Positions 1 through 64,000 of a stretch of DNA of 64,000 nucleotides are shown in pieces. Below the pieces are notes generated by a model. The model saw only the letters and a program-made list of their open reading frames with translations, was not told the origin of the DNA and ran no database searches. The stretch's first letter is position 1. Each line of letters opens with the position of its first letter. A program made the translations under genes and the position numbers. Origin of the DNA: a phage. The stretch lies in sequence record PZ027503.1. One strand, written 5' to 3'.

Positions 1-16
1 GAAAACGTGGGAAGAA

Positions 17-298
17 ATGGAGAGACATGCGTATAGCATCAATGAAGCTTTAGATCGTAAAGCTTGGTTTATTGAGGCAGTAAAGGCGGCATACCCCCAA
101 TTCTCATTCTGTGATTTCACTGGTGGCCCAGGATACATTACACATACAGCCTCTTTTGAGTTTCCTGGTTCACGTTATAAGGGTAATGTTTATTGGGACT
201 GGGATGAAAATAAACAACCTTCGGCTCAAGACTTCCGTTGCTATGTTTGTCAAGGCGATCAAGAAGCCCTTGACAAATACCTACAAAGTCTGGTATAG
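17..298 (+). CDS. hypothetical protein (93 aa)
   Basis: ORF track; followed by hairpin plus T-run. Confidence 0.5.
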   Translation: MERHAYSINEALDRKAWFIEAVKAAYPQFSFCDFTGGPGYITHTASFEFPGSRYKGNVYWDWDENKQPSAQDFRCYVCQGDQEALDKYLQSLV

Positions 299-315
299 TG
301 CCAGCATCTGAACAA

Positions 316-345
316 AGCCTCCTGTTTCAGGGGGCTTTTCTTTTA
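316..345 (+). terminator. rho-independent terminator
   Basis: stem AGCCTCCTG/CAGGGGGCT followed by TTTTCTTTT. Confidence 0.5.
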
Positions 346-356
346 TAGGAGGGAAT

Positions 357-842
357 ATGTTTCAAGTAAATGTCAATGTGCATAATAGTTACTCTGATTG
401 TGAAACGTGTGGCTATAATTCATCTAATGTTATTCGTATTAGTGGCGATTTAGGAGAAGCTTCTTTTGGAGAAGAAGCAAGTTGCTTTAGTGGTATGGAT
501 GCAGAATGGAATGATATTGCACATTGGTTAGTGAGCAAACTAAAAGAAAAAGAGAAACCATTTCCTACTCTGCTTGATCGTTCTCTTGTGGAAGATGCAG
601 GTAAAGCATACGCAGACTATGCGTATGCAGACGGGAAATATTTGGAAGATGATAAGGCTAACCATTTGCTTTATGTTTACTATGAAGCTGAATCTGCCTA
701 CGATAATTATTACAGCATGTCTAACATCCTACGTCTGTTTGCAGAGTTTGATATTTATTTCGAAGTAGAATTTTCAGAAGATGATACTTACGAGTACAAT
801 TCTTATGATCCATTTGAGGAGGAAGAATGCCAAGACGAGTGA
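357..842 (+). CDS. strongly acidic D/E/Y-rich hypothetical protein (161 aa), coupled to Sir2 gene
   Basis: ORF track; AGGAGG 5 nt upstream; 16-nt overlap with downstream ORF. Confidence 0.6.
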   Translation: MFQVNVNVHNSYSDCETCGYNSSNVIRISGDLGEASFGEEASCFSGMDAEWNDIAHWLVSKLKEKEKPFPTLLDRSLVEDAGKAYADYAYADGKYLEDDKANHLLYVYYEAESAYDNYYSMSNILRLFAEFDIYFEVEFSEDDTYEYNSYDPFEEEECQDE

Positions 843-1642
843 TTTTTGTAAGCGGTGCAGGTTTAAGTGCAGACAGTGGGATTCGAACATTTAGAACAGA
901 CACAGATAGTGGTCGTGCTTTATGGGAAGAATATGATTTAGAAGAGGTCTGCGATATTGGAGCTTTCCAAGCAGGTTATCGTGTTAGAACATCTCCAGAT
1001 CTTCCAGTGGTCGGTGGTGTAGACGAGAACGGTATGGATTTGTATGCCAAAACACACGAATTTTATAACAAAAGACGTGTTGAGCTTAAAGATGTACAAC
1101 CTAATGCTGCACATATTCAAATAGCAAAGTGGTTTAAGGAATATCCTAACCAAATAGTAAACTTGACAACAAACGTTGATGATCTACTAGAGCGAGCAGG
1201 TGTAGACAGAGATTCTGTTATTCACGTACACGGCTATCTTCCTGAAGTAGTTTACCGTATGCATCCTGGAGATTACAAAACACTGGTAGATATTGGTTAC
1301 AATAGTATAAACATAGATGATTATAACTGGGTGAAGCCTAATGTTGTATTTTTTGGTGAGGCTGCACCTTTGTATGCAGATATGGCTCACTTGTTCGATA
1401 CTTTGACCATGCAAGATTTGGTTGTAGTAGTAGGATGTTCAAACCAAGTTATCAATTTTAATTGGGAATTATTTCCTGCACTTAGTATGGGTACAAAAAT
1501 GGTTGTAGTTAACCCTGGAGTTAATTACGAAGAAACACTTCTCTATGAAGATCGTGGAGTTTTTGTTTACCGAGAAAAAGCTGCAACAGCCTTCAGCAAT
1601 GAAGGTTTCATTAAAATGGTCGAAGACCACTTAAACAAATAA
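827..1642 (+). CDS. Sir2-family (sirtuin-like) NAD-dependent enzyme
   Basis: motifs GAGLSADSGIRTFR, TNVDDLLERAG, HVHG, VVFFGE, VVVGCS; no Zn-ribbon cysteines. Confidence 0.8.
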   Translation: MPRRVIFVSGAGLSADSGIRTFRTDTDSGRALWEEYDLEEVCDIGAFQAGYRVRTSPDLPVVGGVDENGMDLYAKTHEFYNKRRVELKDVQPNAAHIQIAKWFKEYPNQIVNLTTNVDDLLERAGVDRDSVIHVHGYLPEVVYRMHPGDYKTLVDIGYNSINIDDYNWVKPNVVFFGEAAPLYADMAHLFDTLTMQDLVVVVGCSNQVINFNWELFPALSMGTKMVVVNPGVNYEETLLYEDRGVFVYREKAATAFSNEGFIKMVEDHLNK

Positions 1643-1649
1643 ACCACTC

Positions 1650-1675
1650 AAGGGGCTTCGGCCCCTTTCTTATTA
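1650..1675 (+). terminator. rho-independent terminator
   Basis: AAGGGGCTTCGGCCCCTT hairpin then TCTTATT. Confidence 0.55.
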
Positions 1676-1685
1676 GGAGAATAAA

Positions 1686-1958
1686 ATGACTGAAGAAATC
1701 CGTGATTACTACCTTGCACATTACGTTTACTACTTTGCCAATGCTACACAAAAAGGGGAAGGTAATCTTTACTTGGCAACAGGACATGGAACAGGCGTTA
1801 GGAAATCAAATATTGATAATGCCTTGGCTCAAGTGGCTGCGGGGCTAGAAGATAAACTTCAAACACCTGTAGTTGTAGTGATGCAAAATATAAGTTACTT
1901 AGCAAGTTGTACTGAAACCGAATTTAACGCGTCTGAGACGCAATCTAACGAAGAATAA
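1686..1958 (+). CDS. hypothetical protein (90 aa)
   Basis: ORF track; AGGAGA RBS. Confidence 0.55.
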   Translation: MTEEIRDYYLAHYVYYFANATQKGEGNLYLATGHGTGVRKSNIDNALAQVAAGLEDKLQTPVVVVMQNISYLASCTETEFNASETQSNEE

Positions 1959-1963
1959 AACAA

Positions 1964-1992
1964 AGGCACCCACTTGGGTGCCTTTTCTATTT
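1964..1992. terminator. bidirectional terminator between convergent units
   Basis: AGGCACCCACTTGGGTGCCT hairpin with T-runs on both strands. Confidence 0.55.
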
Positions 1993-2027
1993 TAGAGCGT
2001 CTCTGTTCGATTTAGGTGGGTTCTAGC

Positions 2028-2258
2028 TTACTTGTGTAGTGCTCTCTCGTATAACTCAATGATCAATTCATCCTCTACTGTAATACGCGCCATTTGATCC
2101 GTCTTAAGTATTGTTGGTTGGTAGTGGTGCATTTCACTATTGATACTACAATCCCATTCGTCATAACCTAAATACTCTCCTACATGGACCTTAACCATAA
2201 AGGGAAACGGGTTATCTACCAAAAATGCCATACAACCTTCTTCGATTTTATTTAACAC
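2028..2258 (-). CDS. hypothetical protein (76 aa, GTG start)
   Basis: ORF track; AGGAGG-like RBS. Confidence 0.5.
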   Translation of the reverse strand: MLNKIEEGCMAFLVDNPFPFMVKVHVGEYLGYDEWDCSINSEMHHYQPTILKTDQMARITVEDELIIELYERALHK

Positions 2259-2285
2259 ACGACCTCCTATTGCTACAGATATGAA

Positions 2286-2307
2286 AAAACCCGCCGAAGC
2301 GGGTTCT
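2286..2307 (-). terminator. intrinsic terminator or attenuator
   Basis: AAACCCGCCGAAGCGGGTT hairpin followed by T6 on minus strand; identical hairpin at 36238. Confidence 0.45.
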
Positions 2308-2349
2308 ATTGCTACGATAGGATCACTATCCTATAGTATTGTTTCTGTG

Positions 2350-2631
2350 TCAAGCCTTAGCGTAGAAAAACTTCTCATATTCAGATTTTGTTACGATTGT
2401 GGGGCAACCTTTTGTTCCATCCTCGATAACAGGGGCTTCTACCATTCTGGTGTTGAATAAGCAATAAGTTCCACGCATGTAAATACCCAGTTTTGTTTCT
2501 ACGATGTGCTCTTTACTTACGCTTGAAAACTTAATCTCACCATCGGAGTCTCTTATAGCAATAAGCGCATGTTCGGGCCAATCTTTTCCTTTTGCTCCTA
2601 AAGCATTATACAATTCTTGAACGAGTTCCAT
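2350..2631 (-). CDS. hypothetical protein (93 aa)
   Basis: ORF track; same-strand tiling. Confidence 0.55.
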   Translation of the reverse strand: MELVQELYNALGAKGKDWPEHALIAIRDSDGEIKFSSVSKEHIVETKLGIYMRGTYCLFNTRMVEAPVIEDGTKGCPTIVTKSEYEKFFYAKA

Positions 2632-2643
2632 GTGACCTCCTTA

Positions 2644-2817
2644 TTAAATAACAAATTTTTCTTCTTCTGGCTTATCGTAATCTGGAGAATAAACATGTGC
2701 GGGATTAAAACCTTTAAAATTTCCGCGACCTTTACGTGGACAGTTGAATGTGCGAGCTTGATGATCCCCAAAAGATTTCCCACAATGCATACATTTAAAA
2801 TCAGTGCGTTTAGTCAT
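2644..2817 (-). CDS. small Cys-rich (CxxC) protein (57 aa)
   Basis: ORF track frame; start moved to internal ATG with AGGAGA RBS. Confidence 0.5.
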   Translation of the reverse strand: MTKRTDFKCMHCGKSFGDHQARTFNCPRKGRGNFKGFNPAHVYSPDYDKPEEEKFVI

Positions 2818-2869
2818 GCCATATCTCCTTTTAAAAGGCTGCACCTATTGAAGATGCAGCTTTGATAGA

Positions 2870-2971
2870 TTATTTAGATGAGTCTAAAATGTCTTTTACT
2901 TTTGCCGTGATAACGTCTTGATATTTGTTAATAAGATAGCCTACAACTACACCTACGATAAATGAAACCAT
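2870..2971 (-). CDS. small hydrophobic peptide (33 aa)
   Basis: hand-translated MVSFIVGVVVGYLINKYQDVITAKVKDILDSSK; AAGGAG RBS; below ORF-track size cutoff. Confidence 0.4.
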   Translation of the reverse strand: MVSFIVGVVVGYLINKYQDVITAKVKDILDSSK

Positions 2972-2980
2972 TATTTCTCC

Positions 2981-3589
2981 TTATTTAAGTGGTGAGAGAA
3001 CAATCTCTCGGTTTTTTAAGAACCAAAGCATGTCATCTTGATCATAATCTGATCCCTCTGTAGTAGAATTTTTGATAGAATCAAAAAACCAACGAGGTAT
3101 ACCAAAACAACTTCCAGATGACTGCATGTCTTTCTGCGACATTTTAAATGTGATTGGAAAATCACAATTATCAATCTCTCGGATATCTGCTGAAGATAAG
3201 ATTGTAACTTCAACCAGTTCGTCGTTAGATGTAGTATCGTTGTCTTCCTGAATAATGTCAAATGCTTTTTGCACATCTTTTGCATCTAATGTTAAACCTG
3301 TGGCTTTCTGAAAAGCCGAAACAAAAATTAGAGCTTCTTCAGAGCAAGGGGCTTCCAGCAAATGAGCCATAATAGGTGACAAGCAAATGTTAAGATCTTT
3401 GTCATACCAACGAACAATCCACACAGGCGTTGCTCCGTTTTGTTTGTCACGAGCCAAAATTGTAACGTGCTGACCTTCTTCTGGTATATGATACCAACCA
3501 GAAAAACCAGGACCTGTAGTAGATTTTTTGACACGTGCTACGTGTCCAACTTCTAAAGGATCTTTACCATCCCAAATCTTCTCTTCCAT
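2981..3589 (-). CDS. hypothetical protein (202 aa)
   Basis: ORF track; AGGAGG RBS. Confidence 0.6.
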   Translation of the reverse strand: MEEKIWDGKDPLEVGHVARVKKSTTGPGFSGWYHIPEEGQHVTILARDKQNGATPVWIVRWYDKDLNICLSPIMAHLLEAPCSEEALIFVSAFQKATGLTLDAKDVQKAFDIIQEDNDTTSNDELVEVTILSSADIREIDNCDFPITFKMSQKDMQSSGSCFGIPRWFFDSIKNSTTEGSDYDQDDMLWFLKNREIVLSPLK

Positions 3590-3597
3590 ATAACCTC

Positions 3598-3861
3598 CTA
3601 AATAACATCTTTGAAATAGTGAATCACTTCAATATTATGGTACAAAGTGCTTCGCTCTTTTGTGTACTCTGTTTTAGTAACAAACACTTTTGCAATACCG
3701 TACTTATGTGCTGGTAGGTTTGGATTGGTTTGCATAATTTCTTTCACTACACTTATAGTTTCGTGCTCGGATTCCCAATAAGTGAAGTAACCCTCACTAT
3801 CAACGATTAAAGACTCGTTTTCAAGATCTACAAAACAGAAAAATATTGACGGATGGCTCAT
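3598..3861 (-). CDS. hypothetical protein (87 aa)
   Basis: ORF track. Confidence 0.55.
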   Translation of the reverse strand: MSHPSIFFCFVDLENESLIVDSEGYFTYWESEHETISVVKEIMQTNPNLPAHKYGIAKVFVTKTEYTKERSTLYHNIEVIHYFKDVI

Positions 3862-4025
3862 TCTTTTTCTTCAACCTTCCTCAAAGCTTTTTGATCGAAT
3901 ATGGCGTGTTGCAATTCCCCGTTTTCATCGAACCAAGTTACTTTACAAGATTCACCATAACTTTCTATTACTGTCATTTGTTTGTTTGCACCTTTAAGAC
4001 AAACCACATCACCTACTTGCATCAT
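3858..4025 (-). CDS. small protein (55 aa) resembling DUF2158/YodC-like family
   Basis: hand-translated MMQVGDVVCLKGANKQMTVIES...; GDVVxLKxGxxxMTV motif; ATGA overlaps both neighbours. Confidence 0.45.
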   Translation of the reverse strand: MMQVGDVVCLKGANKQMTVIESYGESCKVTWFDENGELQHAIFDQKALRKVEEKE

Positions 4026-4471
4026 GATTGAGTTCCTTTTTGTTTTTCAATGGCTGCACGAATTTCTGCTAAAGGCTCTGCTACCAGATCTTCAACTTCT
4101 TGGATTTGTTCATTCATTACGTCACGAACCATTTGAATCCGCTCTTCAAGGGAAACAGCAAGTTCATCTGCATAAGCCATATTAAGAACGTGGTAGAAAT
4201 TTTCTTGTGCACTTAAAGCACCAGATAACAAATAATCCTGATCTTCCTCTGGTAAAAGCATGTGTTGCTCATATTCAGCAAAAGTGTTTTTGTTAATCTC
4301 AAGCAAAGCACCCATCATAACATCATACTGATAATCTTTATGGCCAGGGTTGTTTAAAATAACATCTTCAAAGATATTAAGAAGAATCTTAGTAACAAAA
4401 GCATTGTTTTCGGCACCTTCCATCTGACGGATTACCGTGATTACTTCTTTTTCTTTAGCGTTTTGGCTCAT
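4022..4471 (-). CDS. hypothetical protein (149 aa)
   Basis: ORF track. Confidence 0.6.
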   Translation of the reverse strand: MSQNAKEKEVITVIRQMEGAENNAFVTKILLNIFEDVILNNPGHKDYQYDVMMGALLEINKNTFAEYEQHMLLPEEDQDYLLSGALSAQENFYHVLNMAYADELAVSLEERIQMVRDVMNEQIQEVEDLVAEPLAEIRAAIEKQKGTQS

Positions 4472-4661
4472 AGTGTTTCTCCTCTGATTCTATTTGGATA
4501 TAACCTGTGGTTTTGCACGGGTTACACTCGTAAATTTGACCTACATCCGCCATAACATATCCTGCACCACCACAATAGGGGCAAGGCATAGGAGAACAAG
4601 GTGTGGACGTAGTGATTGTTACGACATTATCAATTTCCAACATTTTCGCCATTATTACCAT
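4455..4661 (-). CDS. small zinc-ribbon-like protein (68 aa)
   Basis: ORF track; CPYCGG...CNPC. Confidence 0.5.
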   Translation of the reverse strand: MVIMAKMLEIDNVVTITTSTPCSPMPCPYCGGAGYVMADVGQIYECNPCKTTGYIQIESEEKHYEPKR

Positions 4662-4903
4662 TCCGCTATTAACGTCAAACCAAGTGCATCGTTAAAACGC
4701 TCAACATTTGAGTATAGGTATGGAGGGGTTATTTGCTCTAAAATTTGTGCTGCTTCCACTTGGTGTTCTATGTTTTGAGAAGTTCGGGCATAAACTAAGA
4801 CACCCATTTTATTCAAAATAAAAACAGAATCAGACCCATCCAGCTTATCAACGGCTGCATACATTTTAGTCATATTTTCTCCTGGATTACCATTCAGCAA
4901 CAA
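4655..4903 (-). CDS. hypothetical protein (82 aa)
   Basis: ORF track. Confidence 0.5.
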   Translation of the reverse strand: MLLNGNPGENMTKMYAAVDKLDGSDSVFILNKMGVLVYARTSQNIEHQVEAAQILEQITPPYLYSNVERFNDALGLTLIAEW

Positions 4904-5102
4904 GACTGGGATTCATTGCAAAAGCTTTGAAAGTTGTTATGTCATGACTAACATTAAAACTAACACCTTTTACTTTCTCCAGTATTTGAACTTTTGTCTC
5001 TCCGTCCCACGGTAGGATGATAACACCATCTCCTGTGATCAACCACCAATGTTTCTCTCCATCTCGTGAATCTTTTGCTTTGTATAGAAAATTGGAACTC
5101 AT
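4887..5102 (-). CDS. hypothetical protein (71 aa)
   Basis: ORF track; GGAGG RBS. Confidence 0.5.
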   Translation of the reverse strand: MSSNFLYKAKDSRDGEKHWWLITGDGVIILPWDGETKVQILEKVKGVSFNVSHDITTFKAFAMNPSLVAEW

Positions 5103-5304
5103 TCTTCCTCCTGTTCGGTATTATTCACCTGTGAGACACAATGTAACACAAGTTTTGTGAGTTTGTCAAGGATCTAATTACATTCTATAGAAGAAGAGGG
5201 TTAATAACCATAGGAATAATCTTACTATAGGTGCAATACTAGTTAAGAGTTAGATTGATAGGTAAGACTTATCTTAAACAGATAATTGATAGGTGAATCA
5301 GCAT

Positions 5305-5361
5305 TGACTTTTTCAAAAAAATATGGTACCCTAAACATATGTTTACGAGCGATAGCGAGTA
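5305..5361 (+). promoter_or_regulatory. conserved element copy 1 (TTGACT...TACCCT...GAGCGATAGCGAGTA)
   Basis: near-identical to 42177-42234; followed by inverted-repeat hairpin 5382-5416. Confidence 0.4.
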
Positions 5362-5462
5362 GTAGATTTCTATATAATAATGTTTCATGTTACTCACGAT
5401 AGTGAGGTATGAAACGTAAGTGAAGGTAGATAAACTATGATCATCTATCTACCATCTATTAA

Positions 5463-5672
5463 TCAATATAGATCTAATGTTAGACTAACAGTTATCCAAC
5501 AAACAATAGCAGTCCATATAACAAGTAATGATCTACAAACTACATCCCATTCAAATACATTGTATGTTAACCATTCTCCCATCACAACAGAAGAACCCAA
5601 CCAACATCCAACAACAACTATAATCCAATAAAAGAATCCTACAGTAGAGTATACAGCAAAAGCTTTTAACAT
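5463..5672 (-). CDS. small membrane protein (69 aa)
   Basis: ORF track; hydrophobic; GGAGG RBS. Confidence 0.5.
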   Translation of the reverse strand: MLKAFAVYSTVGFFYWIIVVVGCWLGSSVVMGEWLTYNVFEWDVVCRSLLVIWTAIVCWITVSLTLDLY

Positions 5673-6085
5673 CTTTCCTCCAGAAGTTGTTCAACAGTTT
5701 GACGAGTATGATTGTCCCAGTAAACCTTAGTGAAGTCAAGAGTTCCTTGTTCGTTTCTCTTAGTTTCGAAGAAGTATCCGCCTTCTCTTTCTACTCTGTC
5801 TCTAATGTGCTCTATAAGGTGCTTTTTACAAGATGCTGATAAACAATAGTCATACTCCCCACGAAGCAATGCTATAGCTGCAAGTCTGTTATCACCAACT
5901 TGAGATATTGTCCAAGAAAGCATACTACCTTTTATACCTAAAGGTGTTTGTCGAATGGAATATCCACCATGCCGACTGATAGAAATTATGGCAAGTGGTT
6001 CTCCTGTTAGGGATCTTCCTAATGCACCTTCTGTTGGACTTCCTTCAATAACACGTTTGAAAAAAGCTTTGATCTTACCTAACAT
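5666..6085 (-). CDS. hypothetical protein (139 aa)
   Basis: ORF track. Confidence 0.55.
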   Translation of the reverse strand: MLGKIKAFFKRVIEGSPTEGALGRSLTGEPLAIISISRHGGYSIRQTPLGIKGSMLSWTISQVGDNRLAAIALLRGEYDYCLSASCKKHLIEHIRDRVEREGGYFFETKRNEQGTLDFTKVYWDNHTRQTVEQLLEERC

Positions 6086-6103
6086 AAGTCCCCCCTTAAA
6101 AAC

Positions 6104-6238
6104 TTACTTGTTTAAAGTATCTCTTACTTGTTCTGCTTGACGTTTAGTAATAAAAGTCCCAACCGAAACGTTAAATTCATTGACTACAGAGAACGATCCA
6201 TCACGATTCTCACGAATATTAAACAATTTCTTACTCAT
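6104..6238 (-). CDS. small protein (44 aa)
   Basis: hand-translated MSKKLFNIRENRDGSFSVVNEF...; GGAGG RBS. Confidence 0.4.
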   Translation of the reverse strand: MSKKLFNIRENRDGSFSVVNEFNVSVGTFITKRQAEQVRDTLNK

Positions 6239-6434
6239 TTCTACCTCCTTCGATGCTTTGTGCCGTACCATCCCAAGCCATTAGAATATTTGCCAATAGT
6301 TCACGAGGCTCTTTAAACCAAACTTCCATTTCATCAAGAATCTCGTCCGTGTCGTAAGTATAACCTGGAACACCAAGTTCGCATTTCTTAAGATAGCTTT
6401 CTAACCAGCGGTGATAATTCTTAACCCCATTCAT
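6231..6434 (-). CDS. hypothetical protein (67 aa)
   Basis: ORF track. Confidence 0.5.
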   Translation of the reverse strand: MNGVKNYHRWLESYLKKCELGVPGYTYDTDEILDEMEVWFKEPRELLANILMAWDGTAQSIEGGRNE

Positions 6435-6759
6435 ACTGTGCTACCTTTTCTTTTACCCAATCTACACGATCTTTATCATAATGTTGAGTGCCAAGGAAAA
6501 GACCATTGTGGAAACTTTCCTCACCGAAAGGATAAATCGGATCTAAACCATCTTCTTCAAATAACATTTTTAGTCTCTGTGATGTAGATTTCTTAGTTTC
6601 TGAGTTGTAGTTTGTGGTTATAAGCCAATCTTCCAAACAACGACACAAACCTTGACGAGAATCCCAAGGAAAAACGCAATCTCCGACAGGAGCTTGTTCA
6701 GCCCATTTCAACCAGCCTTTAAAAAAGTTATACAGTATGTAGTCTTCAGTGTAATACAT
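6421..6759 (-). CDS. paralog family A member (GLC ... RVDWVKEK motif)
   Basis: ORF track frame; start at internal ATG with AAGGAGG RBS; shared motifs with 6 other ORFs. Confidence 0.6.
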   Translation of the reverse strand: MYYTEDYILYNFFKGWLKWAEQAPVGDCVFPWDSRQGLCRCLEDWLITTNYNSETKKSTSQRLKMLFEEDGLDPIYPFGEESFHNGLFLGTQHYDKDRVDWVKEKVAQYEWG

Positions 6760-6810
6760 TAGCGCCTCCTTTACGTATACAATAACACCCCGAAGAACGG
6801 GGTGCAACTG

Positions 6811-7422
6811 TTATTTAATCTGTTTGAAAATTTCGTTTGGAACGGTACCGTTTAAAATACCTTCTACGATCTCCTGTGCAGACGTGTAAGAGAGTCCAAA
6901 AGAAGCTACGCCTAAAATTGCCTCCTTCAAAGGATCTGGCAGGGGTTCAAAATTACCTGCAACAAAGCCACCTGCACAAGCAGCGCCTTCATCATCCCAG
7001 AAAACAACTGCTACATCGTTACCATGCGAAGTTGTGCGATGTGCAATAACTTCAACTTCGGTGCCTTCTTTAGGAACAGAATAAGAACTGTCCCAAGAAT
7101 ATCTTTCCAAATCAGGAACAAAGATAACCTTTTCACCTACTGGTGGCAGTTCACAACGATAGTACCAAGAATTTTTTTCGTTCATTGTTTTATTTTCCTC
7201 CACGTCTTCAAAAGTAACGATCCAATCGTAGCCGTAAGAAAACGGATATTTTAGATCTAAAGAATAAGTTTGACCTAGATCATCCTCAACAAGAACCATC
7301 CTGTCAAAGTTTGCGATGTTAGGATTATGTTTAATGATAGGGTATGTTTCCCCTACAGTAAATTGTCCCAAATGGTAAAGTTCATCTCTCCAAGTAATTT
7401 GGATATGAGTGCATTGAATCAT
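6811..7422 (-). CDS. hypothetical protein (203 aa)
   Basis: ORF track. Confidence 0.6.
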   Translation of the reverse strand: MIQCTHIQITWRDELYHLGQFTVGETYPIIKHNPNIANFDRMVLVEDDLGQTYSLDLKYPFSYGYDWIVTFEDVEENKTMNEKNSWYYRCELPPVGEKVIFVPDLERYSWDSSYSVPKEGTEVEVIAHRTTSHGNDVAVVFWDDEGAACAGGFVAGNFEPLPDPLKEAILGVASFGLSYTSAQEIVEGILNGTVPNEIFKQIK

Positions 7423-7426
7423 AAAA

Positions 7427-7702
7427 TCACCCCCAAGAAATATTTATATATCTTACAATGTTTGCACTGTCTAAAGCCATGTTTGCACCACACCCACGCT
7501 CGCGCCAGTAACTAACAATACCTTCGCAGATACTTTCTTGTATCTTCTTATCACTTGGCATTTCTAGTATAAGACTTGGGTTGTGGATGTTTATGTTATA
7601 ATATCCTTCCTCTGCGGCTTGAGCTACCAACTTACTTACTTTTTCAAAGTACGGGGAATTAGTAGCATCTGCCATTGTTTTTAAGGTTTGTCTATCCATC
7701 AT
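7427..7702 (-). CDS. hypothetical protein (91 aa)
   Basis: ORF track. Confidence 0.55.
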   Translation of the reverse strand: MMDRQTLKTMADATNSPYFEKVSKLVAQAAEEGYYNINIHNPSLILEMPSDKKIQESICEGIVSYWRERGCGANMALDSANIVRYINISWG

Positions 7703-8064
7703 TCTACCTCATCATAGAAGAAATCCAACTCTTGTTCCAGTTGTTTAACTCGATCCTTAACCCACTGTACACGTTTTTCATTAAACATACAACGTTTTTC
7801 CTTACACTCTTGCTCAAAAGATTTTGCTGTGTTAAATGGGAAAGTTGTATCTAAGCCAGCGTTTTCAAAACTGGCTAATTGCATACCATAAACAGAATAT
7901 GCTAAAGAATGCTCTGCCCGAAATTCATCACTTATATACATACGCAGACCTCGGCATAAGCCAACATCAGCGTAACCACTTTCTCTTGGAAAGAGACGGA
8001 GGTGTTCTAACCAATTATTATAGAAATCTAAAAGAATCCTCTTACACTTCAAATCAATTGTCAT
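7699..8064 (-). CDS. paralog family A member (GLC ... RVQWVKDR motif)
   Basis: ORF track frame; start at internal ATG with GAAGGAG RBS. Confidence 0.6.
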   Translation of the reverse strand: MTIDLKCKRILLDFYNNWLEHLRLFPRESGYADVGLCRGLRMYISDEFRAEHSLAYSVYGMQLASFENAGLDTTFPFNTAKSFEQECKEKRCMFNEKRVQWVKDRVKQLEQELDFFYDEVE

Positions 8065-8464
8065 AAAAAGTTTCTCCTTCATCAAACAAGTTGGCAAGAT
8101 TGTTCATGGCAATCTGGGTGGAAAGAAGACAACTGTTTGCAGACACATAAGCACGAGCTATTTTGTAAACATAGACTTTCGTATTACAATTGTCTAGGAT
8201 CGGAAGGCTTTCGTCGATAGCATCTATAACACTAAACATCACATCTAAAACTTTAATGGTGAGTGTTGTATTTGTATCTTCGTAACCTTTTTCAATCAGA
8301 CCTGAATAGAAGGTATAGTCCTCAACAGTTCGTCGTTTAAATTGGCGCATAAAATCGGAACCATCTGTAGCAGAATTGAACAAATTTTCAAAAAATACGT
8401 CCCATCCGGCAAAAAGGGCTGACAGCATGATTAAGTGATCTACAGATTCATTTTCTTGTTTCAT
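8054..8464 (-). CDS. hypothetical protein (136 aa)
   Basis: ORF track. Confidence 0.55.
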   Translation of the reverse strand: MKQENESVDHLIMLSALFAGWDVFFENLFNSATDGSDFMRQFKRRTVEDYTFYSGLIEKGYEDTNTTLTIKVLDVMFSVIDAIDESLPILDNCNTKVYVYKIARAYVSANSCLLSTQIAMNNLANLFDEGETFYDN

Positions 8465-8472
8465 ATCCTCTC

Positions 8473-9144
8473 CTATTTAATGTTAAGTCTGGCACACAAA
8501 CGAGAAACAGTTTTAGCATCCCATTTACCACCACGTGCTGTTGCTATTTTCTTACTGTTGAATTTTTCAGCAATAGTTTTGTAAGGTGTATTTAAATCTC
8601 TAAGGATCTCCAAACGTTCACGGAATGTCTCTGCAAAAGCATCTGCTTTAACAGAGTTGTATTCCATTTTTCCTTTTCTACGCGCAGCGGCAGTTTTAGG
8701 ATTAGCACTGCCTAATAAAACACCTTTGCTTTTTGCTACAGCAAGACCCTTTTTAATACGATCAGCAATACCTCTAACCTCTTGTTCAGCCAGAACAGAC
8801 AGAAGCTGTATAACCATTTTATCTGCATCTGGCATAATGGCTATCTTAACATCAATCATTTCTAGAAGAGTTGCTACGGAGGCGTTGTTACGACCCAAGC
8901 GGTCAACTTTAGCTACCAATAAAGTTGCTCCGGTAGCTTTACACATTTCAACCGCTTTAACCAGTTCCTTACGTTGCTTCCAATCGCCCTTACCCGAATA
9001 GTATTCAGAAAATTGACCAATAACTTCCGCATCAGGCACAGAGTCTAAGAAGTAACGGATATCGTTCTCTTGGCTCTCCATACCATATTGTGCCTCGCCT
9101 TTTTTCTGTTTAGAAAGACGACTGTAAACAACAAACTTTTTCAT
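8473..9144 (-). CDS. serine recombinase (resolvase/invertase family)
   Basis: VYSRLSKQ catalytic-Ser motif, VAKVDRLGRN motif, C-terminal HTH-like segment; AGGAG RBS; sigma70-like promoter upstream. Confidence 0.75.
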   Translation of the reverse strand: MKKFVVYSRLSKQKKGEAQYGMESQENDIRYFLDSVPDAEVIGQFSEYYSGKGDWKQRKELVKAVEMCKATGATLLVAKVDRLGRNNASVATLLEMIDVKIAIMPDADKMVIQLLSVLAEQEVRGIADRIKKGLAVAKSKGVLLGSANPKTAAARRKGKMEYNSVKADAFAETFRERLEILRDLNTPYKTIAEKFNSKKIATARGGKWDAKTVSRLCARLNIK

Positions 9145-9214
9145 AACCACTCCTAAACCATTGCTGTATTCTCACTTTACAAAATGAATAAACACTTGTC
9201 AAGGTATTTATTAT

Positions 9215-9427
9215 TTACAGCCATTCTACTCTTAAGCAGTATTCCTCGACATGTTGTTTACGCTTGTTTTTGTCTATGTAAGTGTATTCAACAAATGTCC
9301 CAAGATAGTCCTTGTCTACATTGTGTGGGCTATTGATTGGACATTTAGTACGACAAACCCGTTGCCACTGACGAAGAATTACGGCTTTGTTTTTAGGATC
9401 AAACGGATGAGGGTAATATACCTTCAT
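9215..9427 (-). CDS. hypothetical protein (70 aa)
   Basis: ORF track. Confidence 0.5.
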   Translation of the reverse strand: MKVYYPHPFDPKNKAVILRQWQRVCRTKCPINSPHNVDKDYLGTFVEYTYIDKNKRKQHVEEYCLRVEWL

Positions 9428-9751
9428 TCACGCCCCCTGTTTTAGTCGAAAAATATTTTGAATAACTAGAGATGTATAGTTATCACCTAGTCCCATAAGT
9501 TCTACTTCCAAGTTTCGAATATCTTCCACCGTAGGAGGATATGTTGGTAAAAATGCTTGAGCATTGCCAGATCCAACCTCATTGCTGTAAGCAGTTGTAA
9601 AATTGTAAGATACAAAACATGAAACACCTTTTTGTCGGTACCCGATTAATCGACGAATACACCAGATAAGAGCCAAACCTATGAGAACACCTCCTAAACC
9701 AGCTAACAAGAAGGATAAGTTCATAATAGCTTCGTTAACAACTGCTTGCAT
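9428..9751 (-). CDS. membrane protein (107 aa)
   Basis: ORF track; N-terminal TM helix. Confidence 0.5.
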   Translation of the reverse strand: MQAVVNEAIMNLSFLLAGLGGVLIGLALIWCIRRLIGYRQKGVSCFVSYNFTTAYSNEVGSGNAQAFLPTYPPTVEDIRNLEVELMGLGDNYTSLVIQNIFRLKQGA

Positions 9752-9761
9752 TCTTTTCTCC

Positions 9762-10061
9762 TTAGTTATGTAAACCCAAATGTGCTACAACTTCTCTACG
9801 ATAAGATAACTGCATAGCGATTTTATAGCCAGGATGAAAACCATTTACATCAATGTCATCAAACCAAACCTCAAACGAACCGTGCTTAAGAGTCATTAAG
9901 TTGATATACCATTCGATAGTATAATGATCGTCAGCAATACCTTCGATGTAAAACTCTCGGCAACAATGAGATAAATCTTCACTTGTTTCACGTTTCCAGT
10001 CTTTGATAGCACCCTTCTCTTTAGCTTTATTCAGAATGTGGATCAGGTCTTCAACTTGCAT
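9762..10061 (-). CDS. hypothetical protein (99 aa)
   Basis: ORF track. Confidence 0.55.
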   Translation of the reverse strand: MQVEDLIHILNKAKEKGAIKDWKRETSEDLSHCCREFYIEGIADDHYTIEWYINLMTLKHGSFEVWFDDIDVNGFHPGYKIAMQLSYRREVVAHLGLHN

Positions 10062-10113
10062 ATTCTCTCCTTTGTGGTTAATCTTTATATTTTAAATATT
10101 GTACCGTCTTCTG

Positions 10114-10527
10114 TCAAATAGTCTCTTTCTCTAAAACAACTCTTTGGATCACAACATCTTCAATGTTTGCCAAACAATGACCCAAAGTCAATCCCGCCTT
10201 GAAAGGTGCTTGTAGTTTGGATTCGGCTTCTACGCGAACAGAATGTTCCGCTCCGCACATGGTGTAATCTACACGGTAAACGTTTAAACCTAAGAACATA
10301 GATTCTTCTTCCTCACAACAAGGATGAAGTTCAGCCCAGTCCCAAGCATCTCCTTCTAAAGCAAATGGAGTATTGTAATTGAAGAAAGTGCAGCGCGGAT
10401 ATTCCCCGTTGAAAGAATCTTTCAGCAGAATATATTTCTTACCGTTTGCATGGAAGAGTTCTCCTTTGATAACTTTACCTACAAGGATATCACTGTTAGT
10501 GGAACGGGTGCAAATAAACTTTTTCAT
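10114..10527 (-). CDS. hypothetical protein (137 aa)
   Basis: ORF track. Confidence 0.55.
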   Translation of the reverse strand: MKKFICTRSTNSDILVGKVIKGELFHANGKKYILLKDSFNGEYPRCTFFNYNTPFALEGDAWDWAELHPCCEEEESMFLGLNVYRVDYTMCGAEHSVRVEAESKLQAPFKAGLTLGHCLANIEDVVIQRVVLEKETI

Positions 10528-10581
10528 GATTTTCTCCTCTCTGTTTCGATGAGATGATTATGACAAAGACAGATCCTTCTG

Positions 10582-10908
10582 TCAACCAATTATTTCTTCT
10601 GCTACACGTTCTTTTACCCAGTTCACACGATCCACATTCAAATGACAACGGCCTTTTTCCGCTTCTAAGGTGTACTTTCCAAAATTACTGTTGAAAGGCA
10701 ACACCATAACCAAACCTTTGAGGTAGAACTGCTCATGCATTTCATCCAGTACAGGTTCGTATCGTTCGCTTTCTCCTATGTCGTAAAAATCATAGAGGTT
10801 CGTGCACAAACCTGTGCAACGGGTGAACGGTTCACCTTCAGGAGCACCAGCTTCCAACCATGCCAAATACGTGCGGTAAAATGTTAATAGCTCTTCGCTC
10901 ATTTCCAC
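10582..10908 (-). CDS. paralog family A member
   Basis: ORF track; FYRTYLAWL, GLC, VDRVNWVKERV motifs. Confidence 0.6.
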   Translation of the reverse strand: MEMSEELLTFYRTYLAWLEAGAPEGEPFTRCTGLCTNLYDFYDIGESERYEPVLDEMHEQFYLKGLVMVLPFNSNFGKYTLEAEKGRCHLNVDRVNWVKERVAEEIIG

Positions 10909-11111
10909 TCTCCTTCGTGATAGTAAACCTCAAAAGAATAGTAAGTGAACATGCTCATTGTAACACCTGCCATTTCTGGATCAAAGGGGGTGTTGTTATA
11001 CATGTCAACTACTGCCTGACCCGCTGCTTTGGCATGTGCTGCTGAATCACAGGCACAAACATCTTTCTCCCACGGAAACTTGCCATCATACTTAAGACGG
11101 ACAATCCACAT
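10899..11111 (-). CDS. hypothetical protein (70 aa)
   Basis: ORF track. Confidence 0.5.
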   Translation of the reverse strand: MWIVRLKYDGKFPWEKDVCACDSAAHAKAAGQAVVDMYNNTPFDPEMAGVTMSMFTYYSFEVYYHEGEWK

Positions 11112-11113
11112 GC

Positions 11114-11341
11114 TTATTCCTCCATCTCAAACCATTCAGGGAACACTTTATGGAAGACACGGGTTGTTTCCAAAAGGAATTCCAATTCTTTTTCCAGATC
11201 TGCGTTCCAATCGTGCACTTTAACATTGATTGCCAATGCACTTGCACGGCGACTCAATTCTTGACAGATTGGATCACGCAGAACTATTGAGTCATAAAAC
11301 TGACAAACAGCCTCAAGTTCATACCAGTTATAATCCGACAT
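11114..11341 (-). CDS. hypothetical protein (75 aa)
   Basis: ORF track. Confidence 0.5.
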   Translation of the reverse strand: MSDYNWYELEAVCQFYDSIVLRDPICQELSRRASALAINVKVHDWNADLEKELEFLLETTRVFHKVFPEWFEMEE

Positions 11342-11667
11342 TATTCATCCTCCTCTGCAATACGATCTCTTACCCAATTAATCCTGTCCACGTTCAGGTG
11401 ACATACCTCTGCATCTGATTCTAAGACATATGCATCGTAGTTCTCATTGAAAGGGAGTTCTTGACTCAACCCTTTGTGGTAAAACTGTGAGTGCATTTCA
11501 TCTGACAAGGTTGTTATAAGAGGATTGTAGCCATCCGCGTGCACATAGTCGAATAAGTTGGCACACAAACCGCAATCCCGCCGAAAAGGTTTACCATCAG
11601 GAGCACCAACATCAATCCACGCTAGATAAATTTTATAAAACTCCATCAACCTTGCACTTGTTTTCAT
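11341..11667 (-). CDS. paralog family A member
   Basis: ORF track; FYKIYLAWI, GLC, VDRINWVRDRI motifs; GAGGTGG RBS. Confidence 0.6.
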   Translation of the reverse strand: MKTSARLMEFYKIYLAWIDVGAPDGKPFRRDCGLCANLFDYVHADGYNPLITTLSDEMHSQFYHKGLSQELPFNENYDAYVLESDAEVCHLNVDRINWVRDRIAEEDE

Positions 11668-11905
11668 TTAGCCACCTCGTTAGTTTTTCTTGCTCTTTGT
11701 TTGCGCGTTCTAAGCTTCTGAACTTTAAACAGAGGGAACGAGAATCCCTACCCATGCACAAGCTTTCATCTAAGCTGTGCTCCCCAACCAACCAAAGAGA
11801 GTATGTTTGAACATCTAACCCATAGTTTCTGTCTTTCCATAATCTCACCCCAAGAACATCAAAAGGCGCTTCCGCGACTAAAGAAAGAAACCGATCTTTA
11901 TTCAT
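11633..11905 (-). CDS. hypothetical protein (90 aa)
   Basis: ORF track; 35-nt overlap with downstream gene. Confidence 0.45.
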   Translation of the reverse strand: MNKDRFLSLVAEAPFDVLGVRLWKDRNYGLDVQTYSLWLVGEHSLDESLCMGRDSRSLCLKFRSLERANKEQEKLTRWLNENKCKVDGVL

Positions 11906-11967
11906 ATTACACCACCTTGCTCACGTTGATAATGTATGTATACCATACATAAAATAAATGTCAAGGC

Positions 11968-12168
11968 TTATCGACACAGATAGTTGTAACGATCTGCTTT
12001 ATCCTCTGCTTCAGCAAAGTCAGCAATCAAGGAAGTTTTGAGTTCTTCCAACTCTTTCACCCAAGAGTCGTAATCGTTCTGTGTTTCTCCAATAGTTTGG
12101 AGAAAACAATCGTCGTAGCCAATAGACATGGCTAACTCGATAATACGTTCCAGTTTTTCTTCCATCAT
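11968..12168 (-). CDS. hypothetical protein (66 aa)
   Basis: ORF track. Confidence 0.5.
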   Translation of the reverse strand: MMEEKLERIIELAMSIGYDDCFLQTIGETQNDYDSWVKELEELKTSLIADFAEAEDKADRYNYLCR

Positions 12169-12527
12169 TTCTCTCCTTCTACAGGCTTCTGTTTAACATA
12201 AAAGTAAGCACCACGAGCAAGATACAAATCATGTTCAATATCGCTCACAGGAAAACCATCTGGATTTTTAAAACCATCTTCTACAGCCAAAATGAGAGAT
12301 CGTAAACTGATAGCTAACAACTCCATTTGATCTTGTAGTTTTCTATTTTCTGCGTAAAGGTTTTTGCATTTTTGTTCTGCATTTTTCCATTGTTCTAATG
12401 CATGATCATAGCGGTGCATAAGAATAGCTTTTTCTTGTTCACGCTTAAAAGTTTCTTCGCAAATGAAACCTGTGCCTAAACCAGTTTCTTCGTCTTTGAC
12501 AAACACTTCAACAAAATCTTTAGACAT
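12165..12527 (-). CDS. hypothetical coiled-coil protein (120 aa)
   Basis: ORF track frame; start at internal ATG with AGGAGA RBS. Confidence 0.55.
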   Translation of the reverse strand: MSKDFVEVFVKDEETGLGTGFICEETFKREQEKAILMHRYDHALEQWKNAEQKCKNLYAENRKLQDQMELLAISLRSLILAVEDGFKNPDGFPVSDIEHDLYLARGAYFYVKQKPVEGEK

Positions 12528-12528
12528 A

Positions 12529-12819
12529 TTATCTCCTATTTGCTTTAGGATACTCCCAACCCTCTGGGAGATCTTCTTTACACATCCACTCAAAAGGCCA
12601 GCGACAATAACTGTGCCATTTTCCATTGAGATACAAACAATCTTCATCTACTGGTCCACAAGGGTTGATAACTACAACACACCCTTTCGCTCGCCAATAT
12701 TGAACTATTTCAGGGTAAAAACAAGAAACGTCGGTCCACTCCCAAATACGTTCATCATTCAGACGGTAGGCTGCTGGTAATGTTTCTTTCATAGTATTAA
12801 ACCTGAGCCAAGGAGTCAC
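12529..12819 (-). CDS. hypothetical protein (96 aa)
   Basis: ORF track. Confidence 0.55.
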   Translation of the reverse strand: MTPWLRFNTMKETLPAAYRLNDERIWEWTDVSCFYPEIVQYWRAKGCVVVINPCGPVDEDCLYLNGKWHSYCRWPFEWMCKEDLPEGWEYPKANRR

Positions 12820-13252
12820 GCCAATTACGGCTATCTCCTTCTCCTAAATACCAGTAATCCGCAGCATTAAAAACTTGATAAGGAATACGCCACGCATAAG
12901 CGAAATCTGGAATCTCCGGTTTATGACTGTAACCATAACGCTCGCCATTCGAATCTGTTGCAATATAATTAACAAATTCAGGAACCTCTAAAGTTTCACC
13001 TTGATACTCTACACGCTTGAAGCCATCTTCCACTTGTTCCTCCCCTTCTACCAGAAGGGCAAGAAGTTTGATGTGAGGGCAAGTGAAATCTTGTCCTGGA
13101 TAACGTGAACGGATATCAGTTAACAATGCGATCACAGCATCCGATAACTCTTTATAATCCTCATATCTTACAAATGTGCCTTCTGTCGGATCATCAGGAC
13201 ATAAACGCCAAACATCGTTGCAGTTTACAGCATAATGTCGCATTTTAGTCAT
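12797..13252 (-). CDS. hypothetical protein (151 aa)
   Basis: ORF track. Confidence 0.55.
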   Translation of the reverse strand: MTKMRHYAVNCNDVWRLCPDDPTEGTFVRYEDYKELSDAVIALLTDIRSRYPGQDFTCPHIKLLALLVEGEEQVEDGFKRVEYQGETLEVPEFVNYIATDSNGERYGYSHKPEIPDFAYAWRIPYQVFNAADYWYLGEGDSRNWRDSLAQV

Positions 13253-13262
13253 AAATACCCCC

Positions 13263-13661
13263 TTATCGTTGCGTACAATCAGCTTCTAGAGTAAGAACAT
13301 TCGTTATTGTTTTATCATTTTTTAGAAATGCAAACCAAGCCAAAGTGTCTCGATACTCTGTGCGCATCATTACTACTTCAGTAGTGCCAATAAACTGTTG
13401 TGAACCGTACATAGCACTACCATCTTTACTTTTTTCTCCTGTGTATTGCAGAATGCCACTCATCAAAGCACCACCTGAATTTTTAAGGATAAAGGAGTTA
13501 TCTTTGTTAATGACAACAGAAGCCATTTTCTTAGGACCAGAAATAACTTCACCTTTCAGATTTTTAACAACCACCTCTGACACACACTCATAAACTTGAG
13601 ACGCATTTGCTGTTCCAAGTGATGCAATGAGTAACAATAAACCTACAATGATCTTTTTCAT
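13263..13661 (-). CDS. secreted protein with signal peptide (132 aa)
   Basis: ORF track; MKKIIVGLLLLIASLGTANA. Confidence 0.6.
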   Translation of the reverse strand: MKKIIVGLLLLIASLGTANASQVYECVSEVVVKNLKGEVISGPKKMASVVINKDNSFILKNSGGALMSGILQYTGEKSKDGSAMYGSQQFIGTTEVVMMRTEYRDTLAWFAFLKNDKTITNVLTLEADCTQR

Positions 13662-13756
13662 ATAAACTCTCCTCTTTATTTACCCGACGCGCCCCTGTTG
13701 GGCGGAAAGGGTTGTACGCAAAATTTTTAGCTCCAATCGTCGGGTGTCCCGACTCC

Positions 13757-13963
13757 TTACGCTTTTAATGTTTTAACAGAATGACAAGCTTTGCAAACCA
13801 TAACCGGAACAAGTTCATCTCCATTATCCGCATAAATCACTGTTTTCTTCATTCTGCCACCACATGAACAATACTCCGTATGATCCACTGGAATATTAAA
13901 TATTCCGTAATCACTTTCATACTGTTTCTTACATATGGACACTGCTTTTGTAAAACAAGACAT
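13757..13963 (-). CDS. small zinc-ribbon-like protein (68 aa)
   Basis: ORF track; CSCGG...CKAC. Confidence 0.5.
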   Translation of the reverse strand: MSCFTKAVSICKKQYESDYGIFNIPVDHTEYCSCGGRMKKTVIYADNGDELVPVMVCKACHSVKTLKA

Positions 13964-13965
13964 AC

Positions 13966-14187
13966 CTACTCCGAAAGAACATTCACTTCATCAGAGAAAA
14001 ATACGTAATCACAACCTTCCCAAACATCTTCTTCAAACCACTCCCATCCCTCAACTTTGGACATTTCTTCTATCGTAACAAAGAATGTTGTCATGTCATC
14101 GCTAACAAGATGTGCTTCAACAACAAAAGGAATCTGAACATTCTCAAAACCAACATAACCCAATACATCGCAAACTCTAATTTTCAT
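13966..14187 (-). CDS. hypothetical protein (73 aa)
   Basis: ORF track. Confidence 0.5.
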   Translation of the reverse strand: MKIRVCDVLGYVGFENVQIPFVVEAHLVSDDMTTFFVTIEEMSKVEGWEWFEEDVWEGCDYVFFSDEVNVLSE

Positions 14188-14188
14188 A

Positions 14189-14389
14189 TTATGCTCCTTT
14201 GTAGATTATGTTGGTGCGTTCACACTCTGCCACCAGCAAGCGATTAGCAATGTTGTCCATAGGAACATCAATCTCTACGCTCCAGGCATTGATATACACT
14301 TCTTCAATCTTTGCTCCAAGCGTTTGTGCGATCAGAGCAACAGCCCCAGCATATTCAAGTTTAATCTCAATTACCATTTTGCACCTCAA
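14189..14389 (-). CDS. hypothetical protein (66 aa)
   Basis: ORF track. Confidence 0.5.
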   Translation of the reverse strand: MRCKMVIEIKLEYAGAVALIAQTLGAKIEEVYINAWSVEIDVPMDNIANRLLVAECERTNIIYKGA

Positions 14390-14391
14390 GG

Positions 14392-14592
14392 TTATTTATC
14401 TTGCTTGTATCTTACAAGGCGATCACACTCTAGGTCAAGAAATTTCTCCGCATTTCGTTCATGTTTGAGCACAATACATTGTTCTTTCCAGTCTGTAGCT
14501 CTTTGCTGCGCTGCTCCTGGGTCAAAATCCCAAAGCCATGCCGCGAAAAGAACTACCATAACAATTACTAAGAAACTAAACACTATTGGCAT
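14392..14592 (-). CDS. small membrane protein (66 aa)
   Basis: ORF track frame; start at internal ATG with AGGAGG RBS; TM helix. Confidence 0.5.
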   Translation of the reverse strand: MPIVFSFLVIVMVVLFAAWLWDFDPGAAQQRATDWKEQCIVLKHERNAEKFLDLECDRLVRYKQDK

Positions 14593-14897
14593 TGCACATC
14601 CTCCTGTGTGGCATGGTCTTTTACCCATTTTATACGGGCAGCATTCAAATGCAATAGCCCGTTTCTTTGTGCAAAATCATATTTAAACCAGTCTCCGTCA
14701 TCAAACGGGTATTCTTCAGACAATCCTGCCTCACGGAATTGCATTTGCATTTCATAATTTAGATCATCATAACCTCCAGTCCAAAGGTAGAGGCAACTAC
14801 ATAATCCTTTATCATGCCAGAAAGGATTATTATCTGGAGCACCAGCTAACAGCCAGTTATGATATGCTTGATAAAATTCTTTAAGTTCTTCTGACAT
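14583..14897 (-). CDS. paralog family A member
   Basis: ORF track; FYQAYHNWL, GLC, ARIKWVKDH motifs. Confidence 0.6.
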   Translation of the reverse strand: MSEELKEFYQAYHNWLLAGAPDNNPFWHDKGLCSCLYLWTGGYDDLNYEMQMQFREAGLSEEYPFDDGDWFKYDFAQRNGLLHLNAARIKWVKDHATQEDVQCQ

Positions 14898-15074
14898 TTA
14901 ACCTCCTGTGTACAGGGTTGAAAGATACACAGCAAACGCATTCTCGGCTGTTTTCACCTCCTCTTCAAGATCTTCACGCTCTGCTGGCGTTAATGCATTC
15001 CGCACAGCAGCGTCTGCTTCTCGGATTTTTCTTACTAAACGTGAAACATCTTTCAATTGTTGAAAAGTAGCCAT
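14898..15074 (-). CDS. small protein (58 aa)
   Basis: hand-translated MATFQQLKDVSRLVRKIREADAAV...; AGGAGA RBS. Confidence 0.4.
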   Translation of the reverse strand: MATFQQLKDVSRLVRKIREADAAVRNALTPAEREDLEEEVKTAENAFAVYLSTLYTGG

Positions 15075-15088
15075 AATTTTCTCCTGTT

Positions 15089-15448
15089 TTAGTGAGTATC
15101 ACGCCATTCGGCAATCTCTTCGGCTAAACGATCACAAGAATCGAAAGCCACTTTACCTTCACCAGGGTAGTTCCAGAAGACACCCCGTGAATCTGTAATG
15201 TTTATATGATACTTGTCCCACATCTCTTTTGCAAGTGGTCGATCAACATATCCTTCAAAATATATTTCAGTTTCTGCTGAATATGGAGTGTAATCACTGG
15301 CAGCAAAAGCATCCTGGAAGATCACCATCACGTTACGTGTTGTGCTTGGGTACATCAATTGGTGAAATTTCAACAACCTTCCGTTGATCCTAACAACATC
15401 TCCTTCAAACAAGGAGATATCTTTTACTTTACGAAATTCTCCGCTCAT
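15089..15448 (-). CDS. hypothetical protein (119 aa)
   Basis: ORF track. Confidence 0.55.
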   Translation of the reverse strand: MSGEFRKVKDISLFEGDVVRINGRLLKFHQLMYPSTTRNVMVIFQDAFAASDYTPYSAETEIYFEGYVDRPLAKEMWDKYHINITDSRGVFWNYPGEGKVAFDSCDRLAEEIAEWRDTH

Positions 15449-15457
15449 TTTACCCCC

Positions 15458-15649
15458 TTAATACACATCTCCTACAAACCAGATTTCTGGATCGCCATAC
15501 TGATCCTTCTCGTAAGATTTATAGACATTACAGCAATATTTCAAAACACCATCGACAAAGATTGTTGATCTTTCTTCTGGAATCTCTGTGATTTCACCTT
15601 TACGGGTTTCGAAGATGGTATCACCATTTTCAATTAGTCTGATTTTCAT
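15458..15649 (-). CDS. hypothetical protein (63 aa)
   Basis: ORF track. Confidence 0.5.
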   Translation of the reverse strand: MKIRLIENGDTIFETRKGEITEIPEERSTIFVDGVLKYCCNVYKSYEKDQYGDPEIWFVGDVY

Positions 15650-15848
15650 ATCGTACTTCCTTCAATGCGAGTAATGCATTCACCAGATTATCAACACCTT
15701 GATCATCCAGTGCAATAACATCAAAGTTAAACCCTGTATCAGTTGGGACTTTACGTTTTATGGTGTAATAGTCTCCTTCATGACGTTCAACATCCGCGTA
15801 TGGGTAACTGCTGTTTGGATCATGTTTTACGCGAATAGATGTTTTCAT
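15630..15848 (-). CDS. hypothetical protein (72 aa)
   Basis: ORF track. Confidence 0.5.
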   Translation of the reverse strand: MKTSIRVKHDPNSSYPYADVERHEGDYYTIKRKVPTDTGFNFDVIALDDQGVDNLVNALLALKEVRYENQTN

Positions 15849-16318
15849 GTTTTGTTCTCCTCTTTAATTGCAACACGGAACTTATTAGCTTCTCTCACCT
15901 GGTGCATGAAGTCTTTCTTCTTCATAATCCAGATGGACATTTCATCCAGTTCTTCTGGGTGAATCTGAAGATTACGGCGATCAGACAGGAACCAAGTTTT
16001 CTCCCACCAGAAGCGTTGATCCTCCTCTTCGTGATATTTATATGTCTCTTTTTCTTCTTCTGTGAGAAGTTTGAATCGGTTTTTCGCTTCGTACCTCATT
16101 GGGGTATGAAAAGGAATGCCATTATCACCATTATACACCGCAGACGTACCCAGACAATAACCAGTTTCTGCGTCGATCATTTGGTAGTGAAACTCACACT
16201 CCAGTTCAACATACTCTAAATCCCCATAAAAATCACTAATCAAGAAAGCAATGTAAGTTTCACCGTGTTCGGGAACAAATTCTTGCTTTGTCAACATCTC
16301 CAGTTTCAAACCTGCCAT
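15845..16318 (-). CDS. hypothetical protein (157 aa)
   Basis: ORF track. Confidence 0.55.
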   Translation of the reverse strand: MAGLKLEMLTKQEFVPEHGETYIAFLISDFYGDLEYVELECEFHYQMIDAETGYCLGTSAVYNGDNGIPFHTPMRYEAKNRFKLLTEEEKETYKYHEEEDQRFWWEKTWFLSDRRNLQIHPEELDEMSIWIMKKKDFMHQVREANKFRVAIKEENKT

Positions 16319-16330
16319 TGCTTTTTCCTT

Positions 16331-16582
16331 TTAGTCAAACCAGTTGTATTCAGAAGGGTAACGAGCGTAGTTTGGCTTGTACCCCAGCCTTTTCATCTTA
16401 ACAGACATACGAGTGAAGCCAAAGGTTGTTTTGCCCTTAGACATAAACTTCTTCCCACTCTTCATTGGCTTCTTAGGGTCTTTGATCGTCTGGTGTAACG
16501 CTCGCGCAAGCCATAAAGTGTATGCGCTCGGCACTTGATTAACTTTCATCTTGTTACCTTTCATCATTTCACCTCGGACCAA
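16331..16582 (-). CDS. small basic protein (83 aa)
   Basis: ORF track; K/R-rich. Confidence 0.5.
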   Translation of the reverse strand: MVRGEMMKGNKMKVNQVPSAYTLWLARALHQTIKDPKKPMKSGKKFMSKGKTTFGFTRMSVKMKRLGYKPNYARYPSEYNWFD

Positions 16583-16863
16583 TCAATAGTGATCCACTCA
16601 TATGCTCCGTTTAGGTCCATTTCTTTATAAACAACAAGCCCACGCTCACGAAGAATTGCTACTGCTTCATCCATCCACTTCACCTGATTGTAGATCTGCT
16701 CTGGGTGGGTGGGAGAATTATTCAGACCAAAATCAGATGGCGTGAAATTTCTTGAAGAGTTTCCCGCTCGTGCTTCAGCAAAACATGTCTCGATCACTTC
16801 TTCAACAGGGAAGTTGAAGGAAGCTTCTTTTGCAATACGGCGTAACTGTTCGGTCAGATTCAT
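16564..16863 (-). CDS. hypothetical protein (99 aa)
   Basis: ORF track. Confidence 0.55.
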   Translation of the reverse strand: MNLTEQLRRIAKEASFNFPVEEVIETCFAEARAGNSSRNFTPSDFGLNNSPTHPEQIYNQVKWMDEAVAILRERGLVVYKEMDLNGAYEWITIDWSEVK

Positions 16864-16890
16864 CTTATTCTCCTTTCGTTGTGCGAAACA

Positions 16891-17328
16891 TTACAGCAGA
16901 TCTAATGCTTTCAACTCTTCTTTCAATGATTCAGGCAGGTCACATTCAATGTCAATCAGAGATAACAAGTGACCAACAATGCCTTCCAGATGTTGATACT
17001 CACTATAACTTATAAATTCAGAATTGTAAACAGAAACATCCTTAGTTTCTTTCACAACTTCCCCCGCAGACACGCACATAAAAAAGTTACGCTCTCCGCG
17101 AGCTAACAATATCTCCCAACTCCTGAACGGATACTGTCCAGCTTCAATAATATCCCCGCTGTCCAATAAAGTCAATGAGCAAACAGACCCTGATTCACTA
17201 ACATCTTCGACGCGGAAACAAGACCCTTCAATCAAAGCTGCCATTTTGAAATTTTCATCAGAGATCATAGAGAAAGCTTCACATGCAGCTTTACTTTTGA
17301 AACAGTAAACAGCATTAACTTTAAACAT
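16891..17328 (-). CDS. paralog family B member
   Basis: ORF track; MFKVNAVYCF N-terminus shared with two neighbours. Confidence 0.55.
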   Translation of the reverse strand: MFKVNAVYCFKSKAACEAFSMISDENFKMAALIEGSCFRVEDVSESGSVCSLTLLDSGDIIEAGQYPFRSWEILLARGERNFFMCVSAGEVVKETKDVSVYNSEFISYSEYQHLEGIVGHLLSLIDIECDLPESLKEELKALDLL

Positions 17329-17340
17329 AACATTCCCCTT

Positions 17341-17796
17341 TTAAACAAAAGATACGCCGATGGTAGCAACAACCAAACGTTTATAAACTTCAACCTCTTC
17401 TGTAGGATTAGCCATTTTATGCTCTGCTGCTTCTTTCAAAGCTTCTTCATAACTTTCAAATCCAGAAATACAGGTGTCATCAGTCATTACAACATACCAC
17501 TCTTCTTTTGTTGTATCAACAGGTTCTTCTTGGGGTTTTCCACGACCACCACGAATACCACCGTCAACAAAATAATCTATATGAGCAGAATTGATTATGT
17601 AACGATCCCCATCACTAGCAGTGATAATACCGTCTCTCCCTATCACAACAATTGACAAGATATTACCATTTGCATCAGTGCTCAACACCTCGAAAAAATT
17701 CTCTCCAATGATAGCAGCCATACTGTTATCAAAGGTAGAATATAATTGCATATAATCTTCATCCTGGAAACGGTAGACATGACCTTCTTTGAACAT
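17341..17796 (-). CDS. paralog family B member
   Basis: ORF track; MFKEGHVYRF; C-terminal domain shared with 17802-18257. Confidence 0.55.
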   Translation of the reverse strand: MFKEGHVYRFQDEDYMQLYSTFDNSMAAIIGENFFEVLSTDANGNILSIVVIGRDGIITASDGDRYIINSAHIDYFVDGGIRGGRGKPQEEPVDTTKEEWYVVMTDDTCISGFESYEEALKEAAEHKMANPTEEVEVYKRLVVATIGVSFV

Positions 17797-17801
17797 TGGC
17801 T

Positions 17802-18257
17802 TTACTCCTTATCAATAGTGATTGTGGCGTTTGCTACTGCAACACGAGCGTAAATCTCAACCGTCTTCGACGGATAATCCTTCTTAGCTTTTGTAGCGAC
17901 TTCAGAAGCTTTTTCAAAACTAGAACAAACATCTACACACTCTGATCCTACGATCACAACATGCCATTGTGGTTCTGCTTTACCCATTGTTTCCTCCTTT
18001 ACTTCTTCAAAATATTTAAATTCTTCGTTATCAATCAAATAAGTATACGAATTAAACCCTGGGGTAACACCTGCTGTATAGAGGGTACCATTGATATAAA
18101 ACTCAAGAACATGACCATACTTATCATCTGTATTCATAACTTTGAAAACTTCGTTTCCAATTGCTTGACAAACAGCAATATTTGCTTTGTCCTGTGTTGC
18201 CATAGCTCCTTGGTCAGCAACGCTTTTGAATTTATAAGTAAACCCTACTTTAAACAC
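17802..18257 (-). CDS. paralog family B member (GTG start)
   Basis: ORF track frame; start moved to GTG after AAGGAG RBS giving (M)FKVGFTYKF. Confidence 0.5.
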   Translation of the reverse strand: MFKVGFTYKFKSVADQGAMATQDKANIAVCQAIGNEVFKVMNTDDKYGHVLEFYINGTLYTAGVTPGFNSYTYLIDNEEFKYFEEVKEETMGKAEPQWHVVIVGSECVDVCSSFEKASEVATKAKKDYPSKTVEIYARVAVANATITIDKE

Positions 18258-18444
18258 GATGTGCTCCTTCTTGTTCAAGAGTAAAAGGAATGATTTCACC
18301 GTAGCTGTATCGCATAGCATCCACTTCTTCTTCTGCACGTTGTGCTAGTTCTAATGTTGCACAGATTTTGTAAGGGACAGTGCTGCATTGGCTCCAGCCT
18401 GGGGTATTCTTTGTTACTAAATATACAGTAGTTCCTTTATTCAT
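18250..18444 (-). CDS. hypothetical protein (64 aa)
   Basis: ORF track. Confidence 0.5.
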   Translation of the reverse strand: MNKGTTVYLVTKNTPGWSQCSTVPYKICATLELAQRAEEEVDAMRYSYGEIIPFTLEQEGAHRV

Positions 18445-18898
18445 AACTTTCTCCTCCTAGTTCATCATACCATTTCAAAGCGTCTTTTGGAAGCATACCA
18501 AAATCTTCTTTCAGTTCTTTTTCAATCTCTTCTTGCATTTCCATCAGCGTTTTCAGTTGACGGACTTTTTTGTGCATAGCCACATTCCTTTCATTAAGGT
18601 TTGTCACTACATTATTTGCACGACTCGGTGGAAATGACAAAGGTTTCACGGGAAGATAATCTTCGATATTATCTAGTGCGTTACGAAAATTATGATCCAA
18701 GAAACGCACATCTACACGATTGTAATCAGCAGCTACAACAGTGAACACTTTAAACGGCACGTTGGATAAAGTATGTTGCACACAGACAGTACCCATATTA
18801 CCTTCAATTTTACTGGTAACTTCCAGCAAACCTGTATGAGCACTAACATAATCGTGAACACATTGCACATAAGCTGCCAGTATAGTGAATTGTCTCAT
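18437..18898 (-). CDS. hypothetical protein (153 aa)
   Basis: ORF track. Confidence 0.55.
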   Translation of the reverse strand: MRQFTILAAYVQCVHDYVSAHTGLLEVTSKIEGNMGTVCVQHTLSNVPFKVFTVVAADYNRVDVRFLDHNFRNALDNIEDYLPVKPLSFPPSRANNVVTNLNERNVAMHKKVRQLKTLMEMQEEIEKELKEDFGMLPKDALKWYDELGGESYE

Positions 18899-19143
18899 TT
18901 TCTACCTCCCCATAATGCTAACATTTTATTGAAAATGGAAACGCGTCGTGCGCGAGATGCCATATCATAGTTCATTCTTTCCGTCTCTGCAAGAAATTGA
19001 TCTACTGTAATCAACGCTTCTGTTTTCTCTTTCAGAGTTTGCATATTCATCCATTCACATTCGGAGTACCAATTATCGAAATACAAACTATCAAGAAGAT
19101 CCATTGCTGCTTCGTTCTGTTGTGGTGTGATCATTGCACACAA
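18895..19143 (-). CDS. hypothetical protein (82 aa)
   Basis: ORF track. Confidence 0.5.
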   Translation of the reverse strand: MCAMITPQQNEAAMDLLDSLYFDNWYSECEWMNMQTLKEKTEALITVDQFLAETERMNYDMASRARRVSIFNKMLALWGGRK

Positions 19144-19146
19144 CCT

Positions 19147-19377
19147 TTAATAGACAATTTCATATTCGTGAGGAAAGAAAACATAATCTTCCCCTTCTCG
19201 TGCATCTATCTCGTCCCAAAACCACTCCTGCACTTCCATCATCTTCGAGAATCGCACATGAGCAAGCCCACTGTATTCCACTGTAGCTTCCAACACAAGT
19301 GGAAATTTTGCATGTGCCAATCCTTTATAACCACCATCATTCTCAATACGAATTTTCATACGTTTCATGTTATGCAT
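19147..19377 (-). CDS. hypothetical protein (76 aa)
   Basis: ORF track. Confidence 0.5.
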   Translation of the reverse strand: MHNMKRMKIRIENDGGYKGLAHAKFPLVLEATVEYSGLAHVRFSKMMEVQEWFWDEIDAREGEDYVFFPHEYEIVY

Positions 19378-19579
19378 CTTTCATATTCTCCACGAAGTGA
19401 CGAGCAACAGGATTCCCGTGGAAATATTCATTGATGAAATCGATCACACACGTTTCACTGCCTGTCACAACGGACGGTGCGAAGTTTCGGAACTGCACGA
19501 GTACACGACTTGCATTAGCAAGGGTGTGCACACGATCAGTGTTAGCTAAATACAAGGATACAGTTTTCATATTTGACAT
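19370..19579 (-). CDS. hypothetical protein (69 aa)
   Basis: ORF track. Confidence 0.5.
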   Translation of the reverse strand: MSNMKTVSLYLANTDRVHTLANASRVLVQFRNFAPSVVTGSETCVIDFINEYFHGNPVARHFVENMKDA

Positions 19580-19638
19580 TTCAATCTCCTCATTGGCTAT
19601 CTGTTATGTGCGGTATGCAAACCACTATACAGACATTT

Positions 19639-20022
19639 TTATTCAATGCAAGCATTATTTGCATCTTCAATGCGATCTTTCACCCATTGAAGACGTAACG
19701 TGTTGGTATGACACGCCAAGTTTATACACTCTGAAAGGTAATCCATGCAATCTGCATTGAACGGAAGATTGTAGTCCAGCCCTGCACATGTAAATTGTTT
19801 CCTCATTTCATATTTCAAACGGTCTAACAAACTATCCCGCCATCTTCTATCTTCTTCTCTAGTTGTCTCACCAACAAAATCATCTACATAATCTACCAGA
19901 CAACCACATAAGCCACTCGTTGTGCGATTCATTGCAGGATAGTTGGCAATCCATGCTTTATAGAAGCGAAGCAATGTTGCACTACTCAACGGAATATTAT
20001 TTGTCATTTTTCTCTCCTTCAT
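19639..20022 (-). CDS. paralog family A member
   Basis: ORF track; FYKAWI, GLC, RLQWVKDRI motifs. Confidence 0.55.
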   Translation of the reverse strand: MKERKMTNNIPLSSATLLRFYKAWIANYPAMNRTTSGLCGCLVDYVDDFVGETTREEDRRWRDSLLDRLKYEMRKQFTCAGLDYNLPFNADCMDYLSECINLACHTNTLRLQWVKDRIEDANNACIE

Positions 20023-20341
20023 AATCCTGAATTCTATCTAACACCCATTGTATACGATGTTTGTTTTTATGGCAAATATGTTTTTTATGTTCGAAGGTGT
20101 ATTCTTCATAACCACCTTCATTAAACGGGAAATTGTAATCTAGTCCTGCACTAATAAACTGTGATTTCATCTCCTGTTGTAGACGAGGTAACAGTTCATC
20201 AGGGTATGTTCCCTCTACATACTTAATCAAACATATGCACAAACCACTCGTTGTGTGACCTTCTACCTCACCAGTAAGCCAAGCTTTGTAAAACTTCATT
20301 AGACGTAAGCTACTCAACGGAACATTTCTACTCTCTTGCAT
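19997..20341 (-). CDS. paralog family A member
   Basis: ORF track; FYKAWL, GLC, RIQWVLDRI motifs. Confidence 0.55.
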   Translation of the reverse strand: MQESRNVPLSSLRLMKFYKAWLTGEVEGHTTSGLCICLIKYVEGTYPDELLPRLQQEMKSQFISAGLDYNFPFNEGGYEEYTFEHKKHICHKNKHRIQWVLDRIQDYEGEKNDK

Positions 20342-20680
20342 GATAATCTCCTCTCATTCTTAGCCATCTTTCATGGCAATCATCAATCACCAACATCATA
20401 CGATCAATCTTAGGGAATTACAATCGAATTATCATAGGGGATTCCTATCAATTATCCCATATATACCGATTATTTTTGACACCCCACTCTTGTATAAAAA
20501 GTAACCCAAAATATCTACGGGGAGAGATTATTTCGGGACACCCTGTTTCATGGCAATCATGGCAAGAATATCTAATAGAATCAATATGATATGGCAAAAA
20601 TCATGGCGCATACGTAAGAAGTGCTTAACGCGAACTTTCGGGCCGTCAGGTCCACGCAGCGACAATTCCCAAATATCATG

Positions 20681-20703
20681 CGAATGAGAATAATTATCAT
20701 TCG
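20681..20703. promoter_or_regulatory. operator-like palindrome CGAATGA-N9-TCATTCG
   Basis: inverted repeat seen in sequence; related motifs at 20863, 33553, 33625. Confidence 0.4.
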
Positions 20704-21117
20704 TATTCAATGACTTATGCAAGGCTCATGCCAACATAGCGACAAGGTGGGCCACTTGATTATAAATCACACAAACACTTATTTATCAATAGGTTGGCAA
20801 CTTCATCATATGACGGAACAATGTCAACTAATCCCGCTCATAACAGACAGACTATTATTTATATGAGAATGATTATTATTTAAACGTTTATTAACATAAA
20901 ACCAGAATAAATCAAGAATTTTCTGATTTTATTTACGTTTAAGAGAAGATGCTCAACATCCTACCGGATCGCCGTTGGCAATCCTGCGGATATTTACGCC
21001 CCCATGATTAAGGTTTATCTCTTTTCTTAGTGCTCAACATTCCCGCCCGTGGCGGTAACATTTCGCCCCCAAAATTATTGACTTTTATTCTATTATGTGC
21101 ATAGTGTGCAATGTATC

Positions 21118-21136
21118 GGAATGATGATAATCATCC
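21118..21136. promoter_or_regulatory. Fur-box-like palindrome (AATGATGATAATCATC)
   Basis: close match to TGATAATCATT core of enterobacterial Fur boxes. Confidence 0.35.
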
Positions 21137-21928
21137 TCCCATTGCCCCCAATAATTATTGCCATGCTAATGATCTCATATTGTAATTATTACAATGATTA
21201 TTGTTATTGCGCTAATGTTATGATCTTGGTAATTACATATAATGCTAATAATAAGCCAGCGCAATGAGTGTAAGCGTAATTACGCTTGCAATTATTGCAA
21301 GCTACGCAATAACAAGAAATAACCGTCACCGATGGTTATGATTGTTGGGGTGTAGTTGGCTTATTATTAGCTCGCTATGTGTCCGGCATAGCGTGCTAAT
21401 GATGATCCTGGGAATGATTCGTTTTGTAATGATTTCATTCAGTCACTATTATGGCAATAGTTATTATTTTAATGGTTTCGTTTGTTATTGTTCGTTAGTT
21501 GGTTGTTTTGTCGTGTTATCGTTATTTTGCTTAGTATTCATCATGGTTTGATTGTTTGTCGTTATCAATCATCTTGCTATTATTCCTTTGATTATGATTA
21601 GTTTGCTTATTGTTTTATGTTGTTTGTTGGTTAGTTGTTGCGAACTATTATCAACATTATAATTATGCGCTTATATTGCATAGATAATCATGGGTAGATG
21701 ATAATGGTTATCATTGCACTAGAAAGGAGGTAGAAGGGTGTTTTTGATGGTTTGTTGTTGGTTGTTGATCGATTTTAACCGCTATAAATGGCTCTCTAAC
21801 AGCCTGTTACCCTGGGAGGTATGGTTATTCGTTTAATGGTTGATTAGCTCGATACCGCGATTTATTCAATTTTGTTCTGTGTCGGTTTTTCATAGGCGAA
21901 AGCTATCAACATTGTTCGGGCAAAAAGA

Positions 21929-21949
21929 AAGGGCGCTTGGTGCGCCCTT
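21929..21949 (-). terminator. terminator at distal end of island
   Basis: AAGGGCGCTTGGTGCGCCCTT hairpin flanked by T-runs. Confidence 0.5.
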
Positions 21950-21962
21950 GTTTTGTTGTCAA

Positions 21963-22382
21963 TTATAACGCTTCATAGATTGAGTAGATCCGGTTTGCCA
22001 GGTCATTACGAAAGCGGAATTTTTCATCACGTTTGATCATCAGATCCTTAAAACCGCATTCTTTCAGTGCTTCATTAACTTTACTGCGGCATACTTTCAT
22101 ATTGTCCTGCGCGTCACCAATAAACTTGTTACTATGATGCATTGCTTTGATCTCTTCTTCCAGGACCAGGGCAACTACACGGATCGGATCAAGCTGATAC
22201 GCGGTAACATCCATGCGGCATTGTAAACGGCTTTTAACGTCTGCCACCGGATATACTGCAACCTCTTCCCCGTCAACGTTCACAATAACCAATTTACCAT
22301 CGATTTCGAAGCCTTTAGCGGCGCTACCGTGACAAAAAGCGTTGTCGAAGGAGTAAGCTGGATTATTTGATTTAATGTTCAT
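21963..22382 (-). CDS. hypothetical protein (139 aa)
   Basis: ORF track; promoter TTGACA inside hairpin at 22440-22470. Confidence 0.6.
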   Translation of the reverse strand: MNIKSNNPAYSFDNAFCHGSAAKGFEIDGKLVIVNVDGEEVAVYPVADVKSRLQCRMDVTAYQLDPIRVVALVLEEEIKAMHHSNKFIGDAQDNMKVCRSKVNEALKECGFKDLMIKRDEKFRFRNDLANRIYSIYEAL

Positions 22383-22492
22383 GGTGTTGTCCTTTGTTTC
22401 GTTTCGTTGTTTGCTGCCAGTGAGTTAAATATAATATAACGCCGATCCCCTGTCAATAGGGGATAGCGCATTATTTACATTTCTTTACGTTA

Positions 22493-22513
22493 AAGGGCGC
22501 TTAGTGCGCCCCT
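22493..22513 (-). terminator. stem-loop, weak terminator
   Basis: AAGGGCGCTTAGTGCGCCCCTT hairpin after stop at 22523. Confidence 0.4.
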
Positions 22514-22522
22514 TGTACAATC

Positions 22523-22891
22523 TTACTTTGTGCGGTTGTGAACGTTATCGCGTTCAACCATCAGGGCAAGGCGGATCAGTTGATCAGTTGTATCGCGTAA
22601 ATTGTCGGGCCATGTTTTACTGTTCCAGCTATCCATGTTTGATTGTATATAGGTTTCAATGGCTTGATCCATATTATCAAACAAGTTTTCCTCCAGGCTC
22701 TCGGCTGTTTCACACTGGAAAGCATTAGCGACACTATTAATCAATAAGCAAGCCAGTAAATCAGCATTACGCCAATTTTTACGGATAGTTTCATCTGTCA
22801 GATAACCAACGAGATTAACCTTTGCGCCAGTGGTTGACGTTGCGATCACTTCTTGTGCTTTTTCAAGTGCTTTAATTGCTGATTTGCTCAT
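22523..22891 (-). CDS. hypothetical protein (122 aa)
   Basis: ORF track frame; start at internal ATG with AGAGGAAAA RBS downstream of cassette. Confidence 0.55.
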   Translation of the reverse strand: MSKSAIKALEKAQEVIATSTTGAKVNLVGYLTDETIRKNWRNADLLACLLINSVANAFQCETAESLEENLFDNMDQAIETYIQSNMDSWNSKTWPDNLRDTTDQLIRLALMVERDNVHNRTK

Positions 22892-22906
22892 TTTATTTTC
22901 CTCTTT

Positions 22907-22969
22907 GTGGGCTTGCTGTATTGCTCGCCCTACGTGATAAATAATAATGTAAGCGTGATCCGGTGTCAA
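22907..22969 (-). promoter_or_regulatory. promoter plus degenerate 5' stem-loop cassette
   Basis: minus-strand TTGACA-N17-TATTAT then CCCTACGTGATA block. Confidence 0.45.
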
Positions 22970-23144
22970 TAGGTAGCATTGTAAAGATTTGATAGTTTAT
23001 TCCTTTGATGTTTTGTTGTTTGATAGATGTTAGCTATCAATATATGGCGGGGTCGTCCGGTGATTATCTTCCCCTGCTCCCAGGTGCCGCCCGTTCAATA
23101 AGTATAACAAAAAACAGGACAAAAACAAGCCCTGTTTATTTATC

Positions 23145-23264
23145 TTAAAACCAGTTGCCAACCGTTTCCAATAGGTCACTGACTACCAGGACAACATTGA
23201 TCAGCACATATTTAATCAGGAAGGGGATTAGCGCCAGCGCCGCTACTATGATCCCCATTGTCAT
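23145..23264 (-). CDS. membrane micro-protein (39 aa)
   Basis: hand-translated MTMGIIVAALALIPFLIKYVLINVVLVV...; GAGAAAGG RBS. Confidence 0.35.
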   Translation of the reverse strand: MTMGIIVAALALIPFLIKYVLINVVLVVSDLLETVGNWF

Positions 23265-23275
23265 GATTACCTTTC

Positions 23276-23566
23276 TCATTGTTGGCGGTTTACGTAAGCT
23301 TTACCGTTTACGGTCATCTGTATGGCTTCAAGGTCTGGATCTTCCTTAAGGTCGCGTGCAAGCTCACCGCAGCGGATACCCTCGAATCCGTAGTATTCTG
23401 TTTCCCCGTCCTTAAAAGTTTTAGCGGCAAGGCATAGGCGATAATTAACGCCGATCCGGTTTACCGCGTTGATATCGGTTAACGCGATGGATTCAGGCAA
23501 ATCATTAGCCATTACAGGCGCGTTAATACCAACAACCAGGGCAACTACTGCGATCATCTTTTTCAT
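23276..23566 (-). CDS. secreted protein with signal peptide (96 aa)
   Basis: ORF track; MKKMIAVVALVVGINAPVMA; hairpin 23597-23612 upstream. Confidence 0.6.
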   Translation of the reverse strand: MKKMIAVVALVVGINAPVMANDLPESIALTDINAVNRIGVNYRLCLAAKTFKDGETEYYGFEGIRCGELARDLKEDPDLEAIQMTVNGKAYVNRQQ

Positions 23567-23621
23567 GCTTTCTAGCCTCTTCCTATTGCGTTTAATGGGG
23601 CGTTACCGCCCCGCTTATGGT

Positions 23622-23858
23622 TTATTGATTGATGTTATAATGAAAATTATTTTCTTCAATAGCTTTTAAAATAAAAGCCGTGATCGCTTTCGTGTCTACT
23701 TGTTCGAACGTATCGGAATAGCACCAATAATGATCATCCCCTACTTTCGGCGGGTAAACCTGGACAAGGAGATCGCCACCTGGTTGATCTATAAGCTCAA
23801 CATGTAAGCCGGATGATTCAGCGGTTTTAACGGCGTTTAATACTGTTGCAATACTCAT
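23622..23858 (-). CDS. hypothetical protein (78 aa)
   Basis: ORF track; hairpin 23879-23894 upstream of RBS. Confidence 0.55.
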   Translation of the reverse strand: MSIATVLNAVKTAESSGLHVELIDQPGGDLLVQVYPPKVGDDHYWCYSDTFEQVDTKAITAFILKAIEENNFHYNINQ

Positions 23859-23902
23859 AATCTTTTCCTTTCTGATGTGGGGCGTTGCCGCCCCTTTGTT
23901 GA

Positions 23903-24202
23903 TTAGATCGCTGTTTCCAGTAGTTCGGCTAACGTCTTACCGCCTGATAGTTGGTCTAACGTTTGCTCTTCTGGCAAGAAATTAGCTGATATTAATCCGA
24001 CTTGATTCCCTTTGTGCCAATTGGCTTGACGGATGATTCCATCCTTTAAAGATTTTACCGCCATTGTGCAACCGTCGCCAAATGATTCATTTTTATGATC
24101 CATTACTTCATAAGCGCCCAGCTTGCTGCTGTTAGGCACCATCAACGCGAATACATCACCAACAACCAGTTTTTCTACGGTAACAATAGCGATAGTTTCC
24201 AT
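23903..24202 (-). CDS. hypothetical protein (99 aa)
   Basis: ORF track. Confidence 0.55.
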   Translation of the reverse strand: METIAIVTVEKLVVGDVFALMVPNSSKLGAYEVMDHKNESFGDGCTMAVKSLKDGIIRQANWHKGNQVGLISANFLPEEQTLDQLSGGKTLAELLETAI

Positions 24203-24219
24203 TTTACTTTCCTCATTAT

Positions 24220-24278
24220 CGGCGGCACCATTGCCGCCCTACGCATTAAATATAAGTTATCTAAGAGATTAGATCAAG
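24220..24278 (-). promoter_or_regulatory. promoter plus 5' stem-loop cassette
   Basis: hairpin GGCGGCACCATTGCCGCC 24221-24238; minus-strand TTGATC-N17-TATATT. Confidence 0.55.
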
Positions 24279-24280
24279 GA

Positions 24281-24472
24281 TTATTTTGTAAAGATTACAG
24301 CTTCATCAAAATTTTCAACATAGTAAGCAAGCTCCTCATTTGCTGCAACCATTCCTAAAAGTTGGCTATAAGATAAACCTTTGATCCCTTCCTCGTTGTT
24401 TAATGCTTCGATGATTTCATCAACGGGCGCAAAAAACATGTTATTCGATTCCAGGTAGGAGATGGTTTTCAT
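24281..24472 (-). CDS. hypothetical protein (63 aa)
   Basis: ORF track. Confidence 0.5.
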   Translation of the reverse strand: MKTISYLESNNMFFAPVDEIIEALNNEEGIKGLSYSQLLGMVAANEELAYYVENFDEAVIFTK

Positions 24473-24492
24473 AATGTTTACCTTTTTCGGGG

Positions 24493-24549
24493 AGCGGCAC
24501 CATTGCCGCCCTACGTGGTAAATATTAGCACACTGGCGATCTGTGTCAA
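24493..24549 (-). promoter_or_regulatory. promoter plus 5' stem-loop cassette
   Basis: hairpin GCGGCACCATTGCCGC 24494-24509; TTGACA-N16-TAATAT on minus strand. Confidence 0.6.
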
Positions 24550-24555
24550 TACTTT

Positions 24556-24942
24556 TTATTCAATATAAATCAAATTATCTTCACCAATGTAAGCCGACAC
24601 GTTCGGCATAAACTTAGCTGCATTGGTTAGGCGGTTCGCCGTGTTAGTGGTGTATATTTCAGGGCGATCCCAAAAGCCTACGCCGTGACTGTTACGGGTA
24701 AAATGTAAATCATTCCCGATCTGGTTGGCTGTTGCGCCGTCGCTCATTGCCTCAGAGATAGCGGCAAGATTAGCATTAATAAAGGCTGTTACATCCTGGG
24801 CGATCCGTTGATCCGCACTAGGAGAAAAATCATAATCGTCTAAGTTATCAATAAAATTACCTTCATAATCCCTTGCTGATTCAGCAAAAATAAAGGCTTC
24901 TTTATAGCCGTTGATGATTTCAATAATGATTTCTGTTTTCAT
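24556..24942 (-). CDS. hypothetical protein (128 aa)
   Basis: ORF track. Confidence 0.55.
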   Translation of the reverse strand: MKTEIIIEIINGYKEAFIFAESARDYEGNFIDNLDDYDFSPSADQRIAQDVTAFINANLAAISEAMSDGATANQIGNDLHFTRNSHGVGFWDRPEIYTTNTANRLTNAAKFMPNVSAYIGEDNLIYIE

Positions 24943-25154
24943 GCTGTACGCTCGACAATAATAATAGTTTGCGGGATCTCGTTTTCTACTACTAACAAGG
25001 CTTTTTTCTGTGTGATAGATATTTTAACACGTTGTAAAGTAGCGGTAAAATCTTTCATTTCATTATGCGCGGATTTAGTACAATGCCAGATCTCAGGTTT
25101 ACCAACTTGCAAGCCGCGTAAAAATTCCGTTTTACCTGTCTTATTCGTGATCAT
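24939..25154 (-). CDS. hypothetical protein (71 aa)
   Basis: ORF track frame; start at ATG 25154 with AAGGTG RBS. Confidence 0.5.
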   Translation of the reverse strand: MITNKTGKTEFLRGLQVGKPEIWHCTKSAHNEMKDFTATLQRVKISITQKKALLVVENEIPQTIIIVERTA

Positions 25155-25164
25155 TTGTTTCACC

Positions 25165-25269
25165 TTAACCGATACCGTGGGAAGATAGGATCATATTAGC
25201 CATAGTTGCAACTACTCCAACCGATAACGCCAGGCCAACCACTGCAACCGTGAAAATTTTCTCTAACAT
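25165..25269 (-). CDS. membrane micro-protein (34 aa)
   Basis: hand-translated MLEKIFTVAVVGLALSVGVVATMANMILSSHGIG; follows cassette. Confidence 0.35.
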   Translation of the reverse strand: MLEKIFTVAVVGLALSVGVVATMANMILSSHGIG

Positions 25270-25286
25270 GATTCTACCCTCATTAA

Positions 25287-25349
25287 TGGGCGTTGCACCA
25301 TTGCCCCGCCCTACGTAATACACTTTACCAGATAACAAACCATTGTCAA
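25287..25349 (-). promoter_or_regulatory. promoter plus 5' stem-loop cassette (variant)
   Basis: hairpin 25288-25311; TTGACA at 25343-25349 (minus). Confidence 0.5.
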
Positions 25350-25407
25350 GGTTTATTTACTACATCTTTTAAGCTGTATTTTTAAAATACAGCTTTCAGG
25401 CTGTCAA

Positions 25408-25578
25408 TTACTCTTCATCGTCGCCGTTATAGTATTCAATGCCGTTTTCATCGGTTACGGTGATGTTAACGCCACCGATAGCAACACGATCACGGGCAAA
25501 CGTCATAGCTTCGTTTAAATCTTCAGACCAAAAAATATTGTGACCTTTGCGCGATACATAAAACATAGTTGGGATCAT
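25408..25578 (-). CDS. hypothetical protein (56 aa)
   Basis: ORF track frame; start at internal ATG after cassette and AGAAGAGAAA RBS. Confidence 0.5.
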   Translation of the reverse strand: MIPTMFYVSRKGHNIFWSEDLNEAMTFARDRVAIGGVNITVTDENGIEYYNGDDEE

Positions 25579-25600
25579 GATTTGTTTCTCTTCTGTTGTG

Positions 25601-25662
25601 AGCGGTGGACCATTCCGCCGCTCTATGTAATAAACTTTACTACGTTGTTTGCCTACTGTCAA
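25601..25662 (-). promoter_or_regulatory. promoter plus 5' stem-loop cassette
   Basis: hairpin GCGGTGGACCATTCCGCCGC; TTGACA 25657-25662 (minus). Confidence 0.55.
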
Positions 25663-25663
25663 A

Positions 25664-25948
25664 TTATTTTTTAATGTTTTGCCCTACAAAATTGATCACT
25701 TCCTTAAGCTGTCTCTCTGTCATGATCGTACCTGGTAACTCTTCTTTAATTTCTTCCGGTAAATAAATATTACCGCGCCAGGTTAACAAACAACCGTTTT
25801 GATCTTCGCAGATAGAATAAGAAAACATCCACTCGCAATCATTCTCAAGCTCCCAAAAACACAAAAAGTCTTCTTTCCCTAAGTTTTCAACGGTTAAACA
25901 TAATCCGCGACGTGCTGCATAATTAGTTAGGCTTTTTGTGATTTTCAT
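25664..25948 (-). CDS. hypothetical protein (94 aa)
   Basis: ORF track frame; start at internal ATG downstream of hairpin. Confidence 0.55.
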   Translation of the reverse strand: MKITKSLTNYAARRGLCLTVENLGKEDFLCFWELENDCEWMFSYSICEDQNGCLLTWRGNIYLPEEIKEELPGTIMTERQLKEVINFVGQNIKK

Positions 25949-25970
25949 GATTTTTCTCTCTTCTGTTGTG

Positions 25971-26027
25971 AGCGGCACCATTGCCGCCCTACAAGATACA
26001 TATTATCAGACTACGCGGACTTGTCAA
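25971..26027 (-). promoter_or_regulatory. promoter plus 5' stem-loop cassette
   Basis: hairpin GCGGCACCATTGCCGC 25972-25987; TTGACA 26021-26027 (minus). Confidence 0.6.
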
Positions 26028-26028
26028 A

Positions 26029-26139
26029 CTATTTTTTCTTTTTCTTTGCTTCCAACCGTCTAAGGTTACGGCTTGACTTATTGCGCAAGGCGCTTAGATC
26101 GTCGTACCCTTTCCATGCTTGCATATCTTTCGGATTCAT
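26029..26139 (-). CDS. small basic protein (36 aa)
   Basis: ORF track frame; start at internal ATG with GGGGGATAAC RBS; K-rich C-terminus. Confidence 0.35.
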   Translation of the reverse strand: MNPKDMQAWKGYDDLSALRNKSSRNLRRLEAKKKKK

Positions 26140-26149
26140 GTTATCCCCC

Positions 26150-26428
26150 TTAACGATTATAAACATTATGGATGGCTTCAAAGGCAAGATGACCATAAGC
26201 CGCCAAATCGGGATTGATCCAAGCGTTATCCAACATCGTTTCAAGGACTGTGGAATCATCGTATAAAGCATCATAGAAATCTGCACGGATGATCGTTTCA
26301 ATGTCGTCCGGTGTTAGTTTGTCGTTCAACTTGCACACTGTTTCAACGTCAACACCAATTTTCCAATTTTGTAAATTAGTGGTTAACATTGTTTTCATTT
26401 CTTCGGTTGTTAATTTAACGATGGTCAT
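26150..26428 (-). CDS. hypothetical protein (92 aa)
   Basis: ORF track; cassette upstream. Confidence 0.55.
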   Translation of the reverse strand: MTIVKLTTEEMKTMLTTNLQNWKIGVDVETVCKLNDKLTPDDIETIIRADFYDALYDDSTVLETMLDNAWINPDLAAYGHLAFEAIHNVYNR

Positions 26429-26451
26429 GATTTTTTCTCTCTTCTGTTAGG

Positions 26452-26507
26452 CGGGGCGCTTGTCGCCCCTATGTGATACATCTTATCAGGTTGATTCAGC
26501 TTGTCAA
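26452..26507 (-). promoter_or_regulatory. promoter plus 5' stem-loop cassette
   Basis: hairpin GGGGCGCTTGTCGCCCC; TTGACA-N16-TAAGAT (minus). Confidence 0.6.
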
Positions 26508-26508
26508 A

Positions 26509-26670
26509 CTATTTGTTAGCCGGATTATATGCCAGGACCGCGCCGCTTGCTTTCACGCTTTCCGCTTCATAGTTGCGCAGATCGTTTTCTGTAAGATTGA
26601 GCGCGATCACTTCCTCAATCTCAACACCAGCGGCAATGGCGATCTCTTTGATAATGTCTGCTGTTTTCAT
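26509..26670 (-). CDS. hypothetical protein (53 aa)
   Basis: ORF track frame; start at internal ATG (MKTADIIKEI). Confidence 0.5.
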   Translation of the reverse strand: MKTADIIKEIAIAAGVEIEEVIALNLTENDLRNYEAESVKASGAVLAYNPANK

Positions 26671-26680
26671 GGTATGTACC

Positions 26681-26800
26681 TTATAAGATGATTGATAAGA
26701 TAGTGACAACGAAAGCGATTATACTGATGGCAAATGTCATCTTTTTACCTTCGGATACTGCCGGATTTTCTACCGTGTATTCTACTGTGTACTTGCTCAT
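26681..26800 (-). CDS. membrane-anchored micro-protein (39 aa)
   Basis: hand-translated MSKYTVEYTVENPAVSEGKKMTFAISIIAFVVTILSIIL. Confidence 0.35.
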   Translation of the reverse strand: MSKYTVEYTVENPAVSEGKKMTFAISIIAFVVTILSIIL

Positions 26801-26822
26801 CGTGTAATCCTCTCGTTTGCTT

Positions 26823-26880
26823 TGGGAACTATTCCCGCCGCCCTATGAATTAAATATACACTATCTCAAAATGATTGCAA
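26823..26880 (-). promoter_or_regulatory. promoter plus 5' stem-loop cassette (short stem)
   Basis: hairpin GGGAACTATTCCC; TTGCAA at 26875-26880 (minus). Confidence 0.5.
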
Positions 26881-26898
26881 GCCTTTTTCTAAATTATT

Positions 26899-27183
26899 TT
26901 ATGCAGTAAACAAACCATCATTTACAACGGCGGCGATGATCTCCCGTGCCATTGATTCAGGGAAAGGGGCGCTATAGTCCTGGCTTGTCTCATCGGTATC
27001 GGTGATCCAATGATAAGCTAACGAGTAAAAGCCTTTACTAACTGTTTTCAGTGAGATGATGATCACTCGGTCAAGCTTATTGGTGAATGTTGCCGTTAAT
27101 GTGTCACCCTCCTGCGTCATGTTGGACAAGTAAGCGGGATCATTAATCAGGGAAAACATTAGCACGGTGTTAGCTTTACTCAT
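26899..27183 (-). CDS. hypothetical protein (94 aa)
   Basis: ORF track frame; start at internal ATG with GAGGATG RBS. Confidence 0.55.
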   Translation of the reverse strand: MSKANTVLMFSLINDPAYLSNMTQEGDTLTATFTNKLDRVIIISLKTVSKGFYSLAYHWITDTDETSQDYSAPFPESMAREIIAAVVNDGLFTA

Positions 27184-27203
27184 GATTGCATCCTCAAAGG
27201 GGG

Positions 27204-27260
27204 CGCGGCACCATTGCCGCCCTACACGATAACTATAACACAATATAAAACAGGATCAAC
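27204..27260 (-). promoter_or_regulatory. promoter plus 5' stem-loop cassette
   Basis: hairpin GCGGCACCATTGCCGC 27205-27220; TTGATC-N16-TATAGT (minus). Confidence 0.55.
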
Positions 27261-27462
27261 CTTTATTTTTCCACGGTGTCAGCTTGTTAATCATTGGTGA
27301 TAAATAGCGTTTACCAACGTAAAACAGCACGCCAACTGATGCAACGGCGGCGACCTCATGCATAGCCGACGGGAAACGGGTATCATAATAAGATCCAATA
27401 ATAGCAATAGCGGCAACGGCTGCAACGTCGATAATGATTTTTTCTTGTTTTGCGGTGATCAT
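27256..27462 (-). CDS. small membrane protein (68 aa)
   Basis: ORF track; hydrophobic. Confidence 0.5.
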   Translation of the reverse strand: MITAKQEKIIIDVAAVAAIAIIGSYYDTRFPSAMHEVAAVASVGVLFYVGKRYLSPMINKLTPWKNKG

Positions 27463-27481
27463 AATATTTACCTTTTTGTAT

Positions 27482-27541
27482 GGTGGGGAACTATTCCCCG
27501 CCTGATGTAATACAGTTTAACAGGTCCGGTTATGGTGTCAA
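27482..27541 (-). promoter_or_regulatory. promoter plus 5' stem-loop cassette
   Basis: hairpin GGTGGGGAACTATTCCCCGCC; TTGACA 27536-27541 (minus). Confidence 0.55.
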
Positions 27542-27547
27542 CCACTT

Positions 27548-27733
27548 TTAAAGATATTTTATGTTAATGATGTTTTCAGGTTTTACCTTGTTATGATGTG
27601 CATCAACATAGATCAAACCATCGTCAGAAAAGCCCAGGATCACGCCCTGCGCAATAAAACCGTATTCGTCACGGTAACGCACGGCTATTTTTAATGTTGC
27701 GCTGTAGGCTGTTTTAAGCTCGTTTAAAGTCAT
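27548..27733 (-). CDS. hypothetical protein (61 aa)
   Basis: ORF track; GAGGAT RBS. Confidence 0.5.
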   Translation of the reverse strand: MTLNELKTAYSATLKIAVRYRDEYGFIAQGVILGFSDDGLIYVDAHHNKVKPENIINIKYL

Positions 27734-27753
27734 TTTTGTTTATCCTCTACATG

Positions 27754-27774
27754 TAAAAAGAAAGGGCGCTTGGT
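27754..27774 (-). terminator. intra-island terminator
   Basis: AAGGGCGCTTGGTGCGCCCTT hairpin followed by CTTTTTAC on minus strand. Confidence 0.45.
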
Positions 27775-27788
27775 GCGCCCTTGTTATG

Positions 27789-27935
27789 TTAATCCTCTAA
27801 ATCCATCCAATTATATTTGTCACTCTTCCCGCGCTTTGTTTTATTGCGCTTGTCGCCTTTGCGGATCACTTCCTCGTTCCAGGCCTTGCGGATCTTGGAA
27901 GATTGAATTTTTTCTGCGCGATTAGATGTATTCAT
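27789..27935 (-). CDS. small basic protein (48 aa)
   Basis: hand-translated MNTSNRAEKIQSSKIRKAWNEEVIRKGDKRNKTKRGKSDKYNWMDLED; AGAGGAAACA RBS. Confidence 0.4.
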   Translation of the reverse strand: MNTSNRAEKIQSSKIRKAWNEEVIRKGDKRNKTKRGKSDKYNWMDLED

Positions 27936-27954
27936 TTTGTTTCCTCTTTATATG

Positions 27955-28008
27955 AGCGGCACTATTGCCGCTATATTGTTAATTTAAACTGTTTTGTAAA
28001 ATTGTCAA
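27955..28008 (-). promoter_or_regulatory. promoter plus 5' stem-loop cassette
   Basis: hairpin GCGGCACTATTGCCGC 27956-27971; TTGACA 28002-28008 (minus). Confidence 0.55.
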
Positions 28009-28014
28009 GGTTTA

Positions 28015-28368
28015 TCATTCATAAGAGCAAGCAAGGATCACGCCTGCAATATAAAGCCAATAATTTTCCCTTTCTCGTTGGATTTTATCATCGCTGCTAT
28101 TCTCTTTAATGTATCCCCAGGATGTTAACAACCGATCTACTTCCCAATACTCGAAAGCTATATTAATATTTGACGGTAAACCTTGTAACCATGATGCTAT
28201 TGCTCTGATAATGTTATGATCGTAACGTTTTTGATTATCGGTGTACCAATATTCAGATTTAAAACAGCGCATCAATTCCGCGATCTTCTCTTTCTCTTCT
28301 GTGATGCCATACTCGCTATAATCAATTGAGGCCAGAATATAAAGTTTAATTGCATTTTGTGCTTTCAT
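28015..28368 (-). CDS. hypothetical protein (117 aa)
   Basis: ORF track. Confidence 0.55.
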   Translation of the reverse strand: MKAQNAIKLYILASIDYSEYGITEEKEKIAELMRCFKSEYWYTDNQKRYDHNIIRAIASWLQGLPSNINIAFEYWEVDRLLTSWGYIKENSSDDKIQRERENYWLYIAGVILACSYE

Positions 28369-28387
28369 GGTGTCTCTCTTCTGTTGT

Positions 28388-28445
28388 TGGCGGCACCATT
28401 GCCGCCCTATGTGTTACATCTTACCGGATTTTTAAAACTTGTCAA
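28388..28445 (-). promoter_or_regulatory. promoter plus 5' stem-loop cassette
   Basis: hairpin GGCGGCACCATTGCCGCC 28389-28406; TTGACA 28439-28445 (minus). Confidence 0.6.
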
Positions 28446-28667
28446 TCATTTTTCTACTATCATTTGATACCCTGTTTCCAGGTTAGTAAACACCGTGATC
28501 CCGTCCTGGCGTTCACTCATTAGCATACAAGGCGCTAACATCCTTTCTACTGCCTTGCACTCATTGTAAACGGCGGTTATGTCTCCTGCGGCCTTGTCTT
28601 CTGTGGTGAATGTATCGTTTACGTAAACCTGACCAGCGACAACGGCGACAATAGCGAAAGTGATCAT
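28446..28667 (-). CDS. hypothetical protein (73 aa)
   Basis: ORF track; MITFA N-terminus shared with next small ORF. Confidence 0.5.
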   Translation of the reverse strand: MITFAIVAVVAGQVYVNDTFTTEDKAAGDITAVYNECKAVERMLAPCMLMSERQDGITVFTNLETGYQMIVEK

Positions 28668-28700
28668 GGTGTTTCCTTGTTAGTAGTGGTTTCTCTTCTC

Positions 28701-28726
28701 TATAGCGCCCATTGTAAGGCGCTATA
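28701..28726 (-). promoter_or_regulatory. variant 5' stem-loop (TATAGCGCC/GGCGCTATA)
   Basis: inverted repeat immediately upstream of RBS of 28446-28667. Confidence 0.4.
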
Positions 28727-28734
28727 ACGAAAAG

Positions 28735-28908
28735 TCAACGATTATTTTTAAGGCTTAAAGTACCTAACTTGTCAGCATGACGCAGACCAGGGAAGATCCA
28801 TTTGCCTGATTCATCTTTTACAGGTGCTTTAAACGTAGCGCCCAGGTTGGCGGCGTTAATTTTACGGGCAACGTTGCGAGCGGCTTCACGGGTAGCGAAA
28901 GTGATCAT
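28735..28908 (-). CDS. small protein (57 aa)
   Basis: hand-translated MITFATREAARNVARKINAANLGATFKAPVKDESGKWIFPGL... Confidence 0.4.
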   Translation of the reverse strand: MITFATREAARNVARKINAANLGATFKAPVKDESGKWIFPGLRHADKLGTLSLKNNR

Positions 28909-28932
28909 GGTGTTTTCCTCTTCTCTTTGTTA

Positions 28933-28994
28933 GGCGGTGGACCATTCCGCCGCCTTGATGTAATACAGTTTACTTTATTTTTGCAGTATTGCAA
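28933..28994 (-). promoter_or_regulatory. promoter plus 5' stem-loop cassette
   Basis: hairpin GGCGGTGGACCATTCCGCCGCC; TTGCAA 28989-28994 (minus). Confidence 0.45.
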
Positions 28995-29000
28995 GCGGTT

Positions 29001-29213
29001 TTATGAAATAATCGTCAAAGTAAAATTGTAATCACCTGATTGATACAATACTTTATCACCGAACGTTCCAACACGTTTAACATTGCAATATATACCCATA
29101 ACACTTTTTACATCTTTGATATTCTTCACGCCTGTAATATCTTTATTAAAATGATCGTGATCAGAAAATAAAACTTGACTTGCATTTTTTAACAGTGTGC
29201 GGATATTAGCCAT
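29001..29213 (-). CDS. hypothetical protein (70 aa)
   Basis: ORF track. Confidence 0.5.
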   Translation of the reverse strand: MANIRTLLKNASQVLFSDHDHFNKDITGVKNIKDVKSVMGIYCNVKRVGTFGDKVLYQSGDYNFTLTIIS

Positions 29214-29237
29214 CGTAATAATCTCTCTTCTGTTGTG

Positions 29238-29294
29238 AGCGGCACCATTGCCGCCCTACGTAATATAGTTTACTCTTTTTCTTTCCCGTGTCAA
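29238..29294 (-). promoter_or_regulatory. promoter plus 5' stem-loop cassette
   Basis: hairpin GCGGCACCATTGCCGC 29239-29254; TTGACA 29289-29294 (minus). Confidence 0.6.
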
Positions 29295-29303
29295 CAATCT
29301 TTT

Positions 29304-29531
29304 TCAGATTAATTCATCCAGGCATAACAGGCGATCAACGTTGAGATCGGTTAGGCTGATGGTTGGCACCTGGTAGGATTCGATGTACTCGACGCTTGCA
29401 TATTCCCCAAAATTAGCAATAGCCCACTTATTCAAGATCTCACATACATCATTAATCTTTTTGTTTGTTACGACTGCAATAACCTGGGAAGTGCCAACGG
29501 TGCCGGATACGCGAACAATATTGATAGCCAT
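29304..29531 (-). CDS. hypothetical protein (75 aa)
   Basis: ORF track. Confidence 0.5.
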   Translation of the reverse strand: MAINIVRVSGTVGTSQVIAVVTNKKINDVCEILNKWAIANFGEYASVEYIESYQVPTISLTDLNVDRLLCLDELI

Positions 29532-29551
29532 AATCTTTAATCTCTCTGTTT

Positions 29552-29612
29552 TGGCGGGAAACCACTTCCCGCCCTATGTGATACATCTTACACTAATTTT
29601 AAACGTTGTCAA
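29552..29612 (-). promoter_or_regulatory. promoter plus 5' stem-loop cassette
   Basis: hairpin GGCGGGAAACCACTTCCCGCC; TTGACA-N-TAAGAT (minus). Confidence 0.6.
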
Positions 29613-29621
29613 CTGTTTTTA

Positions 29622-29861
29622 TTACATTCCAACCATCGCGGCACGGATCGCAGTAGTGCTATATTTGAAACCGTCTGGCGTTTTATCTTGTCCAGTTTGT
29701 TCCAGAAAAAGCATCATATCCCGCGCCGCATCATTACGATTAGCATTAGCGTTAATAAAATCTTGGGCCAACCGGTATAACGATTCATCGTTATTAATCC
29801 AAAGGCTTACATTCCAATGAGTTTTGTTTTTGTGACCGTTGTACATTTTAGATTTAGCCAT
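29622..29861 (-). CDS. hypothetical protein (79 aa)
   Basis: ORF track. Confidence 0.5.
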   Translation of the reverse strand: MAKSKMYNGHKNKTHWNVSLWINNDESLYRLAQDFINANANRNDAARDMMLFLEQTGQDKTPDGFKYSTTAIRAAMVGM

Positions 29862-29884
29862 GATTTTTCTCTCTTTTTCAGTGA

Positions 29885-29944
29885 GGCGGGAAGTGTTCCC
29901 GCTCTCTATGTAATACAGTTTACTCTTTTTATTCGTGCTGTCAA
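29885..29944 (-). promoter_or_regulatory. promoter plus 5' stem-loop cassette
   Basis: hairpin GCGGGAAGTGTTCCCGC 29886-29902; TTGACA 29939-29944 (minus). Confidence 0.55.
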
Positions 29945-29950
29945 TGCTTT

Positions 29951-30316
29951 TTATAAATCTTTTTTACGTTTTACATCGCTCGCATGACTGTATACAGTGA
30001 TCCCATTGTCACGGCAAAAACGGGAAAGGTAGGCATAATTTGAAAACTCTTTACCTTCCAGGTTGATAACCTTGCTAAACTCTTCTAGGGCAACGGTATC
30101 AAAATGATCACCATAGCCATATTGAAACGGAACGTTAACCACCTCGATCAGTTTACCGCCGATCTCAACGTCAACCATTAAAGAGAAATATGTGTTACCG
30201 TAGGACCGTTGAAACCAGCGACGGGCGCTAATGTGCACCGCTTCAATGCTGGATAATTCAATTTTAGCCGTGTTAGCCAGGGTAGCATAAGCGGAAACAT
30301 TGATATTAATAGCCAT
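29951..30316 (-). CDS. hypothetical protein (121 aa)
   Basis: ORF track. Confidence 0.55.
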   Translation of the reverse strand: MAININVSAYATLANTAKIELSSIEAVHISARRWFQRSYGNTYFSLMVDVEIGGKLIEVVNVPFQYGYGDHFDTVALEEFSKVINLEGKEFSNYAYLSRFCRDNGITVYSHASDVKRKKDL

Positions 30317-30341
30317 GATGATAATCTCTCTTTTTGGTTAG

Positions 30342-30394
30342 TGGGAAGTATTCCCGATAAAAGTTATTATGCTTATACTATCACTCATTGTCAA
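30342..30394 (-). promoter_or_regulatory. promoter plus 5' stem-loop cassette (short stem)
   Basis: hairpin GGGAAGTATTCCC; TTGACA 30389-30394 (minus). Confidence 0.5.
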
Positions 30395-30413
30395 TAGTAT
30401 AAGACTAAAACTT

Positions 30414-30593
30414 TTAACGATAATCGTTATAGGCTTTATTGACCTGGCGAATGTAACATTCGAAAGCAAGATCAATGTATTCGTATTCACGCACATAATC
30501 ACCATAGGTCACTACATACATTTTTAAAGTTTCCTCATAAGCCAGGAGGATCGAATCTAAACCTATAATCTCAGTTTTTGCAATGATAGCCAT
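30414..30593 (-). CDS. small protein (59 aa)
   Basis: hand-translated MAIIAKTEIIGLDSILLAYEETLKMYVVTYGDYVREYEYIDLAFECYIRQVNKAYNDYR. Confidence 0.4.
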   Translation of the reverse strand: MAIIAKTEIIGLDSILLAYEETLKMYVVTYGDYVREYEYIDLAFECYIRQVNKAYNDYR

Positions 30594-30612
30594 GATGTTA
30601 ACCTTTTATTGT

Positions 30613-30670
30613 TGGCGGCACCATTGCCGCCCTACGTGATAAACTATACCAGAAGTTTAAACAGTGTCAA
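30613..30670 (-). promoter_or_regulatory. promoter plus 5' stem-loop cassette
   Basis: hairpin GGCGGCACCATTGCCGCC 30614-30631; TTGACA 30665-30670 (minus). Confidence 0.6.
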
Positions 30671-30676
30671 CCGTTT

Positions 30677-31039
30677 TTATTCGTAAATTTTACCGCTTTC
30701 GGCCCATACCATAACGCGGCGCATACTATCCCAAGTGTTTTGATCCAGGTTTAAGCCGTGCAACTCTTCGGTACTTCCCAGACCAGGTACCGCTTTGTTG
30801 TAAGTCGCATATAAGCGCCCTTGATACTCATACGCCAGAGTAAGATCCGTTTGAATCATCTTTTTAAGCATAGCATTAAGCATCATATTAGCGGCATGTT
30901 GATCACGTTTTAGCGGTAACATATCAATAAGGGCGCGATAAGCTGAAACATGGATATCAACCGTTTCACGTGGTAAATTTTTCATATCATCGCGGAAAGA
31001 TACCAGATTAAATATGATAGTATTGATTTGCTTGCTCAT
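30677..31039 (-). CDS. hypothetical protein (120 aa)
   Basis: ORF track. Confidence 0.55.
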   Translation of the reverse strand: MSKQINTIIFNLVSFRDDMKNLPRETVDIHVSAYRALIDMLPLKRDQHAANMMLNAMLKKMIQTDLTLAYEYQGRLYATYNKAVPGLGSTEELHGLNLDQNTWDSMRRVMVWAESGKIYE

Positions 31040-31059
31040 TGTGTTACCCTTTTTTGTTT

Positions 31060-31121
31060 TGGCGGGGAAGTATTCCGCCGCCCTATGTGATACATCTTAT
31101 CAGATTAAAAAACGTTGTCAA
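31060..31121 (-). promoter_or_regulatory. promoter plus 5' stem-loop cassette
   Basis: hairpin GGCGGGGAAGTATTCCGCCGCC; TTGACA-N-TAAGAT (minus). Confidence 0.6.
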
Positions 31122-31129
31122 GAATATTT

Positions 31130-31225
31130 TTAGAAAATAATATCCGCTACTACAACCCAAAATGGAACGGCTAGAATGATAGCGTTAATCGTTCCAACCG
31201 TCAAGCTATTTTCTTTATTAATCAT
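31130..31225 (-). CDS. membrane micro-protein (31 aa)
   Basis: hand-translated MINKENSLTVGTINAIILAVPFWVVVADIIF; sits between two cassettes. Confidence 0.3.
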   Translation of the reverse strand: MINKENSLTVGTINAIILAVPFWVVVADIIF

Positions 31226-31253
31226 TGTAAGCCTCTTGCATAATTTCACTATG

Positions 31254-31311
31254 AGCGGCACCATTGCCGCCCTACGTGGTAAATATTATGCCAGTGGCGG
31301 CGATATGTCAA
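31254..31311 (-). promoter_or_regulatory. promoter plus 5' stem-loop cassette
   Basis: hairpin GCGGCACCATTGCCGC 31255-31270; TTGACA 31306-31311 (minus). Confidence 0.6.
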
Positions 31312-31865
31312 AGACTATTTTCAAAGTTTTCTAGTGCGATCCTTTTTTCTTCCTCTGTCGGCTGATAATCAGGAAAAGCATCAACACACAACAACGGCGG
31401 GATCTCTTCGTACTCTTCCTCTTCCGTTGTCTCCTCGTCTTCCTCCTGGGCTATGGCTGCAATTTTGGCTAATTTTCTTTCGGCTTGAATCAATTTACCA
31501 TCAAGTACGTTTTTTGCCATGTTGTAAGCGGTCCAGGTGATGCGCTTACTTTCCAACGCTTCATCAAGCGCCGCTATCTTGCTGGGGTATTCATCCAGGA
31601 CACGAAAAGCCGGATCAATTTTGTACAAAGGATTATCTTTCGCGCCGTCGCTTGCATCTTCCGCACTGGATAAATCAGCGTTACCATTTGCCAGCCAGCC
31701 AGGGCGCACATAACGCGCTTTTACGTTGCCGTTACTACGTGCTAATCTGTTACCTATTTGCTCACCGCTATATCCCGTGGATTCATCGATAAGATGATCG
31801 GGAATGATGCGCGGATCATCTGCTTCATGTTTTACCCAAGACTGGATCACATATTCGCGGCCCAT
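31308..31865 (-). CDS. hypothetical protein with acidic C-terminus (185 aa)
   Basis: ORF track frame; start at ATG 31865 with AAGGTGG RBS. Confidence 0.6.
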   Translation of the reverse strand: MGREYVIQSWVKHEADDPRIIPDHLIDESTGYSGEQIGNRLARSNGNVKARYVRPGWLANGNADLSSAEDASDGAKDNPLYKIDPAFRVLDEYPSKIAALDEALESKRITWTAYNMAKNVLDGKLIQAERKLAKIAAIAQEEDEETTEEEEYEEIPPLLCVDAFPDYQPTEEEKRIALENFENSL

Positions 31866-31866
31866 A

Positions 31867-32124
31867 TTAACCACCTTTTTTCAACAATTGGCATACTTTA
31901 AAAAGACTTGCTGAATCCTTGCAAGGGTAGAAAGATGTACGATAATCACGTACGCCAACCTTGCGGATCTCGATGTTCTCGCATGTTGTTTGATCAAAGA
32001 TATTTATTTCATCACGCCCCCTTATATAAACATAGTGGGGATGTATTAACGCATATTTTGCTAATCTGTAAAAAGCGTTATCTTTGAACGCGATCACGTG
32101 ACCTTTTAATTTGATGTAAAACAT
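31867..32124 (-). CDS. hypothetical protein (85 aa)
   Basis: ORF track. Confidence 0.5.
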   Translation of the reverse strand: MFYIKLKGHVIAFKDNAFYRLAKYALIHPHYVYIRGRDEINIFDQTTCENIEIRKVGVRDYRTSFYPCKDSASLFKVCQLLKKGG

Positions 32125-32141
32125 TCTACCACCTTACAAAT

Positions 32142-32197
32142 AGCGGGAACTATTCCCGCTTTATGTAACATATTAACAAATTATTCGTTAATGTCAA
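32142..32197 (-). promoter_or_regulatory. promoter plus 5' stem-loop cassette
   Basis: hairpin AGCGGGAACTATTCCCGCT; TTGACA 32192-32197 (minus). Confidence 0.55.
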
Positions 32198-32200
32198 GCC

Positions 32201-32473
32201 TTAAAGCAAAAACGCTACATCTTGCGCTTTTAGTGTAGTATCAACCATTTTCGGGCTTTTATAATCAACAAAGCGCGCGGTTTTTTCAATAGCGAAACCG
32301 AGATAATCTTGCTTGTTGAAATTACACTCTTTCTTAAATGTTTCCCGTGCAATGGCAATCGCTGCGTCCAGGGATAAACGCCCGTCAATATTGATATTAG
32401 CGAAAGATCCGCCACCGCTCATAGGTTTACCAGTTGTGCCAGCTACGATCATTGTTGCGCTATATGATGCCAT
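32201..32473 (-). CDS. hypothetical protein (90 aa)
   Basis: ORF track. Confidence 0.55.
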   Translation of the reverse strand: MASYSATMIVAGTTGKPMSGGGSFANINIDGRLSLDAAIAIARETFKKECNFNKQDYLGFAIEKTARFVDYKSPKMVDTTLKAQDVAFLL

Positions 32474-32497
32474 GATGATAATCTCTCTTCTGTTACG

Positions 32498-32557
32498 AGC
32501 GGGAAACCACTTCCCGCCCTATGTGATACATCTTATCAGGTTGTTGTTTGTTGTCAA
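32498..32557 (-). promoter_or_regulatory. promoter plus 5' stem-loop cassette
   Basis: hairpin GCGGGAAACCACTTCCCGC; TTGACA-N-TAAGAT (minus). Confidence 0.6.
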
Positions 32558-32563
32558 TACTTT

Positions 32564-32761
32564 TTATTCTATCCCTGCAATTTGATTAACGCGCTTGCAT
32601 TTTGTAGCGTGCTGGTCTTCTGTAATGACTCCCATTTCTAACAGGGAATCAATGAAAGATAAAACCGTTTCATGATCATCCTGGGGATGACTGAACTCAG
32701 TAAAACCGTTTACCACGACGCTGATTTGTCCTGCTTTCGCCACAATGTGCAATGTTGCCAT
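32564..32761 (-). CDS. hypothetical protein (65 aa), first gene of island
   Basis: ORF track; GGAG RBS. Confidence 0.5.
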   Translation of the reverse strand: MATLHIVAKAGQISVVVNGFTEFSHPQDDHETVLSFIDSLLEMGVITEDQHATKCKRVNQIAGIE

Positions 32762-33036
32762 GATTTTAACTCCAGGTGATGAATGATGTTTTTTGTTGGT
32801 GGACGGTGGATTATGGAGATCCTCACCTTTGCCCGTCCTGCATTGCGCCCCTCCTGTTGTTTATTGTCGTTGTGCCGCGCCCCCCTCGACAAGATGAATA
32901 CTACGCCACCAGGTGAGGAACGTCAACCACTTTTTCAATCTTTTTTATTTTCTTTTTTGCTTGCTGTATATGAAGGAAACGGCTATCATCTTTCTACCGC
33001 GCCAACCAGGGCGCACAACAAAGAAAGGGCGATACC

Positions 33037-33303
33037 ATGACAAATACTACATTACACCTTATGCACTCATTGGGCTGGCAAGGCGGCACGGTGCACCAGG
33101 TAGCAAGCGCAACGGGCTTAAAGGTTGAAACAGTTCTCAACCTGGGCGATCATAAGGTGGAAGAGATAGATCATTTTGATTCGTTCGCTGATGGTTATTT
33201 ATGGGCTTGCAGTGGCGGCGGGGAAAGCAAGATACCGCCAGGGGAGCGGGGTAATATGTATTTTTGGTTAGGTGTCCTATCCTGGCAAGAAGATAAAAAA
33301 TAA
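33037..33303 (+). CDS. hypothetical protein (88 aa)
   Basis: ORF track; isolated rightward ORF in hub, weak RBS. Confidence 0.35.
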   Translation: MTNTTLHLMHSLGWQGGTVHQVASATGLKVETVLNLGDHKVEEIDHFDSFADGYLWACSGGGESKIPPGERGNMYFWLGVLSWQEDKK

Positions 33304-33552
33304 TCTTGACAAGCCCAGGGATCGGGCTTATACTGTTTTACATACAGAAGAGGAAGCGCCACCCCACGGCGTAAAGGCGGGGCTAACATACCAGGGCGCT
33401 GGTTGGAAGGTTGATCGCCGGTAGGCTGGGCGCTATATATTTGTAAAGAAATGTAAAGATAAAATAATCGCTTGCTTTCCTGGCTGGATCTGTTATTCTT
33501 ATTACATGGCGAGGGGACACGGGAGCGCGAGACAAACACCACCCCTGCGCGT

Positions 33553-33670
33553 CATTCTCTAGATGAGAATGATTATCATTCACCTTATTAAATAAGAATC
33601 AATCTCATTTATAAACTTAAATGCGAATCATTATCATTTGCATTTCCATATGAGAACTCTTCTCATTCTC
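33553..33670. promoter_or_regulatory. cluster of operator-like palindromes (TCATTCTC/GAGAATGA, GAATGATTATCATTC, GAATCATTATCATT)
   Basis: overlapping inverted repeats seen in sequence; same motif family as 20681 and 20863. Confidence 0.45.
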
Positions 33671-33686
33671 ACCTGCATAAATTTTT

Positions 33687-33863
33687 GTAAACTTTAAATT
33701 TTGCTTTTGTACTTTCATTTTTGTAAAAGCAAAAAAACTTTAAATACTGTGGGCGCGCAAAATTTTTAAAATTTTCCTTGACTTTTGAGTTTTGTTTTGT
33801 ATCTAACATTTTAAGATAATTTTCCTAAACTTTAAATTTTGGTTTTCAACTTTCACTTTTGTA
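33687..33863. repeat. two 39-bp direct repeats (35/39 identical) plus partial copies, iteron-like
   Basis: AAACTTTAAATTTTGCTTTTGTACTTTCATTTTTGTAAA at 33687 and 33825; AT-rich. Confidence 0.5.
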
Positions 33864-34024
33864 AATTCTTAAAAAGTTTAAATAATTTGAGGGATTTTTG
33901 AGATAATGGATAGTGGGAATTTGATATAACCTTTAATCTTATTAGTAGACCTTCAGGAACCCACTTAGATCGAATCCTAGTGATGCAAACTGAAAAAGAT
34001 AAGGGTTTGTATAGGACAAAATAA

Positions 34025-34055
34025 CAGGCTCTCTACGGTGCTGTAGGAGCCTTAT
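34025..34055. terminator. bidirectional terminator
   Basis: GGCTCTCTACGGTGCTGTAGGAGCC hairpin with T-rich flanks. Confidence 0.5.
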
Positions 34056-34107
34056 TTCTATGCTACAAAGTGACACCTTTGTTCTAAAAATGAAAAAAGT
34101 TAAAATA

Positions 34108-34650
34108 TCACAAATATCGTCTTTGCGGTATTTTGTCTGGGAAAAGTATTTCGATCAGTTTATTATGATATTTACCTAAAAGATTCTGCCCTTTCCAGGT
34201 GGCAGGGTTTAGCACCCCTGGTTCATACATCCCCATTCCAATTCCGTAAACCTTATCGTAGGGGCTTGCTTCAACAAACGTTTTGTATTGGTAAAGGTGT
34301 AAGTCTGCATACAAATCTGGATTCTGTACATATTTCAAGCATAAACCTCGCATAACAATACGCTCACGGTTCTCTTCCCATACGTTGTTATCAAAATCCG
34401 ACACTGCCCTACCCATACGTTTGTAATAAGCTTGGATCTTCTCATCTTTCCGTATCAAACTATGAGTCAGAATAGCCTGTGCAGTGTTGTGATCATTAAA
34501 AAGCAAAGCTTTACGCCACATCATGTATTGTTCGACACAATTAAATGTCTGATTGTAACCTGGTTCGGTTTCTGTAAAGGGTGCAATATACCAATTACTA
34601 AAAACATCTTTATGTGAAAAGAAGAATACATAATCATCAGTTATTCGCAT
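34108..34650 (-). CDS. NADAR (YbiA-like) domain protein
   Basis: FFFSHKDVFSNWYIAPF and CVEQYMMWRKALLF motifs typical of YbiA/NADAR. Confidence 0.75.
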   Translation of the reverse strand: MRITDDYVFFFSHKDVFSNWYIAPFTETEPGYNQTFNCVEQYMMWRKALLFNDHNTAQAILTHSLIRKDEKIQAYYKRMGRAVSDFDNNVWEENRERIVMRGLCLKYVQNPDLYADLHLYQYKTFVEASPYDKVYGIGMGMYEPGVLNPATWKGQNLLGKYHNKLIEILFPDKIPQRRYL

Positions 34651-34861
34651 TTTTCATACTCTCCAAAATTTCACGTTGCCCTTGCTGATAGGCTTTCATC
34701 AGAACTACTTTAAGGTTTGTCTCCAAGAGGTCTTCATTGTAATTATACCGCTCCACAACATATGTCAATTCATCATAAAGATCAAGAACGGGGTAGAATA
34801 CAGGGTTATCTGCTAAACGTGCCATAATTTCTCCTTTGTTAGTCCATCCACCAGTAGCCAT
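34637..34861 (-). CDS. hypothetical protein (74 aa)
   Basis: ORF track. Confidence 0.5.
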   Translation of the reverse strand: MATGGWTNKGEIMARLADNPVFYPVLDLYDELTYVVERYNYNEDLLETNLKVVLMKAYQQGQREILESMKNANN

Positions 34862-35204
34862 AAACTGCGTCTGCGTCGATGAGTTTGTGTTTGTTGTTTC
34901 GCATGTAGTCTAAGATAAGTAGACGTTTATTGTATCTGGAGAGATTATGACCCTCTTTTCCGCCATAGTCAAAATATTTTGCAAGATCTTTGCACTCAAA
35001 CAAAATTAGTTCGGGAGTTTCTTCACACTGGTCTGTCTGGTACACTTGACGAATGATCATGTATACATCATCGTCTTCCGCTAAATGCTCTACTGGTCCA
35101 CATCCAGCAGGAACAAATTCATAGTCCCATCTGATCAGATGTTTCTCTACTGCTTCAAAGAAGTCCATTCTTTCGTTGCGCATAATTTGAACGTCAACTA
35201 ACAT
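34839..35204 (-). CDS. hypothetical protein (121 aa)
   Basis: ORF track. Confidence 0.55.
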   Translation of the reverse strand: MLVDVQIMRNERMDFFEAVEKHLIRWDYEFVPAGCGPVEHLAEDDDVYMIIRQVYQTDQCEETPELILFECKDLAKYFDYGGKEGHNLSRYNKRLLILDYMRNNKHKLIDADAVYGYWWMD

Positions 35205-36205
35205 GTTTCCTCCTGTAATATTCCACCATAAAGTTTATAAATGTTTTGTATTGATGCCAGACAAGATAGCTCCACTGTTTCTGTGTAGCCGTCTGGCATA
35301 GCATATTTGCTCACTGCTTCTGTGTCTAACACCTTTTTGCAATACTTTTCTGAATTTTTGCACTGCTTCACAGTGGGGAACTGCCACACTTGAACTTGTC
35401 TCATAGTAAACACATTGCGGCTATTCTGTTCTTTGATACGGCGATCACTACTATTGGCAATACCAAACTTCAGTGCACAAAGAATACCATCTTCATCATA
35501 AATATGATTAATGTAACATTGTTGTTGGTTTTGGCCCCCGCACTGCGGACACCCACTCCCCTTATGTAGCAAACCATCTGCACGCCCTATCTGTTCCCCG
35601 TGCTCCTTACATCCATATTTAAACTTACCCATTGTTGAAGGTTTACCGATCCATCCTACCCATATATATCCTCTCCTTTCTACTTCCTTTCTTGTTCTAT
35701 AGGTGGTCTGATCCTCTGTGTATTTGTAACTTGTAGAACAGCGGCAAGGGAGACACCCACGTTTAAGATGACTTCCGGTAGCATAGAATTTACCATCACA
35801 CACCCCAGCTTCCACATATTCATCATGAGAGCAAACAGGACATTCAACCATCCATACTATATCACACCCTTTACGTTCCCCTGTATTGGTGAAAATAGTG
35901 CCTTCCTTAAATTTACCTACCTTCATAAAATCTTGTATGTGTTGCTGGTCTGGAATAGTGATAGCTTTGCTTCTCTTTTTCGAACGTTCCCTGTAGGCGC
36001 ACTTAGGACAACCTCGACCATCTTTAAAACTGTGAAACGTTGTAGTATTCCATTCATGACCATGCTCACAACGATTGATCATCTTCGTATGCACACCTTT
36101 ATCTTCTCCATACGTGCCGAGAATGGTAATCCCTTTAGCCTCAGCTATCGGCTTACATTCTTCCATATATGTTTCAATACTCTTCTTTACTGGCATATCT
36201 AACAA
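35198..36205 (-). CDS. protein with three zinc-ribbon repeats and C-terminal GIY-YIG/T5orf172-like segment (possible nuclease)
   Basis: three CxxHG...GxGCPxC repeats; C-terminal HIY...KFGIANSSDRRIKEQN. Confidence 0.5.
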   Translation of the reverse strand: MLDMPVKKSIETYMEECKPIAEAKGITILGTYGEDKGVHTKMINRCEHGHEWNTTTFHSFKDGRGCPKCAYRERSKKRSKAITIPDQQHIQDFMKVGKFKEGTIFTNTGERKGCDIVWMVECPVCSHDEYVEAGVCDGKFYATGSHLKRGCLPCRCSTSYKYTEDQTTYRTRKEVERRGYIWVGWIGKPSTMGKFKYGCKEHGEQIGRADGLLHKGSGCPQCGGQNQQQCYINHIYDEDGILCALKFGIANSSDRRIKEQNSRNVFTMRQVQVWQFPTVKQCKNSEKYCKKVLDTEAVSKYAMPDGYTETVELSCLASIQNIYKLYGGILQEETC

Positions 36206-36237
36206 TTCTCTTCCTATTAAACTGAAATCAATATAAC

Positions 36238-36257
36238 AAAACCCGCCGAAGCGGGTT
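36238..36257 (-). terminator. intrinsic terminator or attenuator
   Basis: AAACCCGCCGAAGCGGGTTT hairpin, identical stem to 2286-2307. Confidence 0.45.
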
Positions 36258-36274
36258 TAGCTATTTGTGCTGTA

Positions 36275-37414
36275 TCAGAATACGCTACCCAGTGTGGTAG
36301 ATCGCTGCGTTACAGGCTCCAGCACCACTCGCAGAGTGTTTCCTGGTGTAGTGCTCATCACCAGGATCTTACCACCTTCAATCAGATCACAAGTTAGACC
36401 ATCAGCAGTTGCACATAGATCAATATGTGGGTCGCCATCTTCGTCTAGGATAACATAACTATTGGTTTCCATTGCTTCCACTTCATCATCTTTCAAGCTT
36501 TGTAGATAGATGTTCAAGGAACAAGCACCCGACAAAAACTTAGTAGGGGTAAAGTCGTGCCAGTTATTGATCCAATTCACCTTCAAGGTTTTACCATTAG
36601 CTACAATAGAAGCCACATTCCATTTAGCATCATTGCCTAAAGAAATACCCATCATTTCAAGACATTCTTTAAAAGTCATTTTTGGATAGAAATTCAATTC
36701 TTCTACAATGCCTTGAATAACATCGAAAGACAACTCTGTGCTAACATCCCATAAACGTTGGAAGTTATCTACGTGTTTTTTATTTACCAAGTTCTTATCC
36801 AAGTAATCTAACATAGTTTCACTAGACAGTTTATCGTAATTGAAACTGTAGTAGATACGACTAGGACGGTTTACAAAATATTCCGAGATATAGCCACTAT
36901 TTTTAGTGAGGATGTAAAGTTTATTCCCACTTCCTGTTCCATCCAACAAGGTCAACAGTGCTTCCTGATCTTCTTTCTTAGCGTACACTTTATCAAATTC
37001 GTCAAATAAAACAACAGCACGATCTGTAATTTTACTCATAAATTCTAAGAAGCCAGCATCTGTGTAAGGCTGTGTAACCAAAATGGTTGGAATACCTAAA
37101 CCTTCTGTGGACATTAGAGACATGCTAATCAGTTTAGCTAACATCGTCTTACCACTGCCTTTTGTCCCTGTCAGTAACACCCCAGTATTTTTACCTTCTT
37201 TACTACGACGAGCAAATGTTTTAATAACATGTGCGGCGCGATCTTTAGTTTCCCCATAAAGAGTGTTCGGAAGAGAGAAACTTTCGCCACGCACTAAAGA
37301 GTAGTTACCGTGCGGATCGCAGTTGACAACCCAAACTCCAGCAGGAAGTTTATTAGCTTCAACACCATATTCCTTATTTACAACAGCCACATCTCCAAAA
37401 ATAGTGTATTTCAT
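36275..37414 (-). CDS. P-loop NTPase (AAA-type ATPase)
   Basis: Walker A LLTGTKGSGKT; Walker B AVVLFDEFDK. Confidence 0.7.
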   Translation of the reverse strand: MKYTIFGDVAVVNKEYGVEANKLPAGVWVVNCDPHGNYSLVRGESFSLPNTLYGETKDRAAHVIKTFARRSKEGKNTGVLLTGTKGSGKTMLAKLISMSLMSTEGLGIPTILVTQPYTDAGFLEFMSKITDRAVVLFDEFDKVYAKKEDQEALLTLLDGTGSGNKLYILTKNSGYISEYFVNRPSRIYYSFNYDKLSSETMLDYLDKNLVNKKHVDNFQRLWDVSTELSFDVIQGIVEELNFYPKMTFKECLEMMGISLGNDAKWNVASIVANGKTLKVNWINNWHDFTPTKFLSGACSLNIYLQSLKDDEVEAMETNSYVILDEDGDPHIDLCATADGLTCDLIEGGKILVMSTTPGNTLRVVLEPVTQRSTTLGSVF

Positions 37415-37770
37415 TAGAACGTTTCTCCTTTTAAAATAATTACTGTAAACTTTGCAGTTTTTTCACTCTTAATATTCTTGATTAATAAGTACTCTCCTCC
37501 AGGGGCATCTTTGTATTGTTTAATAGCTACTATTTCATTTTTGCAAGTAGCTATAATCGAATAAAAAGGACGTTCCGTGTTATCTTCTTTTCCTGTATAT
37601 GCCTCAACATCTTGGCACTCTTCTAGAACACCATTTCCAGGTGTATAGTAAAATTTGTTGCCTGTGATCACAACATCTTTACCAATATCTGTTTTAACTG
37701 CTACAAATTTTTGAGCGTAAGTGGTGAAGCTTACGGTAGCCAGCAATGTGGCTAAGATTAATTTTTTCAT
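37414..37770 (-). CDS. secreted protein with signal peptide (118 aa)
   Basis: ORF track frame; start at ATG with GGAGGG RBS; MKKLILATLLATVSFTTYA. Confidence 0.6.
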   Translation of the reverse strand: MKKLILATLLATVSFTTYAQKFVAVKTDIGKDVVITGNKFYYTPGNGVLEECQDVEAYTGKEDNTERPFYSIIATCKNEIVAIKQYKDAPGGEYLLIKNIKSEKTAKFTVIILKGETF

Positions 37771-37781
37771 AAACTTCCCTC

Positions 37782-37946
37782 CTATTCCCACAACATACAA
37801 ATCGCAGCGACAAACATATTAGCAATAGCTGCACCAAGAACTATAAACATCGCCAGTTCAGAACAATATTCACCAACCAGAGGGGATACTATTGCACAGA
37901 GTAGTCCCAATGTCAAACACAAGTTGATGATGAAGTTTAAAATCAT
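37782..37946 (-). CDS. membrane micro-protein (54 aa)
   Basis: hand-translated MILNFIINLCLTLGLLCAIVSPLVGEYCSELAMFIVLGAAIANMFVAAICMLWE; AAGGAG RBS. Confidence 0.4.
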   Translation of the reverse strand: MILNFIINLCLTLGLLCAIVSPLVGEYCSELAMFIVLGAAIANMFVAAICMLWE

Positions 37947-37955
37947 ATTCTCTCC

Positions 37956-38147
37956 TTACAACCAACCCTTTGCCTGGTAGCCTTTAGAAAATCCATTTTC
38001 CCATTCTTCGAATTCCTTTTTGTGTGTCATTGGACAGTATGGATTTACTTTATTAAACATACCAAACTTGAACCCTGCGGTATACCCTTTCTTAAAAGCT
38101 ATTGATTCTAAAGAGATCATATTCTTTCTCCTCTTAGAACTCGACAA
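37956..38147 (-). CDS. hypothetical protein (63 aa)
   Basis: ORF track. Confidence 0.5.
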   Translation of the reverse strand: MSSSKRRKNMISLESIAFKKGYTAGFKFGMFNKVNPYCPMTHKKEFEEWENGFSKGYQAKGWL

Positions 38148-38385
38148 TGATTTTGTCTAAGTGTTCTGCTTCAACTTGGGATAATGTTAACACCTGCACC
38201 AAACCTCTGTCAATGCCTAATTTGATCACTTGCAAATAATCACCGAAAAGATCAGAGATTTCAATCTGGTGTTCAGTAACCACCACGACCTCGTTACCCT
38301 TGGTATACTCTCTCCAGATTCGTCCACACTTGTAAATGAAATCTTTCTGGTCTTCACTGATCATCTTAGGCTTAACGCTTAACAT
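38134..38385 (-). CDS. hypothetical protein (83 aa)
   Basis: ORF track. Confidence 0.5.
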   Translation of the reverse strand: MLSVKPKMISEDQKDFIYKCGRIWREYTKGNEVVVVTEHQIEISDLFGDYLQVIKLGIDRGLVQVLTLSQVEAEHLDKIIVEF

Positions 38386-38741
38386 TACATACTCCCGTAT
38401 TCTGGTTCAATATTATGTTTACGACAAATGGTATCCCAACGTTCATTACCAAAACTTCTTCCATGTAGAGCGTTAAATGCGAAATGCTCTGCCAACCACA
38501 ATACTACATCATCAGGATCTGTGTCAAGAGGAATTCTAAACTCTCGATCATAACGCATACGCAGAATAAAATCCTTATCATCTTCAAGGAGATACATGTG
38601 ACTTTTAGCCCGTGATGCCAAATCAAAGAAAGGAGGCTCATCTTTCCAAACGTGACGCTCAACTTCAACACCATGATCAACTACCAGAGTAGCGATTACC
38701 TCTCTCATTTCTTTACTAAACATATTACCTCCATTAACCAA
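38385..38741 (-). CDS. hypothetical protein (118 aa)
   Basis: ORF track. Confidence 0.55.
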   Translation of the reverse strand: MVNGGNMFSKEMREVIATLVVDHGVEVERHVWKDEPPFFDLASRAKSHMYLLEDDKDFILRMRYDREFRIPLDTDPDDVVLWLAEHFAFNALHGRSFGNERWDTICRKHNIEPEYGSM

Positions 38742-38922
38742 TTAGTTCAACCGATTTGCAAATGTAAATCCAAACTGGAGTGAGCATAAGAGCTATACCG
38801 AATGCACAATTCCACTTAATTCCCATTTCCTCTATTAGAGACATGATTAAGCCAACAGCACTAATAATCAGATAGATCCCTAAGAAAGCCATTGTGAAGA
38901 ATTCAGACATATTTAGCTCCAA
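38734..38922 (-). CDS. small membrane protein (62 aa)
   Basis: ORF track; two TM helices. Confidence 0.5.
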   Translation of the reverse strand: MELNMSEFFTMAFLGIYLIISAVGLIMSLIEEMGIKWNCAFGIALMLTPVWIYICKSVELIG

Positions 38923-39269
38923 AGATTATCAAAATAACTAGCGAATAAAAGACGGCCCTCTAACCGTGCCTTCCTTTGATCTTCAGCATACACGATTTCT
39001 GGATTACCACTATCAATAAAAGCATTCTCCATCTTTTCTAAAATATTTAACCACTCTCTTCTACCTGTCTCCTCTTCTTCATCTGTATACGGCGCACTTC
39101 TATTTGGATACAAAACACGCATCAGTTTAGTGGGGATCATGACAAACGTGCTATTGTTTGCCTTCTCACGGAAGGCTTTAATTCCTGCATAGATTACCTT
39201 CCCCAAAGCTGCATCCAAATCCATCAGGTCACTTTCTTCTATTTGAATTTCATCGTGTACAATTTTCAT
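38913..39269 (-). CDS. hypothetical protein (118 aa)
   Basis: ORF track. Confidence 0.55.
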   Translation of the reverse strand: MKIVHDEIQIEESDLMDLDAALGKVIYAGIKAFREKANNSTFVMIPTKLMRVLYPNRSAPYTDEEEETGRREWLNILEKMENAFIDSGNPEIVYAEDQRKARLEGRLLFASYFDNLWS

Positions 39270-39553
39270 CGTGCCTTCTCCCGATCTGCATCTAATTTCA
39301 ACAAGAAAGCTGTATACTCTTCCGAACCTTGGTGTAAAAACATGTGATAAGAGCTTACCAGTTTCTTCGTTGTCGTATAACGTTCCATTTCCCCAACAAC
39401 ACCTCCACCTAGTGTGTAGAGCACAATACCTTCAACTCCAACATAGGTTACTACTTCAACCAAGTCTGTGTTATCCCAATAGTAGTTAGGTGACACAATA
39501 AGATCGCCAACTGCCAGTTTAATGTTTGCTACTTCATCTTGTGAATAATACAT
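39266..39553 (-). CDS. hypothetical protein (95 aa)
   Basis: ORF track frame; start at internal ATG with GAGAGGAGAA RBS. Confidence 0.55.
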   Translation of the reverse strand: MYYSQDEVANIKLAVGDLIVSPNYYWDNTDLVEVVTYVGVEGIVLYTLGGGVVGEMERYTTTKKLVSSYHMFLHQGSEEYTAFLLKLDADREKAR

Positions 39554-39590
39554 TTGGTTCTCCTCTCTTAATTGATGGAAATAGTATACC

Positions 39591-40082
39591 TTACCACATA
39601 ATCTCGCGCAACTCTTTTTCTTCTTTAAAATTACGCAAGTTTTCCAGTGCACGGTTTAGGTCTTCTTCCGTCTCTGCTTTCTGGACTTTTTCCATCATTT
39701 TCGCAACAATATTTTTCTTAACTTGCAAATCTGGAACAGGCATACGTTTTTCCATTTCATAAACTTCTCGTTTATGACGTTCCTCCATCTCTGCTTTTTC
39801 TTTTACCCAATCCGCCTCGTCCATTGCACCTTTGCAGACACAAGTGTAACCTTTAATAGTATAATCACCATGTTCAATACCAGGTTGAAGAGCTAAGGCT
39901 TCATTACCACAATACGCGCACAACGGACGACCTGGCATTTTCAAAGTTTTGGTAGCCTTAGCGCCACATTGACTATCCCAGCTTGTTTTATAACTGGAAC
40001 CGTTGTCTCCGTGAGAACGACCAACCAAGAAGTTACGGAAGAAACCCATAGCACGTTCGTCAATGTAATCAGGGTAAGCCAT
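39591..40082 (-). CDS. Cys-rich protein with coiled-coil C-terminus (163 aa)
   Basis: ORF track; CAYCG...CVCKG. Confidence 0.55.
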   Translation of the reverse strand: MAYPDYIDERAMGFFRNFLVGRSHGDNGSSYKTSWDSQCGAKATKTLKMPGRPLCAYCGNEALALQPGIEHGDYTIKGYTCVCKGAMDEADWVKEKAEMEERHKREVYEMEKRMPVPDLQVKKNIVAKMMEKVQKAETEEDLNRALENLRNFKEEKELREIMW

Positions 40083-40094
40083 TATATTCTCCTT

Positions 40095-40388
40095 TCACAT
40101 TAAGACACGTTTTGTGTCGATGGGTGCATTATCAAACATGTTAAGAACATTGTCAAGCAGTTTTACTAATTCGTTTGTAATTTGTTCCTTTGAACGGGAG
40201 GAAGTGAGCACTTTGCTTTCACCAACAATATGCATAACTTTTATAGGAGCGTCTAAAATGATGTTGTGCTGACGATCCTCTTCAAAAGAAGCCAACCATT
40301 TCTCATTGTTACCGTGCAAGGCTATAATCACACCAAAACCGTTAATTGTTTCAGAAATATTCTTAGTTGCTAAAGTAATGTTCATCAT
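40095..40388 (-). CDS. hypothetical protein (97 aa)
   Basis: ORF track. Confidence 0.55.
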   Translation of the reverse strand: MMNITLATKNISETINGFGVIIALHGNNEKWLASFEEDRQHNIILDAPIKVMHIVGESKVLTSSRSKEQITNELVKLLDNVLNMFDNAPIDTKRVLM

Positions 40389-40443
40389 CTACCTCTCTTG
40401 TTAATGTTCATACATGATACCTGAAAATAATTTCAGATCAAGT

Positions 40444-40471
40444 GTTGACATGCTTTTTAGTCCTGTTAAGA
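40444..40471 (+). promoter_or_regulatory. sigma70-like promoter for rightward operon
   Basis: TTGACA-N16-TAAGAT, then GAGGAG RBS and ATG 40503. Confidence 0.55.
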
Positions 40472-40502
40472 TCAACTCATACAAAACGAGAGGAGAAAAC
40501 AA

Positions 40503-40931
40503 ATGCAAAACATGACTTGGACCGAAGCTAAAGAAGCGATGCAGAATGGCAAACGTGTGAAGCACGAATACTTCTGTAGTGATGAGTGGTTTGAGATGCA
40601 ATACGGTGTTATTCTGGATGAGCATGGCTACAATATGTCAAACTGGTTCCGAGGGGAAGCTTGGCAGGAACAGGGTTGGTTTGTAATTGAAAAAGAAGAC
40701 AGTAAGGAAGAAGGCGTGTTGTCTAATGTAGAACGCGAGATGAGGGAAACAAAGATACCTGCTTTGGATTTTGTATACCTGGAAGAACTTGTGGCAGCAT
40801 CTTTTGTAGCAGGAAACCTTTGGAATACACCTGTTAGCCGACTGGAGAACCAAAATAACCCGTCTGCTCGTAATCACAAGCTTTATAAGGGTAAAGGTCA
40901 CAACAAATTAAAGAAAGGAAAGAAGAAATGA
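40503..40931 (+). CDS. protein with DUF2829-like (Tad2-like) N-terminal domain and basic tail
   Basis: WTEAKEAMQNGKRVKHEYF...WFRGEAWQEQGWFVIE pattern; function call tentative. Confidence 0.45.
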   Translation: MQNMTWTEAKEAMQNGKRVKHEYFCSDEWFEMQYGVILDEHGYNMSNWFRGEAWQEQGWFVIEKEDSKEEGVLSNVEREMRETKIPALDFVYLEELVAASFVAGNLWNTPVSRLENQNNPSARNHKLYKGKGHNKLKKGKKK

Positions 40932-41074
40932 TCTACAAAAACAAGTTCACTGGTTGTCTCCGTAAATTTATCGATAAGAAAGGGTATGTTTCTCTTGACA
41001 ACGGGGCTACATGGATAGAGAATGGTGCTTCAGAACAATTGATTAAAGCTTTGCCTTACTACGAGGAGGTTTAA
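40928..41074 (+). CDS. small protein (48 aa)
   Basis: hand-translated MIYKNKFTGCLRKFIDKKGYVSLDNGATWIENGASEQLIKALPYYEEV; ATGA overlap upstream. Confidence 0.4.
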   Translation: MIYKNKFTGCLRKFIDKKGYVSLDNGATWIENGASEQLIKALPYYEEV

Positions 41075-41398
41075 ATGTCAAACAGCCTGTTTAGCGTGTC
41101 AATTGCACCACGTGTCAACATCCGTTGTCAGTTTGTTACTTTACCTGGTGTAACGCATATCACATTAGAATACGATCCTCGTTCACGAGAGAACCCAATT
41201 ACAGGTAAGATTGATTCAGCCTACGGCGACTTCCTGATGGATCACCAAGCGATCTTATGTTGTGTGCAACGCTTACAGGCAGGGTCTTTATACATCTTTA
41301 AGAAAACGGTGTTCCAAGAGATTGCTCAAGCAGTTGAAAGTGGTATGGAGACTCTTAACGCTATGATTGAAGCAGCCAACAAGAAGGAGGTTTTATGA
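41075..41398 (+). CDS. hypothetical protein (107 aa)
   Basis: ORF track. Confidence 0.55.
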   Translation: MSNSLFSVSIAPRVNIRCQFVTLPGVTHITLEYDPRSRENPITGKIDSAYGDFLMDHQAILCCVQRLQAGSLYIFKKTVFQEIAQAVESGMETLNAMIEAANKKEVL

Positions 41399-41655
41399 CA
41401 CTTTATCACGTAACTACAGAAGGCGACTGTGAAGGCCGCACTACAAAAGATTTGGGGTATGTTGAAGCAGATTCACCTGAACATGCTATCAAATACCTGC
41501 ATTCCATCGGGAAGTATGCGGGTTATGAGTATACTATCTACGAGGTTGAAATTATTAACCTTATACAAGTGGCAACTCCTATGGCAGAGTTGAAACATCT
41601 TAAGGCAAAAGTAAGACCTGGTATAGTGTCCGATTACAAAGGGGAAGTAAAGTGA
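41395..41655 (+). CDS. hypothetical protein (86 aa)
   Basis: ORF track. Confidence 0.55.
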   Translation: MTLYHVTTEGDCEGRTTKDLGYVEADSPEHAIKYLHSIGKYAGYEYTIYEVEIINLIQVATPMAELKHLKAKVRPGIVSDYKGEVK

Positions 41656-41864
41656 GTGGATGGATTAAAGTATCTGGTACTGAGGATGTTCCTATCGGAG
41701 AGTGGCTTGTAATCATGGCAAACGGCAAGAAGGGATTCTGTGAGGTTAACAAAACACGCAATGGCACGATAGCTGTTATCAATGGTCATTTTTATTTTGA
41801 CTTGGCACCTGTGATCGCATACCATGAACTACCAACATATGAAGAGGAGATTAACAATGGCTAA
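41652..41864 (+). CDS. hypothetical protein (70 aa)
   Basis: ORF track. Confidence 0.5.
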   Translation: MSGWIKVSGTEDVPIGEWLVIMANGKKGFCEVNKTRNGTIAVINGHFYFDLAPVIAYHELPTYEEEINNG

Positions 41865-41866
41865 CA

Positions 41867-42180
41867 AAGAACCACATGTATATACTGCACTGGTAAAACA
41901 TTTGAACAAAGAACGTAACAGGATCATTGCAGATTATCGTAAATTTAAACGTAGTAGTCTAAATCGTAAATACATGCCACATGCAGCTTTTGACGCTACA
42001 CGTGCAGTATTTCGTGCAAAGATTGCGGAAATGGATAATCTGCTTAAGCTTGCACGATTATCTATTCATGCATCCAAAGTAACAGGAGTCACTCACTTCT
42101 TTGACTTCGATACTAAAGCACTATATGCACCAGAAGCAGGTGAACAATTGATTTATCTACTTACCAAAAATAAGTGTTGA
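41867..42180 (+). CDS. hypothetical protein (104 aa)
   Basis: ORF track frame; start at ATG after GAGGAG RBS. Confidence 0.55.
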
Positions 42181-42234
42181 CTTTTTTCAAAAAATATGCT
42201 ACCCTAACCCCGAAGGGTCGAGCGATAGCGAGTA
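42177..42234 (+). promoter_or_regulatory. conserved element copy 2 (TTGACT...TACCCT...GAGCGATAGCGAGTA)
   Basis: near-identical to 5305-5361; followed by ~115-nt inverted-repeat-rich leader. Confidence 0.4.
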
Positions 42235-42349
42235 TAGATTATGTAATAGATTAATCTCTATCGTTAGATGTTCGAAGAACAGAGATTTAAGTACTTGTTC
42301 TTATCGGTAGATGATCGTAAGATCAAGAACAATAATAGGAGAGTGTGTT

Positions 42350-42547
42350 ATGTTAGTCAGTGAAATACTACCTGACTCTAATGGTAATCAGATCACTGTT
42401 GATTGGTTTCCTGGTACTGGTACACTAGATCTAACTGCTGAATGGTCTGGTGATATTTATGGAGAAGGTGTATTATCATTGTCTACAGAACAAATGATCA
42501 TCCTTCGTGACTTCTTAATTAGTTTAGATCTAGGAGAAAACAAATGA
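42350..42547 (+). CDS. hypothetical protein (65 aa)
   Basis: ORF track frame; start at ATG with AGGAGAG RBS. Confidence 0.5.
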   Translation: MLVSEILPDSNGNQITVDWFPGTGTLDLTAEWSGDIYGEGVLSLSTEQMIILRDFLISLDLGENK

Positions 42548-42813
42548 GTAAAACTTCTGTCGAGTTTATCGAGAAATCCCCTGTTCCAAAGTTATACCGT
42601 TTATCTGAAATTGAACCTATGTCTGTTTTCTACTACTACGATTCAGAAGTAAGTGAACAAGAACGGGACTACTACTTAGCTACAGATACAGGTGCAGTGT
42701 GCTTAACAGGTTCTCGTGCAGGAGAATACATTGTGACTAGTCGTTTTAATGAAGCAGATTACTGTTGGGCTAAGGTTGAAACTAAGATTGTCATCAACAT
42801 CACTAATCATTAA
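42544..42813 (+). CDS. hypothetical protein (89 aa)
   Basis: ORF track. Confidence 0.55.
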   Translation: MSKTSVEFIEKSPVPKLYRLSEIEPMSVFYYYDSEVSEQERDYYLATDTGAVCLTGSRAGEYIVTSRFNEADYCWAKVETKIVINITNH

Positions 42814-42835
42814 GACTAATCTGACAAAGAGTTAC

Positions 42836-42865
42836 TTGACATGTGCAAAGCTCTTTGTGTAGAAT
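42836..42865 (+). promoter_or_regulatory. sigma70-like promoter
   Basis: TTGACA-N18-TAGAAT upstream of AAGGAG RBS. Confidence 0.45.
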
Positions 42866-42895
42866 AAAGATTCACTTACTAAGGAGATTTTATAA

Positions 42896-43093
42896 ATGGC
42901 TACAAAGAAACAGAAAATGAAATGTCTTACTCTCACTGAACTGGGTCAAGCTTCCAACTGCGTTACTGTTGGTAAGATTTATTCTACAGTTTTTGATAAA
43001 GACAACAACAGTTTTACTTTCAAAGATGATAACGGAAACCCTCAAGTTGGAATCTACCCTTCCTGTGCTTTTGGTACTTGGGAAAAAGTGTAA
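42896..43093 (+). CDS. hypothetical protein (65 aa)
   Basis: ORF track. Confidence 0.5.
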   Translation: MATKKQKMKCLTLTELGQASNCVTVGKIYSTVFDKDNNSFTFKDDNGNPQVGIYPSCAFGTWEKV

Positions 43094-43136
43094 CTAATTA
43101 GAGGGTATACTTGTAAACAAGATTAAGGAGGCATTT

Positions 43137-43310
43137 ATGGGAGATAAACAAAGTAACATCCGTTACGCGCTTTATGGAAGAATGGGTGCAGATTGTGAAT
43201 GGATGCTTCTGTCGCAACGTATACCCTCTTACAAAGAGGCTCTTGAAAAAAGAGACTATTATAAACAAACATGGCGTTTTGTCATTTGTAAACACTATTT
43301 GGAGGCGTGA
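43137..43310 (+). CDS. small protein (57 aa)
   Basis: hand-translated MGDKQSNIRYALYGRMGADCEWMLLSQRIPSYKEALEKRDYYKQTWRFVICKHYLEA; AAGGAGG RBS. Confidence 0.45.
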   Translation: MGDKQSNIRYALYGRMGADCEWMLLSQRIPSYKEALEKRDYYKQTWRFVICKHYLEA

Positions 43311-43618
43311 TGAGTACATTATCATTAGCAGTTACGGTGCACCAGTATTACGAAGAAGCTGTAAAAGATTCAGAAAACCCATCTACATTGGTGTTTGAAG
43401 ATCGGACTGGTCTTAAATGGGTAGAATCTGGGGATGAACTCTACTTTTGGTATCCACAAGGTTGCACAAGTAATTCTAATTTGTATAGTTATGAACTGGA
43501 GTATCGTGCGCCTGTAGACGAAGATGACAATTACATCATGTATTATGTTAATAATGGTTGCGGTGAAACGTTTAATGTAGTATTCTCTAAAGCCTTGAAG
43601 TCCGACGAGGAGATGTAA
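43310..43618 (+). CDS. paralog family C member (102 aa)
   Basis: ORF track; TLSLAV...EDD.(F/Y)IM(F/Y) shared with next ORF. Confidence 0.55.
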   Translation: MSTLSLAVTVHQYYEEAVKDSENPSTLVFEDRTGLKWVESGDELYFWYPQGCTSNSNLYSYELEYRAPVDEDDNYIMYYVNNGCGETFNVVFSKALKSDEEM

Positions 43619-43923
43619 TGCGGCACAATACGACTTTAAGTTTGGCAGTTGCAGCCCACACGCTGTACAATGATTCTGTGAAGGATGAGTTGTCGCCTGT
43701 GAGTTTAGCTTTCTATCTGATAGATAGGGATTGGATGTTCTCTGGTGAGGATGAAATCTACTACGTAAATTCACGCGGTTTTATTGAAAGTTTTGAACTT
43801 GAACATCGCGCACCAACAGCAGAAGATGATCGTTTTATTATGTTCTGTGTAAATGATGGTTACGGAGAGGTGTATGACGTAGTATTCTTCAAAAACCGAC
43901 AGAAGACTGAAGAGGAATTCTAA
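43618..43923 (+). CDS. paralog family C member (101 aa)
   Basis: ORF track; tandem duplicate of 43310-43618. Confidence 0.55.
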   Translation: MRHNTTLSLAVAAHTLYNDSVKDELSPVSLAFYLIDRDWMFSGEDEIYYVNSRGFIESFELEHRAPTAEDDRFIMFCVNDGYGEVYDVVFFKNRQKTEEEF

Positions 43924-44286
43924 ATGAAAAGGCTACTTTGTATCCTGATGTTGATGATTGCCACCAATGCTACAGCCGCCCGTGATGGTTTCAAGATTGG
44001 GGTGGAAGGTAGCCAATTCTTCACTTGGTATGGTGGTGAAGCTGTCTACCAGGTGGATGATAAAAAGTATAACTGCAAGTTTGATCGTATAGATCGTGGA
44101 GTGGATAATTGGGGTGACGCTTACAAAGCCACAGGTTTCTATTGCACAAAAGATTTATATATTACAGTCAAAGAACCACAAGACAATAGAAAGGTGTTGT
44201 TCATTGTGGTAAACCCTGCTAAATTTGAAGAACGTAAAGCTTACTATGCAGATATGTTCATTGAATACAAAAAGGAGGAAAAATGA
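43924..44286 (+). CDS. secreted protein with signal peptide (120 aa)
   Basis: ORF track; MKRLLCILMLMIATNATA. Confidence 0.6.
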   Translation: MKRLLCILMLMIATNATAARDGFKIGVEGSQFFTWYGGEAVYQVDDKKYNCKFDRIDRGVDNWGDAYKATGFYCTKDLYITVKEPQDNRKVLFIVVNPAKFEERKAYYADMFIEYKKEEK

Positions 44287-44645
44287 GAGAAACAATCGTA
44301 GATGTTGTTATTAATGGTCAACGTTATGTGCCTGTTGTAGAGAAAGCTGAACCAGATGCTTTAGATGTTGTTTTTGAAGACGATGATCTTGGCACTGTTA
44401 CTGTGCGTGAATATTTCAGACGACTGCTCTCTACGCTTTGGGAAGAAGAAGATAGTTTCAGTGGAAAACGCCCTTTCGGTAACTCTTGCTGGCAGTTCGA
44501 TTTGATTATTGGTTTGATCGATGCTGGGTACCTGGAAGGTAAAGTTTATCGTGACGAAGATGGTGGTATAGAAGATACCGACTATGATCGGGAAGAAGCA
44601 GATAAACTCATCCAGGGTCTGATCGCACGTATGTGTTTAGGTTAA
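44283..44645 (+). CDS. hypothetical acidic protein (120 aa)
   Basis: ORF track. Confidence 0.55.
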   Translation: MRETIVDVVINGQRYVPVVEKAEPDALDVVFEDDDLGTVTVREYFRRLLSTLWEEEDSFSGKRPFGNSCWQFDLIIGLIDAGYLEGKVYRDEDGGIEDTDYDREEADKLIQGLIARMCLG

Positions 44646-44646
44646 T

Positions 44647-45015
44647 ATGAAGGTATTAAACTTTTACCATTTAGGCAAAACAATCCCAGAAGGTGCTGTT
44701 TATATTGGTAGAGCAATGCCACACATGGGATTAAAAGCCTCTAAGTTTGCAAACCCTTTTAAGTTAAAAGATGATGAACCACGAGGATCAACTATACAAA
44801 GGTATAAAGAGTGGTTGTGGGAGCAAATTCGTTGTGGTAAGATCACTCTTGAAGATTTATTAGAGTTAGAAGGGAAAGATTTAGTTTGCTTCTGCTCACC
44901 TCAACCTTGTCATGGAGATGTATTGGTAGCAGCCGTAGCTTGGGCTAGAAAAGAGTGGGACAAAAGGCATCCTACTTATGTAGACAATTATTGGATTTGG
45001 GAGGAGAATTTTTGA
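44647..45015 (+). CDS. conserved protein with CFCSPQPCHGD motif (possibly DUF4326-like)
   Basis: ORF track; family assignment from memory only. Confidence 0.5.
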   Translation: MKVLNFYHLGKTIPEGAVYIGRAMPHMGLKASKFANPFKLKDDEPRGSTIQRYKEWLWEQIRCGKITLEDLLELEGKDLVCFCSPQPCHGDVLVAAVAWARKEWDKRHPTYVDNYWIWEENF

Positions 45016-45365
45016 AAAATATTATTGATGTAGATGTGTTTGGTATCACAGCACTACAAGACAAACAAGCAACATTATACTACCATAAAAAAGAGGACCA
45101 AGCTTACATCTACATCGGGGCAGAAAAGTTTGGTGTCGGAGATATGGTTTTAAATGTTGAAGGAGATCTTCCTTTAGAACAAAAGTTGAAAGTTTTTCGT
45201 TTCACAGGAGATGTTAAACTAGACGGCGTTATCGCAATCCTACAAGAAGACCATTATTATATGGTAACTTTCGTTACTCCTGCTTTCTCTGGCCTTAATG
45301 GAGAAGACGCTCTTAATGATGTTATTATCTTAAAGATTGGTAATGCTCTAAACGATGTAAACTAA
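45012..45365 (+). CDS. hypothetical protein (~117 aa, TTG start uncertain)
   Basis: ORF track frame; GGAGGAG RBS then TTG. Confidence 0.45.
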   Translation: MKNIIDVDVFGITALQDKQATLYYHKKEDQAYIYIGAEKFGVGDMVLNVEGDLPLEQKLKVFRFTGDVKLDGVIAILQEDHYYMVTFVTPAFSGLNGEDALNDVIILKIGNALNDVN

Positions 45366-45378
45366 AGGGGGAGTGAGT

Positions 45379-45888
45379 ATGTTTTTTGATGCAAATTCTC
45401 TTTTTGTATCTACAGCAGGGCAGTCTGCTGTTAATGCAGAATTTGAGGAAAGAGAAGAATGGATTGATAATCACAACTACGATCCAAGTAATTTAAACTG
45501 GTGCAGTTTGGATGTTGGTAATCTTAGTAGAGATAATGCACTTAGAGCATACTACTCTGTATATACTGTTGACAATCTTTATCAATACTACGTGTTTCGT
45601 AGTCTTATTGTTAATCTTAATTTAGCTGGACGTTTAAAGAACAATAAGGCATTCACATTGGGACATTATATTCCCTTCCGTAAAGGTGGTGTGCATTTTC
45701 CATGTAATTGGATCATTCAAACACGAAAAGAAAACAGTTTAGCAGGAGACACCATGCCAAGATTTAAAGATAAGTGGACATGGGAAAAACAAATGGGGTA
45801 CATTAATGCACATTTGCCACCTAATCTAAAAGAACCTTACGCCAGCAGAGCTAAGGAAATGATGAGGATTGTCAAGAGTTTTTATTAA
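45379..45888 (+). CDS. hypothetical protein (169 aa)
   Basis: ORF track frame; ATG after AAGGGGGAG. Confidence 0.55.
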   Translation: MFFDANSLFVSTAGQSAVNAEFEEREEWIDNHNYDPSNLNWCSLDVGNLSRDNALRAYYSVYTVDNLYQYYVFRSLIVNLNLAGRLKNNKAFTLGHYIPFRKGGVHFPCNWIIQTRKENSLAGDTMPRFKDKWTWEKQMGYINAHLPPNLKEPYASRAKEMMRIVKSFY

Positions 45889-45902
45889 GAGAGGAGAAAT
45901 AC

Positions 45903-47495
45903 GTGTCTACACAATTGAGTTTTACACCTACCGAGGAACAATACGCTATTGAAAGCGGGTATAAAGAAAATCGTTTCGTTACAATTCAAGCTAAATCTGG
46001 ATCAGGTAAAACGTCAACACTGTATATGTTGGCTAATGGCACAAATGATAGTATTCTATACTTGGCGTTTAACAAAAGTATGGCAGAGGAAGCTCGACGT
46101 AAAATGCCGCCTAACGTTATGTGCCGAACGCTACATTCAATCTGTTACCAGCGTCTTCCACAAAACCTTCGACACAAATTGTCTCGTCCAGAAGGTCAAT
46201 ATGTTAACGTAGCTGGAACTGGTAGTGAGATTGCCAAAAAATTCAAGATTCAGAACTTGATTGATAAGAATGGTAAAGTGCTACTGACTCGTGCAATGAT
46301 CGGGTTAATGGTAAAACAAACTTTAGCTAAATATGAGTTTTCTGACGATGAACATATTGGACATAAACATTTTCCTAAAGTGCATATGTCAGATCTTAAA
46401 CGTAAGAACATCAACGAACAAAAACTTATTAACGAAGTTGTTAAATATGCGAAGCAACTTTGGCGTGAGCGTATTGATCCTAAATCAGAAACCATTATGA
46501 CTCATGACACCTATGTGAAACTCTTTGAATTGAGCAAAGAAGACTTAGGATATGATATTATTTTTGGAGATGAATTCCAGGATGTTAACCCTGCATTCCT
46601 GTCTATCCTTCGCAATGCTAAATCGGCTAAACGTATTGTTGTTGTGGGTGATGAATTTCAGAGTATTTATCAGTTCCGTGGAAGCCAGAACATGATGAAG
46701 CAAACGGCTACATATGGGGTTGAGTTGCCTCTGACAGCTTGTTTTCGCTTTGGTCCTAAAGTTGCGGACATTGCTAATGCGATCCTTTCTGATCGCTCAC
46801 CTCTGAAGCATCCGCTGGTAGGCAAAGGTTATGATACTGTCACTGGAAGTTTTCATTCTGATGTGGTAGATTATAGTAAACCTTACACCATTATTTTCCG
46901 TAAGAATTTGACTCTGTTGCTCGAAGCTATGGACCGAATCGCTAACGGAGAAGAGATTATTATTAACGTAGATACCAAAGATTTCATTTCTATGGTTGAT
47001 AGTGTTAATGCTTTACGTAGAGGTGATTTGGACAAAGTTAAGCATGAGACAGTTCTCCCTTACACTTCTTGGGAAGAATTTGTAGAGTGTGCAGAATCAG
47101 ATCCTGATGCAAAACGACTTTTAAACATTGTTGTTTCTGGTAAAGCTAATAATATTGCATACACTTTACGTATGCACCGTAACTCTCCAACGGCTAAAGT
47201 TACTTTAACTACAGCCCACAAATCAAAAGGTTTGGAATGGGATCAGGTTATTGTTGCAAATGACTTTCCTTCTAATTATGATAAGAAGGGTGAGTGGGTA
47301 GGTCTTGAAGAATCAGAACGAAATCTTCTGTATGTTGCACATACACGTTGTATTAAATGTCTACAATGGAACCGAACTGTTCAAGAGATTTTAGACATGC
47401 ATCGTTTAGGTAAGAGCACGGCTCCTGTGTCTGAAGAAGATAAGCTTATAGCTGCCCTTGCTCGTAAGATTAATCAAATCAGAGAGGATCGTTAA
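45903..47495 (+). CDS. UvrD/Rep-type superfamily 1 DNA helicase
   Basis: motif I AKSGSGKTS, motif II FGDEFQDV, motif III VVVGDEFQSIYQFRGS, motif VI TTAHKSKGLEWDQV; GTG start with GAGGAG RBS. Confidence 0.8.
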   Translation: MSTQLSFTPTEEQYAIESGYKENRFVTIQAKSGSGKTSTLYMLANGTNDSILYLAFNKSMAEEARRKMPPNVMCRTLHSICYQRLPQNLRHKLSRPEGQYVNVAGTGSEIAKKFKIQNLIDKNGKVLLTRAMIGLMVKQTLAKYEFSDDEHIGHKHFPKVHMSDLKRKNINEQKLINEVVKYAKQLWRERIDPKSETIMTHDTYVKLFELSKEDLGYDIIFGDEFQDVNPAFLSILRNAKSAKRIVVVGDEFQSIYQFRGSQNMMKQTATYGVELPLTACFRFGPKVADIANAILSDRSPLKHPLVGKGYDTVTGSFHSDVVDYSKPYTIIFRKNLTLLLEAMDRIANGEEIIINVDTKDFISMVDSVNALRRGDLDKVKHETVLPYTSWEEFVECAESDPDAKRLLNIVVSGKANNIAYTLRMHRNSPTAKVTLTTAHKSKGLEWDQVIVANDFPSNYDKKGEWVGLEESERNLLYVAHTRCIKCLQWNRTVQEILDMHRLGKSTAPVSEEDKLIAALARKINQIREDR

Positions 47496-47747
47496 ATGGC
47501 AGGGTATCACATAACAGACATTAAGAAACAACCTTATGGCAGCATAGAAAAGATTAAAGAGGAAGTAGAAGAACTTTTTGATGCTGTTGAACAGGATTGC
47601 AAAATAATGCAACTTGTTGAATTATCAGATATTATAGGTGCTGTTGAGGGAGTTTTAGAACAACAGTTCCCAGATATGACTTTACAAGACTTAATCATTA
47701 TGTCCAACATTACTAAACGCGCTTTCCGCACAGGAGGAAGATCATGA
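47496..47747 (+). CDS. MazG-like nucleotide pyrophosphohydrolase domain protein
   Basis: EEVEELFDAV ... ELSDIIGAV pattern. Confidence 0.45.
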   Translation: MAGYHITDIKKQPYGSIEKIKEEVEELFDAVEQDCKIMQLVELSDIIGAVEGVLEQQFPDMTLQDLIIMSNITKRAFRTGGRS

Positions 47748-48298
47748 ACGTAGCTGTTATTGCTCAAGCTATTGATTACTACGGGCGATTTGCGGAGATG
47801 TTGGAAGTCCCTTATCTTGTAGATGCGGATATCCTTGCATATACATTACCAGAAGGTAAAGAGGATCGCCCCTTGGGGCATCCTAATGGTAAGTTCTACG
47901 TAGCCAGTGCAGAGCAGTCTTTCCTCCAGATGGAGAAAGATGGGTTTGAATTTTCAACAGATCATCCTTATATGGCTCTAACACCTTGCTACCGAACAGA
48001 AGAAGAGTTGGATGATGCTCATTTTAACATTTTCTTAAAGTTGGAAATTATTGAGTTTTATCCAGGAGCGTCCGTCAAAGAATATGCCGAAACTATGCGC
48101 TATTTCTTTTGGACGTATTACAAAGTTCAAACTCAAATCATAGAGACAGATATTGGTCTTGACGTGGAAGATATGTATGGGTTAGAATTAGGTTCGTTTG
48201 GGATGAGAACTTCTCCACAAGGTCATCCATATTTATACGCCACTGGTATCGCAGAGCCTAGGGCATCTATTGCAATAAAACGAGGAGGGTTATTATGA
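47744..48298 (+). CDS. hypothetical protein (184 aa)
   Basis: ORF track. Confidence 0.55.
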   Translation: MNVAVIAQAIDYYGRFAEMLEVPYLVDADILAYTLPEGKEDRPLGHPNGKFYVASAEQSFLQMEKDGFEFSTDHPYMALTPCYRTEEELDDAHFNIFLKLEIIEFYPGASVKEYAETMRYFFWTYYKVQTQIIETDIGLDVEDMYGLELGSFGMRTSPQGHPYLYATGIAEPRASIAIKRGGLL

Positions 48299-49641
48299 AT
48301 GTATATGCACATAAGCAAGATTTGGTAACAGCGGCAAACAATCGGGGCTTGTTCGATAGGCTTTGCAAAGCTATTGAGATTGCATATGGTTGGACTAAAG
48401 AGACAGATCCTAAACTTACAGGACAATATGCTCTTTTACACGGTTGCACAAATTTTCCATACATCTGTCACACAGTCGGGACCGATGAATTTACTGGAGA
48501 GCCGACAGTAGGAGATAATGAACTACGTTTTACAGGAGATGCAATGCTAGATTTAATTTTTAAGAAAACTAAAATGCTAAAAATTGAAGATGTTTACACA
48601 GACACTAGTAACCTTTCTGAAGAAGAAATTGGAGAAATGATTACTACTTTCAATAATACAACAGGGAAGAGTTTTTGGACTAAAAGCGATGCTTCCCGTC
48701 TTAAACGAGTAGACCCTGCTATTCCAGAAGACGGTAAGAAGTATCGAAAAGTTATCTTTTACGATAAAATGGCAGGTCTGGATGCTCTACATCTTGAGTG
48801 TGGAAGCCTTGTGCCTCCGGCTGTTAGAGAACATGAATTTGCAGTTGAGGTTGAAGCACAGGAGTTTAAAGATATGTTTTATACTAAGCATGTAAGAAAA
48901 GTGGAAGATGTGGAACAACAAAAAGAGACTTTTGAACCAGAAGACACAGAGCCTACCTATATTCCTAATACAGGTATTCAACCTTGTGAGGACTTTGTTC
49001 AAGTCCGTTACAAAAATGGTGTTTTAGAAGTATGCAAAGCCAACCACTTCGAATGGGAGAAATACGACAGTGAATGGCAGATTGAAGAATATTTTGTTCT
49101 CCCAAGAACAGCAAAATACCAAGCCCACATCGGAGGTAGACGCCCTTGTGATGGTCCTGTTAATGTCCTTTTTCGAAATGGGGACAAAGGAAAAGGTTTG
49201 GCAGAGACGTTTTATTGGAGCCACTCTGGAGATGGGTCAGATATTGTAGGTTATATTCAACTTAACCCGTCTCCACGTTACCGCAAGCGTCGTCAGAAGC
49301 CGCCAGTAGGTAAGAAGAGTGTCGTTCGTGTCCTTTACACTACACAGCAGACATACACATTTAAAAATGTGGTAGACGTGCAAGTGACCGAGGAGCGAGT
49401 TTATATCCAATATGATCGTGAAGTTACAGAGGGTATTAAAGAATCGGTTACTACCGAAATTGAAAATAAGCTTGTTATGGCAATCATTGTGGAAGAAAGT
49501 AAAGTAGAGAACGGTAAAGCCTACATTGTTCGTGATAGCTTCTTGCGTAACATTGATGGAACTTGGGATTATAATGGACACGATGGGACCGCTGTAAAGA
49601 ACGGTAAGATCATGGGAAGACAATTCCTCTCCAAACGATAA
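48295..49641 (+). CDS. hypothetical protein (448 aa)
   Basis: ORF track; no recognised motif. Confidence 0.6.
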   Translation: MNVYAHKQDLVTAANNRGLFDRLCKAIEIAYGWTKETDPKLTGQYALLHGCTNFPYICHTVGTDEFTGEPTVGDNELRFTGDAMLDLIFKKTKMLKIEDVYTDTSNLSEEEIGEMITTFNNTTGKSFWTKSDASRLKRVDPAIPEDGKKYRKVIFYDKMAGLDALHLECGSLVPPAVREHEFAVEVEAQEFKDMFYTKHVRKVEDVEQQKETFEPEDTEPTYIPNTGIQPCEDFVQVRYKNGVLEVCKANHFEWEKYDSEWQIEEYFVLPRTAKYQAHIGGRRPCDGPVNVLFRNGDKGKGLAETFYWSHSGDGSDIVGYIQLNPSPRYRKRRQKPPVGKKSVVRVLYTTQQTYTFKNVVDVQVTEERVYIQYDREVTEGIKESVTTEIENKLVMAIIVEESKVENGKAYIVRDSFLRNIDGTWDYNGHDGTAVKNGKIMGRQFLSKR

Positions 49642-49647
49642 AACTTA

Positions 49648-49675
49648 AAGGCGCACTTTGCGCCTTTTTTGATTT
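49648..49675 (+). terminator. rho-independent terminator
   Basis: AAGGCGCACTTTGCGCCTT hairpin then TTTTTGATTTT. Confidence 0.6.
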
Positions 49676-49741
49676 TCCTCAAAGCTTTTTTCGGTTGGAA
49701 GAGGTAGAATAATAGTTCTACTCACAAAATAAGGATTAATA

Positions 49742-51556
49742 ATGAAAGATTTGTACCAAGATGTTTTTTCTTTTTTAGATCGCACTTCAGAAACATACAC
49801 TAGAGAGAATGCAAACAAACCTTCCCACCTCGTTAACACGCACAGGGATCTCTTGGCGGGGATTTTAAGCAAACATATGGCAATGACACAGATACTGCCA
49901 AAAAACTTGTCAGAATGGCATACAGAAGGTTTTGGACATATTCACGACTTGGATTATCTACTCTCTCCTCTTACAAACTGTTGTCTTGTTAATTATCAAG
50001 ATATGTTAGAGAATGGTTTTAAGATCGGAGCCGCACAGATAGAAAAACCAAAATCTATTGGGGTAGCTACTACAGTGCTAACTCAAATCATTCAAGCTGT
50101 TGCCTCCAGTCAGTATGGAGGTCAAACGTGTGCGCACATTGATAAAGGTCTTAGTCCTTATGTTGAAGCTAGTTTCCTTAAAAACATGGAGATAACCAAA
50201 CGTCGCTACGGTTGTTATGCAAGGAAAGAAGCCCTGGAAATGACCGAACAAGATGTATATGATGCTATGCAAACTCTCTTGTATCAGGTTAATACTTTAA
50301 TGAGTGTTAATGGACAATCTCCTTTTATTACAATCAGTATGGGTCTGGATACCTCTGTTTTTGGCAGAATGATCACAGCTAACTATCTTAAAGTGCATAG
50401 TAACGGTCTAGGCAAAGATCATGTAACACCTGTATTCCCTAAAGTTATTTTCTTTTTACAAGAAGGTGTTAACATGAAACCTAATGATCCTAACTATGAC
50501 CTTAAGCAACAAGCTTTGGCATGTTGTGCTGATCGTATTTATCCAGACTTTATTTCTGTTCCTTTGAACAAAGAAGTTACGGGATCAGCAGATGGTACTG
50601 TTACGAGTATGGGTTGTCGTTCCTTTTTGTCGTACTATGCCACCGAGCAAGGAGAAAAATATGATGGACGATTCAACCTTGGAGTAGTTTCTATCAACTT
50701 GCCTCTGATTGCTGCGGAAGCGAGAAGTAAAGGAGAATCTTTCACCGATCTTCTTAATAAACATATGGAGATAGCCTACGATGCTCACATGCTACGTGTA
50801 AACCGTATCAGACATACCAAAGCATCTGAAAACCCTATTCTTTTCATGGAAGGGGCTTTAGCGCGTTTAAATGCCAACGATGAAATTGGTGTTTTGTTTG
50901 AAGGTGGTTATGCTTCTATTAGTATTGGTTATGTAGGTCTTGCCGAAGCTTTGGAAATCCTTTATCCAGAAGAAAAAGATAAAAAGGAACTTGGTAAAAA
51001 CATTCTGCAACATATGAAAGATGTGTGTGCTGTGTTTAAAGAACGATCTAATTTGGCGTTTAGTCTCTATGGAACTCCAGCAGAATCTTTGTGCTATAAG
51101 TTTGCAACAGCTTTAAATGAAAAATACCCAGGTTTGGTAGAAAGAGACTATCTTACCAACTCTTTTCACCAACCTGTATGGTTGGTAACAAATCCTTTTG
51201 AAAAATGGGATTATGAAGCAGGTTTTGCACAGATTAGCAATGGTGGTAACATAAGTTATGTCGAAACACCAAACTTAAAGAATAACTTAGAAGCTTTGGA
51301 GACTTTAGTAGACTACGCTTATGAACATATTCACTATTTTGGTATTAATCAGCCCGTGGATCAATGCTTTAAGTGTGGTTTTCATGGAGAATTTAAGGCA
51401 ACGGCTAAAGGGTTTGAGTGTCCTGATTGTGGCAATCATGAAGAAGAAACTATTTCTGTAGTTAGACGTGTATCAGGGTATCTTTCTGCCCCTAATTCAC
51501 GGCCTTACAACAAAGGTAAAATGCAGGAAGTTTTGCAAAGGGAGAAACATCTTTGA
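49742..51556 (+). CDS. nrdD: anaerobic ribonucleoside-triphosphate reductase (class III RNR)
   Basis: 604 aa; C-terminal Zn ribbon CFKCG...CPDCG and glycyl-radical motif RRVSGYL. Confidence 0.85.
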   Translation: MKDLYQDVFSFLDRTSETYTRENANKPSHLVNTHRDLLAGILSKHMAMTQILPKNLSEWHTEGFGHIHDLDYLLSPLTNCCLVNYQDMLENGFKIGAAQIEKPKSIGVATTVLTQIIQAVASSQYGGQTCAHIDKGLSPYVEASFLKNMEITKRRYGCYARKEALEMTEQDVYDAMQTLLYQVNTLMSVNGQSPFITISMGLDTSVFGRMITANYLKVHSNGLGKDHVTPVFPKVIFFLQEGVNMKPNDPNYDLKQQALACCADRIYPDFISVPLNKEVTGSADGTVTSMGCRSFLSYYATEQGEKYDGRFNLGVVSINLPLIAAEARSKGESFTDLLNKHMEIAYDAHMLRVNRIRHTKASENPILFMEGALARLNANDEIGVLFEGGYASISIGYVGLAEALEILYPEEKDKKELGKNILQHMKDVCAVFKERSNLAFSLYGTPAESLCYKFATALNEKYPGLVERDYLTNSFHQPVWLVTNPFEKWDYEAGFAQISNGGNISYVETPNLKNNLEALETLVDYAYEHIHYFGINQPVDQCFKCGFHGEFKATAKGFECPDCGNHEEETISVVRRVSGYLSAPNSRPYNKGKMQEVLQREKHL

Positions 51557-52023
51557 ATTTTGCAGGATATGAACCTGTAGATCTTATTAATGGTGAGGGA
51601 GTTAGGTGCTCCCTCTGGGTTAGTGGTTGTAGCCACGGTTGTCGTGGCTGTTTTAACCAAAAAGCCTGGTCTTATTCTTATGGGAAACCGTTTACTCACG
51701 AAAATGTAGAGCAAGTTTTAAAAGATTTGTCAAGACCGTTTGTAAAAGGTTTAACAATTTTAGGAGGAGAGCCATTAGATCCGCAGAATATTTACAATGT
51801 TAAAAACCTTATAGAAAAGGTGAGAGACGTTTATGGGTCAAGCAAAGATATAATGGTGTATACAGGATATACTTTTGAGGAAGTGCCTTTGTATATTAAA
51901 AATCTTGTTGACATTATTGTAGACGGAAAGTATGAAATAAACAATCCAACTACAAAACCTTTCAGAGGGTCAGATAATCAAAGATTATGGACCAAAACGG
52001 CAAGTGGTTGGCAGTCAGATTAA
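51553..52023 (+). CDS. nrdG: anaerobic RNR activating radical-SAM enzyme
   Basis: CSHGCRGC (Cx3Cx2C) motif; ATGA-coupled to nrdD. Confidence 0.85.
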   Translation: MNFAGYEPVDLINGEGVRCSLWVSGCSHGCRGCFNQKAWSYSYGKPFTHENVEQVLKDLSRPFVKGLTILGGEPLDPQNIYNVKNLIEKVRDVYGSSKDIMVYTGYTFEEVPLYIKNLVDIIVDGKYEINNPTTKPFRGSDNQRLWTKTASGWQSD

Positions 52024-52036
52024 CTTAGGAGGTTTC

Positions 52037-52228
52037 ATGGTTACATATTTTGCTGTAGGAGATAGAGTAGGGACGGCAGGAGAACTTTTGAAGAACAGTG
52101 ATCGGGACGTTAAGGACATTCTTGCAACCCTTGTGGATATTTTACAAAGAAAAGAGTTGCTTTCTGATCGAGATGTTGCTAAATTACTTGATATCGGAGG
52201 AGATGAACTTCAAAGACTTCCATTTTAA
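52037..52228 (+). CDS. hypothetical protein (63 aa)
   Basis: ORF track frame; ATG after TTAGGAGG. Confidence 0.45.
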   Translation: MVTYFAVGDRVGTAGELLKNSDRDVKDILATLVDILQRKELLSDRDVAKLLDIGGDELQRLPF

Positions 52229-52243
52229 GTGAGGAGATAAGTA

Positions 52244-52849
52244 ATGCAACATAGTGTAGTAGTCAACATGCCGAATAGTGGGGATAAATCTTTTGGTGCC
52301 CCTGCTAAAAAAGTGTGGAAAGCCCATTTTCATCTTACTTTATCTAACGTTAGTTCTGAAGAGTTGATGAAAGCAGCTAAGATTATTGGTGCCAAATGCA
52401 CAACAATTGATTTACATCGGGATACAAAGTCTCAACGTGATCGTATGTTAACAAAGTATCAAAGCGATCTCGACACTACTTTAATGTTGCAGTGTGTAGA
52501 AAAACTTGAGAAGGCAGGTTTCAATGTTGTTCGTTACAAACTGGAACGAATGTTTAAACATGTTGCCTGTGTTCTTTTCATGGATCTAAGCAAAGAAAAT
52601 TATGGAGAAGTTCACATTAAGACTTCAGCAAGTGATCCCGAAGTAGAAACAAACTTCTTCCGTATTTCTTCTAATGCTGAAGAAATTGATTACCGATTTT
52701 ATAATGCTCGCTTATATTCCGCAGAAGATAAGTTGCGTTTCAATGAAGCGTATGAGATGCTCTTGAACAGTGGGATACAGATAAAAGGCTACCACATAGA
52801 ACAAGTGGTAGTGGACAGTAATCTTAATTTAGACGCATGGTGGGCTTAA
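52244..52849 (+). CDS. hypothetical protein (201 aa)
   Basis: ORF track. Confidence 0.55.
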   Translation: MQHSVVVNMPNSGDKSFGAPAKKVWKAHFHLTLSNVSSEELMKAAKIIGAKCTTIDLHRDTKSQRDRMLTKYQSDLDTTLMLQCVEKLEKAGFNVVRYKLERMFKHVACVLFMDLSKENYGEVHIKTSASDPEVETNFFRISSNAEEIDYRFYNARLYSAEDKLRFNEAYEMLLNSGIQIKGYHIEQVVVDSNLNLDAWWA

Positions 52850-52850
52850 T

Positions 52851-53507
52851 ATGACTATTAAACATATCTCTTTTGATGTATGGAACACACTGATCACAGC
52901 AAACTCCAATTACGCAGATATGCGAGCCTGGACTATCGCAAAATATGGAGATATTACGGAAGTGGAAGCAAGAGCAGCTTATAAGAAGATCAAAAAGGAA
53001 CTGGATAATGCAGCACTTCAAGGCAAAGCTGAGTGTGCAGCATACGCCTGGGAAAGACTTGGTTCTGAACTTGGGATAACCCCTTGGAAGTCTGCAAAGC
53101 TTCGTTTCGAGTGTGAACAGTGGTTCCTTAAGTTTCCACCACACGTAGCCGTGGATCTGCCGATGTACTTGCTGTATCTTTCGGGGCGTTATGATTTGAG
53201 TATTAAGAGCAATACCAACTTCATATCAGGGGATATCCTGCGTCGTGCTTGTAAGTTTGATAGTTGGAATTGTTTTGAGTTCACCCATTTCTCGGATGAA
53301 GCTTTACTTTGTAAACCAGATCCGCGATTCTTTGCTCGCACGCTCACGTATTCTCCGATCCCTCTGTTAGGGCACGAAGTATTGCACGTAGGCGATAGTG
53401 AAGAATATGATGGAAAATGTGTTGACTTAGGATTTAACTTCTGTCATATTAAGAACCCTAACGACTTACTAGAGAAACTTAAAAGAGGAGAAATTGTAAA
53501 TGCGTAA
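52851..53507 (+). CDS. HAD-superfamily hydrolase
   Basis: motif I FDVWNTLI, motif III CKPDPRFF, motif IV HVGDSEEYD. Confidence 0.65.
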   Translation: MTIKHISFDVWNTLITANSNYADMRAWTIAKYGDITEVEARAAYKKIKKELDNAALQGKAECAAYAWERLGSELGITPWKSAKLRFECEQWFLKFPPHVAVDLPMYLLYLSGRYDLSIKSNTNFISGDILRRACKFDSWNCFEFTHFSDEALLCKPDPRFFARTLTYSPIPLLGHEVLHVGDSEEYDGKCVDLGFNFCHIKNPNDLLEKLKRGEIVNA

Positions 53508-54327
53508 TCAAACTCAAATTTTTGCAAATAAATTTGATGACCTGGAAACTGCTACTTTTGATATTAAAGATTATTCAAAATTGAAATTTGGTAGTAACCA
53601 GGCTGCGCGTCGTATGGGTAAAGAATTGGCACTTCAGTTTTTTGCTCAAGTGGCAATGGAACATATTGGGGAACAATTTGTTATCATCCCTTCTCCTTAC
53701 AACCATGTGCATAATGCTGCAACAATGATGACAGATCATTTTATTAATTACTTTAATATGTTGCAATCACAATATGATCAAGGTCGTTCAGCAGAACTGG
53801 ATATTATTCATCGTAAAGTTAGCTATATCAACGATTATGGTTTCTTGGATAAAGCTAGTCGTAAGAAACTTATTGATGGGGATACATTCTACTGCAACAA
53901 AGAATTCTGGGGTGATAAGAAGCTTGTGTTTATTGATGATGTAAATATCACTGGAACTCATGAAGACAAACTGATTGAGATCCTTGATGAAAATCAAGTT
54001 AAAAATGATGTTTACTTCTTGTATTTTGCAAAATATGAAGGTAATCAAGCAGATACCGAAGCTAAACTGAATTTTAACTACATTAAGACACCAGAAGCGT
54101 TTGTTAAAATGATTAATGAAGAACGTGATGCACAGTGCCTTGTTCGTCCTATTAAGTATCTTATGGGCCAAAATCACGAAGACTTCAAAATCATTCTTAG
54201 CCAATTGCCACACTACTATGTAGAGCAACTTTTCTTCGGATGCTTGGGAGAAGGTTACAACCGAATTTCAAAGTATGCTGAAAACTTTGAATTCTTGGAT
54301 CGTTACACAAAACAACACATTCTGTAA
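53500..54327 (+). CDS. phosphoribosyltransferase (type I PRTase fold) family protein
   Basis: PRPP-binding loop LVFIDDVNITGTH. Confidence 0.65.
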   Translation: MRNQTQIFANKFDDLETATFDIKDYSKLKFGSNQAARRMGKELALQFFAQVAMEHIGEQFVIIPSPYNHVHNAATMMTDHFINYFNMLQSQYDQGRSAELDIIHRKVSYINDYGFLDKASRKKLIDGDTFYCNKEFWGDKKLVFIDDVNITGTHEDKLIEILDENQVKNDVYFLYFAKYEGNQADTEAKLNFNYIKTPEAFVKMINEERDAQCLVRPIKYLMGQNHEDFKIILSQLPHYYVEQLFFGCLGEGYNRISKYAENFEFLDRYTKQHIL

Positions 54328-54339
54328 TAAGGAGCTAAA

Positions 54340-54813
54340 ATGCTTAAAATGAAAACAGGTAATCTTATTGATGCCGCTAAAGCAGGTGAAGTAACTGTTA
54401 TTGCTCATTGTTGCAACTGTATGTGTAATATGGGGGCAGGTATTGCCCCACAAATCAAACAAGCATTTCCTTACGCATATGCAGCAGACTTAGACACAAT
54501 GGCTGGTGATCAAAGTAAACTAGGTTGTTTTAGTTTAGGGGTGCCAGACGAACAATCAGACCCTTTGGTATATAATCTATACGGGCAATACCGTTACGGA
54601 TACAATGCTAAAGGTCGTCAGTTGGACTATGATGCACTTTACGATGCACTAATAGCTATGGCTAATGATTTGCTTCTCCGTGACCAAAAATGTAAGATCG
54701 GCTTACCTATGATTGGCGCTGGATATGCTGGAGGTAATTGGGCTATCATCCAAGTGATGATTGAAGAAACTTTAGTAAAAACAGGTCACGATGTGACTAT
54801 TTATAAACTTTAA
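54340..54813 (+). CDS. macro-domain protein (ADP-ribose binding/processing)
   Basis: VIAHCCNCMCNMGAGIA and KIGLPMIGAGYAGG motifs. Confidence 0.7.
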   Translation: MLKMKTGNLIDAAKAGEVTVIAHCCNCMCNMGAGIAPQIKQAFPYAYAADLDTMAGDQSKLGCFSLGVPDEQSDPLVYNLYGQYRYGYNAKGRQLDYDALYDALIAMANDLLLRDQKCKIGLPMIGAGYAGGNWAIIQVMIEETLVKTGHDVTIYKL

Positions 54814-54825
54814 GAGGAGATTAGT

Positions 54826-55047
54826 ATGGGTGTTTTTGCAGGTATTGTTGCAGTGGTAAGCTTTTTTGTTATTGCTTTTATGCTTAGTTTGATTCCAGCT
54901 TGGTTACTGTTGCTGGCTTACAACTATGTTGCTGAAGTTATGGGTCATGCAGATATCACTGTCCCAGTAACCTTCTGGACCGTGGTTTGTGTTTCGTTTA
55001 TTCTGGCTGTATTACGAGGAATCTTTTCCTCTCATTCAACAAAATAA
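54826..55047 (+). CDS. small membrane protein (73 aa)
   Basis: ORF track; two TM helices. Confidence 0.5.
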   Translation: MGVFAGIVAVVSFFVIAFMLSLIPAWLLLLAYNYVAEVMGHADITVPVTFWTVVCVSFILAVLRGIFSSHSTK

Positions 55048-55050
55048 GTG

Positions 55051-55109
55051 TTGACATAGTTCTTAAAAAGAGTAAGATATATCACATGAAGCGGGGAATA
55101 GTTCCCCGC
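55051..55109 (+). promoter_or_regulatory. promoter plus 5' stem-loop cassette (same family as island cassettes, plus orientation)
   Basis: TTGACA-N16-TAAGAT, then hairpin GCGGGGAATAGTTCCCCGC, then GAGAGGAG RBS. Confidence 0.6.
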
Positions 55110-55126
55110 AAAGAGAGGAGAAAAGA

Positions 55127-56101
55127 ATGCAACTTGGTTTCCCAATTATTGATGTAGTTGTTTTAGTTGGTATTTTAGCATTGTCTATTGGTATCGATTT
55201 CTTTGGTCATAAAGAGAATAAAGAAATTGGAATTAAATCTGCTTTGCTTTGGTCTGTTTTTTGGATTGCTTTAGCTTTAGGATATTACGCATTCATTTGG
55301 GTAGAACATGGTAAAGAGTTTGCCGCGCTTTTCCTAAGTGGCTATGTGTTGGAAAAGAGTCTTTCTGTAGATAACCTGATGGTGTTCATGGCGATTTTTG
55401 CAAGCTTTGGAATTAAGAGCACACATCTCCAACATAAGATTCTACTTTGGGGGATTGCAGGAGCCATTGTCTTCCGAGGTATTTTTGTTGCAGCAGGGAC
55501 CGCTTTGTTTAACCTTCATTGGTCGGTCCAAGTGTTGTTCGGTTTGATTGTAGCTTGGTCTGCCGTGGCTATCATCAAAGGTGGTGACGAAGAAGAGGAT
55601 ATTGATTACTCTAAACATTGGGCTGTTCGTTTAGTAGGTAAAGTTCTGCCTGTGCACAATGCACTAGATGGTGAAAAGTTCATTACCATTAAGAATGGTA
55701 TTAAATATGCAACTCCTGCTCTTCTTTGTGTGTTTGTTATTGAGCTTACAGATATTGTCTTCTCTTTTGATTCAGTTCCGGCTGTGATCGGTGTGACACA
55801 AGAACCTCTGCTAGTTTATTCTGCAATGCTGATGGCTGTTCTTGGTTTACGTGCACTTTTCTTTGTGTTAAGTGTAGCTGTGAAATATCTGGTTCACTTA
55901 GAGAAAGCTGTTGCTGTGGTTCTGGTGTTTGTCGGTGCTAAACTTATGTATCACCCGTTCGGTGAAACACTTCATGCCAAGTGGTCATTCCTCCCGCATG
56001 ATATTTCCCCTAACGTAAGTCTGATGATTGTTCTAGGCACATTAGCTCTTGGTGTTATTGCAAGCTTTATCTTCCCTGAAAAAGAAGAAGCTGCTATTTA
56101 A
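55127..56101 (+). CDS. TerC-family integral membrane protein
   Basis: multi-TM; duplicated signature VLEKSLSVDNLMVF and IELTDIVFSFDSVPAV. Confidence 0.8.
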   Translation: MQLGFPIIDVVVLVGILALSIGIDFFGHKENKEIGIKSALLWSVFWIALALGYYAFIWVEHGKEFAALFLSGYVLEKSLSVDNLMVFMAIFASFGIKSTHLQHKILLWGIAGAIVFRGIFVAAGTALFNLHWSVQVLFGLIVAWSAVAIIKGGDEEEDIDYSKHWAVRLVGKVLPVHNALDGEKFITIKNGIKYATPALLCVFVIELTDIVFSFDSVPAVIGVTQEPLLVYSAMLMAVLGLRALFFVLSVAVKYLVHLEKAVAVVLVFVGAKLMYHPFGETLHAKWSFLPHDISPNVSLMIVLGTLALGVIASFIFPEKEEAAI

Positions 56102-56107
56102 TAGATG

Positions 56108-56130
56108 AGCCTCCTTCGGGAGGCTATTTT
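56108..56130 (+). terminator. rho-independent terminator
   Basis: AGCCTCCTTCGGGAGGCT hairpin then ATTTTAT. Confidence 0.6.
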
Positions 56131-56143
56131 ATAGGAGAGACTT

Positions 56144-56494
56144 ATGAATAATTTTGATGAAATTCAAGAACTTGTTTGGGATTTGCCTGGTGATGTGGAT
56201 TACATTTCAGATTATCTTTCAAAAGTTTACCCTGGGGTAAGCGTTATGATTGTGACCAAAGATCCGATTAATTTGCCTCCTAATGTGGTAGCTTGTTGTG
56301 GAAGTGGTTCAGGAGAAGTAGAGCCTGTATCTCGTTGGGAATTAACTAAAGCTGTTTCAAAACGAAACGGTGAAGTTTTGAATATTGATATTGAACAAAT
56401 ATGGACTTCTCCAGCAGCCAAATGGAATGATCCGAATGGTTGGGATTTGTTCTTCTGGGATAATGAAACTGATGATGAGGTATTTTTAAAATGA
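56144..56494 (+). CDS. hypothetical protein (116 aa)
   Basis: ORF track. Confidence 0.55.
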   Translation: MNNFDEIQELVWDLPGDVDYISDYLSKVYPGVSVMIVTKDPINLPPNVVACCGSGSGEVEPVSRWELTKAVSKRNGEVLNIDIEQIWTSPAAKWNDPNGWDLFFWDNETDDEVFLK

Positions 56495-56736
56495 AATACT
56501 TGTTGGTTGTGTTTGAAAATATCTGTTTTGCAATAGGGTTGTTTGTTGTAATTTTTGTATTGACAAGCGTAATCAACGGCAGTAAAGTGAGTTTATACCG
56601 AGATGGAGAGCAACTTTATTGCTTCTCTGGAGATTTCAAACACAGATGTATTAATAGCCAAAACGAGGAAAGCAAATATGAAAAAACTAGCCCTGATTTT
56701 AATTGGTTGTATCTTTTTAACAGCTTGCGAGGATGA
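56491..56736 (+). CDS. small membrane protein (81 aa)
   Basis: ORF track; overlaps start of next gene, end uncertain. Confidence 0.4.
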   Translation: MKYLLVVFENICFAIGLFVVIFVLTSVINGSKVSLYRDGEQLYCFSGDFKHRCINSQNEESKYEKTSPDFNWLYLFNSLRG

Positions 56737-57115
56737 AACAAATCCTGCACAATACCAACAACCTCCTCAACAATACGCTCAACAAAGATCTGACGGAGAT
56801 ACAACTATTATCAACAATGGTGGCGGTTCTAGTAGTAGCGGTGTTGGTGAGTTTGCTACAGGTATGTTGTTAGGGCATATGATGAGTGGCGGTAGTAATC
56901 GTAGCAGTGGGGATTATAACGATAACAGAACGATTATTAATAAGCATTATAATACACCTAAACCGAAAACTAATTTTTATGGTAAGCCTAAACAAGAGAT
57001 AAAAACTTATGAAAAGCCGAGACAAACTTTTAAAACAAATAGTAGCTATACAACTCGTAAATCTTACAATAGCCCTTTAAGTAAAAAGAGTTCATCTCGT
57101 AGCAAGCGACGTTAA
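56678..57115 (+). CDS. lipoprotein (145 aa), Q/P/G/S-rich
   Basis: ORF track frame; start MKKLALILIGCIFLTAC (lipobox) after GAGGAAAG RBS. Confidence 0.55.
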   Translation: MKKLALILIGCIFLTACEDETNPAQYQQPPQQYAQQRSDGDTTIINNGGGSSSSGVGEFATGMLLGHMMSGGSNRSSGDYNDNRTIINKHYNTPKPKTNFYGKPKQEIKTYEKPRQTFKTNSSYTTRKSYNSPLSKKSSSRSKRR

Positions 57116-57129
57116 TAAGGAGAAAAACA

Positions 57130-57723
57130 ATGACAATTTCTATCCGTACTTCCATTACAGGTGTTAAAAGTTTGCCTAATGCTTTGCAAATTACACGCGC
57201 TTTGAGGGATACGTTCTCTGCTGTGGATGAGCATAAGATGCTCGATAATCTCTCAAATTGGCCCTATTTTCATTATTTTAAAAATGAAGACGACGAGTTT
57301 ATAGATGCTGTTTCTTATGGTTATGATTTCGGTAAGGAGGTTTCTCCTGAAGAATTTGTAGCTACGGTATTTCCAAATGGTTTTCCTACTCGCAATAAGC
57401 GTAAAAAAGGACCAAAAAACAAGAAACGTGCTACTAATAAAGCTACCATTTTCTTTACTGATGGGACACAGTATACGATTAAAGATTTTGAAGAAGTATC
57501 TTATACAGCAGGTGGGAATCTTTCTTTCTACACCATCAAAAAACAAAACTATACGTTCAGCCATGTTTCTAACATGATTGAAATGTTAGTAGAAGATATT
57601 GAAAGCGTGGCTGTGTTAGGTATGCATAAAAGCTTTTTAATTACAAATATTTCAGATTTCAGTGCAAGTTTATCTGGCCCTGATTTTGAAGCCACGACCA
57701 CGCATTTCGCTTTTAAGGTGTAA
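57130..57723 (+). CDS. hypothetical protein (197 aa)
   Basis: ORF track. Confidence 0.55.
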   Translation: MTISIRTSITGVKSLPNALQITRALRDTFSAVDEHKMLDNLSNWPYFHYFKNEDDEFIDAVSYGYDFGKEVSPEEFVATVFPNGFPTRNKRKKGPKNKKRATNKATIFFTDGTQYTIKDFEEVSYTAGGNLSFYTIKKQNYTFSHVSNMIEMLVEDIESVAVLGMHKSFLITNISDFSASLSGPDFEATTTHFAFKV

Positions 57724-57725
57724 GT

Positions 57726-58316
57726 ATGCATACCGAGAGAGACTTGCAACTCTTGTGGTGGGAAGTGATGCAGGAAATAAAAGAAGATTTTCCTGTTTAC
57801 TACAACATGTTACGTGAAGCAGGATATAAAGCTTGTGTTAGAAACAAAGTGAATAACTCTTTCGGTTGGTGCAACTACCGAGATAAAATTGTTGTTGTAA
57901 ATTGGCACTTGCATAAGAACTCTACAAGAGATATGATCGTGGATACAATGAAGCACGAAATTGCTCACGCTATTGATGGTTGTATGGGTAAGTTTAGTAG
58001 GCACGGTGCTCATTGGCAAAAACTGGCAGCAGAGTTAGGGGCTAATCCTAAAGCCACTTCCAAAGAGCCGTTGAACCACGAGTATAAATATGTTCTTGTT
58101 CTGGTAGATAGGTTTGCGACAAGATGTGTTAGAGGTTATAATCGTAAACCTAATCGCATGTACCCAGGCAAGCAACCTAACATGTGGTTGAAATCAGATA
58201 AAGAAGGAACTGAAGGAAAATTATGGTTGTATAAATGGGATGATTGGGTTAAAGTAGCTAAAGAGTACGGTGTTTCACCATATATAAGAGATGCAGAAGA
58301 GGAGAATGAAGAATGA
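57726..58316 (+). CDS. SprT-like zinc metalloprotease domain protein
   Basis: HEIAHAIDG ... HGAHW motifs. Confidence 0.6.
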   Translation: MHTERDLQLLWWEVMQEIKEDFPVYYNMLREAGYKACVRNKVNNSFGWCNYRDKIVVVNWHLHKNSTRDMIVDTMKHEIAHAIDGCMGKFSRHGAHWQKLAAELGANPKATSKEPLNHEYKYVLVLVDRFATRCVRGYNRKPNRMYPGKQPNMWLKSDKEGTEGKLWLYKWDDWVKVAKEYGVSPYIRDAEEENEE

Positions 58317-59425
58317 CAAGTCCATTTTTAAAAGTAGCTACTGGTGGTCAGAAGAAGTCTGAAATGAGTGTATTCGCTGCAACAACAGATGCAAGTAAAT
58401 CTGTATTCGCTCCAAGCGTGTTAGATGCCAGTCCTGTTTATGCACCAGCGGCACCGCAAGAAGTTCCAGTTTTGCCTTCTATGACCCGACAAGAGATTGA
58501 AGAGATTGGGGCAGAGGCAGGAACAACCTTGCGTTCCTTGAATGCCGAGGTGTTAAAACATCAACGTAGTAATCAAGGCGATCAGATGAGTGAACGACTT
58601 ACAGCTTTGATTAAACAGGCAAAACAACTTGATCCAAACTCTATTAAACAAAGCAAGGGTATTACTAAACTCATTAAAAAAGTTATGGGTATGAAAGAAG
58701 ACCTGTTCGGGGAGTTTGATAATGTTAATAACCGTATTGAAGAGTTGGTAAAGAACCTTCAAATGGATATTCGCAAAGAAGAAGATTCCTTGGTATATCT
58801 TGAAAAGCTACATCAAGCTATTGGACAATATGCTGCAAGTTTGAACCGAGATATGCAGCTTCTAACAGCAACCTATGAAAAAGAAGAACAAGCTTTGGCT
58901 GCTCTTCCAGAAGATGCAGTAGAACAGCGACAAGTGATCCGAGATACTTTGGATCTTCTGGAGATTCGTATTGCAGATTTAAAAGCATTGCGCCTACTGT
59001 GTGTCCAAATGGGACCGCGTGTACAAGGTATGCAAAAAGTTTCTGCAAGCTTAATGCGATCTGCGCGTAACATAGTAAATAATGTTATTCCTGCTTACTC
59101 TGCTAACTTCTCAATGTATATCGAGAGCTTACGTCAAATGAAAGCAGCAGAGACGCAGAATAACGTTCTTGATGAATTTAACCTGGCAATTAAACTGGGT
59201 AGCGATCTTGCCACACAGAATCAGATCGAAGCAGCAGCACTGGCTAACCGTCAAGTGTTGGATATTGAAACTCTGCGTCACGATCAGGAAAACTTGGTTA
59301 AGATGCTGGAAGAAACTAACCGCATCAATACGGAAGCCCGTGCTGCTCGTGTTGATTATATTAATGAAGTTCAATCTCTGGAAGACGGGATGGTAGCTGC
59401 TGTGAAACGAGGGCTTGGTAAATGA
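58313..59425 (+). CDS. alpha-helical/coiled-coil protein (370 aa), possibly TelA-like
   Basis: ORF track; TelA suggestion from size and Ter context only. Confidence 0.5.
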   Translation: MTSPFLKVATGGQKKSEMSVFAATTDASKSVFAPSVLDASPVYAPAAPQEVPVLPSMTRQEIEEIGAEAGTTLRSLNAEVLKHQRSNQGDQMSERLTALIKQAKQLDPNSIKQSKGITKLIKKVMGMKEDLFGEFDNVNNRIEELVKNLQMDIRKEEDSLVYLEKLHQAIGQYAASLNRDMQLLTATYEKEEQALAALPEDAVEQRQVIRDTLDLLEIRIADLKALRLLCVQMGPRVQGMQKVSASLMRSARNIVNNVIPAYSANFSMYIESLRQMKAAETQNNVLDEFNLAIKLGSDLATQNQIEAAALANRQVLDIETLRHDQENLVKMLEETNRINTEARAARVDYINEVQSLEDGMVAAVKRGLGK

Positions 59426-59619
59426 GAATCCGTATCTATATAATTGATGAAGACATTGGTGTCCGTTATGATGACGAAAAACGATTCGCACCGATGGGAG
59501 GCATATATCCCCCAAGTGTTCTAGCAGTTTGTCGTGATTGTTATATTTATGAAGGTTGTCGTAACTTCCGTAAATTCGAACTCCTTGCAGATATTGACTT
59601 CAATGAGGAGGAGGAGTAA
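59422..59619 (+). CDS. hypothetical protein (65 aa)
   Basis: ORF track. Confidence 0.5.
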   Translation: MRIRIYIIDEDIGVRYDDEKRFAPMGGIYPPSVLAVCRDCYIYEGCRNFRKFELLADIDFNEEEE

Positions 59620-59791
59620 TGAAAATATTACGGGTGAATATTGAAACTGCTTGGTGTGGATGCAATGAGGTTGTGGATATCGAAATTGAAGATGATATGT
59701 CTCAAGAGGATATAGAAGATCTTGCACACGAAACCTTTCAGGATTATTGTAATTACGGGTTCCATATTTTAGAGGAGGAAGAAGATGTATA
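59619..59791 (+). CDS. small acidic protein (57 aa)
   Basis: hand-translated MKILRVNIETAWCGCNEVVDIEIEDDMSQEDIEDLAHETFQDYCNYGFHILEEEEDV. Confidence 0.4.
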
Positions 59792-60183
59792 ATCCAACAG
59801 GTATTCTTTTAAAACTTACAGTAACAGACCCTACTCTTTTCACTAATTTGGCAAGTGGTGAAGTTTATGAAGTAATGAAAGATGATGACGGTTGGTGTTA
59901 TCTTTGTGGCTACTTCCTCTGTGATGCAGAAGAGTTAGAATCCATTATAACTAAAGGTTTTTATGAAGAACCAGGGTTCCGTGTGGAAACTACGCAGAAA
60001 CCTGATACCATTACGTTGACTCGACAGGAACTGATCACAATCATTGAAGATGCTTTTATAGATGGCTGGAATACACAAGATAATGACTGGGGTGGACCCG
60101 AAGCTTTTCTGGAACATCATAAAGCTTATGGAGAATTTTGTGAAACCACTGTAGCTCTTGATAATCTGAAGGAGGGTTTGTAA
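59785..60183 (+). CDS. hypothetical protein (132 aa)
   Basis: ORF track. Confidence 0.55.
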   Translation: MYNPTGILLKLTVTDPTLFTNLASGEVYEVMKDDDGWCYLCGYFLCDAEELESIITKGFYEEPGFRVETTQKPDTITLTRQELITIIEDAFIDGWNTQDNDWGGPEAFLEHHKAYGEFCETTVALDNLKEGL

Positions 60184-60746
60184 TGGGTTGTTTTAGCTTT
60201 TTGTGCAAAGAATCGGGCAAAGCTGCCCTTTCTACTTCTTTCGACGGATCACCTTGCTACCTCTTTCTTTTGAAGGACGGTGTTGTTATTGAAGAGATGT
60301 ATGGCAACTATGATAGTTATGGTTGTGTTTTCTCTGGAAAGGAGGATGAAAATGGTGTTCGTGAACGATTTGAATGGGCTATGGATTGGAGTAAGGTTTG
60401 TGATTTGATGCATTCCTCAAATCCAAGGGACGGTATCGCTATGGTGCTGGAAGAGTACTTTACAGGTGAAATCCCTACAGAACAATCTGACGGAGATCCT
60501 AACCAAGGTTGGGGTGATGGTGAAGAAGATCCAGATTGTTTTTTCAGCACAGAAAAGAATAAGTTTAAACGTGTTGACAACCCTTATCACAAAGTGCATA
60601 ATACTCTCATTGAAACAGAAGATGACAAGATGGAAATTGAAGAAGATGATCCTCTTGTAACACTTCCTATAAGTGAGTTACAAAAGATCACTAAGGAAGC
60701 TTACGATTTGGGCTTCAAAATTGGTAGAGGAGGTATGCGTGTTTAG
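60183..60746 (+). CDS. hypothetical protein (187 aa)
   Basis: ORF track. Confidence 0.55.
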   Translation: MGCFSFLCKESGKAALSTSFDGSPCYLFLLKDGVVIEEMYGNYDSYGCVFSGKEDENGVRERFEWAMDWSKVCDLMHSSNPRDGIAMVLEEYFTGEIPTEQSDGDPNQGWGDGEEDPDCFFSTEKNKFKRVDNPYHKVHNTLIETEDDKMEIEEDDPLVTLPISELQKITKEAYDLGFKIGRGGMRV

Positions 60747-61017
60747 ATTCAATATTCAAGAAGAAAAAAGTCAGGATTTACCTATTGCTTTCGAAGATCT
60801 TGACGTAGGGGCCACATTCATGTATTATGATGCCTATGAAGACGCAGGGTTGGATACCTACCGTAACTTGGTGTTCATTAAAAATTCCACAAACAGTGCG
60901 ATTTGTATTAATGGATCACTAGCACAACGAGGCTATACTCATTGCATCCCACCAGATACAAATATGGTGGAAGTAGATTTAGAAGTTACCAATATTACAC
61001 TTAAGAAGGAGAAATAA
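60739..61017 (+). CDS. paralog family D member (92 aa, GTG start)
   Basis: ORF track frame; start set by alignment to 62039 paralog and GGAGG RBS. Confidence 0.45.
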   Translation: MFRFNIQEEKSQDLPIAFEDLDVGATFMYYDAYEDAGLDTYRNLVFIKNSTNSAICINGSLAQRGYTHCIPPDTNMVEVDLEVTNITLKKEK

Positions 61018-61018
61018 T

Positions 61019-61813
61019 ATGTCCGAGAAAATCAGCCTGAAAAAACGTCAAGAAAACCTTGCTTTCTCTCTGAAAAAGAATAAGAACCTGAATGAAGGTA
61101 AGATTGTTCTTCGTGTAGCATGTGCTCTAGATATTTCTGGTAGTATGCATGGTCTATATTCTAGTGGGGTAGTGAGTGATTTTGTAGGTAAACTGCTTCC
61201 TTTTGGTATGCTGTTCGACGATAATCAACAAATTGATATGTGGGCCTTCAATACGAGTTCCCAAGAGCTTACTCCAGCAACAGCAGACGTTTACGATGAC
61301 TATGTTGGTAAATGTATGCGCAATGTTCGTATCGGAGGTGGAACAAATTACGCCCCTGTAATGGCAGATATCTACGATGAGTATTTTGGCACTGTTACCA
61401 AATATATTACCACTAAACAAGTGGTACAAGAGGAGGCTCCAAAGAAAGGCTTCTTTAATCGTCTGCTTGGTAAAACTGAAACAGTGTCTGTAGAGCGTGA
61501 AAAAGTTGTAGCTGTATCTGAACCAGGTGCTGACGTTACCCCTGGTGTTGTATTCTTCCAGACGGATGGTGAGAATGGTGATCCTAGTGCTGTTCGTCGT
61601 CTTATTGAAGAGAATAAGAATAAACCTATTTATTGGTTCATGGTTGGCGTTGGTAATGAGAAGTTTGGCTTCCTGAAAGAACTGGCAAATGCTTATGATA
61701 ATGTTGGTTTTATTGGCATTAAAGATTTAGACTTGACAGATTCAGAGCTTTATGACAAACTTTTATCTGAAGAGTTCGGAGAGTGGGTTGTTAAAGTAGG
61801 TGCTAAAAAATGA
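61019..61813 (+). CDS. vWA-domain protein with KISLKK N-terminus
   Basis: MIDAS-like DISGSM motif. Confidence 0.65.
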   Translation: MSEKISLKKRQENLAFSLKKNKNLNEGKIVLRVACALDISGSMHGLYSSGVVSDFVGKLLPFGMLFDDNQQIDMWAFNTSSQELTPATADVYDDYVGKCMRNVRIGGGTNYAPVMADIYDEYFGTVTKYITTKQVVQEEAPKKGFFNRLLGKTETVSVEREKVVAVSEPGADVTPGVVFFQTDGENGDPSAVRRLIEENKNKPIYWFMVGVGNEKFGFLKELANAYDNVGFIGIKDLDLTDSELYDKLLSEEFGEWVVKVGAKK

Positions 61814-62058
61814 TCGACAAGCTTGCCTCTCAAGTCGTAGAAAATTATTGGCGCGAGAGAGAAGCTTTCATTATGCGCAGTCTCAAAGAGTATTTCATTG
61901 GGACTGTGCGAATGGAAGATATTGTAAGTAGAGTAGAGATTCATGTATGGCCCGATTATGAAGAATGGGTTGACAAAGAAAATGAAAATGCTATAATTCT
62001 TCGTATATACAAACCGGAGATAACATTAGGAGGAAGAAGTGTTAAACTTCGAAATTGA
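61810..62058 (+). CDS. hypothetical protein (82 aa)
   Basis: ORF track. Confidence 0.5.
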   Translation: MIDKLASQVVENYWREREAFIMRSLKEYFIGTVRMEDIVSRVEIHVWPDYEEWVDKENENAIILRIYKPEITLGGRSVKLRN

Positions 62059-62308
62059 TGAGCAAAAAGTAAATAAACGATGCCTTACCATTAAAGATTT
62101 GGATGTAGGAGATACTTTCGTCTATGAAAATGCATTTGATGAAAATGGTTTAGACCTTAGTGAAATCATTGTTTATTTAAAAGTAGACGATGGGGAGAAT
62201 GATTATTCCGCTGTAGAACTAAACCATCATGCACAATTAGTATCAATCCAAAACACATCTAAGCTTTTGGAAGTAGAATTGACTGTAACTGGTATTACAC
62301 TTAAATAA
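62039..62308 (+). CDS. paralog family D member (89 aa, GTG start)
   Basis: ORF track; LDVGDTF(V/M)Y motif shared with 60739. Confidence 0.5.
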   Translation: MLNFEIDEQKVNKRCLTIKDLDVGDTFVYENAFDENGLDLSEIIVYLKVDDGENDYSAVELNHHAQLVSIQNTSKLLEVELTVTGITLK

Positions 62309-62323
62309 TAGAGGAGACAAAAG

Positions 62324-62926
62324 ATGACTGATAAAATTTCCCTGAAAAAAGGCTCTAGCGAAAAAATTTCCCTGAAGAAAGTTGCTCCGGCTCTGAAAGA
62401 ACTGCGCCTGGAATTCTCTTGGAAATCTGATTCTAAACTGGATCTGGATGTAAGTGCACTGGTTTGTCGTCATAATGCCGCTGGCAATCCTGAAATGCTG
62501 TCTGCACGTCATCTGGTTTGCTACGCTAACAAGTTTGATCCTGAACGTTCTACCTTCGCTGGTGACGATGTTCGTGATGGGACTGGCAGCATGGAGCAGA
62601 TTGATATTACTCTGGCTAAAATTTCTCCTGATGCACAAGAGATTGCCTTTGTTCTGACCATTGATGATGATACAGGTCTGAAACGTTTTGGTCATGCTTC
62701 TGAAGGTATGCTTAAAATCTTTGACTCCGAACGCAATGTGGAAATTCTGGATTTTGACTTCCTGGCTCCTGAAGTAGCTGGTAACACAATCTGCCACGTG
62801 GCTTCCTTGGTTCGTGAAGATGGGGAATGGAAGCTGAAAGCATATGGTGTAGGTAAAGCTGGTCTGGATATTTGCGATGTGGTGATGGCCTTCGGTGGTA
62901 AAAAAGAATGGTATGAATGTCCATAA
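62324..62926 (+). CDS. TerD-family protein
   Basis: 200 aa; duplicated KISLKK N-terminus, LDLDVSALV, EIAFVLTID, C-terminal GEWKLKAYGVG. Confidence 0.7.
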   Translation: MTDKISLKKGSSEKISLKKVAPALKELRLEFSWKSDSKLDLDVSALVCRHNAAGNPEMLSARHLVCYANKFDPERSTFAGDDVRDGTGSMEQIDITLAKISPDAQEIAFVLTIDDDTGLKRFGHASEGMLKIFDSERNVEILDFDFLAPEVAGNTICHVASLVREDGEWKLKAYGVGKAGLDICDVVMAFGGKKEWYECP

Positions 62927-62944
62927 TAATTAACAAATGATTTT

Positions 62945-62964
62945 GAGGGGGAGAAATCCCCCTC
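62945..62964 (+). terminator. probable terminator hairpin
   Basis: GAGGGGGAGAAATCCCCCTC; weak T-run. Confidence 0.4.
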
Positions 62965-62993
62965 TTGCAATAAAGCCTCTATCGTGTTATACT
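62965..62993 (+). promoter_or_regulatory. sigma70-like promoter
   Basis: TTGCAA-N17-TATACT upstream of AAAGGAGG RBS. Confidence 0.45.
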
Positions 62994-63025
62994 AGAAATT
63001 CGTTAACTTAAAAAGGAGGCAAAAT

Positions 63026-63547
63026 TTGCTGATAAAAAACTTTGTAACAGTTGCGTTACTATCCTTAACTGCTTTTACATTTACACCTGTTGTGGCGAAA
63101 GCCGAAGCTGCAAACGTAAAAACCGCTAAAGTAGTTCACAAATGTACAAAGCAATATAATGATAAAATTCTATTAGCTTGTGCAATTTACGCAGAAGGTC
63201 GAGGTCTGGGTAAAAAAGGAATGAATGCCGTTGGGAATGTGGTAATCAACAGAAGAAATGATACCTACTTCCCTAACACAGTCAGAGGAGTCTTGTTCCA
63301 GAAAGGGCAATTCTCATATGCGAAAACTTTTAACGTAACAGAGAAAGATAAGTGGCAAGAAGCAAAAGCAATAGCGGAGCGTTTACTTTATTTAGAGAAA
63401 CATTTTCCTGAATTGCGGTCTGTTTTAGATGTTACTAAAGGTGCTCTATACTTCAAGAAACGGAATATAAGGACACACTGGGAACGTGATATGCGTCTTG
63501 TTTATCGAGATAAAGTGCATGGTTTCTATCTACCAAAGGGGAGTTAA
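63026..63547 (+). CDS. secreted SleB-like cell-wall hydrolase (TTG start)
   Basis: signal peptide; AIYAEGRG ... AVGNVVINR ... VRGVLFQKGQFS motifs. Confidence 0.65.
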   Translation: MLIKNFVTVALLSLTAFTFTPVVAKAEAANVKTAKVVHKCTKQYNDKILLACAIYAEGRGLGKKGMNAVGNVVINRRNDTYFPNTVRGVLFQKGQFSYAKTFNVTEKDKWQEAKAIAERLLYLEKHFPELRSVLDVTKGALYFKKRNIRTHWERDMRLVYRDKVHGFYLPKGS

Positions 63548-63548
63548 A

Positions 63549-63833
63549 ATGCAAGAAGATAATACTGTTGTTGTAGCAAGTTACCTGGTTGTCGGTCTTA
63601 CTGAAGAGGATGTATACTACACCCGTAAGCATTTAGAAGCATATGCTACTTTGTTTATGGAAGATGAAAAGGATGTAGATAAATATAGCATTGACATGAT
63701 CAACGACAGTATTTATCCTTGTATGGTTCTTAAAGTAGATGCTGTATTGTGGGAGCGTTTTGCAAGGACTCATGATGCTGTAGAATGCTCCGCAGTAATG
63801 TCTCAAAACAATATTTTAGGGGAGATTCACTGA
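63549..63833 (+). CDS. hypothetical protein (94 aa)
   Basis: ORF track frame; ATG after AAGGGGAG. Confidence 0.55.
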   Translation: MQEDNTVVVASYLVVGLTEEDVYYTRKHLEAYATLFMEDEKDVDKYSIDMINDSIYPCMVLKVDAVLWERFARTHDAVECSAVMSQNNILGEIH

Positions 63834-64000
63834 TGGGAGAAGTCATTGAAGTCAATTTTCGCACTAAACAGAAAGTGCAAAAATATGTCGTTATTAAAAA
63901 CATTTGCGTTGTCTGCTTCAATACAGTAATATACGACTCACGACGCGGAGAAAACGAAAATGAACCTTACATTGAAATTTCTAAGAACAAAGGTCAATGT
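63833..64000 (+). CDS. hypothetical protein, 3' end beyond window
   Basis: open frame from ATG 63833 to window edge. Confidence 0.4.
   Translation, partial: MGEVIEVNFRTKQKVQKYVVIKNICVVCFNTVIYDSRRGENENEPYIEISKNKGQC

Follow-up and report, generated by a model that had tools for sequence, protein, structure and literature searches.

The rV5-like and phAPEC8/phi92-like myoviruses are among the phages most frequently isolated, and most frequently applied therapeutically to E. coli, Klebsiella, Salmonella and Cronobacter, yet to our knowledge they still lack a defined replication origin, early regulatory circuit or non-coding RNA. The locus considered here raises the question of what function is served by a group of direct repeats lying in non-coding DNA of such a phage. 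The window (the whole stretch of 64,000 nucleotides that was analysed, record PZ027503.1) derives from a phAPEC8-like myovirus (Phapecoctavirus) and is filled with early and DNA-metabolism genes, including those for a helicase and ribonucleotide reductases. The gene-free stretch around the repeats extends from 33304 to 34107; a sequence-only reading had rightly called it gene-free and AT-rich, while its length is 804 nt and not 0.7 kb. The neighbouring genes encode a NADAR protein, an endonuclease, an AAA ATPase and proteins without known function. Comparison with relatives revealed that this stretch is a syntenic non-coding hub of 0.8-1.2 kb common to Stephanstirmvirinae and Vequintavirinae, and the largest conserved non-coding region. 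Its order is the same in every lineage: tandem sigma-70 promoters with a pair of conserved GC-rich elements are followed by palindromes that resemble Fur boxes, and the three direct-repeat units come last. Some hubs, like some T5-type Repeat Region 3 members, carry an inserted HNH endonuclease. No match to the hub was found in E. coli chromosomes, and the only 'plasmid' match, covering just the E1/E2 part, probably reflects a phage genome that was submitted as a plasmid; use of the hub by plasmids or prophages was therefore dropped. No description of this element was found in the searched literature, although the rV5 authors had marked a 'non-coding' box, and skew gave them no origin (PMC3606486).

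The two 39-bp direct repeats reported at 33687-33725 and 33825-33863 exist at these coordinates, with an identity of 34/39 and not the 35/39 first given. They belong to gapless 72-nt repeats (units 1 and 3, Table 1), which are 82% identical (59/72) at a spacing of 138 nt. The score of the best repeat diagonal was 34, far above chance: when only the AT-rich region was shuffled (200 dinucleotide shuffles), scores were 10.2 ± 1.2 and did not exceed 16. Two partial copies, at 33731-33747 and 33870-33887, were also correctly recognised and represent the third box of each unit, and a partial third repeat copy is located at 33770-33798 in the middle unit. The reported repeats are thus the outer units (1 and 3) of an array of three, 210 bp long (33680-33889). 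The array contains seven boxes of about 14 bp on the same strand, ACTTTnAnnTTTG, at spacings of 20, 26, 44, 48, 20 and 26 nt, grouped in composite units of about 70 bp. The motif AAASTTTAAAT is found four times, always on the + strand and only in the array within the 64 kb, against 0.45 occurrences expected. The array is also the most AT-rich segment of 210 nt in the window, with a GC content of 0.214 compared to a mean of 0.392. A CRISPR-like mini-array was rejected by inspection, as the 72-nt units are 82% identical, only two copies are clear and there is no cas context.

Table 1. Features of the non-coding hub and of the open reading frame preceding it (positions in the window).
Feature	Position	Strand	Description and basis
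Small ORF	33037-33303	+	88 aa, LGWQGGTVHQVA motif; ORF list; opens the + strand 'island'
Promoter P1 (predicted)	33306-33334	+	TTGACA-17-TATACT; consensus scan, 11/12 vs sigma-70
E1, candidate small RNA	33340-33430	+	GC-rich conserved element; 3' of P1
Direct repeat TGTAAAGA x2	33442-33459	+	10-nt period; just 5' of P2; conserved in all hubs
Promoter P2 (predicted)	33472-33499	+	TTGCTT-16-TATTCT; sequence inspection and aligned hubs
E2, candidate small RNA	33506-33556	+	GC-rich stem-loop element, GAGACAAACACC loop; conserved across lineages
Four palindromes	33563-33666		29-nt period, consensus ATGAGAATnATTCTCAT; Fur-box-like
Array unit 1	33680-33751	+	39-bp repeat 33687-33725 and partial copy 33731-33747; boxes at 33691, 33711, 33737
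Degenerate middle unit	33752-33817	+	Weak box at 33781; TTGACT-16-TATCTA; GATAAT -10-like hexamer at 33815-33820
Array unit 3	33818-33889	+	39-bp repeat 33825-33863 and partial copy 33870-33887; boxes at 33829, 33849, 33875
P4 (predicted promoter)	33899-33907	+	TGAGATAAT, extended -10-type motif; directly 3' of unit 3; sequence inspection
Hairpin terminator	34027-34059		T-runs on both sides; closes the + strand hub and serves the converging - strand NADAR gene (34108-34650)

Sequence comparisons revealed that the array is under purifying selection, being constrained in primary sequence and spacing and near-invariant in the genus. Three genus members showed identities of 210/210, 210/210 and 209/210 over the array, although the hub segments beside it have diverged by 2-13%; for tuntematon, P was about 6e-10. 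In the wider set of records, the array was at least 99% identical in 62 of 65, compared with 2 of 63 and 16 of 69 for flanks of equal length (Fisher p = 7e-30 and 4e-19, respectively). Unit 1 has the same sequence in tuntematon, anhysbys and EF1-1 (100% identity) and is 81% identical in L147, a diverged relative that was the useful one of five loci obtained by a NADAR-anchored locus search of viral contigs; a contig scan with AAAAACTTTAAATA was too unspecific, with at least 120 chance matches. In L147 the units are 81% and the middle 63% identical, the spacing between units 1 and 3 is 139 instead of 138 nt, and AAACTTTAAATTTTG is changed to AAACTTTAGAATTTG in both units, a concerted change by the same two substitutions.

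The geometry of the array is conserved far beyond the genus. The distance from unit 1 to unit 3 is fixed at 138-143 bp in every lineage, with unit spacings of 75+67, 67+74, 67+75, 74+65, 63+78 and 76+67 among Justusliebigvirus, Mydovirus, Seunavirus, Vequintavirus and further contigs; the middle unit, degenerate in the window, is present in full in other lineages. Units of the Vequintavirinae type consist of AATACG, exactly 18 nt and YGATCGAG, without indels in 25 distinct units. The box sequences themselves are lineage-specific, the array types being ACTTTAAAT and AATACG-N18-CGATCGAG, with sub-variants such as the AGAA change of L147. Homologous arrays range in GC content from 0.32 to 0.49, near genome composition in the PhiTE-like phages, and AT-richness is thus not conserved. 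Neutral local duplication without function, to which non-coding AT-rich DNA is readily subject, is left with a practically negligible probability by an array that is near-invariant in 62 of 65 records while its flanks vary, and whose geometry is kept across two subfamilies.

Upstream of the array, the position and hexamers of P1 are kept in all lineages examined, and the equivalent of P2 in other lineages is TTGCAA-17-TATATT; P2 of the window scores under the threshold of the sigma-70 consensus scan. E1 showed 70-77% identity in distant genera (blastn), and 14 viral contigs contain an exact copy of its 23-nt core. RNAalifold predicted 16 pairs for E1, one of them covarying (GC to AU, 5/12), with a variable apical stem, while the alignment-based fold of E2 was weak (5 pairs, 2 with compensatory changes). 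No Rfam family matched the window hub or four other hubs. The palindromes and the terminator were confirmed at the places given by the sequence-only reading. The palindrome pattern is matched 8 times in the window, where 0.67 matches would be expected, and recurs in the terminal repeat and in T5-like Repeat Region 3; the palindrome at 33565 agrees at 16 of 19 positions with what we take to be the Fur consensus. Motifs of the TGAGATAAT type recur after or before the arrays of L147, KpS8 and L139, and an extended -10 promoter, P3 (TTGACw-17/18-TGnGATACT or GAAAAT), lies immediately 5' of unit 1 in KpS8, EspYZU15, L137 and L139. For the terminator, whose equivalent is annotated as 'terminator' in the phAPEC8 and ASO2A records, RNAfold predicted a hairpin of 11 pairs and, after it, a U-rich tail. 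No intrinsic terminator was seen between the upstream promoters and 34027, and with co-directional promoters upstream the array is therefore very probably transcribed. The small ORF that precedes the hub matches phrog_19316 (function unknown), is a hypothetical CDS in the annotation of relatives and had no Pfam match. It was rejected as the specificity partner of the array, since the LGWQGGTVHQVA protein accompanies both array types and does not co-vary with them.

The array is non-coding and without RNA secondary structure. RNAalifold on 20 repeat units gave 0 pairs, the window array folded no better than shuffled sequences (z = +1.46 and +0.26 for the two strands), and none of the ORFs across the array is conserved among relatives; a small protein on the A-rich minus strand was rejected, as its ORF is conserved neither in L147 nor in alia. 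Given the absence of both RNA structure and an ORF, the array was read as a DNA sequence. A general promoter function was rejected as well: AAASTTTAAAT, CTTTAAATA and ACTTTCAYTTTT are essentially restricted to the array and do not form a genome-wide promoter motif. P1, P2 and P3 all lie outside the repeat units, and the units do not each carry a sigma-70 promoter of their own, since the window units give only weak 9/12 matches; by inspection, a consistent pair of promoter hexamers is absent from the 25 Vequintavirinae-type units and from the alia units. The array motif differs from the late motif of rV5, TggTAaAAtA (PMC3606486).

The conservation of boxes and spacing makes it likely that the array is a set of double-stranded DNA binding sites for a phage-encoded, sequence-specific protein, on which a nucleoprotein complex of fixed geometry would form. 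The binder is judged to be phage-encoded because coliphages sharing a host carry different boxes. The description of iteron-like direct repeats in a non-coding regulatory hub was upheld, as conserved, constrained and unstructured boxes were found 3' of consensus promoters and beside operator-like palindromes. The array probably acts as a DNA element that binds protein, for instance a replication origin.

That the complex on the array marks a transcription-activated, iteron-like replication origin is the leading hypothesis, put forward tentatively from the sequence features of the hub. Host RNA polymerase would start at the tandem early promoters P1 and P2 (in other lineages also at P3), and a G-rich RNA would be transcribed from P1/P2 into the array, predicted in this genus to be the most easily melted DNA of the 64 kb. 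Transcription and/or the bound protein would open the array DNA and allow the phage helicase-primase to load, and the terminator would confine transcription to the hub. This hypothesis is favoured by consensus promoters that read into an extremely AT-rich array with a terminator downstream, by the rank of the hub as the largest conserved non-coding region, by its independence of packaging mode and by the early and DNA-metabolism genes around it. As in transcription-primed origins, promoters precede the AT-rich element, P1 matching 11 of 12 consensus positions, P1 and P2 being conserved and no terminator intervening before 34027. On the other side, signs of a conserved fold in E1 suggest that the upstream transcripts have functions beyond priming. 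Also against an origin, no initiator, primase or helicase gene adjoins the hub, though an initiator may be encoded elsewhere in the genome, and the sole co-oriented ORF does not co-vary with array type; AT-richness is not maintained in the homologous arrays; the composite units of about 70 bp are unlike classical iterons of 17-22 bp; and the GC skew of the window follows gene orientation alone. No DnaA box (TTWTNCACA) is found within 5 kb of the hub, the window having 6 matches compared with 10.7 expected, and a DnaA-dependent origin was rejected on this ground. Some supports of the origin reading (AT-richness, DnaA, initiator and unit size) are consequently weaker than first assumed. Experimental replication data for these phages were not found in the searched literature.

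Two types of known origin offer the closest comparisons. Iteron-type origins (lambda ori, P1 oriR, plasmid iterons) have tandem repeats of 17-22 bp, commonly but not universally with DnaA boxes, and share with the array short box copies of the same orientation in a non-coding and strongly conserved segment, which in this genus is AT-rich. Box sequences that are lineage-specific are expected for a cognate binder encoded by the element, as in iteron systems. The array differs from them in its units of about 70 bp with three sub-boxes, in boxes that do not form a regular tandem series and in lacking both an adjoining Rep/O-like gene and DnaA boxes. The closest likeness is to phage P4, whose crr has two direct repeats of about 120 bp, each with several short iterons, so that the long repeat is there too a composite of short boxes. 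In the other type, represented by T4 oriF(uvsY) and oriG(34) and by the T7 primary origin, promoters are followed by an AT-rich unwinding element without a repeat array; transcriptional activation of lambda ori is a further precedent for the proposed mechanism. The hub resembles the T4 and T7 origins in having strong promoters that read straight into the most AT-rich DNA of the region, and in a phage that encodes its own helicase; it differs from them in two to three tandem host-type promoters, each with a GC-rich and probably structured element, in the additional array, and in AT-richness that sister lineages do not conserve. Phages of the rV5 type carry T7 gp4-like primase-helicases (PMC3606486).

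The main rival to the origin hypothesis, possible if somewhat doubtful, is that the array provides operator- or enhancer-like sites for a phage-encoded regulator, with replication not starting here. Its targets would be the early units of the hub (P1-P4, E1, E2 and a downstream RNA of about 140 nt) or the divergent early gene block, and it might act, for example, as a roadblock or switch that ends early transcription by the host polymerase. The hub is indeed dense in promoter elements, with P1 and P2 conserved, P3 adjoining unit 1 in the four relatives named above and TGAGATAAT-type motifs flanking the units in the window and in L147; operator-like palindromes adjoin the array, a terminator closes the hub, and conservation of boxes and spacing without RNA structure would suit any DNA-binding protein, not an initiator alone. 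However, no consistent sigma-70 promoter exists within the units across lineages (by inspection; 9/12 at best in the scan), and the boxes are found nowhere else in the 64 kb and so are not a general promoter or regulator motif. In addition, all 210 nt are invariant in the genus, spacers included, which exceeds the need of a few operators, and no candidate regulator was found among the hub neighbours. An RNA-level function appears unlikely. In that case the array would be transcribed within a long early non-coding RNA, its unstructured U/A-rich modules serving as a sponge or decoy for an RNA-binding protein or nuclease of the host or its defence, in concept like the pseudo-ToxI repeats of PhiTE. 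The probable transcription of the array and the RNA-like character of E1 and E2 are consistent with such a role, and PhiTE, of the same phage group, uses repetitive non-coding RNA against ToxIN (PMC3475682). The lack of conserved structure (0 pairs in 20 units; z = +1.46) and of an Rfam match speaks against it, and the strict 18-nt spacer within units and the span of 138-143 nt are typical of helical DNA geometry, not of sponges. Although the pseudo-ToxI locus is likewise a repetitive and probably transcribed non-coding locus of an rV5-like phage, type III antitoxins are contiguous, near-identical pseudoknot repeats of about 36 nt (about 34-45 nt), whereas the array units are of about 70 nt, 82% alike, 138 nt apart, non-contiguous and unstructured. 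A search of the L141 hub with what we take to be the ToxI sequence gave no similar sequence. The pseudo-ToxI of PhiTE sits in another intergenic region (PMC3475682), and on these two grounds identity of the hub with that locus was rejected.

Explanations based on the genome ends fared less well. The array is definitely not a genome end or packaging site, and a pac/cos signal or terminus at this place, which had been offered as an alternative to an origin, is extremely improbable. Only generic features (direct repeats, palindromes, AT-rich non-coding DNA) and one circular record, ETEC-TG, opened at window position ~33936, would point to it. The ends of Schickermooser, determined from abrupt read ends, have a terminal repeat of 328 bp (PMC6563267), and those of BME3, determined by PhageTerm, a direct terminal repeat (DTR) of 342 bp (PMC12210895). 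Both terminal repeats map to window positions ~20626-20953, 12.7 kb from the array repeats; several other records open at ~20.3-21.2 kb, and no terminase gene is near the hub. Furthermore, PhiTE and PVP-SE1, reported to be circularly permuted (PMC3475682), have kept the hub, and the element is therefore independent of the packaging mode. Almost as improbable is a DNA-entry checkpoint like the T5 injection stop region, at which a pause in DNA transfer would let the small early genes of the end-to-hub interval be expressed first. The T5-like Repeat Region 3 was described by Davison as a large conserved untranslated region of repeats and palindromes and, at 7.9% of the genome, as a candidate iss (bioRxiv 10.1101/866236). 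In BME3, 11.7 kb (7.9%) separate the hub from the DTR, and in Schickermooser its distance to the end is ~13-14.5 kb (9%); the interval from end to hub is full of small ORFs without known function. Both regions are large, conserved and untranslated, with ordered direct repeats and palindromes at ~8-9% from the genome end, and the palindromes, of the same sequence family (AATGAGAATnATTCTCATT), are shared by blastn with Repeat Region 3 within the left terminal repeat of T5-like phages and are also present in the terminal repeat here. T5 nevertheless shares the palindromes only, not the AT-rich repeats, its own direct repeats (TGTCGGATTYGCACA, 7-9 copies) being unrelated to the array. The T5 region, which lies at the inner margin of a terminal repeat of ~10 kb, also has DnaA boxes that are paired within inverted repeats (IRD'-spacer-IRC'; bioRxiv 10.1101/866236). 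Such pairs, central in Davison's model, are absent from the hub, which lies outside a terminal repeat of only ~330 bp, 12.7 kb off; hub and array are retained in the circularly permuted PhiTE and PVP-SE1, which have no fixed end, and two-step transfer is not known to have been reported for these phages.

A more comprehensive reading, itself quite improbable, would make the hub an undescribed non-coding control centre that couples host physiology to the start of replication through E1/E2 small RNAs, Fur-gated read-through and the array as origin. E1 and E2 would be two novel conserved small RNAs transcribed from consensus host promoters, read-through would be gated by host iron status at the Fur-box-like operators, which also occur in the terminal repeat and in T5-like phages, and passing transcription would activate a three-unit origin array of fixed geometry bound by a putative phage protein. 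If true, the rV5/phAPEC8 supergroup would have its first defined origin, which would also be the first in any phage to be gated by iron.

With these results, an anonymous 'non-coding box' becomes a delimited element across both subfamilies, with three predicted promoters, two candidate small RNAs, host-factor-like operators and a 210-bp array more conserved than the surrounding genes. Should the array be the proposed origin, it would be useful for engineering and for host-range studies based on replication, and could lead to the cognate initiator; should it be regulatory, an early switch would be defined. In either case, the array marks a constraint that is now ignored by genome annotation.

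The two 39-bp direct repeats that a sequence-only reading had proposed as a candidate iteron-like replication origin or regulatory hub, with a packaging site or terminus as the alternative, were confirmed at 33687-33725 and 33825-33863, although with an identity of 34/39 instead of 35/39. In register, the repeats extend to 72 nt (33680-33751 and 33818-33889; 59/72 identical, 138 nt apart), and their diagonal score is 34, whereas 200 dinucleotide-shuffled versions of the AT-rich region scored 10.2 on average and never above 16. The partial copies noted at 33731-33747 and 33870-33887 proved to be the third of three related boxes per unit, the boxes of the window being AAACTTTAAATTTTG / ACTTTCAYTTTTG / AAAAASTTTAAATA. 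The 11-mer AAASTTTAAAT occurs four times in the 64-kb window, exclusively in the array (0.45 expected), and the array is the most AT-rich 210 nt of the window (GC 0.214 vs 0.392). The surrounding region is indeed non-coding, but spans 804 nt (33304-34107) and not 0.7 kb. Since every other lineage carries three units, with unit 1 and unit 3 separated by 141-143 nt, comparison identifies the two repeats of the window (138 nt apart) as the first and third of three units, the middle one having degenerated, and a real feature had thus been understated.

The 2 kb around the repeats matched 145 phage records, the best being phAPEC8-like myoviruses (Phapecoctavirus, Stephanstirmvirinae, ~150 kb) at 94-97% identity. 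The 804-nt stretch that includes the array, here called the hub, is unannotated in most records. The gene blocks on both sides are transcribed from the minus strand, and therefore the small ORF and the non-coding stretch form a plus-strand island. This ORF matches phrog_19316, and its family, with the motif LGWQGGTVHQVAxxTGL, heads the hub in several genera (including contigs L137, L140, and L141); in Mydovirus and Seunavirus, this place is taken by another small ORF (MENxxVxTSETMVTL...), unrelated to the first. By eye only, the motif was judged a candidate helix-turn-helix. The NADAR-domain gene is named “GTP cyclohydrolase II” or “YbiA-like N-glycosidase” in various records.

Features of the hub and its surroundings (window coordinates unless another contig is named)
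Feature	Position	Strand	Remarks
Small ORF	33037-33303	+	left neighbour of the 804-nt stretch
P1, near-consensus sigma-70 promoter	33306-33334	+	TTGACA-17-TATACT
E1, GC-rich element	33340-33430		~90 nt
Short repeat TGTAAAGA			two copies, between E1 and P2
P2, second promoter	33472-33499		
E2, GC-rich stem-loop element	33506-33556		~50 nt
Palindromes, ATGAGAATnATTCTCAT family	33563-33666		after E2; 1-5 copies per hub, here four at a 29-nt period
Palindromes, ATGAGAATnATTCTCAT family	L006 1990-2180 and 2497-2520		
P3, third promoter			extended -10 type; several lineages, between palindromes and array
Array	33680-33889		last in order; three direct repeats in every hub, 63-78 nt per unit
Boxes ACTTTnAnnTTTG	33691, 33711, 33737, 33781, 33829, 33849, 33875		seven, same strand
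Partial third copy	33770-33798		degenerate middle unit
Extended -10-type motif TGAGATAAT	33899-33907		
Hairpin terminator	34027-34059		closes the plus-strand island
NADAR-domain gene	34108-34650	-	3' end facing the hub (converging); Pfam PF08719, E = 8e-36

In a sensitive blastn search with the intergenic region, its GC-rich first 300 nt matched, at 70-77% identity, phages outside the genus and even outside the subfamily (Justusliebigvirus, Mydovirus, Seunavirus, Vequintavirus, and Pectobacterium and Erwinia phages). Using 23 nt of this conserved segment as an anchor added 14 further contigs. The hub is conserved in both subfamilies, and all hubs examined showed the same order: P1, E1, short repeat, P2, E2, palindromes, P3 in several lineages, and array. 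Unit spacings in the other lineages were 75+67, 67+74, 67+75, 63+78, 64+78, and 76+67 nt, and the box sequences were lineage-specific: phi92-like hubs have TTGAACTTTTCATTTT ... AAAAACTTTAAATAA, while the Vequintavirinae-type unit consists of AATACG, exactly 18 nt, and YGATCGAGAMCC, with zero indels among 25 distinct aligned units. In the L137 hub, P1, E1, and the small ORF are Stephanstirmvirinae-like and the array is Vequintavirinae-type (AAATACG-N18-CGATCGAGAACC), a mosaic that suggests recombination inside the hub. TTTGAGATAW motifs adjoin the arrays of L147, KpS8, EspYZU15, and L139. The TGAGATAAT motif of the window is followed ~120 nt later by the strong hairpin terminator, and the two may delimit a transcript of ~140 nt (fold z = -1.44). 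The PhiTE-like contigs L133, L138, L140, and L141 carry additional lineage-specific direct repeats of ~41 nt (TAATGTAACnTTTATG...CATTAGTGGGGCATAA) about 200-300 nt past the array (hub coordinates ~635-720), which showed no likeness to ToxI. The hub had no match in E. coli chromosomes; a 137.6-kb E. coli “non-mobilizable plasmid” (CP057073.1, 17311-17460) matched its E1/E2 part only, with rV5-like identity and length, and probably represents the genome of an rV5-like phage that was submitted under the label of a plasmid. The searchable literature yielded no account of the hub, its RNAs, or the array.

The array was identical at 210/210, 210/210, and 209/210 positions in three genus members whose hub flanks differ by 2-13%; for tuntematon, an array that diverged as fast as the flanks would have kept all 210 nt unchanged with a probability of ~6e-10. 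Identity of at least 99% was found in 62 of 65 records for the array, compared to 2/63 for the next 210 nt (Fisher p = 7e-30) and 16/69 for the 210 nt before it (p = 4e-19), and the array is thus more conserved than the neighbouring genes (94-97% over 2 kb). Compared to the more distant L147, each unit retained 81% identity, while the middle, the palindromes, and the downstream sequence retained 63, 58, and 62%; unit spacing was kept (139 nt), and the same two substitutions in both units (AAACTTTAAATTTTG to AAACTTTAGAATTTG) are a concerted change. This pattern indicates that boxes and spacing are under selection, with the linker free between genera, and neutral duplication of the repeats has a negligible probability.

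A role of the array at the RNA level is unlikely. RNAalifold predicted zero pairs across 20 Vequintavirinae-type units, neither strand of the window array folded better than its shuffles (z = +1.46 and +0.26), and Rfam matched no family in five hubs. A 46-aa ORF on the minus, A-rich strand over the array was rejected as it was not conserved in L147 or alia. Conserved primary sequence and helical spacing, with neither fold nor ORF, are the signature of protein-binding DNA, and the array is probably a cis-acting element bound by a phage protein. The coliphages rV5 and phAPEC8 have a common host and different boxes, so the candidate binder would be phage-encoded.

E1 and E2, each behind a near-consensus sigma-70 promoter and kept across Stephanstirmvirinae and Vequintavirinae, had no Rfam match and may be small RNAs of a novel kind in phages. 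Exact copies of the E1 core CACGGCGWAAAGGCGGGGCTAAC occur in 14 viral contigs. E1 has conserved hairpins, in which one pair covaries and the apical stem varies; E2 folds as a stem-loop whose loop is GAGACAAACACC. In L144, E1 is split by a ~740-nt insertion whose ORF, by eye only, is a putative free-standing HNH-type homing endonuclease, and after the insertion comes another, divergent copy resembling E1, which has a TTGACA...CATAAT promoter of its own; targeting by a mobile endonuclease implies that E1 is highly constrained. Regarding the palindromes, the window has eight ATGAGAATnATTCTCAT-family matches (0.67 expected). In contrast to the lineage-specific boxes, they are common to T5-like, rV5-like, and phAPEC8-like phages, which points to a host factor, and they may be host Fur sites, the best one (33565-33583) matching 16/19 positions of the E. 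coli Fur-box consensus.

The suggestion that the repeats mark a packaging signal or terminus was refuted by the genome ends of relatives, leaving it barely any probability. The Phapecoctavirus Schickermooser was linearised at abrupt read ends and has a 328-bp terminal repeat (Korf et al.; PMC6563267); its record ends map to 20953-19446 and 22205-20626, which places the repeat at ~20626-20953 of the window and the physical ends of this phage type there. Two ATGAGAATnATTCTCAT-family palindromes lie in this homologue (20684-20700 and 20863-20879), and the adjoining 21-22 kb shows a local anomaly in composition (GC skew +0.15, AT skew -0.24). The 342-bp DTR of BME3 (Justusliebigvirus), determined by PhageTerm (PMC12210895), is annotated 11.7 kb from its hub and maps to 20670-20718, and several other records open at ~20.3-21.2 kb. 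The hub is also kept in PhiTE and PVP-SE1, reported as circularly permuted (PMC3475682), and its function is therefore independent of a fixed end. A DNA-entry checkpoint like that of T5 is very improbable. T5 Repeat Region 3 (bioRxiv 10.1101/866236) is the closest system in overall character, being large, ordered, and untranslated with repeats and palindromes, and in place (~8-9% from the genome end), but the palindrome family alone is common to both.

That the array or hub is a replication origin is plausible, although unproven, and is proposed tentatively. No other conserved non-coding region is as large in these phages, which have no known origin, and the hub combines a lineage-specific array of fixed geometry with a terminator beyond it, extreme conservation, and independence of packaging mode. 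A “non-coding” box was already marked by the authors of the rV5 study, who found skew to track nothing but transcription (PMC3606486). The array is aptly called iteron-like in a generic sense, but its units are unlike classical iterons, few of the features that define origins of that class are clearly present, and homologous arrays have a GC of 0.32-0.49, so AT-richness is not conserved; in composite long-repeat organisation, P4 crr is closest. Neither DnaA boxes nor an initiator gene near the hub was found, and the hub is absent from plasmids and E. coli chromosomes. A transcription-regulatory binding array is somewhat less probable than an origin. Against an origin, the sole co-oriented ORF occurs alongside both array types, and the conserved E1 fold suggests hub transcripts with roles of their own. 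The remaining probability falls to functions outside these readings. The hub resembles T4 oriF/oriG, the T7 primary origin, and the transcriptional activation of lambda ori, the T4 and T7 origins being closest to its promoter-plus-AT-rich layout. Also in favour of an origin are the tandem strong promoters, whose G-rich transcripts would run into the stretch of the window that melts most easily.

Follow-up and report, generated by a model that had tools for sequence, protein, structure and literature searches.

The phage gene at positions 34108..34650 (minus strand) of the DNA analyzed here is predicted to encode an AdfN^Bas60-type enzyme, a stand-alone ADP-ribosyl N-glycohydrolase with the NADAR fold, that counters DarTG1; we put the probability of this reading at about 0.7. 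The stretch analyzed (the window, 64,000 nt of sequence record PZ027503.1) comes from a lytic Phapecoctavirus (phAPEC8-like coliphage) of the Stephanstirmvirinae. A sequence-only reading of the window had proposed that the gene product removes ADP-ribose from guanine and acts as a DarT1 counter-defense. Family, fold, active site, synteny, and 59% identity to AdfN^Bas60 support this proposal, by homology only. The anti-DarT1 reading draws its strongest support from the fact that the syntenic ortholog, AdfN^Bas60, has published anti-DarT1/DarTG1 activity.

The NADAR Gene and Its Surroundings

The bounds 34108-34650 proposed earlier coincide exactly with those of an intact 180-aa open reading frame (ORF) that starts with ATG, the end coordinate including the stop codon; the strand, absent from the earlier account, is minus. 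The translation initiation region (34651..34667, minus strand), read from the sequence, contains a GGAG Shine-Dalgarno element that precedes the ATG by about 10 nt. The choice of start codon is supported by the N-terminal MRITD, which recurs in the Bas60 and Bas62 orthologs. According to the ORF coordinates, the start of the NADAR gene shares 14 nt with the stop end of the preceding ORF, an overlap that suggests translational coupling. Values of dN/dS against same-genus orthologs are 0.047-0.060 (Nei-Gojobori), and the NADAR gene is therefore a constrained coding gene. It is the sole NADAR gene in the 64-kb window, where no second copy was found.

Three genes lie immediately upstream on the same strand: a 74-aa ORF (34637-34861, minus strand), a 121-aa ORF (34839-35204, minus strand), both taken from the ORF call, and a gene for a 335-aa CapR-domain/zinc-finger endonuclease-like protein (35198-36205, minus strand; Pfam CapR, 83 bits; PHROG, endonuclease). 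This trio (34637..36205) is co-directional with the NADAR gene, with overlapping stops and starts, and terminator prediction places a strong hairpin terminator-like site at 36258..36239 (minus strand). The three upstream genes and the NADAR gene probably constitute one transcription unit located downstream of this hairpin (36239-36258). The order of the trio and the NADAR gene matches that in Mt1B1_P17, Bas60, and Bas62; as regards function, the trio provides context only.

The neighbors of the NADAR gene comprise an ATPase gene, the gene for the endonuclease-like protein, and small ORFs. No ADP-ribosyltransferase (ART)/DarT domain or gene was found in its neighborhood within the 64-kb window, and in this respect the gene is an orphan, as AdfN genes are. 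The 800-bp gap downstream of the NADAR gene contains no structured RNA or tRNA, and promoter-like sites show no enrichment over shuffled sequence. The leftward block to which the gene belongs consists of small genes, as is typical of early/host-takeover regions; from this gene arrangement only, we infer that the gene is expressed early.

Family Membership and Fold

The "clear NADAR motifs" seen in the sequence-only reading were confirmed by profile and structure comparisons. The protein matches Pfam PF08719 (NADAR; DUF1768/COG3236) with E = 7.8e-36 and 124.2 bits (cutoff 35.1) over profile positions 3-154 of 163, TIGR02464 (ribofla_fusion) with 113.1 bits (cutoff 73.7), and phrog_1017 with E = 7.5e-52. 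An AF2 model of the 180-aa protein (mean pLDDT 95.2, pTM 0.88) comprises strands E7-10, E25-29, and E32-36, five helices, strand E124-127, and a C-terminal helix. The model and Foldseek searches agree on a YbiA-like fold, i.e., an alpha-helical core between two small beta-sheets. Foldseek against the PDB returned only two significant matches, both to NADAR proteins: 8BAU (E = 1.8e-9, TM 0.79), which is the stand-alone PnNADAR of Phytophthora nicotianae solved with ADP-ribose, and 2B3W, E. coli YbiA (E = 1.3e-6, TM 0.68). PnNADAR, the best structural match, is 29% identical to the window protein; it is eukaryotic, has fold extensions of its own (an N-terminal segment and an internal insertion), and has no known anti-DarT1 role. 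We conclude that the phage gene product is predicted to be a single-domain, stand-alone enzyme of the AdfN^Bas60 type, with ADP-ribosyl N-glycohydrolase activity.

Two defense-related models were also considered. The defense protein DS32_2 (NCBIfam NF053876) was ruled out, since the match scored 17.4 bits (cutoff 240). The only PADLOC match, to the candidate-system model PDC-M42C (121 bits), was set aside: AdfN^Bas60 fits this model equally well, which makes it uninformative on function.

Active Site and Ligand Contacts

The active site was mapped through an alignment with 8BAU onto the residues given in Schuller 2023, the Pn numbers being corrected for a two-residue offset between the chain index and the numbering used in that paper. 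By this mapping, E40, K47, and E127 are predicted to form the active site, and K77, R81, F86, W91, R95, D132, and Y135 would contact ADP-ribose. Eight of the 11 ADP-ribose-contacting or catalytic residues are identical to those of PnNADAR: Pn E43, K50, K75, R79, W89, R93, E125, and D130 correspond to E40, K47, K77, R81, W91, R95, E127, and D132, respectively. An aromatic residue is kept at two further positions (Pn Y84 to F86 and W133 to Y135), and Pn D86 is changed to N88.

The catalytic Glu/Lys pair that marks the superfamily is present as E40 and K47, seven residues apart in the motif EQYMMWRK. Neither varies in a reference alignment that covers Bas60, Vequintavirinae, bacterial NADARs, YbiA, and T4 AdfN; in an alignment of 49 homologs, E40, K47, K77, W91, E127, and D132 are invariant. 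E40 and K47 are the equivalents of E36 and K43 of T4 AdfN, either of which, when changed to alanine, abolishes anti-DarTG1 activity (the catalytic mutants were made for T4 AdfN, not for AdfN^Bas60). E127, located in the motif FVEASPYD, is a third catalytic residue of the Glu type that is typical of the stand-alone NADAR and YbiA families. Being shared by both, this glutamate does not separate one from the other.

Orthology to AdfN^Bas60

The window protein is 59% identical over 172 aa (E = 2e-69) to bas60_0111 (QXV83846.1) of Escherichia phage PaulScherrer (Bas60). The flanking genes are conserved as well (64% identity for the ATPase and 92% for an 88-aa gene), and the order ATPase, endonuclease-like gene, NADAR, gap of ~800 bp, 88-aa gene is common to the window and Bas60. 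In the sister genus a single endonuclease-like gene abuts the NADAR gene, whereas in the window phage two additional small ORFs separate them. In a neighbor-joining (NJ) tree, the window clade is sister to the AdfN^Bas60 clade, with YbiA as the outgroup and T4 AdfN as the most distant sequence. Judged by sequence and gene order, the window gene is a syntenic ortholog of AdfN^Bas60 of the sister genus Justusliebigvirus. Since tblastn finds bas60_0111 to be the sole NADAR locus in the Bas60 genome, it should be the AdfN^Bas60 of the published tests.

AdfN^Bas60, which is near-identical in Bas61 and Bas62 (phi92-like, Justusliebigvirus), resembles the window protein in length (183 versus 180 aa) and in consisting of a single domain; the MRITD N terminus, the EQYMMWRK and FVEASPYD motifs, the genomic position, and membership in Stephanstirmvirinae are common to both. 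The two differ at 41% of residues and in a loop that connects beta-strands (residues 27-35), which in the window protein is shorter by 7 aa. Phage records with the gene number 71 at a protein identity of at least 80%; those with the Bas62-type allele number 56 at a minimum of 95%. Among cellular proteins, stand-alone bacterial NADARs come closest, with 42-48% identity.

T4-like, T5-like, and phi92-like phages are known to encode AdfN proteins. AdfN^Bas60 neutralizes DarT1 toxin in uninfected E. coli and lets RB69, T5, and Bas25 plaque again on DarTG1 hosts; on DarTG2 hosts, plaquing of T5 is not restored (Johannesman et al., Nat Commun 2025, PMC11825919). These tests used ectopic expression only (PMC11825919), and we found no knockout in the native phage in the literature; hence, even for AdfN^Bas60 the native role is inferred. 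At 59% identity, the window protein probably has the same activity and role, although this degree of identity leaves room for a shift in specificity.

Proposed Mechanism

In the proposed mechanism, a DarTG1-carrying E. coli cell would sense infection, and DarT1 would then ADP-ribosylate the N2 of guanine in single-stranded (replicating) phage DNA, thereby blocking phage replication. The phage NADAR would bind the ADP-ribose, with K47, R81, W91, R95, and D132 holding the diphosphate and adenine and with E40 and E127 flanking the distal ribose, and would hydrolyze the ribose-guanine N-glycosidic bond, such that ADP-ribose is freed, the base is restored, and replication proceeds. Since the target would be the lesion and not the toxin, the enzyme should counter any guanine-directed DNA ADP-ribosyltransferase, but not the thymine-directed DarT2.

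Hydrolysis of guanine-ADPr is an activity of NADARs known from the literature (PnNADAR: PMC11543638). E. coli YbiA and T4 gp30.3 hydrolyze G-ADPr in vitro but do not rescue E. coli from DarT1 toxicity (PMC11125620), so that hydrolysis in vitro does not guarantee protection of the cell. Against a DarTG1 role of the window protein count the Glu-type E127, in place of the Asp of DarT1-linked antitoxins, and the lack of an N-terminal DNA-binding extension.

Comparison with Other NADAR Families

AdfN^T4 (gp30.3) shares with the window protein the superfamily, the catalytic E/K pair (E36/K43 versus E40/K47), and a proposed orphan-antitoxin-like role against DarTG1. The two are, however, only 18% identical, and T4-type proteins have His at the position of the conserved Glu, which the window protein retains as E127. 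AdfN^T4 does not neutralize DarT1 outside T-even infection (PMC11825919), the T4 NADAR does not remove C-ADPr (PMC12945103), and AdfN^T4 represents a separate acquisition that lies nearest to DarG1. The retained Glu, the low identity, and the distant position in the tree rule out assignment of the window protein to the T4-like "phage NADAR" family.

DarG1 (BC4488 subfamily; E. coli C7, Geobacter lovleyi) has the same fold as the window NADAR and, as predicted for the latter, the same guanine-ADPr chemistry. Equivalents of DarG1 E88 and K95 are present, and K77 is the equivalent of K115, which is needed for rescue from toxicity. The window protein begins directly at the first core strand (MRITDDYVFFF), without the basic N-terminal beta-beta-alpha extension of DarG1. 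Membership in the DarG1 antitoxins was ruled out: there is no adjacent DarT, the third catalytic residue is Glu (E127) rather than Asp (D171), and the two belong to different clades.

E. coli YbiA (2B3W) has in common with the window protein the core fold (TM 0.68), the Glu-type signature, and a match to TIGR02464. It is encoded by a chromosomal housekeeping gene in a LexA-controlled neighborhood (dinG/ybiB), a setting that the window NADAR gene does not share. The YbiA family sensu stricto was ruled out by 30% identity, the outgroup position of YbiA, and the lack of any riboflavin linkage or fusion.

Alternative Functions

The window protein could instead be a broad nucleic-acid de-ADP-ribosylase that removes C-ADPr and G-ADPr placed on DNA or RNA by non-DarT ARTs (pierisin/ScARP-like, YarT-like, or toxin-delivered), with DarT1 reversal as a side task or as one of several. 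Enzymes of the stand-alone NADAR and YbiA families, whose Glu-type mark is borne by E127, clear C-ADPr as well as G-ADPr from DNA and from RNA, while DarG1-type and T4-type proteins act only on G-ADPr (PMC12945103). Guanosine-ADPr on RNA is reversed by all NADARs tested (PMC11833690), and the closest cellular relatives of the window protein are, as stated above, stand-alone NADARs. However, we found in the literature no phage defense of E. coli in which cytosine or RNA guanine becomes ADP-ribosylated, and the closest characterized homolog, AdfN^Bas60, blocks DarTG1; we therefore consider a predominantly broad role unlikely. Such a role would extend the DarTG1 reading and not replace it. We regard as improbable a role in scavenging soluble ADPr-derived signals or toxins (e.g., of the cADPR-type Thoeris/TIR), in which N-glycosidic cleavage would blunt NAD-derived signaling and no DNA would be repaired. 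This proposal, for which we found no experimental support in the literature, is older than the biochemical work, and every NADAR tested to date acts on base-linked ADPr in nucleic acids (PMC11125620, PMC12945103, PMC11833690). In DarT1-linked NADARs, ssDNA is proposed to be bound by a basic N-terminal extension, the absence of which from the window protein would fit a soluble substrate; yet AdfN^Bas60 functions without any N-terminal extension (PMC11825919), and Pfam and PHROG reveal no SLOG, Nudix, or TIR-related neighbor at the NADAR locus.

Database labels imply yet another function, that of a housekeeping YbiA N-glycosidase which destroys reactive riboflavin intermediates (5-amino-6-ribosylaminouracil phosphates). 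The TIGR02464 score (113 versus 73.7 bits) and the Glu-type signature common to YbiA agree with these labels, and several GenBank records bear the names "riboflavin biosynthesis intermediates N-glycosidase", "YbiA-like N-glycosidase", or "GTP cyclohydrolase II". The alignment, in contrast, gives only 30% identity to E. coli YbiA versus 59% to AdfN^Bas60 and 42-48% to stand-alone bacterial NADARs; phmmer against the PDB reaches PnNADAR (E = 3.8e-15) but not YbiA (2B3W) at E ≤ 0.01, and YbiA is the outgroup in the NJ tree. Pfam shows no GTP cyclohydrolase II domain, neither a RibA/RibD domain nor a neighboring riboflavin gene was found at the NADAR locus, and flavin damage control is of no evident use to a lytic phage. 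These points leave the riboflavin function highly improbable. We give hardly any credence to a non-enzymatic inhibitor, in which the NADAR fold would serve as an ADP-ribose- or protein-binding module that blocks an NAD-consuming defense, for example a retron effector. A precedent would be the pairing of Retron-Eco1 with a phage NADAR-like inhibitor, attributed to Carabias et al. 2024 in a paper that cites it. All catalytic residues of the window protein are nonetheless kept under strong purifying selection, as expected of an enzyme, and its closest characterized relative counters DarT1, which the NADAR family does enzymatically.

Other ADP-Ribose and NAD Domains in the Window

The sequence-only reading had grouped the NADAR gene with a Sir2 gene at 827 and a macro domain gene at 54340 into an unusually complete set of ADP-ribose/NAD-processing domains. 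Both additional domains are real: Sir2 (827-1642) scores 80.5 bits in Pfam, and the macro domain (54340-54813), borderline in Pfam (22.4 bits versus a cutoff of 22), is recognized by the PADLOC DarG model (E = 4.1e-10) and by PDB macrodomains. The idea of an unusually complete set goes too far and is right only in part. Sir2 lies ~33 kb and the macro gene ~20 kb from the NADAR gene, in unrelated contexts, and no NAD-salvage gene was found among the window ORFs of at least 170 aa. Co-occurrence of such domains is, moreover, common in large myoviruses: according to a published survey, 27% of myoviruses have a NADAR, and co-occurrence of NADAR, Macro, SLOG, and Nudix domains exceeds chance in DNA viruses (PMC9503650). 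A functional Sir2-NADAR-macro module was ruled out by the 20-33 kb spacing, the different strands or transcription blocks, and the location of the macro gene inside a Ter-type cluster.

With T4 Tk.4/AdfM, the anti-DarTG2 factor, the macro protein shares 36% identity, a likeness that favors a phage targeting ADP-ribosylation defenses more than once. We raise as a tentative, rather doubtful possibility that the Glu-type NADAR is a dual G/C de-ADP-ribosylase, active on DNA and RNA, that works alongside the AdfM-like DarG/TARG1-type macrodomain acting on thymine-ADPr. If true, the dual NADAR and the macrodomain would make up a lesion repair kit for G, C, and T base ADP-ribosylation in phAPEC8-like phages, with protection beyond DarTG1 that would include ADP-ribosyltransferase defenses still undescribed in E. 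coli.

Annotation of Related Phage Genes

The idea of anti-DarT1 NADARs is already published as a class, to which the window protein adds a member; with class and mechanism published in 2023-2025, no new biological question arises, and the main value of the analysis lies in annotation. Some 70 phAPEC8-like and 56 phi92-like records carry the gene as "hypothetical protein", "GTP cyclohydrolase II", or "YbiA-like N-glycosidase", for which [quoted passage not shown] would be a reasonable new label. The GTP cyclohydrolase II name (Mt1B1_P17, EF1-1, SF1-1, and others) was ruled out, since Pfam finds only NADAR; it is most likely a carry-over from fusion proteins, and the Mt1B1_P17 record bears the note "Uncharacterized domain COG3236 / GTP cyclohydrolase II". 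Among these phages are several therapy or biocontrol candidates, whose host range is easier to predict with knowledge of their probable resistance to DarTG1 and possible resistance, through the AdfM-like macrodomain, to DarTG2.

The NADAR Gene Is Intact and Encodes the Family Fold

The sequence-only reading had placed a NADAR domain protein at 34108-34650, an identification confirmed by an intact ORF, family profiles, fold, and constrained dN/dS. The gene (34108-34650, minus strand, stop codon included) encodes 180 amino acids; its ATG overlaps the 3' end of an upstream 74-aa ORF and is preceded, ~10 nt 5', by a Shine-Dalgarno GGAG. A Pfam search matched PF08719 (NADAR) almost end to end (124.2 bits, with the gathering score at 35.1; E=7.8e-36), and TIGR02464 (113.1 bits; cutoff 73.7) and phrog_1017 (E=7.5e-52) were matched as well. 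An AlphaFold2 model built with 49 homologs as input had a mean pLDDT of 95.2 and a pTM of 0.88. When this model was searched against the PDB with Foldseek, only two significant matches were obtained, both NADAR structures: 8BAU, the ADP-ribose complex of the Phytophthora nicotianae enzyme (PnNADAR; E=1.8e-9, TM 0.79), and 2B3W, which is E. coli YbiA (TM 0.68). Nei-Gojobori dN/dS against same-genus orthologs was 0.047-0.060. Searching all six translated frames of the window with the profile revealed no second NADAR.

The ADP-ribose contacts of PnNADAR have been described together with mutagenesis of E. coli C7 DarG1, a DarT1-linked NADAR antitoxin (Schuller et al. 2023, PMC11543638). We mapped these contacts through a phmmer alignment to 8BAU, whose chain index equals the paper numbering +2. 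PnNADAR residues E43, K50, K75, R79, W89, R93, E125, and D130 are identical in the window protein (E40, K47, K77, R81, W91, R95, E127, and D132, respectively); an aromatic residue is kept at Y84 (F86) and W133 (Y135), and D86 is changed to N88. Among the 49 homologs, E40, K47, K77, W91, E127, and D132 are invariant. E40 and K47 are also invariant in an alignment of AdfN^Bas60 (the tested phage anti-DarT factor with a NADAR fold), a Vequintavirinae NADAR, bacterial NADARs, YbiA, and T4 gp30.3; their counterparts in T4 AdfN are E36 and K43, where alanine substitution costs the protein its anti-DarTG1 activity. The third catalytic position sorts NADAR subfamilies: YbiA and stand-alone proteins carry Glu there, DarT1-linked antitoxins Asp, and T4-like phage NADARs His (PMC11543638). 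The window protein has Glu. It starts at the first core strand and therefore, unlike DarG1, lacks an N-terminal extension.

The Closest Tested Relative Is AdfN^Bas60

NADAR homologs were found by tblastn in 719 phage records, 71 of which, at least 80% identical to the window protein, are Phapecoctavirus. A group at ~59% identity takes in phage JohannJBalmer, which is Bas62 of the BASEL collection. The phi92-like BASEL phages, Bas60-62, belong to Justusliebigvirus under current taxonomy and share a subfamily with the window phage. The Bas60 (PaulScherrer) protein bas60_0111 is 98.4% identical to that of Bas62 and 59% identical to the window NADAR (E=2e-69). Both loci have the order ATPase, endonuclease-like gene, NADAR, ~800 bp gap, and opposite-strand 88-aa gene; the ATPases are 64% and the 88-aa proteins 92% identical. 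In a neighbour-joining tree the window and AdfN^Bas60 clades are sisters; the Vequintavirinae NADARs group apart in a clade of their own, and YbiA and T4 AdfN take outgroup positions. Among cellular proteins, stand-alone bacterial NADARs come closest to the window NADAR (42-48% identity).

AdfN^Bas60 counters DarT1 in uninfected E. coli and brings RB69, T5, and Bas25 back to full titre on DarTG1 hosts, but gives T5 no help on DarTG2 hosts (Johannesman, Carlson and LeRoux, Nat Commun 2025, PMC11825919).

Predicted Function and Alternatives

The window protein is very probably an active NADAR ADP-ribosyl N-glycohydrolase, and we consider it likely, at a probability of roughly 0.7, that it serves as a lesion-directed counter-defense against DarTG1. 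DarT1 would put ADP-ribose on guanine of phage ssDNA, blocking replication; the phage enzyme would then hydrolyze the ribose-guanine bond and restore the base. Our analysis shows the gene with its fold and active site, the constraint on it, and its orthology, while the chemistry and the ortholog's anti-DarTG1 phenotype come from the literature. We infer that function carries over across 41% sequence divergence, and expression is presumably early. Caution in this transfer is warranted because the in vitro activity of YbiA and T4 gp30.3 did not translate into rescue of cells from DarT1 toxicity (PMC11125620), and because AdfN^Bas60 was assayed by ectopic expression only (PMC11825919).

A broader base specificity, which would extend the anti-DarTG1 role rather than replace it, is plausible because the active site is of the Glu type: enzymes of the stand-alone NADAR and YbiA families strip ADP-ribose from cytidine as well (PMC12945103), and RNA guanosine-ADP-ribose is a substrate of all NADARs tested (PMC11833690). 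Hydrolysis of soluble ADP-ribose-derived signals was put forward in 2022 from context (PMC9503650), but we found no experimental support for it in the NADAR literature examined. Strict conservation of the catalytic residues among homologs argues against a non-catalytic inhibitor, a role that has been suggested, as cited in another paper, for a different phage NADAR.

Database names suggest instead an N-glycosidase of riboflavin intermediates. Orthologs in relatives are called "GTP cyclohydrolase II" (e.g., NC_052662.1 gp037, PQ571289.1, PQ571307.1, OR525700.1) or, in PQ529420.1, "DNA methyltransferase." These names look like annotation carry-over, since Pfam gives the NADAR domain alone in the window protein; the former appears to derive from COG3236 fusion proteins. 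Moreover, identity to YbiA is only 30%, and no riboflavin genes lie near the window NADAR.

The orphan phage NADAR class (AdfN), its mechanism, and the 59%-identical sister-genus ortholog are already published. The window protein, a further predicted member, makes no long-standing question newly testable and will not surprise a specialist; its practical worth lies in correcting annotation in >120 genome records and in host-range prediction for these phages.

The Macro Domain and Sir2 Genes

The phage had also been credited with an "unusually complete" set of ADP-ribose/NAD-processing domains. The Sir2 and macro domains are real. The Sir2-family protein (827-1642, plus strand, 271 aa; Pfam SIR2, 80.5 bits) matched no PADLOC defense model, and the overlapping upstream 161-aa ORF (357-842) had no Pfam match. 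The 157-aa macrodomain protein (54340-54813, plus strand), of the DarG/TARG1 type, is borderline in Pfam (22.4 bits versus 22) but clearly matches the PADLOC DarG macrodomain model (E=4.1e-10), as well as PDB entries 5E3B, 4J5R, and 5M31 (TARG1/DarG-type). The protein shares 36% identity (E=1e-20) with Tk.4/AdfM, which according to a 2025 preprint is the anti-DarTG2 factor of T4, making it a candidate thymine-ADP-ribose hydrolase and anti-DarTG2 gene; because of this resemblance, the phage may counter both DarTG types.

The macro gene is part of a Ter-type ("tellurite resistance"-like) cluster on this lytic phage (52851-62926, plus strand), with genes for a HAD hydrolase (52851-53507), ComF-like PRTase_3 (53500-54327), TerC (55127-56101), SprT-like (57726-58316), TelA (58313-59425), vWA-TerF-like (61019-61813), and TerD (62324-62926) proteins. 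We take this combination to resemble predicted nucleoside-like-metabolite Ter systems.

The ADP-ribose/NAD set is typical rather than unusual, since NADAR occurs in 27% of surveyed myoviruses and NADAR, Macro, SLOG, and Nudix domains co-occur above chance in DNA viruses (PMC9503650). The NADAR, Sir2, and macro genes lie 20-33 kb apart, and no NAD-salvage enzyme was found among window ORFs of at least 170 aa.

Phage Identity and Gene Neighborhood

The 4.5 kb surrounding the NADAR gene match Escherichia phage PNJ1809-36 at 98.4% identity, and Mt1B1_P17, tuntematon, and phAPEC8 at 91-97%. On this basis we assign the window to Phapecoctavirus (subfamily Stephanstirmvirinae), making the phage a lytic myovirus of ~150 kb. 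At this locus, five "Campylobacter phage" records (MG065639, MG065645, MG065650, MG065656, and MG065689; host given as C. jejuni) and "Acinetobacter phage vB_AbaM_ABPW7" share 92-99% identity with E. coli Stephanstirmvirinae, and their host labels look doubtful.

The NADAR gene belongs to an extended leftward gene block, most of whose members are small and without assigned function; GC skew is negative between ~2 kb and 40 kb. It is the last of four overlapping genes, following a CapR-domain endonuclease-like gene, a 121-aa ORF, and the 74-aa ORF, and a strong hairpin terminator (36239-36258) precedes this run. The CapR-domain protein (35198-36205, minus strand, 335 aa; CapR homology domain, 83 bits) has a weak treble-clef zinc-finger match and matches PHROG "endonuclease" and HNH families. 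Its positional counterparts are larger, with 390 aa in Bas62 and 467 aa in Bas60; it may be a homing-type endonuclease.

Downstream, an ORF-poor stretch of ~800 bp (33304-34107) separates the NADAR gene from the convergent 88-aa gene. It contains an array (33560-33667) of palindromic operator-like units with a 29-nt period (e.g., GAATGATtATCATTC and ATGAGAAgaGTTCTCAT), one of which (33565-33583) differs from the E. coli Fur-box consensus at 3 positions, a match also obtained in 4/100 shuffles. Two AT-rich direct repeats of 72 nt (33680-33751 and 33818-33889) are 82% identical. The gap had no Rfam or tRNA match and is annotated only as "repeat_region" in tuntematon; Bas60 and Bas62 carry one of equal size in the corresponding place. 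This stretch may have a regulatory or origin-like role.

Elsewhere in this otherwise lytic myovirus genome, a 225-aa ORF with a GTG start (8473-9150, minus strand) carries a serine-recombinase/resolvase N-terminal domain (Pfam Resolvase, 65.9 bits).

Follow-up and report, generated by a model that had tools for sequence, protein, structure and literature searches.

A combination of CapR zinc fingers with a C-terminal T5orf172 domain was described between 2021 and 2023 as a class of homing endonucleases (PMC8096241, PMC10448857). The class most closely related to the gene studied here comprises Gp53, Gp121, Gp130, Gp165, and Gp174 of ICP1 (Netter 2021, PMC8096241; Barth 2023, PMC10448857). CapR domains carry the ligand pairs CxxC ... 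CxC with 24–26 residues in between, and zinc-dependent, sequence-specific DNA binding has been demonstrated for PLE CapR only (PMC8096241). The nuclease activity of a T5orf172 domain has been proven for the ICP1 protein Odn (Gp88); it depends on a glutamate, and the E180A variant is inactive (PMC8263062). Odn-type proteins contain a captured RepA_N domain that is aimed at a satellite origin. In the coliphages Inny, Muut, and Mt1B1_P17, separate T5orf172 genes coding for RepA_N-T5orf172 proteins have been proposed to be anti-satellite nucleases (PMC10448857).

We analysed a stretch of 64,000 nt (PZ027503.1, in the following called the window) from a Phapecoctavirus, that is, an E. coli myovirus resembling phAPEC8. 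An open reading frame on the minus strand (35198..36205), 335 aa long when read from a TTG codon, codes for three CapR modules and, C-terminal to them, a T5orf172/GIY-YIG domain. Translation probably starts at the ATG at 36196, three codons further in, which gives 332 aa as in the homologue P0001. The gene sits among small early genes; replication and structural genes are not adjacent. Upstream on the same strand lies the gene for an AAA ATPase of 379 aa (36275..37414), as had been reported in a preliminary description of this DNA, whose positions for both reading frames are borne out by the ORF coordinates. The secreted protein named there as a further neighbour corresponds to an open reading frame at 37414–37800 (minus strand); the frame is present, and its start MKKLILATLLATVSFTTYA resembles a signal peptide when inspected by eye. 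The next gene after the nuclease gene is a homologue of gp012 (34839–35204), the start of which is overlapped by the nuclease stop over 7 nt (35198..35204, minus strand). A spacer of 69 nt separates the ATPase stop from the nuclease start and contains a terminator-like hairpin, AAACCCGC-TTCG-GCGGGTTT, with a T-rich tail (36239..36258, minus strand). In a scan for sigma-70 promoters, sites were no more common than in shuffled sequence and none was found in the spacer 5' of the nuclease gene. The scan for tRNA genes returned none in the 64-kb window.

The CapR profile (Pfam PF21817) matches the nuclease in three stretches with 83.2 bits (E 1.5e-23; gathering score 24.2), and judged by these matches the three zinc modules are real, far beyond chance. 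Module 1 (35996..36157, minus strand; aa 17–70; 34.9 bits, E 1.7e-8) shows the motif C46-x-H48-G ... G-R-G-C66-P-K-C69 with C46, H48, C66, and C69 as likely ligands. In module 2 (35735..35932, minus strand; aa 92–157; 53.4 bits, E 3e-14) an all-cysteine form is found, C122-x-x-C125 ... G-C151-L-P-C154-x-C156, where C122, C125, C154, and C156 would bind the metal. Module 3 (35537..35698, minus strand; aa 170–223), which when scanned alone scores under the CapR gathering score (20.4 bits, E 6e-4), reads C199-x-x-H202-G ... G-S-G-C219-P-Q-C222, the likely ligands being C199, H202, C219, and C222. The preliminary description had listed three tandem CxxHG...GxGCPxC modules. The number is correct but not the wording, since a literal CxxHG occurs in module 3 alone and module 2 contains only cysteines. 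Each module has two ligand pairs, CxxC...CxC in module 2 and the variant C-x(1-2)-H...CxxC in modules 1 and 3. No homologue deviates at C46, C66, C69, or C154, and conservation is at least 90% for C122, C125, and C156. We also considered a recent internal duplication as the source of the three modules. This was rejected because pairwise BLAST comparisons between the modules gave no significant similarity.

The C-terminal domain (35207..35521, minus strand; aa 229–333) has a GIY-YIG fold with the beta-beta-alpha-beta-alpha core, and the AlphaFold model of the protein has a pLDDT of 92.3. Y231, K246, G248, R256, E286, G306, E309, and T310 are invariant. In particular, Y231, K246-x-G248, R256, E286, and E309 are retained in 45 diverse C-terminal domains down to 19% identity to the query domain. 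Either E286 or E309 would correspond to E75 of I-TevI. These observations agree with the GIY-YIG/T5orf172-like spacing noticed earlier in the segment HIY...KFGIANSSDRRIKEQN (aa 234–261). The profile search proposed as a check gave a divided answer. The nuclease itself matches T5orf172 (PF10544) with 14.1 bits at full length and 16.3 bits as isolated domain, below the gathering score of 20, but 29 of its 45 homologues match this profile (best E 9.4e-6). MUG113 is matched by 26/45 and GIY-YIG by 6/45 homologues (best E 1.6e-5). The assignment to the T5orf172/GIY-YIG superfamily is therefore based on the fold and the residues, not on the Pfam score of the protein itself. The PHROG family phrog_681, 'endonuclease', matches the nuclease with E 1.3e-64, and the gene already bears the label 'endonuclease' in near-identical GenBank phages. 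A profile of the C-terminal domain searched against PDB sequences gave as best match the GIY-YIG protein 1zg2, which is marginal (E 0.1); Foldseek with the whole model gave no match, and NCBIfam and PADLOC returned nothing meaningful for the nuclease. Neither paralogues of the nuclease (phmmer, an HMM of the C-terminal domain, jackhmmer with module 2) nor an 'Odn-like' RepA_N/T5orf172 gene were found in the window.

Among the selfish phage nuclease genes a class of this type is already described, and the gene is probably a typical representative of it. Like the ICP1 proteins it encodes a variable number of N-terminal zinc fingers of the CapR/DUF723 type ('beads on a string') and a C-terminal T5orf172 domain. 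It is likewise free-standing between conserved phage genes, gains and loses repeats, and is located at boundaries of genetic exchange. With tblastn the nuclease matches ICP1 with 34–35% identity over aa 24–201 (E 1e-20). It differs from the ICP1 class in its phage lineage, the Stephanstirmvirinae coliphages, in modules 1 and 3, which have C-x(1-2)-H...CxxC where ICP1 has CxxC...CxC, and in its site, which is nearly always filled whereas occupation is sporadic in the ICP1 class. The text supplementary files of the paper on the ICP1 T5orf172 class do not list this subfamily. With Odn and the RepA_N-T5orf172 proteins of Inny, Muut, and Mt1B1_P17 it shares a C-terminal T5orf172 domain joined to a swappable N-terminal DNA-binding domain; unlike Odn it carries a generic CapR array. 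Two of these three coliphages belong to the same subfamily, namely the Phapecoctavirus Mt1B1_P17 and Muut, which has an allele of the Justusliebigvirus type. Like I-TevI and the Seg and Mob proteins of T4, the nuclease is a modular protein with a DNA-binding part containing zinc fingers, encoded between genes beside a conserved gene and carrying flanking sequence along. In I-TevI and the Seg proteins the nuclease domain is N-terminal, so the domain order is reversed here. In addition, an array of several zinc fingers takes the place of helix-turn-helix and minor-groove elements, and there is no intron. Only a likeness at the superfamily level exists to SLX1/HIGLE (12–15% identity), structure-specific URI/GIY-YIG nucleases of eukaryotic repair with a RING/PHD partner.

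The preliminary description had suggested a search for insertion polymorphism in related phages, and an empty site was indeed found. In the Klebsiella phage phi1_175008 the ATPase gene is followed after 41 bp by the gp012 homologue (30% identity, E 8e-17) and the nuclease gene is absent; the evidence for an empty site thus comes from one relative at subfamily distance. Moreover, phiWec186 contains a paralogue (40%/52% identical) between tail genes, where 1051 bp stand against 13 bp in PsgM04F with flanks that are 95–97% identical. The locus itself is occupied by an intact open reading frame in every Phapecoctavirus and Justusliebigvirus record examined except EP57. There, a deletion of 1067 bp removes the nuclease gene. 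This sole loss within the genus is weak evidence because the 130.7-kb record, of uncertain quality, carries other deletions. Such occupancy by an intact gene under purifying selection is unlike a classical homing endonuclease gene, which is sporadic and decaying. Near-universal intact occupancy is also compatible with a gene that is kept to the benefit of the phage. Further points that count against homing are the position among small early genes, the T5orf172 score under the threshold, the marginal PDB match, and the negative Foldseek search.

Stable vertical inheritance, named earlier as an observation that would speak against homing, was found for the position of the gene, which is fixed in about 100 relatives, yet the alleles do not follow the backbone in vertical descent. 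Between flanks of 97–99% identity the nuclease gene is only 75–77% identical or cannot be aligned, and the boundaries are sharp. Synonymous divergence (dS) amounts to 0.5–2.3 for the nuclease and to 0.06–0.13 for the ATPase (dN about 0), so that the nuclease exceeds its flanks 4–20-fold. With a dN/dS of 0.17–0.25 over the gene and of 0.16–0.20 in the nuclease domain, the gene is under purifying selection. High dS together with low dN/dS points to old alleles that have kept their function; the same values led us to reject fast positive selection as the source of the divergence. At this one locus at least three size classes exist (326–335, 394–402, and 486 aa), with 3, 4, or 5 zinc modules, and between alleles the DNA-binding half is 40–66% and the nuclease half 35–85% identical (amino acids).

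The exchanged cassette is bounded on its right by the 7-nt overlap with the gp012 homologue and on its left by the final ~34 nt of the ATPase gene (36275..36308, minus strand), where silent substitutions are clustered that accompany the nuclease allele. In the ATPase gene of phAPEC8, 8 of the 15 nucleotide differences, all silent, fall into the last 60-nt bin and by inspection within about the last 34 nt. The 3' variant of the ATPase gene found in the window is 100% identical only in records with the window-type nuclease allele. The contrast in dS, the sharp boundaries, and the allele-linked silent cluster agree with a history decoupled from the backbone and with co-conversion of the flank. 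In Phapecoctavirus and Justusliebigvirus the site 3' of the AAA ATPase gene is almost always occupied, and old, divergent alleles move between near-identical backbones, where they presumably compete for one site.

Three other explanations for the gene were weighed. The preliminary description had considered a pair of ATPase and nuclease acting in exclusion or anti-defence. In such a two-gene module, which might also serve defence, the ATPase would sense or remodel a target and license the nuclease. The two genes are indeed neighbours with the same orientation throughout Phapecoctavirus and Justusliebigvirus, and the ATPase gives weak PADLOC matches (mad8, E 4.4e-5), but PADLOC has none for the nuclease. 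The predicted 379-aa Walker A/B ATPase was confirmed: Walker A (G83-T-K-G-S-G-K89-T90) and Walker B (D138-E139) are invariant in 50 homologues. The family classification that had been called for places it, with its SRH-like NRPSR motif, together with Bcs1, Rpt, Cdc48, and FtsH in the classic AAA clade, whose members are protein remodellers and not nuclease-partner ATPases. An OLD/Gabija/PARIS-like conflict module was rejected, as it needs a co-inherited ATPase of the ABC/OLD/AAA15 type and the present one is a classic AAA protein that evolves and occurs independently. The ATPase protein is 100% identical between phages whose nuclease alleles are 38–85% identical. Its family is widespread in large phages that have no nuclease gene next to it, and GAP32, 7-11, and phi1_175008 have the ATPase but lack the nuclease; conversely, the paralogous nuclease resides in a tail module away from any ATPase. 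From the conservation of the ATPase, its occurrence without the nuclease, and the hairpin separating the genes, we conclude that the two do not work as a pair. The ATPase is merely a conserved neighbour of the nuclease cassette, and a two-gene module is extremely improbable.

Hardly more credit can be given to a DNA-binding regulator similar to CapR or I-TevI, whose zinc fingers would control transcription of its own gene or of the downstream gp012 operon while the nuclease domain is vestigial. CapR is a repressor derived from a CapR domain (PMC8096241), and the nuclease gene comes directly after a hairpin and runs into the start of its downstream neighbour. A vestigial domain, however, is not expected since the Tyr, Gly, Arg, and Glu residues are invariant in all 45 homologues and the domain is under purifying selection; we consider this explanation very unlikely. 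Unlikely as well, but clearly less remote, is a domesticated nuclease that benefits the phage. Its zinc array would aim the GIY-YIG domain at the DNA of a competitor, such as a related co-infecting phage, a satellite, or a plasmid, as Odn acts against PLE in ICP1, and the diversity of alleles would reflect target switching in an arms race. This would fit the intact ORF in all records but EP57, the low dN/dS with invariant catalytic-type residues, the DNA-binding half that is more divergent than the nuclease half, the differing numbers of zinc modules, and the proposed anti-satellite genes of Inny, Muut, and Mt1B1_P17. Against it stand the N-terminus, a generic CapR array as in the homing class with no captured domain such as RepA_N, the high dS, which points to swapped old lineages and not to rapid evolution, the paralogue, which acts as a plain insertion/deletion, and the fact that the gene can be missing (phi1_175008, EP57). 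Domestication and homing also overlap, since marker exclusion is a consequence of homing endonucleases in any case.

We therefore favour a free-standing homing-endonuclease-type gene of the CapR-zinc-finger/T5orf172 class as the probable nature of the ORF, one of the possibilities raised in the preliminary description and now supported by fold, invariant residues, family profile matches, the empty site, the paralogue indel, and the exchange of alleles. The three N-terminal modules, folded independently like beads on a string, would jointly read a long asymmetric DNA site, and the C-terminal GIY-YIG-fold domain would cut the DNA near the bound site. Repair from a co-infecting genome carrying the gene would then copy across the cassette, which runs from the final ~34 nt of the ATPase gene through the spacer and the nuclease gene. 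The 34-nt segment is a candidate for the target or immunity site. More tentatively, the region 3' of the AAA ATPase gene might be a multi-allelic battleground, on which old nuclease lineages (3, 4, or 5 fingers; domains down to 35–38% identical) each recognise the linked silent ATPase 3' variant of their rivals and replace each other in genomes that are 97–99% identical. The nuclease would then serve as a phage-versus-phage exclusion weapon under balancing or frequency-dependent selection, not in a cycle of invasion, fixation, and decay. This possibility should be regarded as speculative and is on balance unlikely.

As to its meaning, the finding adds little to existing knowledge: the recently defined CapR/T5orf172 homing class is extended to coliphages of the phAPEC8 type, themselves candidates for phage therapy. 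For annotation, the AAA ATPase next door should not be taken for a partner of the nuclease, and surveys applying Pfam thresholds would probably overlook this nuclease subfamily because its T5orf172 match is below threshold. Offering some 100 near-isogenic backbones, alleles of three or more size classes, and a candidate target in the 3' end of the ATPase gene, the locus could be a natural system for the retargeting of a GIY-YIG nuclease by zinc-finger arrays.

The locus under study lies within a long minus-strand series of small genes, which is closed by a change of strand near 40.4 kb. Over 4 kb around the nuclease gene the identity is 98.7% to Escherichia phage PNJ1809-36 and 90–98% to some 70 further phAPEC8-like phages, which are myoviruses of about 150 kb (genus Phapecoctavirus, subfamily Stephanstirmvirinae). 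Four records with 90–96% identity to this coliphage locus are labelled Campylobacter (MG065650, MG065639), Acinetobacter (OP562383) and Pseudomonas (OR584014); these host labels may be unreliable. The three open reading frames of the preliminary description were all found as it had them, namely the nuclease, the ATPase and, upstream of the latter, an open reading frame with a signal-peptide-like N-terminus (by inspection only).

Several other features of this part of the genome were recorded. A protein of 180 aa (34108-34650, minus strand) contains a NADAR domain (PF08719, E 7.8e-36, Pfam). The label in relatives, 'GTP cyclohydrolase II', is apparently a wrong annotation passed from record to record. 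NADAR enzymes are hydrolases that process ADP-ribose, and an anti-defence role of the protein is conceivable. The adjoining region 33300-34100 is A+T-rich and poor in open reading frames, has several promoter-like matches and contains two direct repeats of 72 nt (33680-33751 and 33818-33889, 82% identical); in relatives it is conserved to only 84%, compared with 97–99% for the neighbouring genes. Between 24200 and 32600 an intergenic unit of 60–100 nt is present in at least nine copies (e.g. 28366-28461). On the minus strand it consists of a TTGACA-type promoter-like box, the conserved hairpin GGGCGGCAATGGTGCCGC, the ribosome-binding region AACAGAAGAGAGA and an ATG, and it has the appearance of an early promoter and 5' leader that many small genes have in common.

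The nuclease gene (35198-36205, minus strand) codes for 335 aa when read from a TTG; an alternative ATG start three codons further in would yield 332 aa, the length of a 99% identical database homologue (P0001). The protein matches the CapR homology domain of Pfam three times (83.2 bits, E 1.5e-23), and the zinc segments scored one by one gave 34.9, 53.4 and 20.4 bits. The three modules described previously are therefore present, but the single motif given for them needs a small correction, since it differs from module to module: C-x-H-G...G-x-G-C-P-x-C in the first, C-x-x-C...G-C-x-x-C-x-C in the second and C-x-x-H-G...G-x-G-C-P-x-C in the third. Pairwise BLAST among the three modules detected no significant similarity; the repeats are old rather than recent.

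For the C-terminal domain, the match of the protein itself to T5orf172 was below the Pfam gathering score of 20 (14.1 bits at full length, 16.3 bits with the domain alone), and consequently the assignment was checked by other routes. In an alignment of 45 diverse C-terminal domains taken from 138 homologues, with identities to the query down to 19%, the residues Y231, K246, G248, R256, E286, G306, E309 and T310 are invariant. This set contains the GIY-YIG pattern of a first-strand Tyr, a second-strand Gly, a first-helix Arg and two Glu. T5orf172 was matched by 29 of the 45 homologues (best E 9.4e-6), the related MUG113 by 26 and GIY-YIG by six (best E 1.6e-5). Foldseek found no match with the whole multi-domain model as query, which is unsurprising for a beads-on-a-string protein whose pTM is 0.53. 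We place the domain in the GIY-YIG superfamily, nearest to T5orf172, its own Pfam score lying under the curated threshold; its identity, fold and conserved residues are established. The profile search proposed in the preliminary description stayed below threshold for the single protein and succeeded at the level of the family.

Proteins of this architecture form a known class. CapR is a repressor from the Vibrio satellite PLE whose DNA binding requires its zinc finger, and it is related to the N-terminal domains of ICP1 proteins with a C-terminal T5orf172 domain, for which a function as homing endonucleases has been proposed (PMC8096241). In a later survey the class was found across many phages; most members carry at least one CapR/DUF723/DUF4397 zinc finger 'like beads on a string', zinc repeats are gained and lost through recombination, and the genes are located at genetic-exchange boundaries (PMC10448857). 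The nuclease matches this class in its bead-like fingers, in repeat gain and loss and in its position at an exchange boundary. The T5orf172 domain of ICP1 Odn has proven nuclease activity, which is abolished by E180A (PMC8263062). With the nuclease as tblastn query the ICP1 CapR/T5orf172 genes are reached directly (E about 1e-20), and in near-identical GenBank phages the gene is labelled 'endonuclease' or 'putative homing endonuclease'. Its subfamily is not discussed in these papers or their text-form supplementary files, probably because it fell below the Pfam cut-off used there. The nuclease belongs to a known class and is itself uncharacterised, with public annotation as an endonuclease already in place.

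The neighbouring gene on the same strand (36275-37414, minus strand) indeed encodes a Walker A/B ATPase, the residues of both motifs being invariant. A profile built from 50 homologues has matches to the D2 domains of p97/Cdc48, NVL/Rix7, AFG2 and Msp1 (E about 1e-8), and the structural model (pLDDT 87.3) matches Bcs1, proteasomal Rpt subunits, Cdc48, FtsH and NSF, which places the protein in the classic AAA clade. The motif NRPSR at residues 182–186 is presumably the second region of homology with the arginine fingers of this clade, and small beta domains lie N- and C-terminal of the AAA core. The family occurs in many large phages (Herelleviridae, jumbo, 7-11-like and crAss-like), and the protein is 100% conserved in many Phapecoctavirus records, which suggests an important role. 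It had been considered that ATPase and nuclease act as a pair. The classic AAA-type matches argue against this, as do the two homologue neighbourhoods examined (GAP32 and 7-11), neither with a nuclease gene beside the ATPase gene, and a G+C-rich hairpin with a T-rich tail in the 69 nt that separate the genes. A working pair is not supported, the ATPase being no partner of the nuclease.

Insertion polymorphism, proposed earlier as a check for homing, was found in related phages for a second, tail-region copy of the family. As for the present locus, Klebsiella phage phi1_175008, likewise a member of Stephanstirmvirinae, has 41 bp between the ATPase gene and a homologue of gp012 (30% identity, E 8e-17), the gene next downstream of the nuclease gene in the window, and no nuclease gene in between; the site at this junction can stand empty. 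In EP57 (Phapecoctavirus) positions 35218-36284 of the window are missing, resulting in an in-frame ATPase–gp012 fusion of 501 aa (L015:1937-3442). This absence carries little weight because the 130.7-kb record has several further deletions relative to the window, and the fusion may come from faulty assembly or from a deletion mutant that arose in the laboratory. This second CapR/T5orf172 copy, sharing 40% identity in its zinc-finger half and 52% in its nuclease half, is inserted in phiWec186 in opposite orientation, with a tail fibre gene on one side and the tape measure gene on the other; phiWec179 and phiWec181 have it there as well. PsgM04F, with flanks 95–97% identical, has 13 bp (L014:2244-2256) where phiWec186 has 1051 bp (L013:3443-4493), and phiWec188 and phiWec190 are likewise without the tail-region copy. 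This copy is a clean 1-kb insertion polymorphism, and the family moves inside the genus.

Between phages the nuclease gene is 75–77% identical or unalignable and the flanking genes are 97–99% identical; in 60-nt bins the identity drops at the ATPase stop codon and is back to 96–100% where the next gene begins. Identity of 99% or more is seen in 63 records for the ATPase protein and in only six for the nuclease, most Phapecoctavirus alleles of which have 39–72% identity. Alleles with three, four and five zinc modules measure 326–335, 394–402 and 486 aa, respectively, so that there are at least three size classes. Values of dN/dS (Nei–Gojobori) of 0.17–0.25 in both halves indicate that the nuclease is under purifying selection. 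By the same method dS is 1.06–2.3 in the zinc-finger half, 0.5–0.7 in the nuclease half and 0.06–0.13 in the ATPase gene, and so the alleles are much older than their backbones. This difference rules out divergence in place; the alleles have been brought in by recombination swaps. The nuclease gene behaves as an exchangeable cassette, with boundaries and allele age established. Two genes downstream, the gp011 homologue (34637-34861, minus strand, 74 aa) is a second mosaic spot, 97–99% identical to some relatives and only 74–75% to others, independently of the nuclease allele; the gene in between stays 98–99% identical.

On its left the cassette extends into the ATPase gene. In seven phages with essentially identical ATPase proteins the last 60-nt bin of this gene contains 6–9 silent differences, which a reading of the 3' ends by eye places within about the last 34 nt; this bin holds 8 of the 15 differences that phAPEC8 shows across the 1140 nt. 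The 51-nt 3'-end variant of the window is found with 100% identity only in the six records with the window-type nuclease allele, all other matching Phapecoctavirus records having 82–88% identity. DIJ07P2 is the single recombinant exception. Such a linkage is what would be expected from co-conversion of flanking DNA or from target-site immunity, a choice between the two being inferential.

The GIY-YIG-type residues, the empty site, the insertion polymorphism of the family and the cassette-like allele exchange support the suggestion that the gene encodes a free-standing homing endonuclease. In the likeliest mechanism, the three zinc modules would bind an extended DNA site, the C-terminal domain would cut or nick nearby and, in a mixed infection, repair would copy the cassette into the cut genome; cleavage, target and biased transmission are what we infer here. 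The main rival explanation, which overlaps with homing, is that the gene is kept for the benefit of the phage as a competitor-directed nuclease, and its universal retention and the purifying selection fit this. For a homing endonuclease, the strongest candidate recognition or immunity site is the set of silent variable positions at the ATPase 3' end, and since phages of this group hardly ever have the insertion site free, alleles are now probably competing with one another. Follow-up is warranted only for the multi-allelic cassette and the cluster of silent changes in the ATPase gene that is linked to it.
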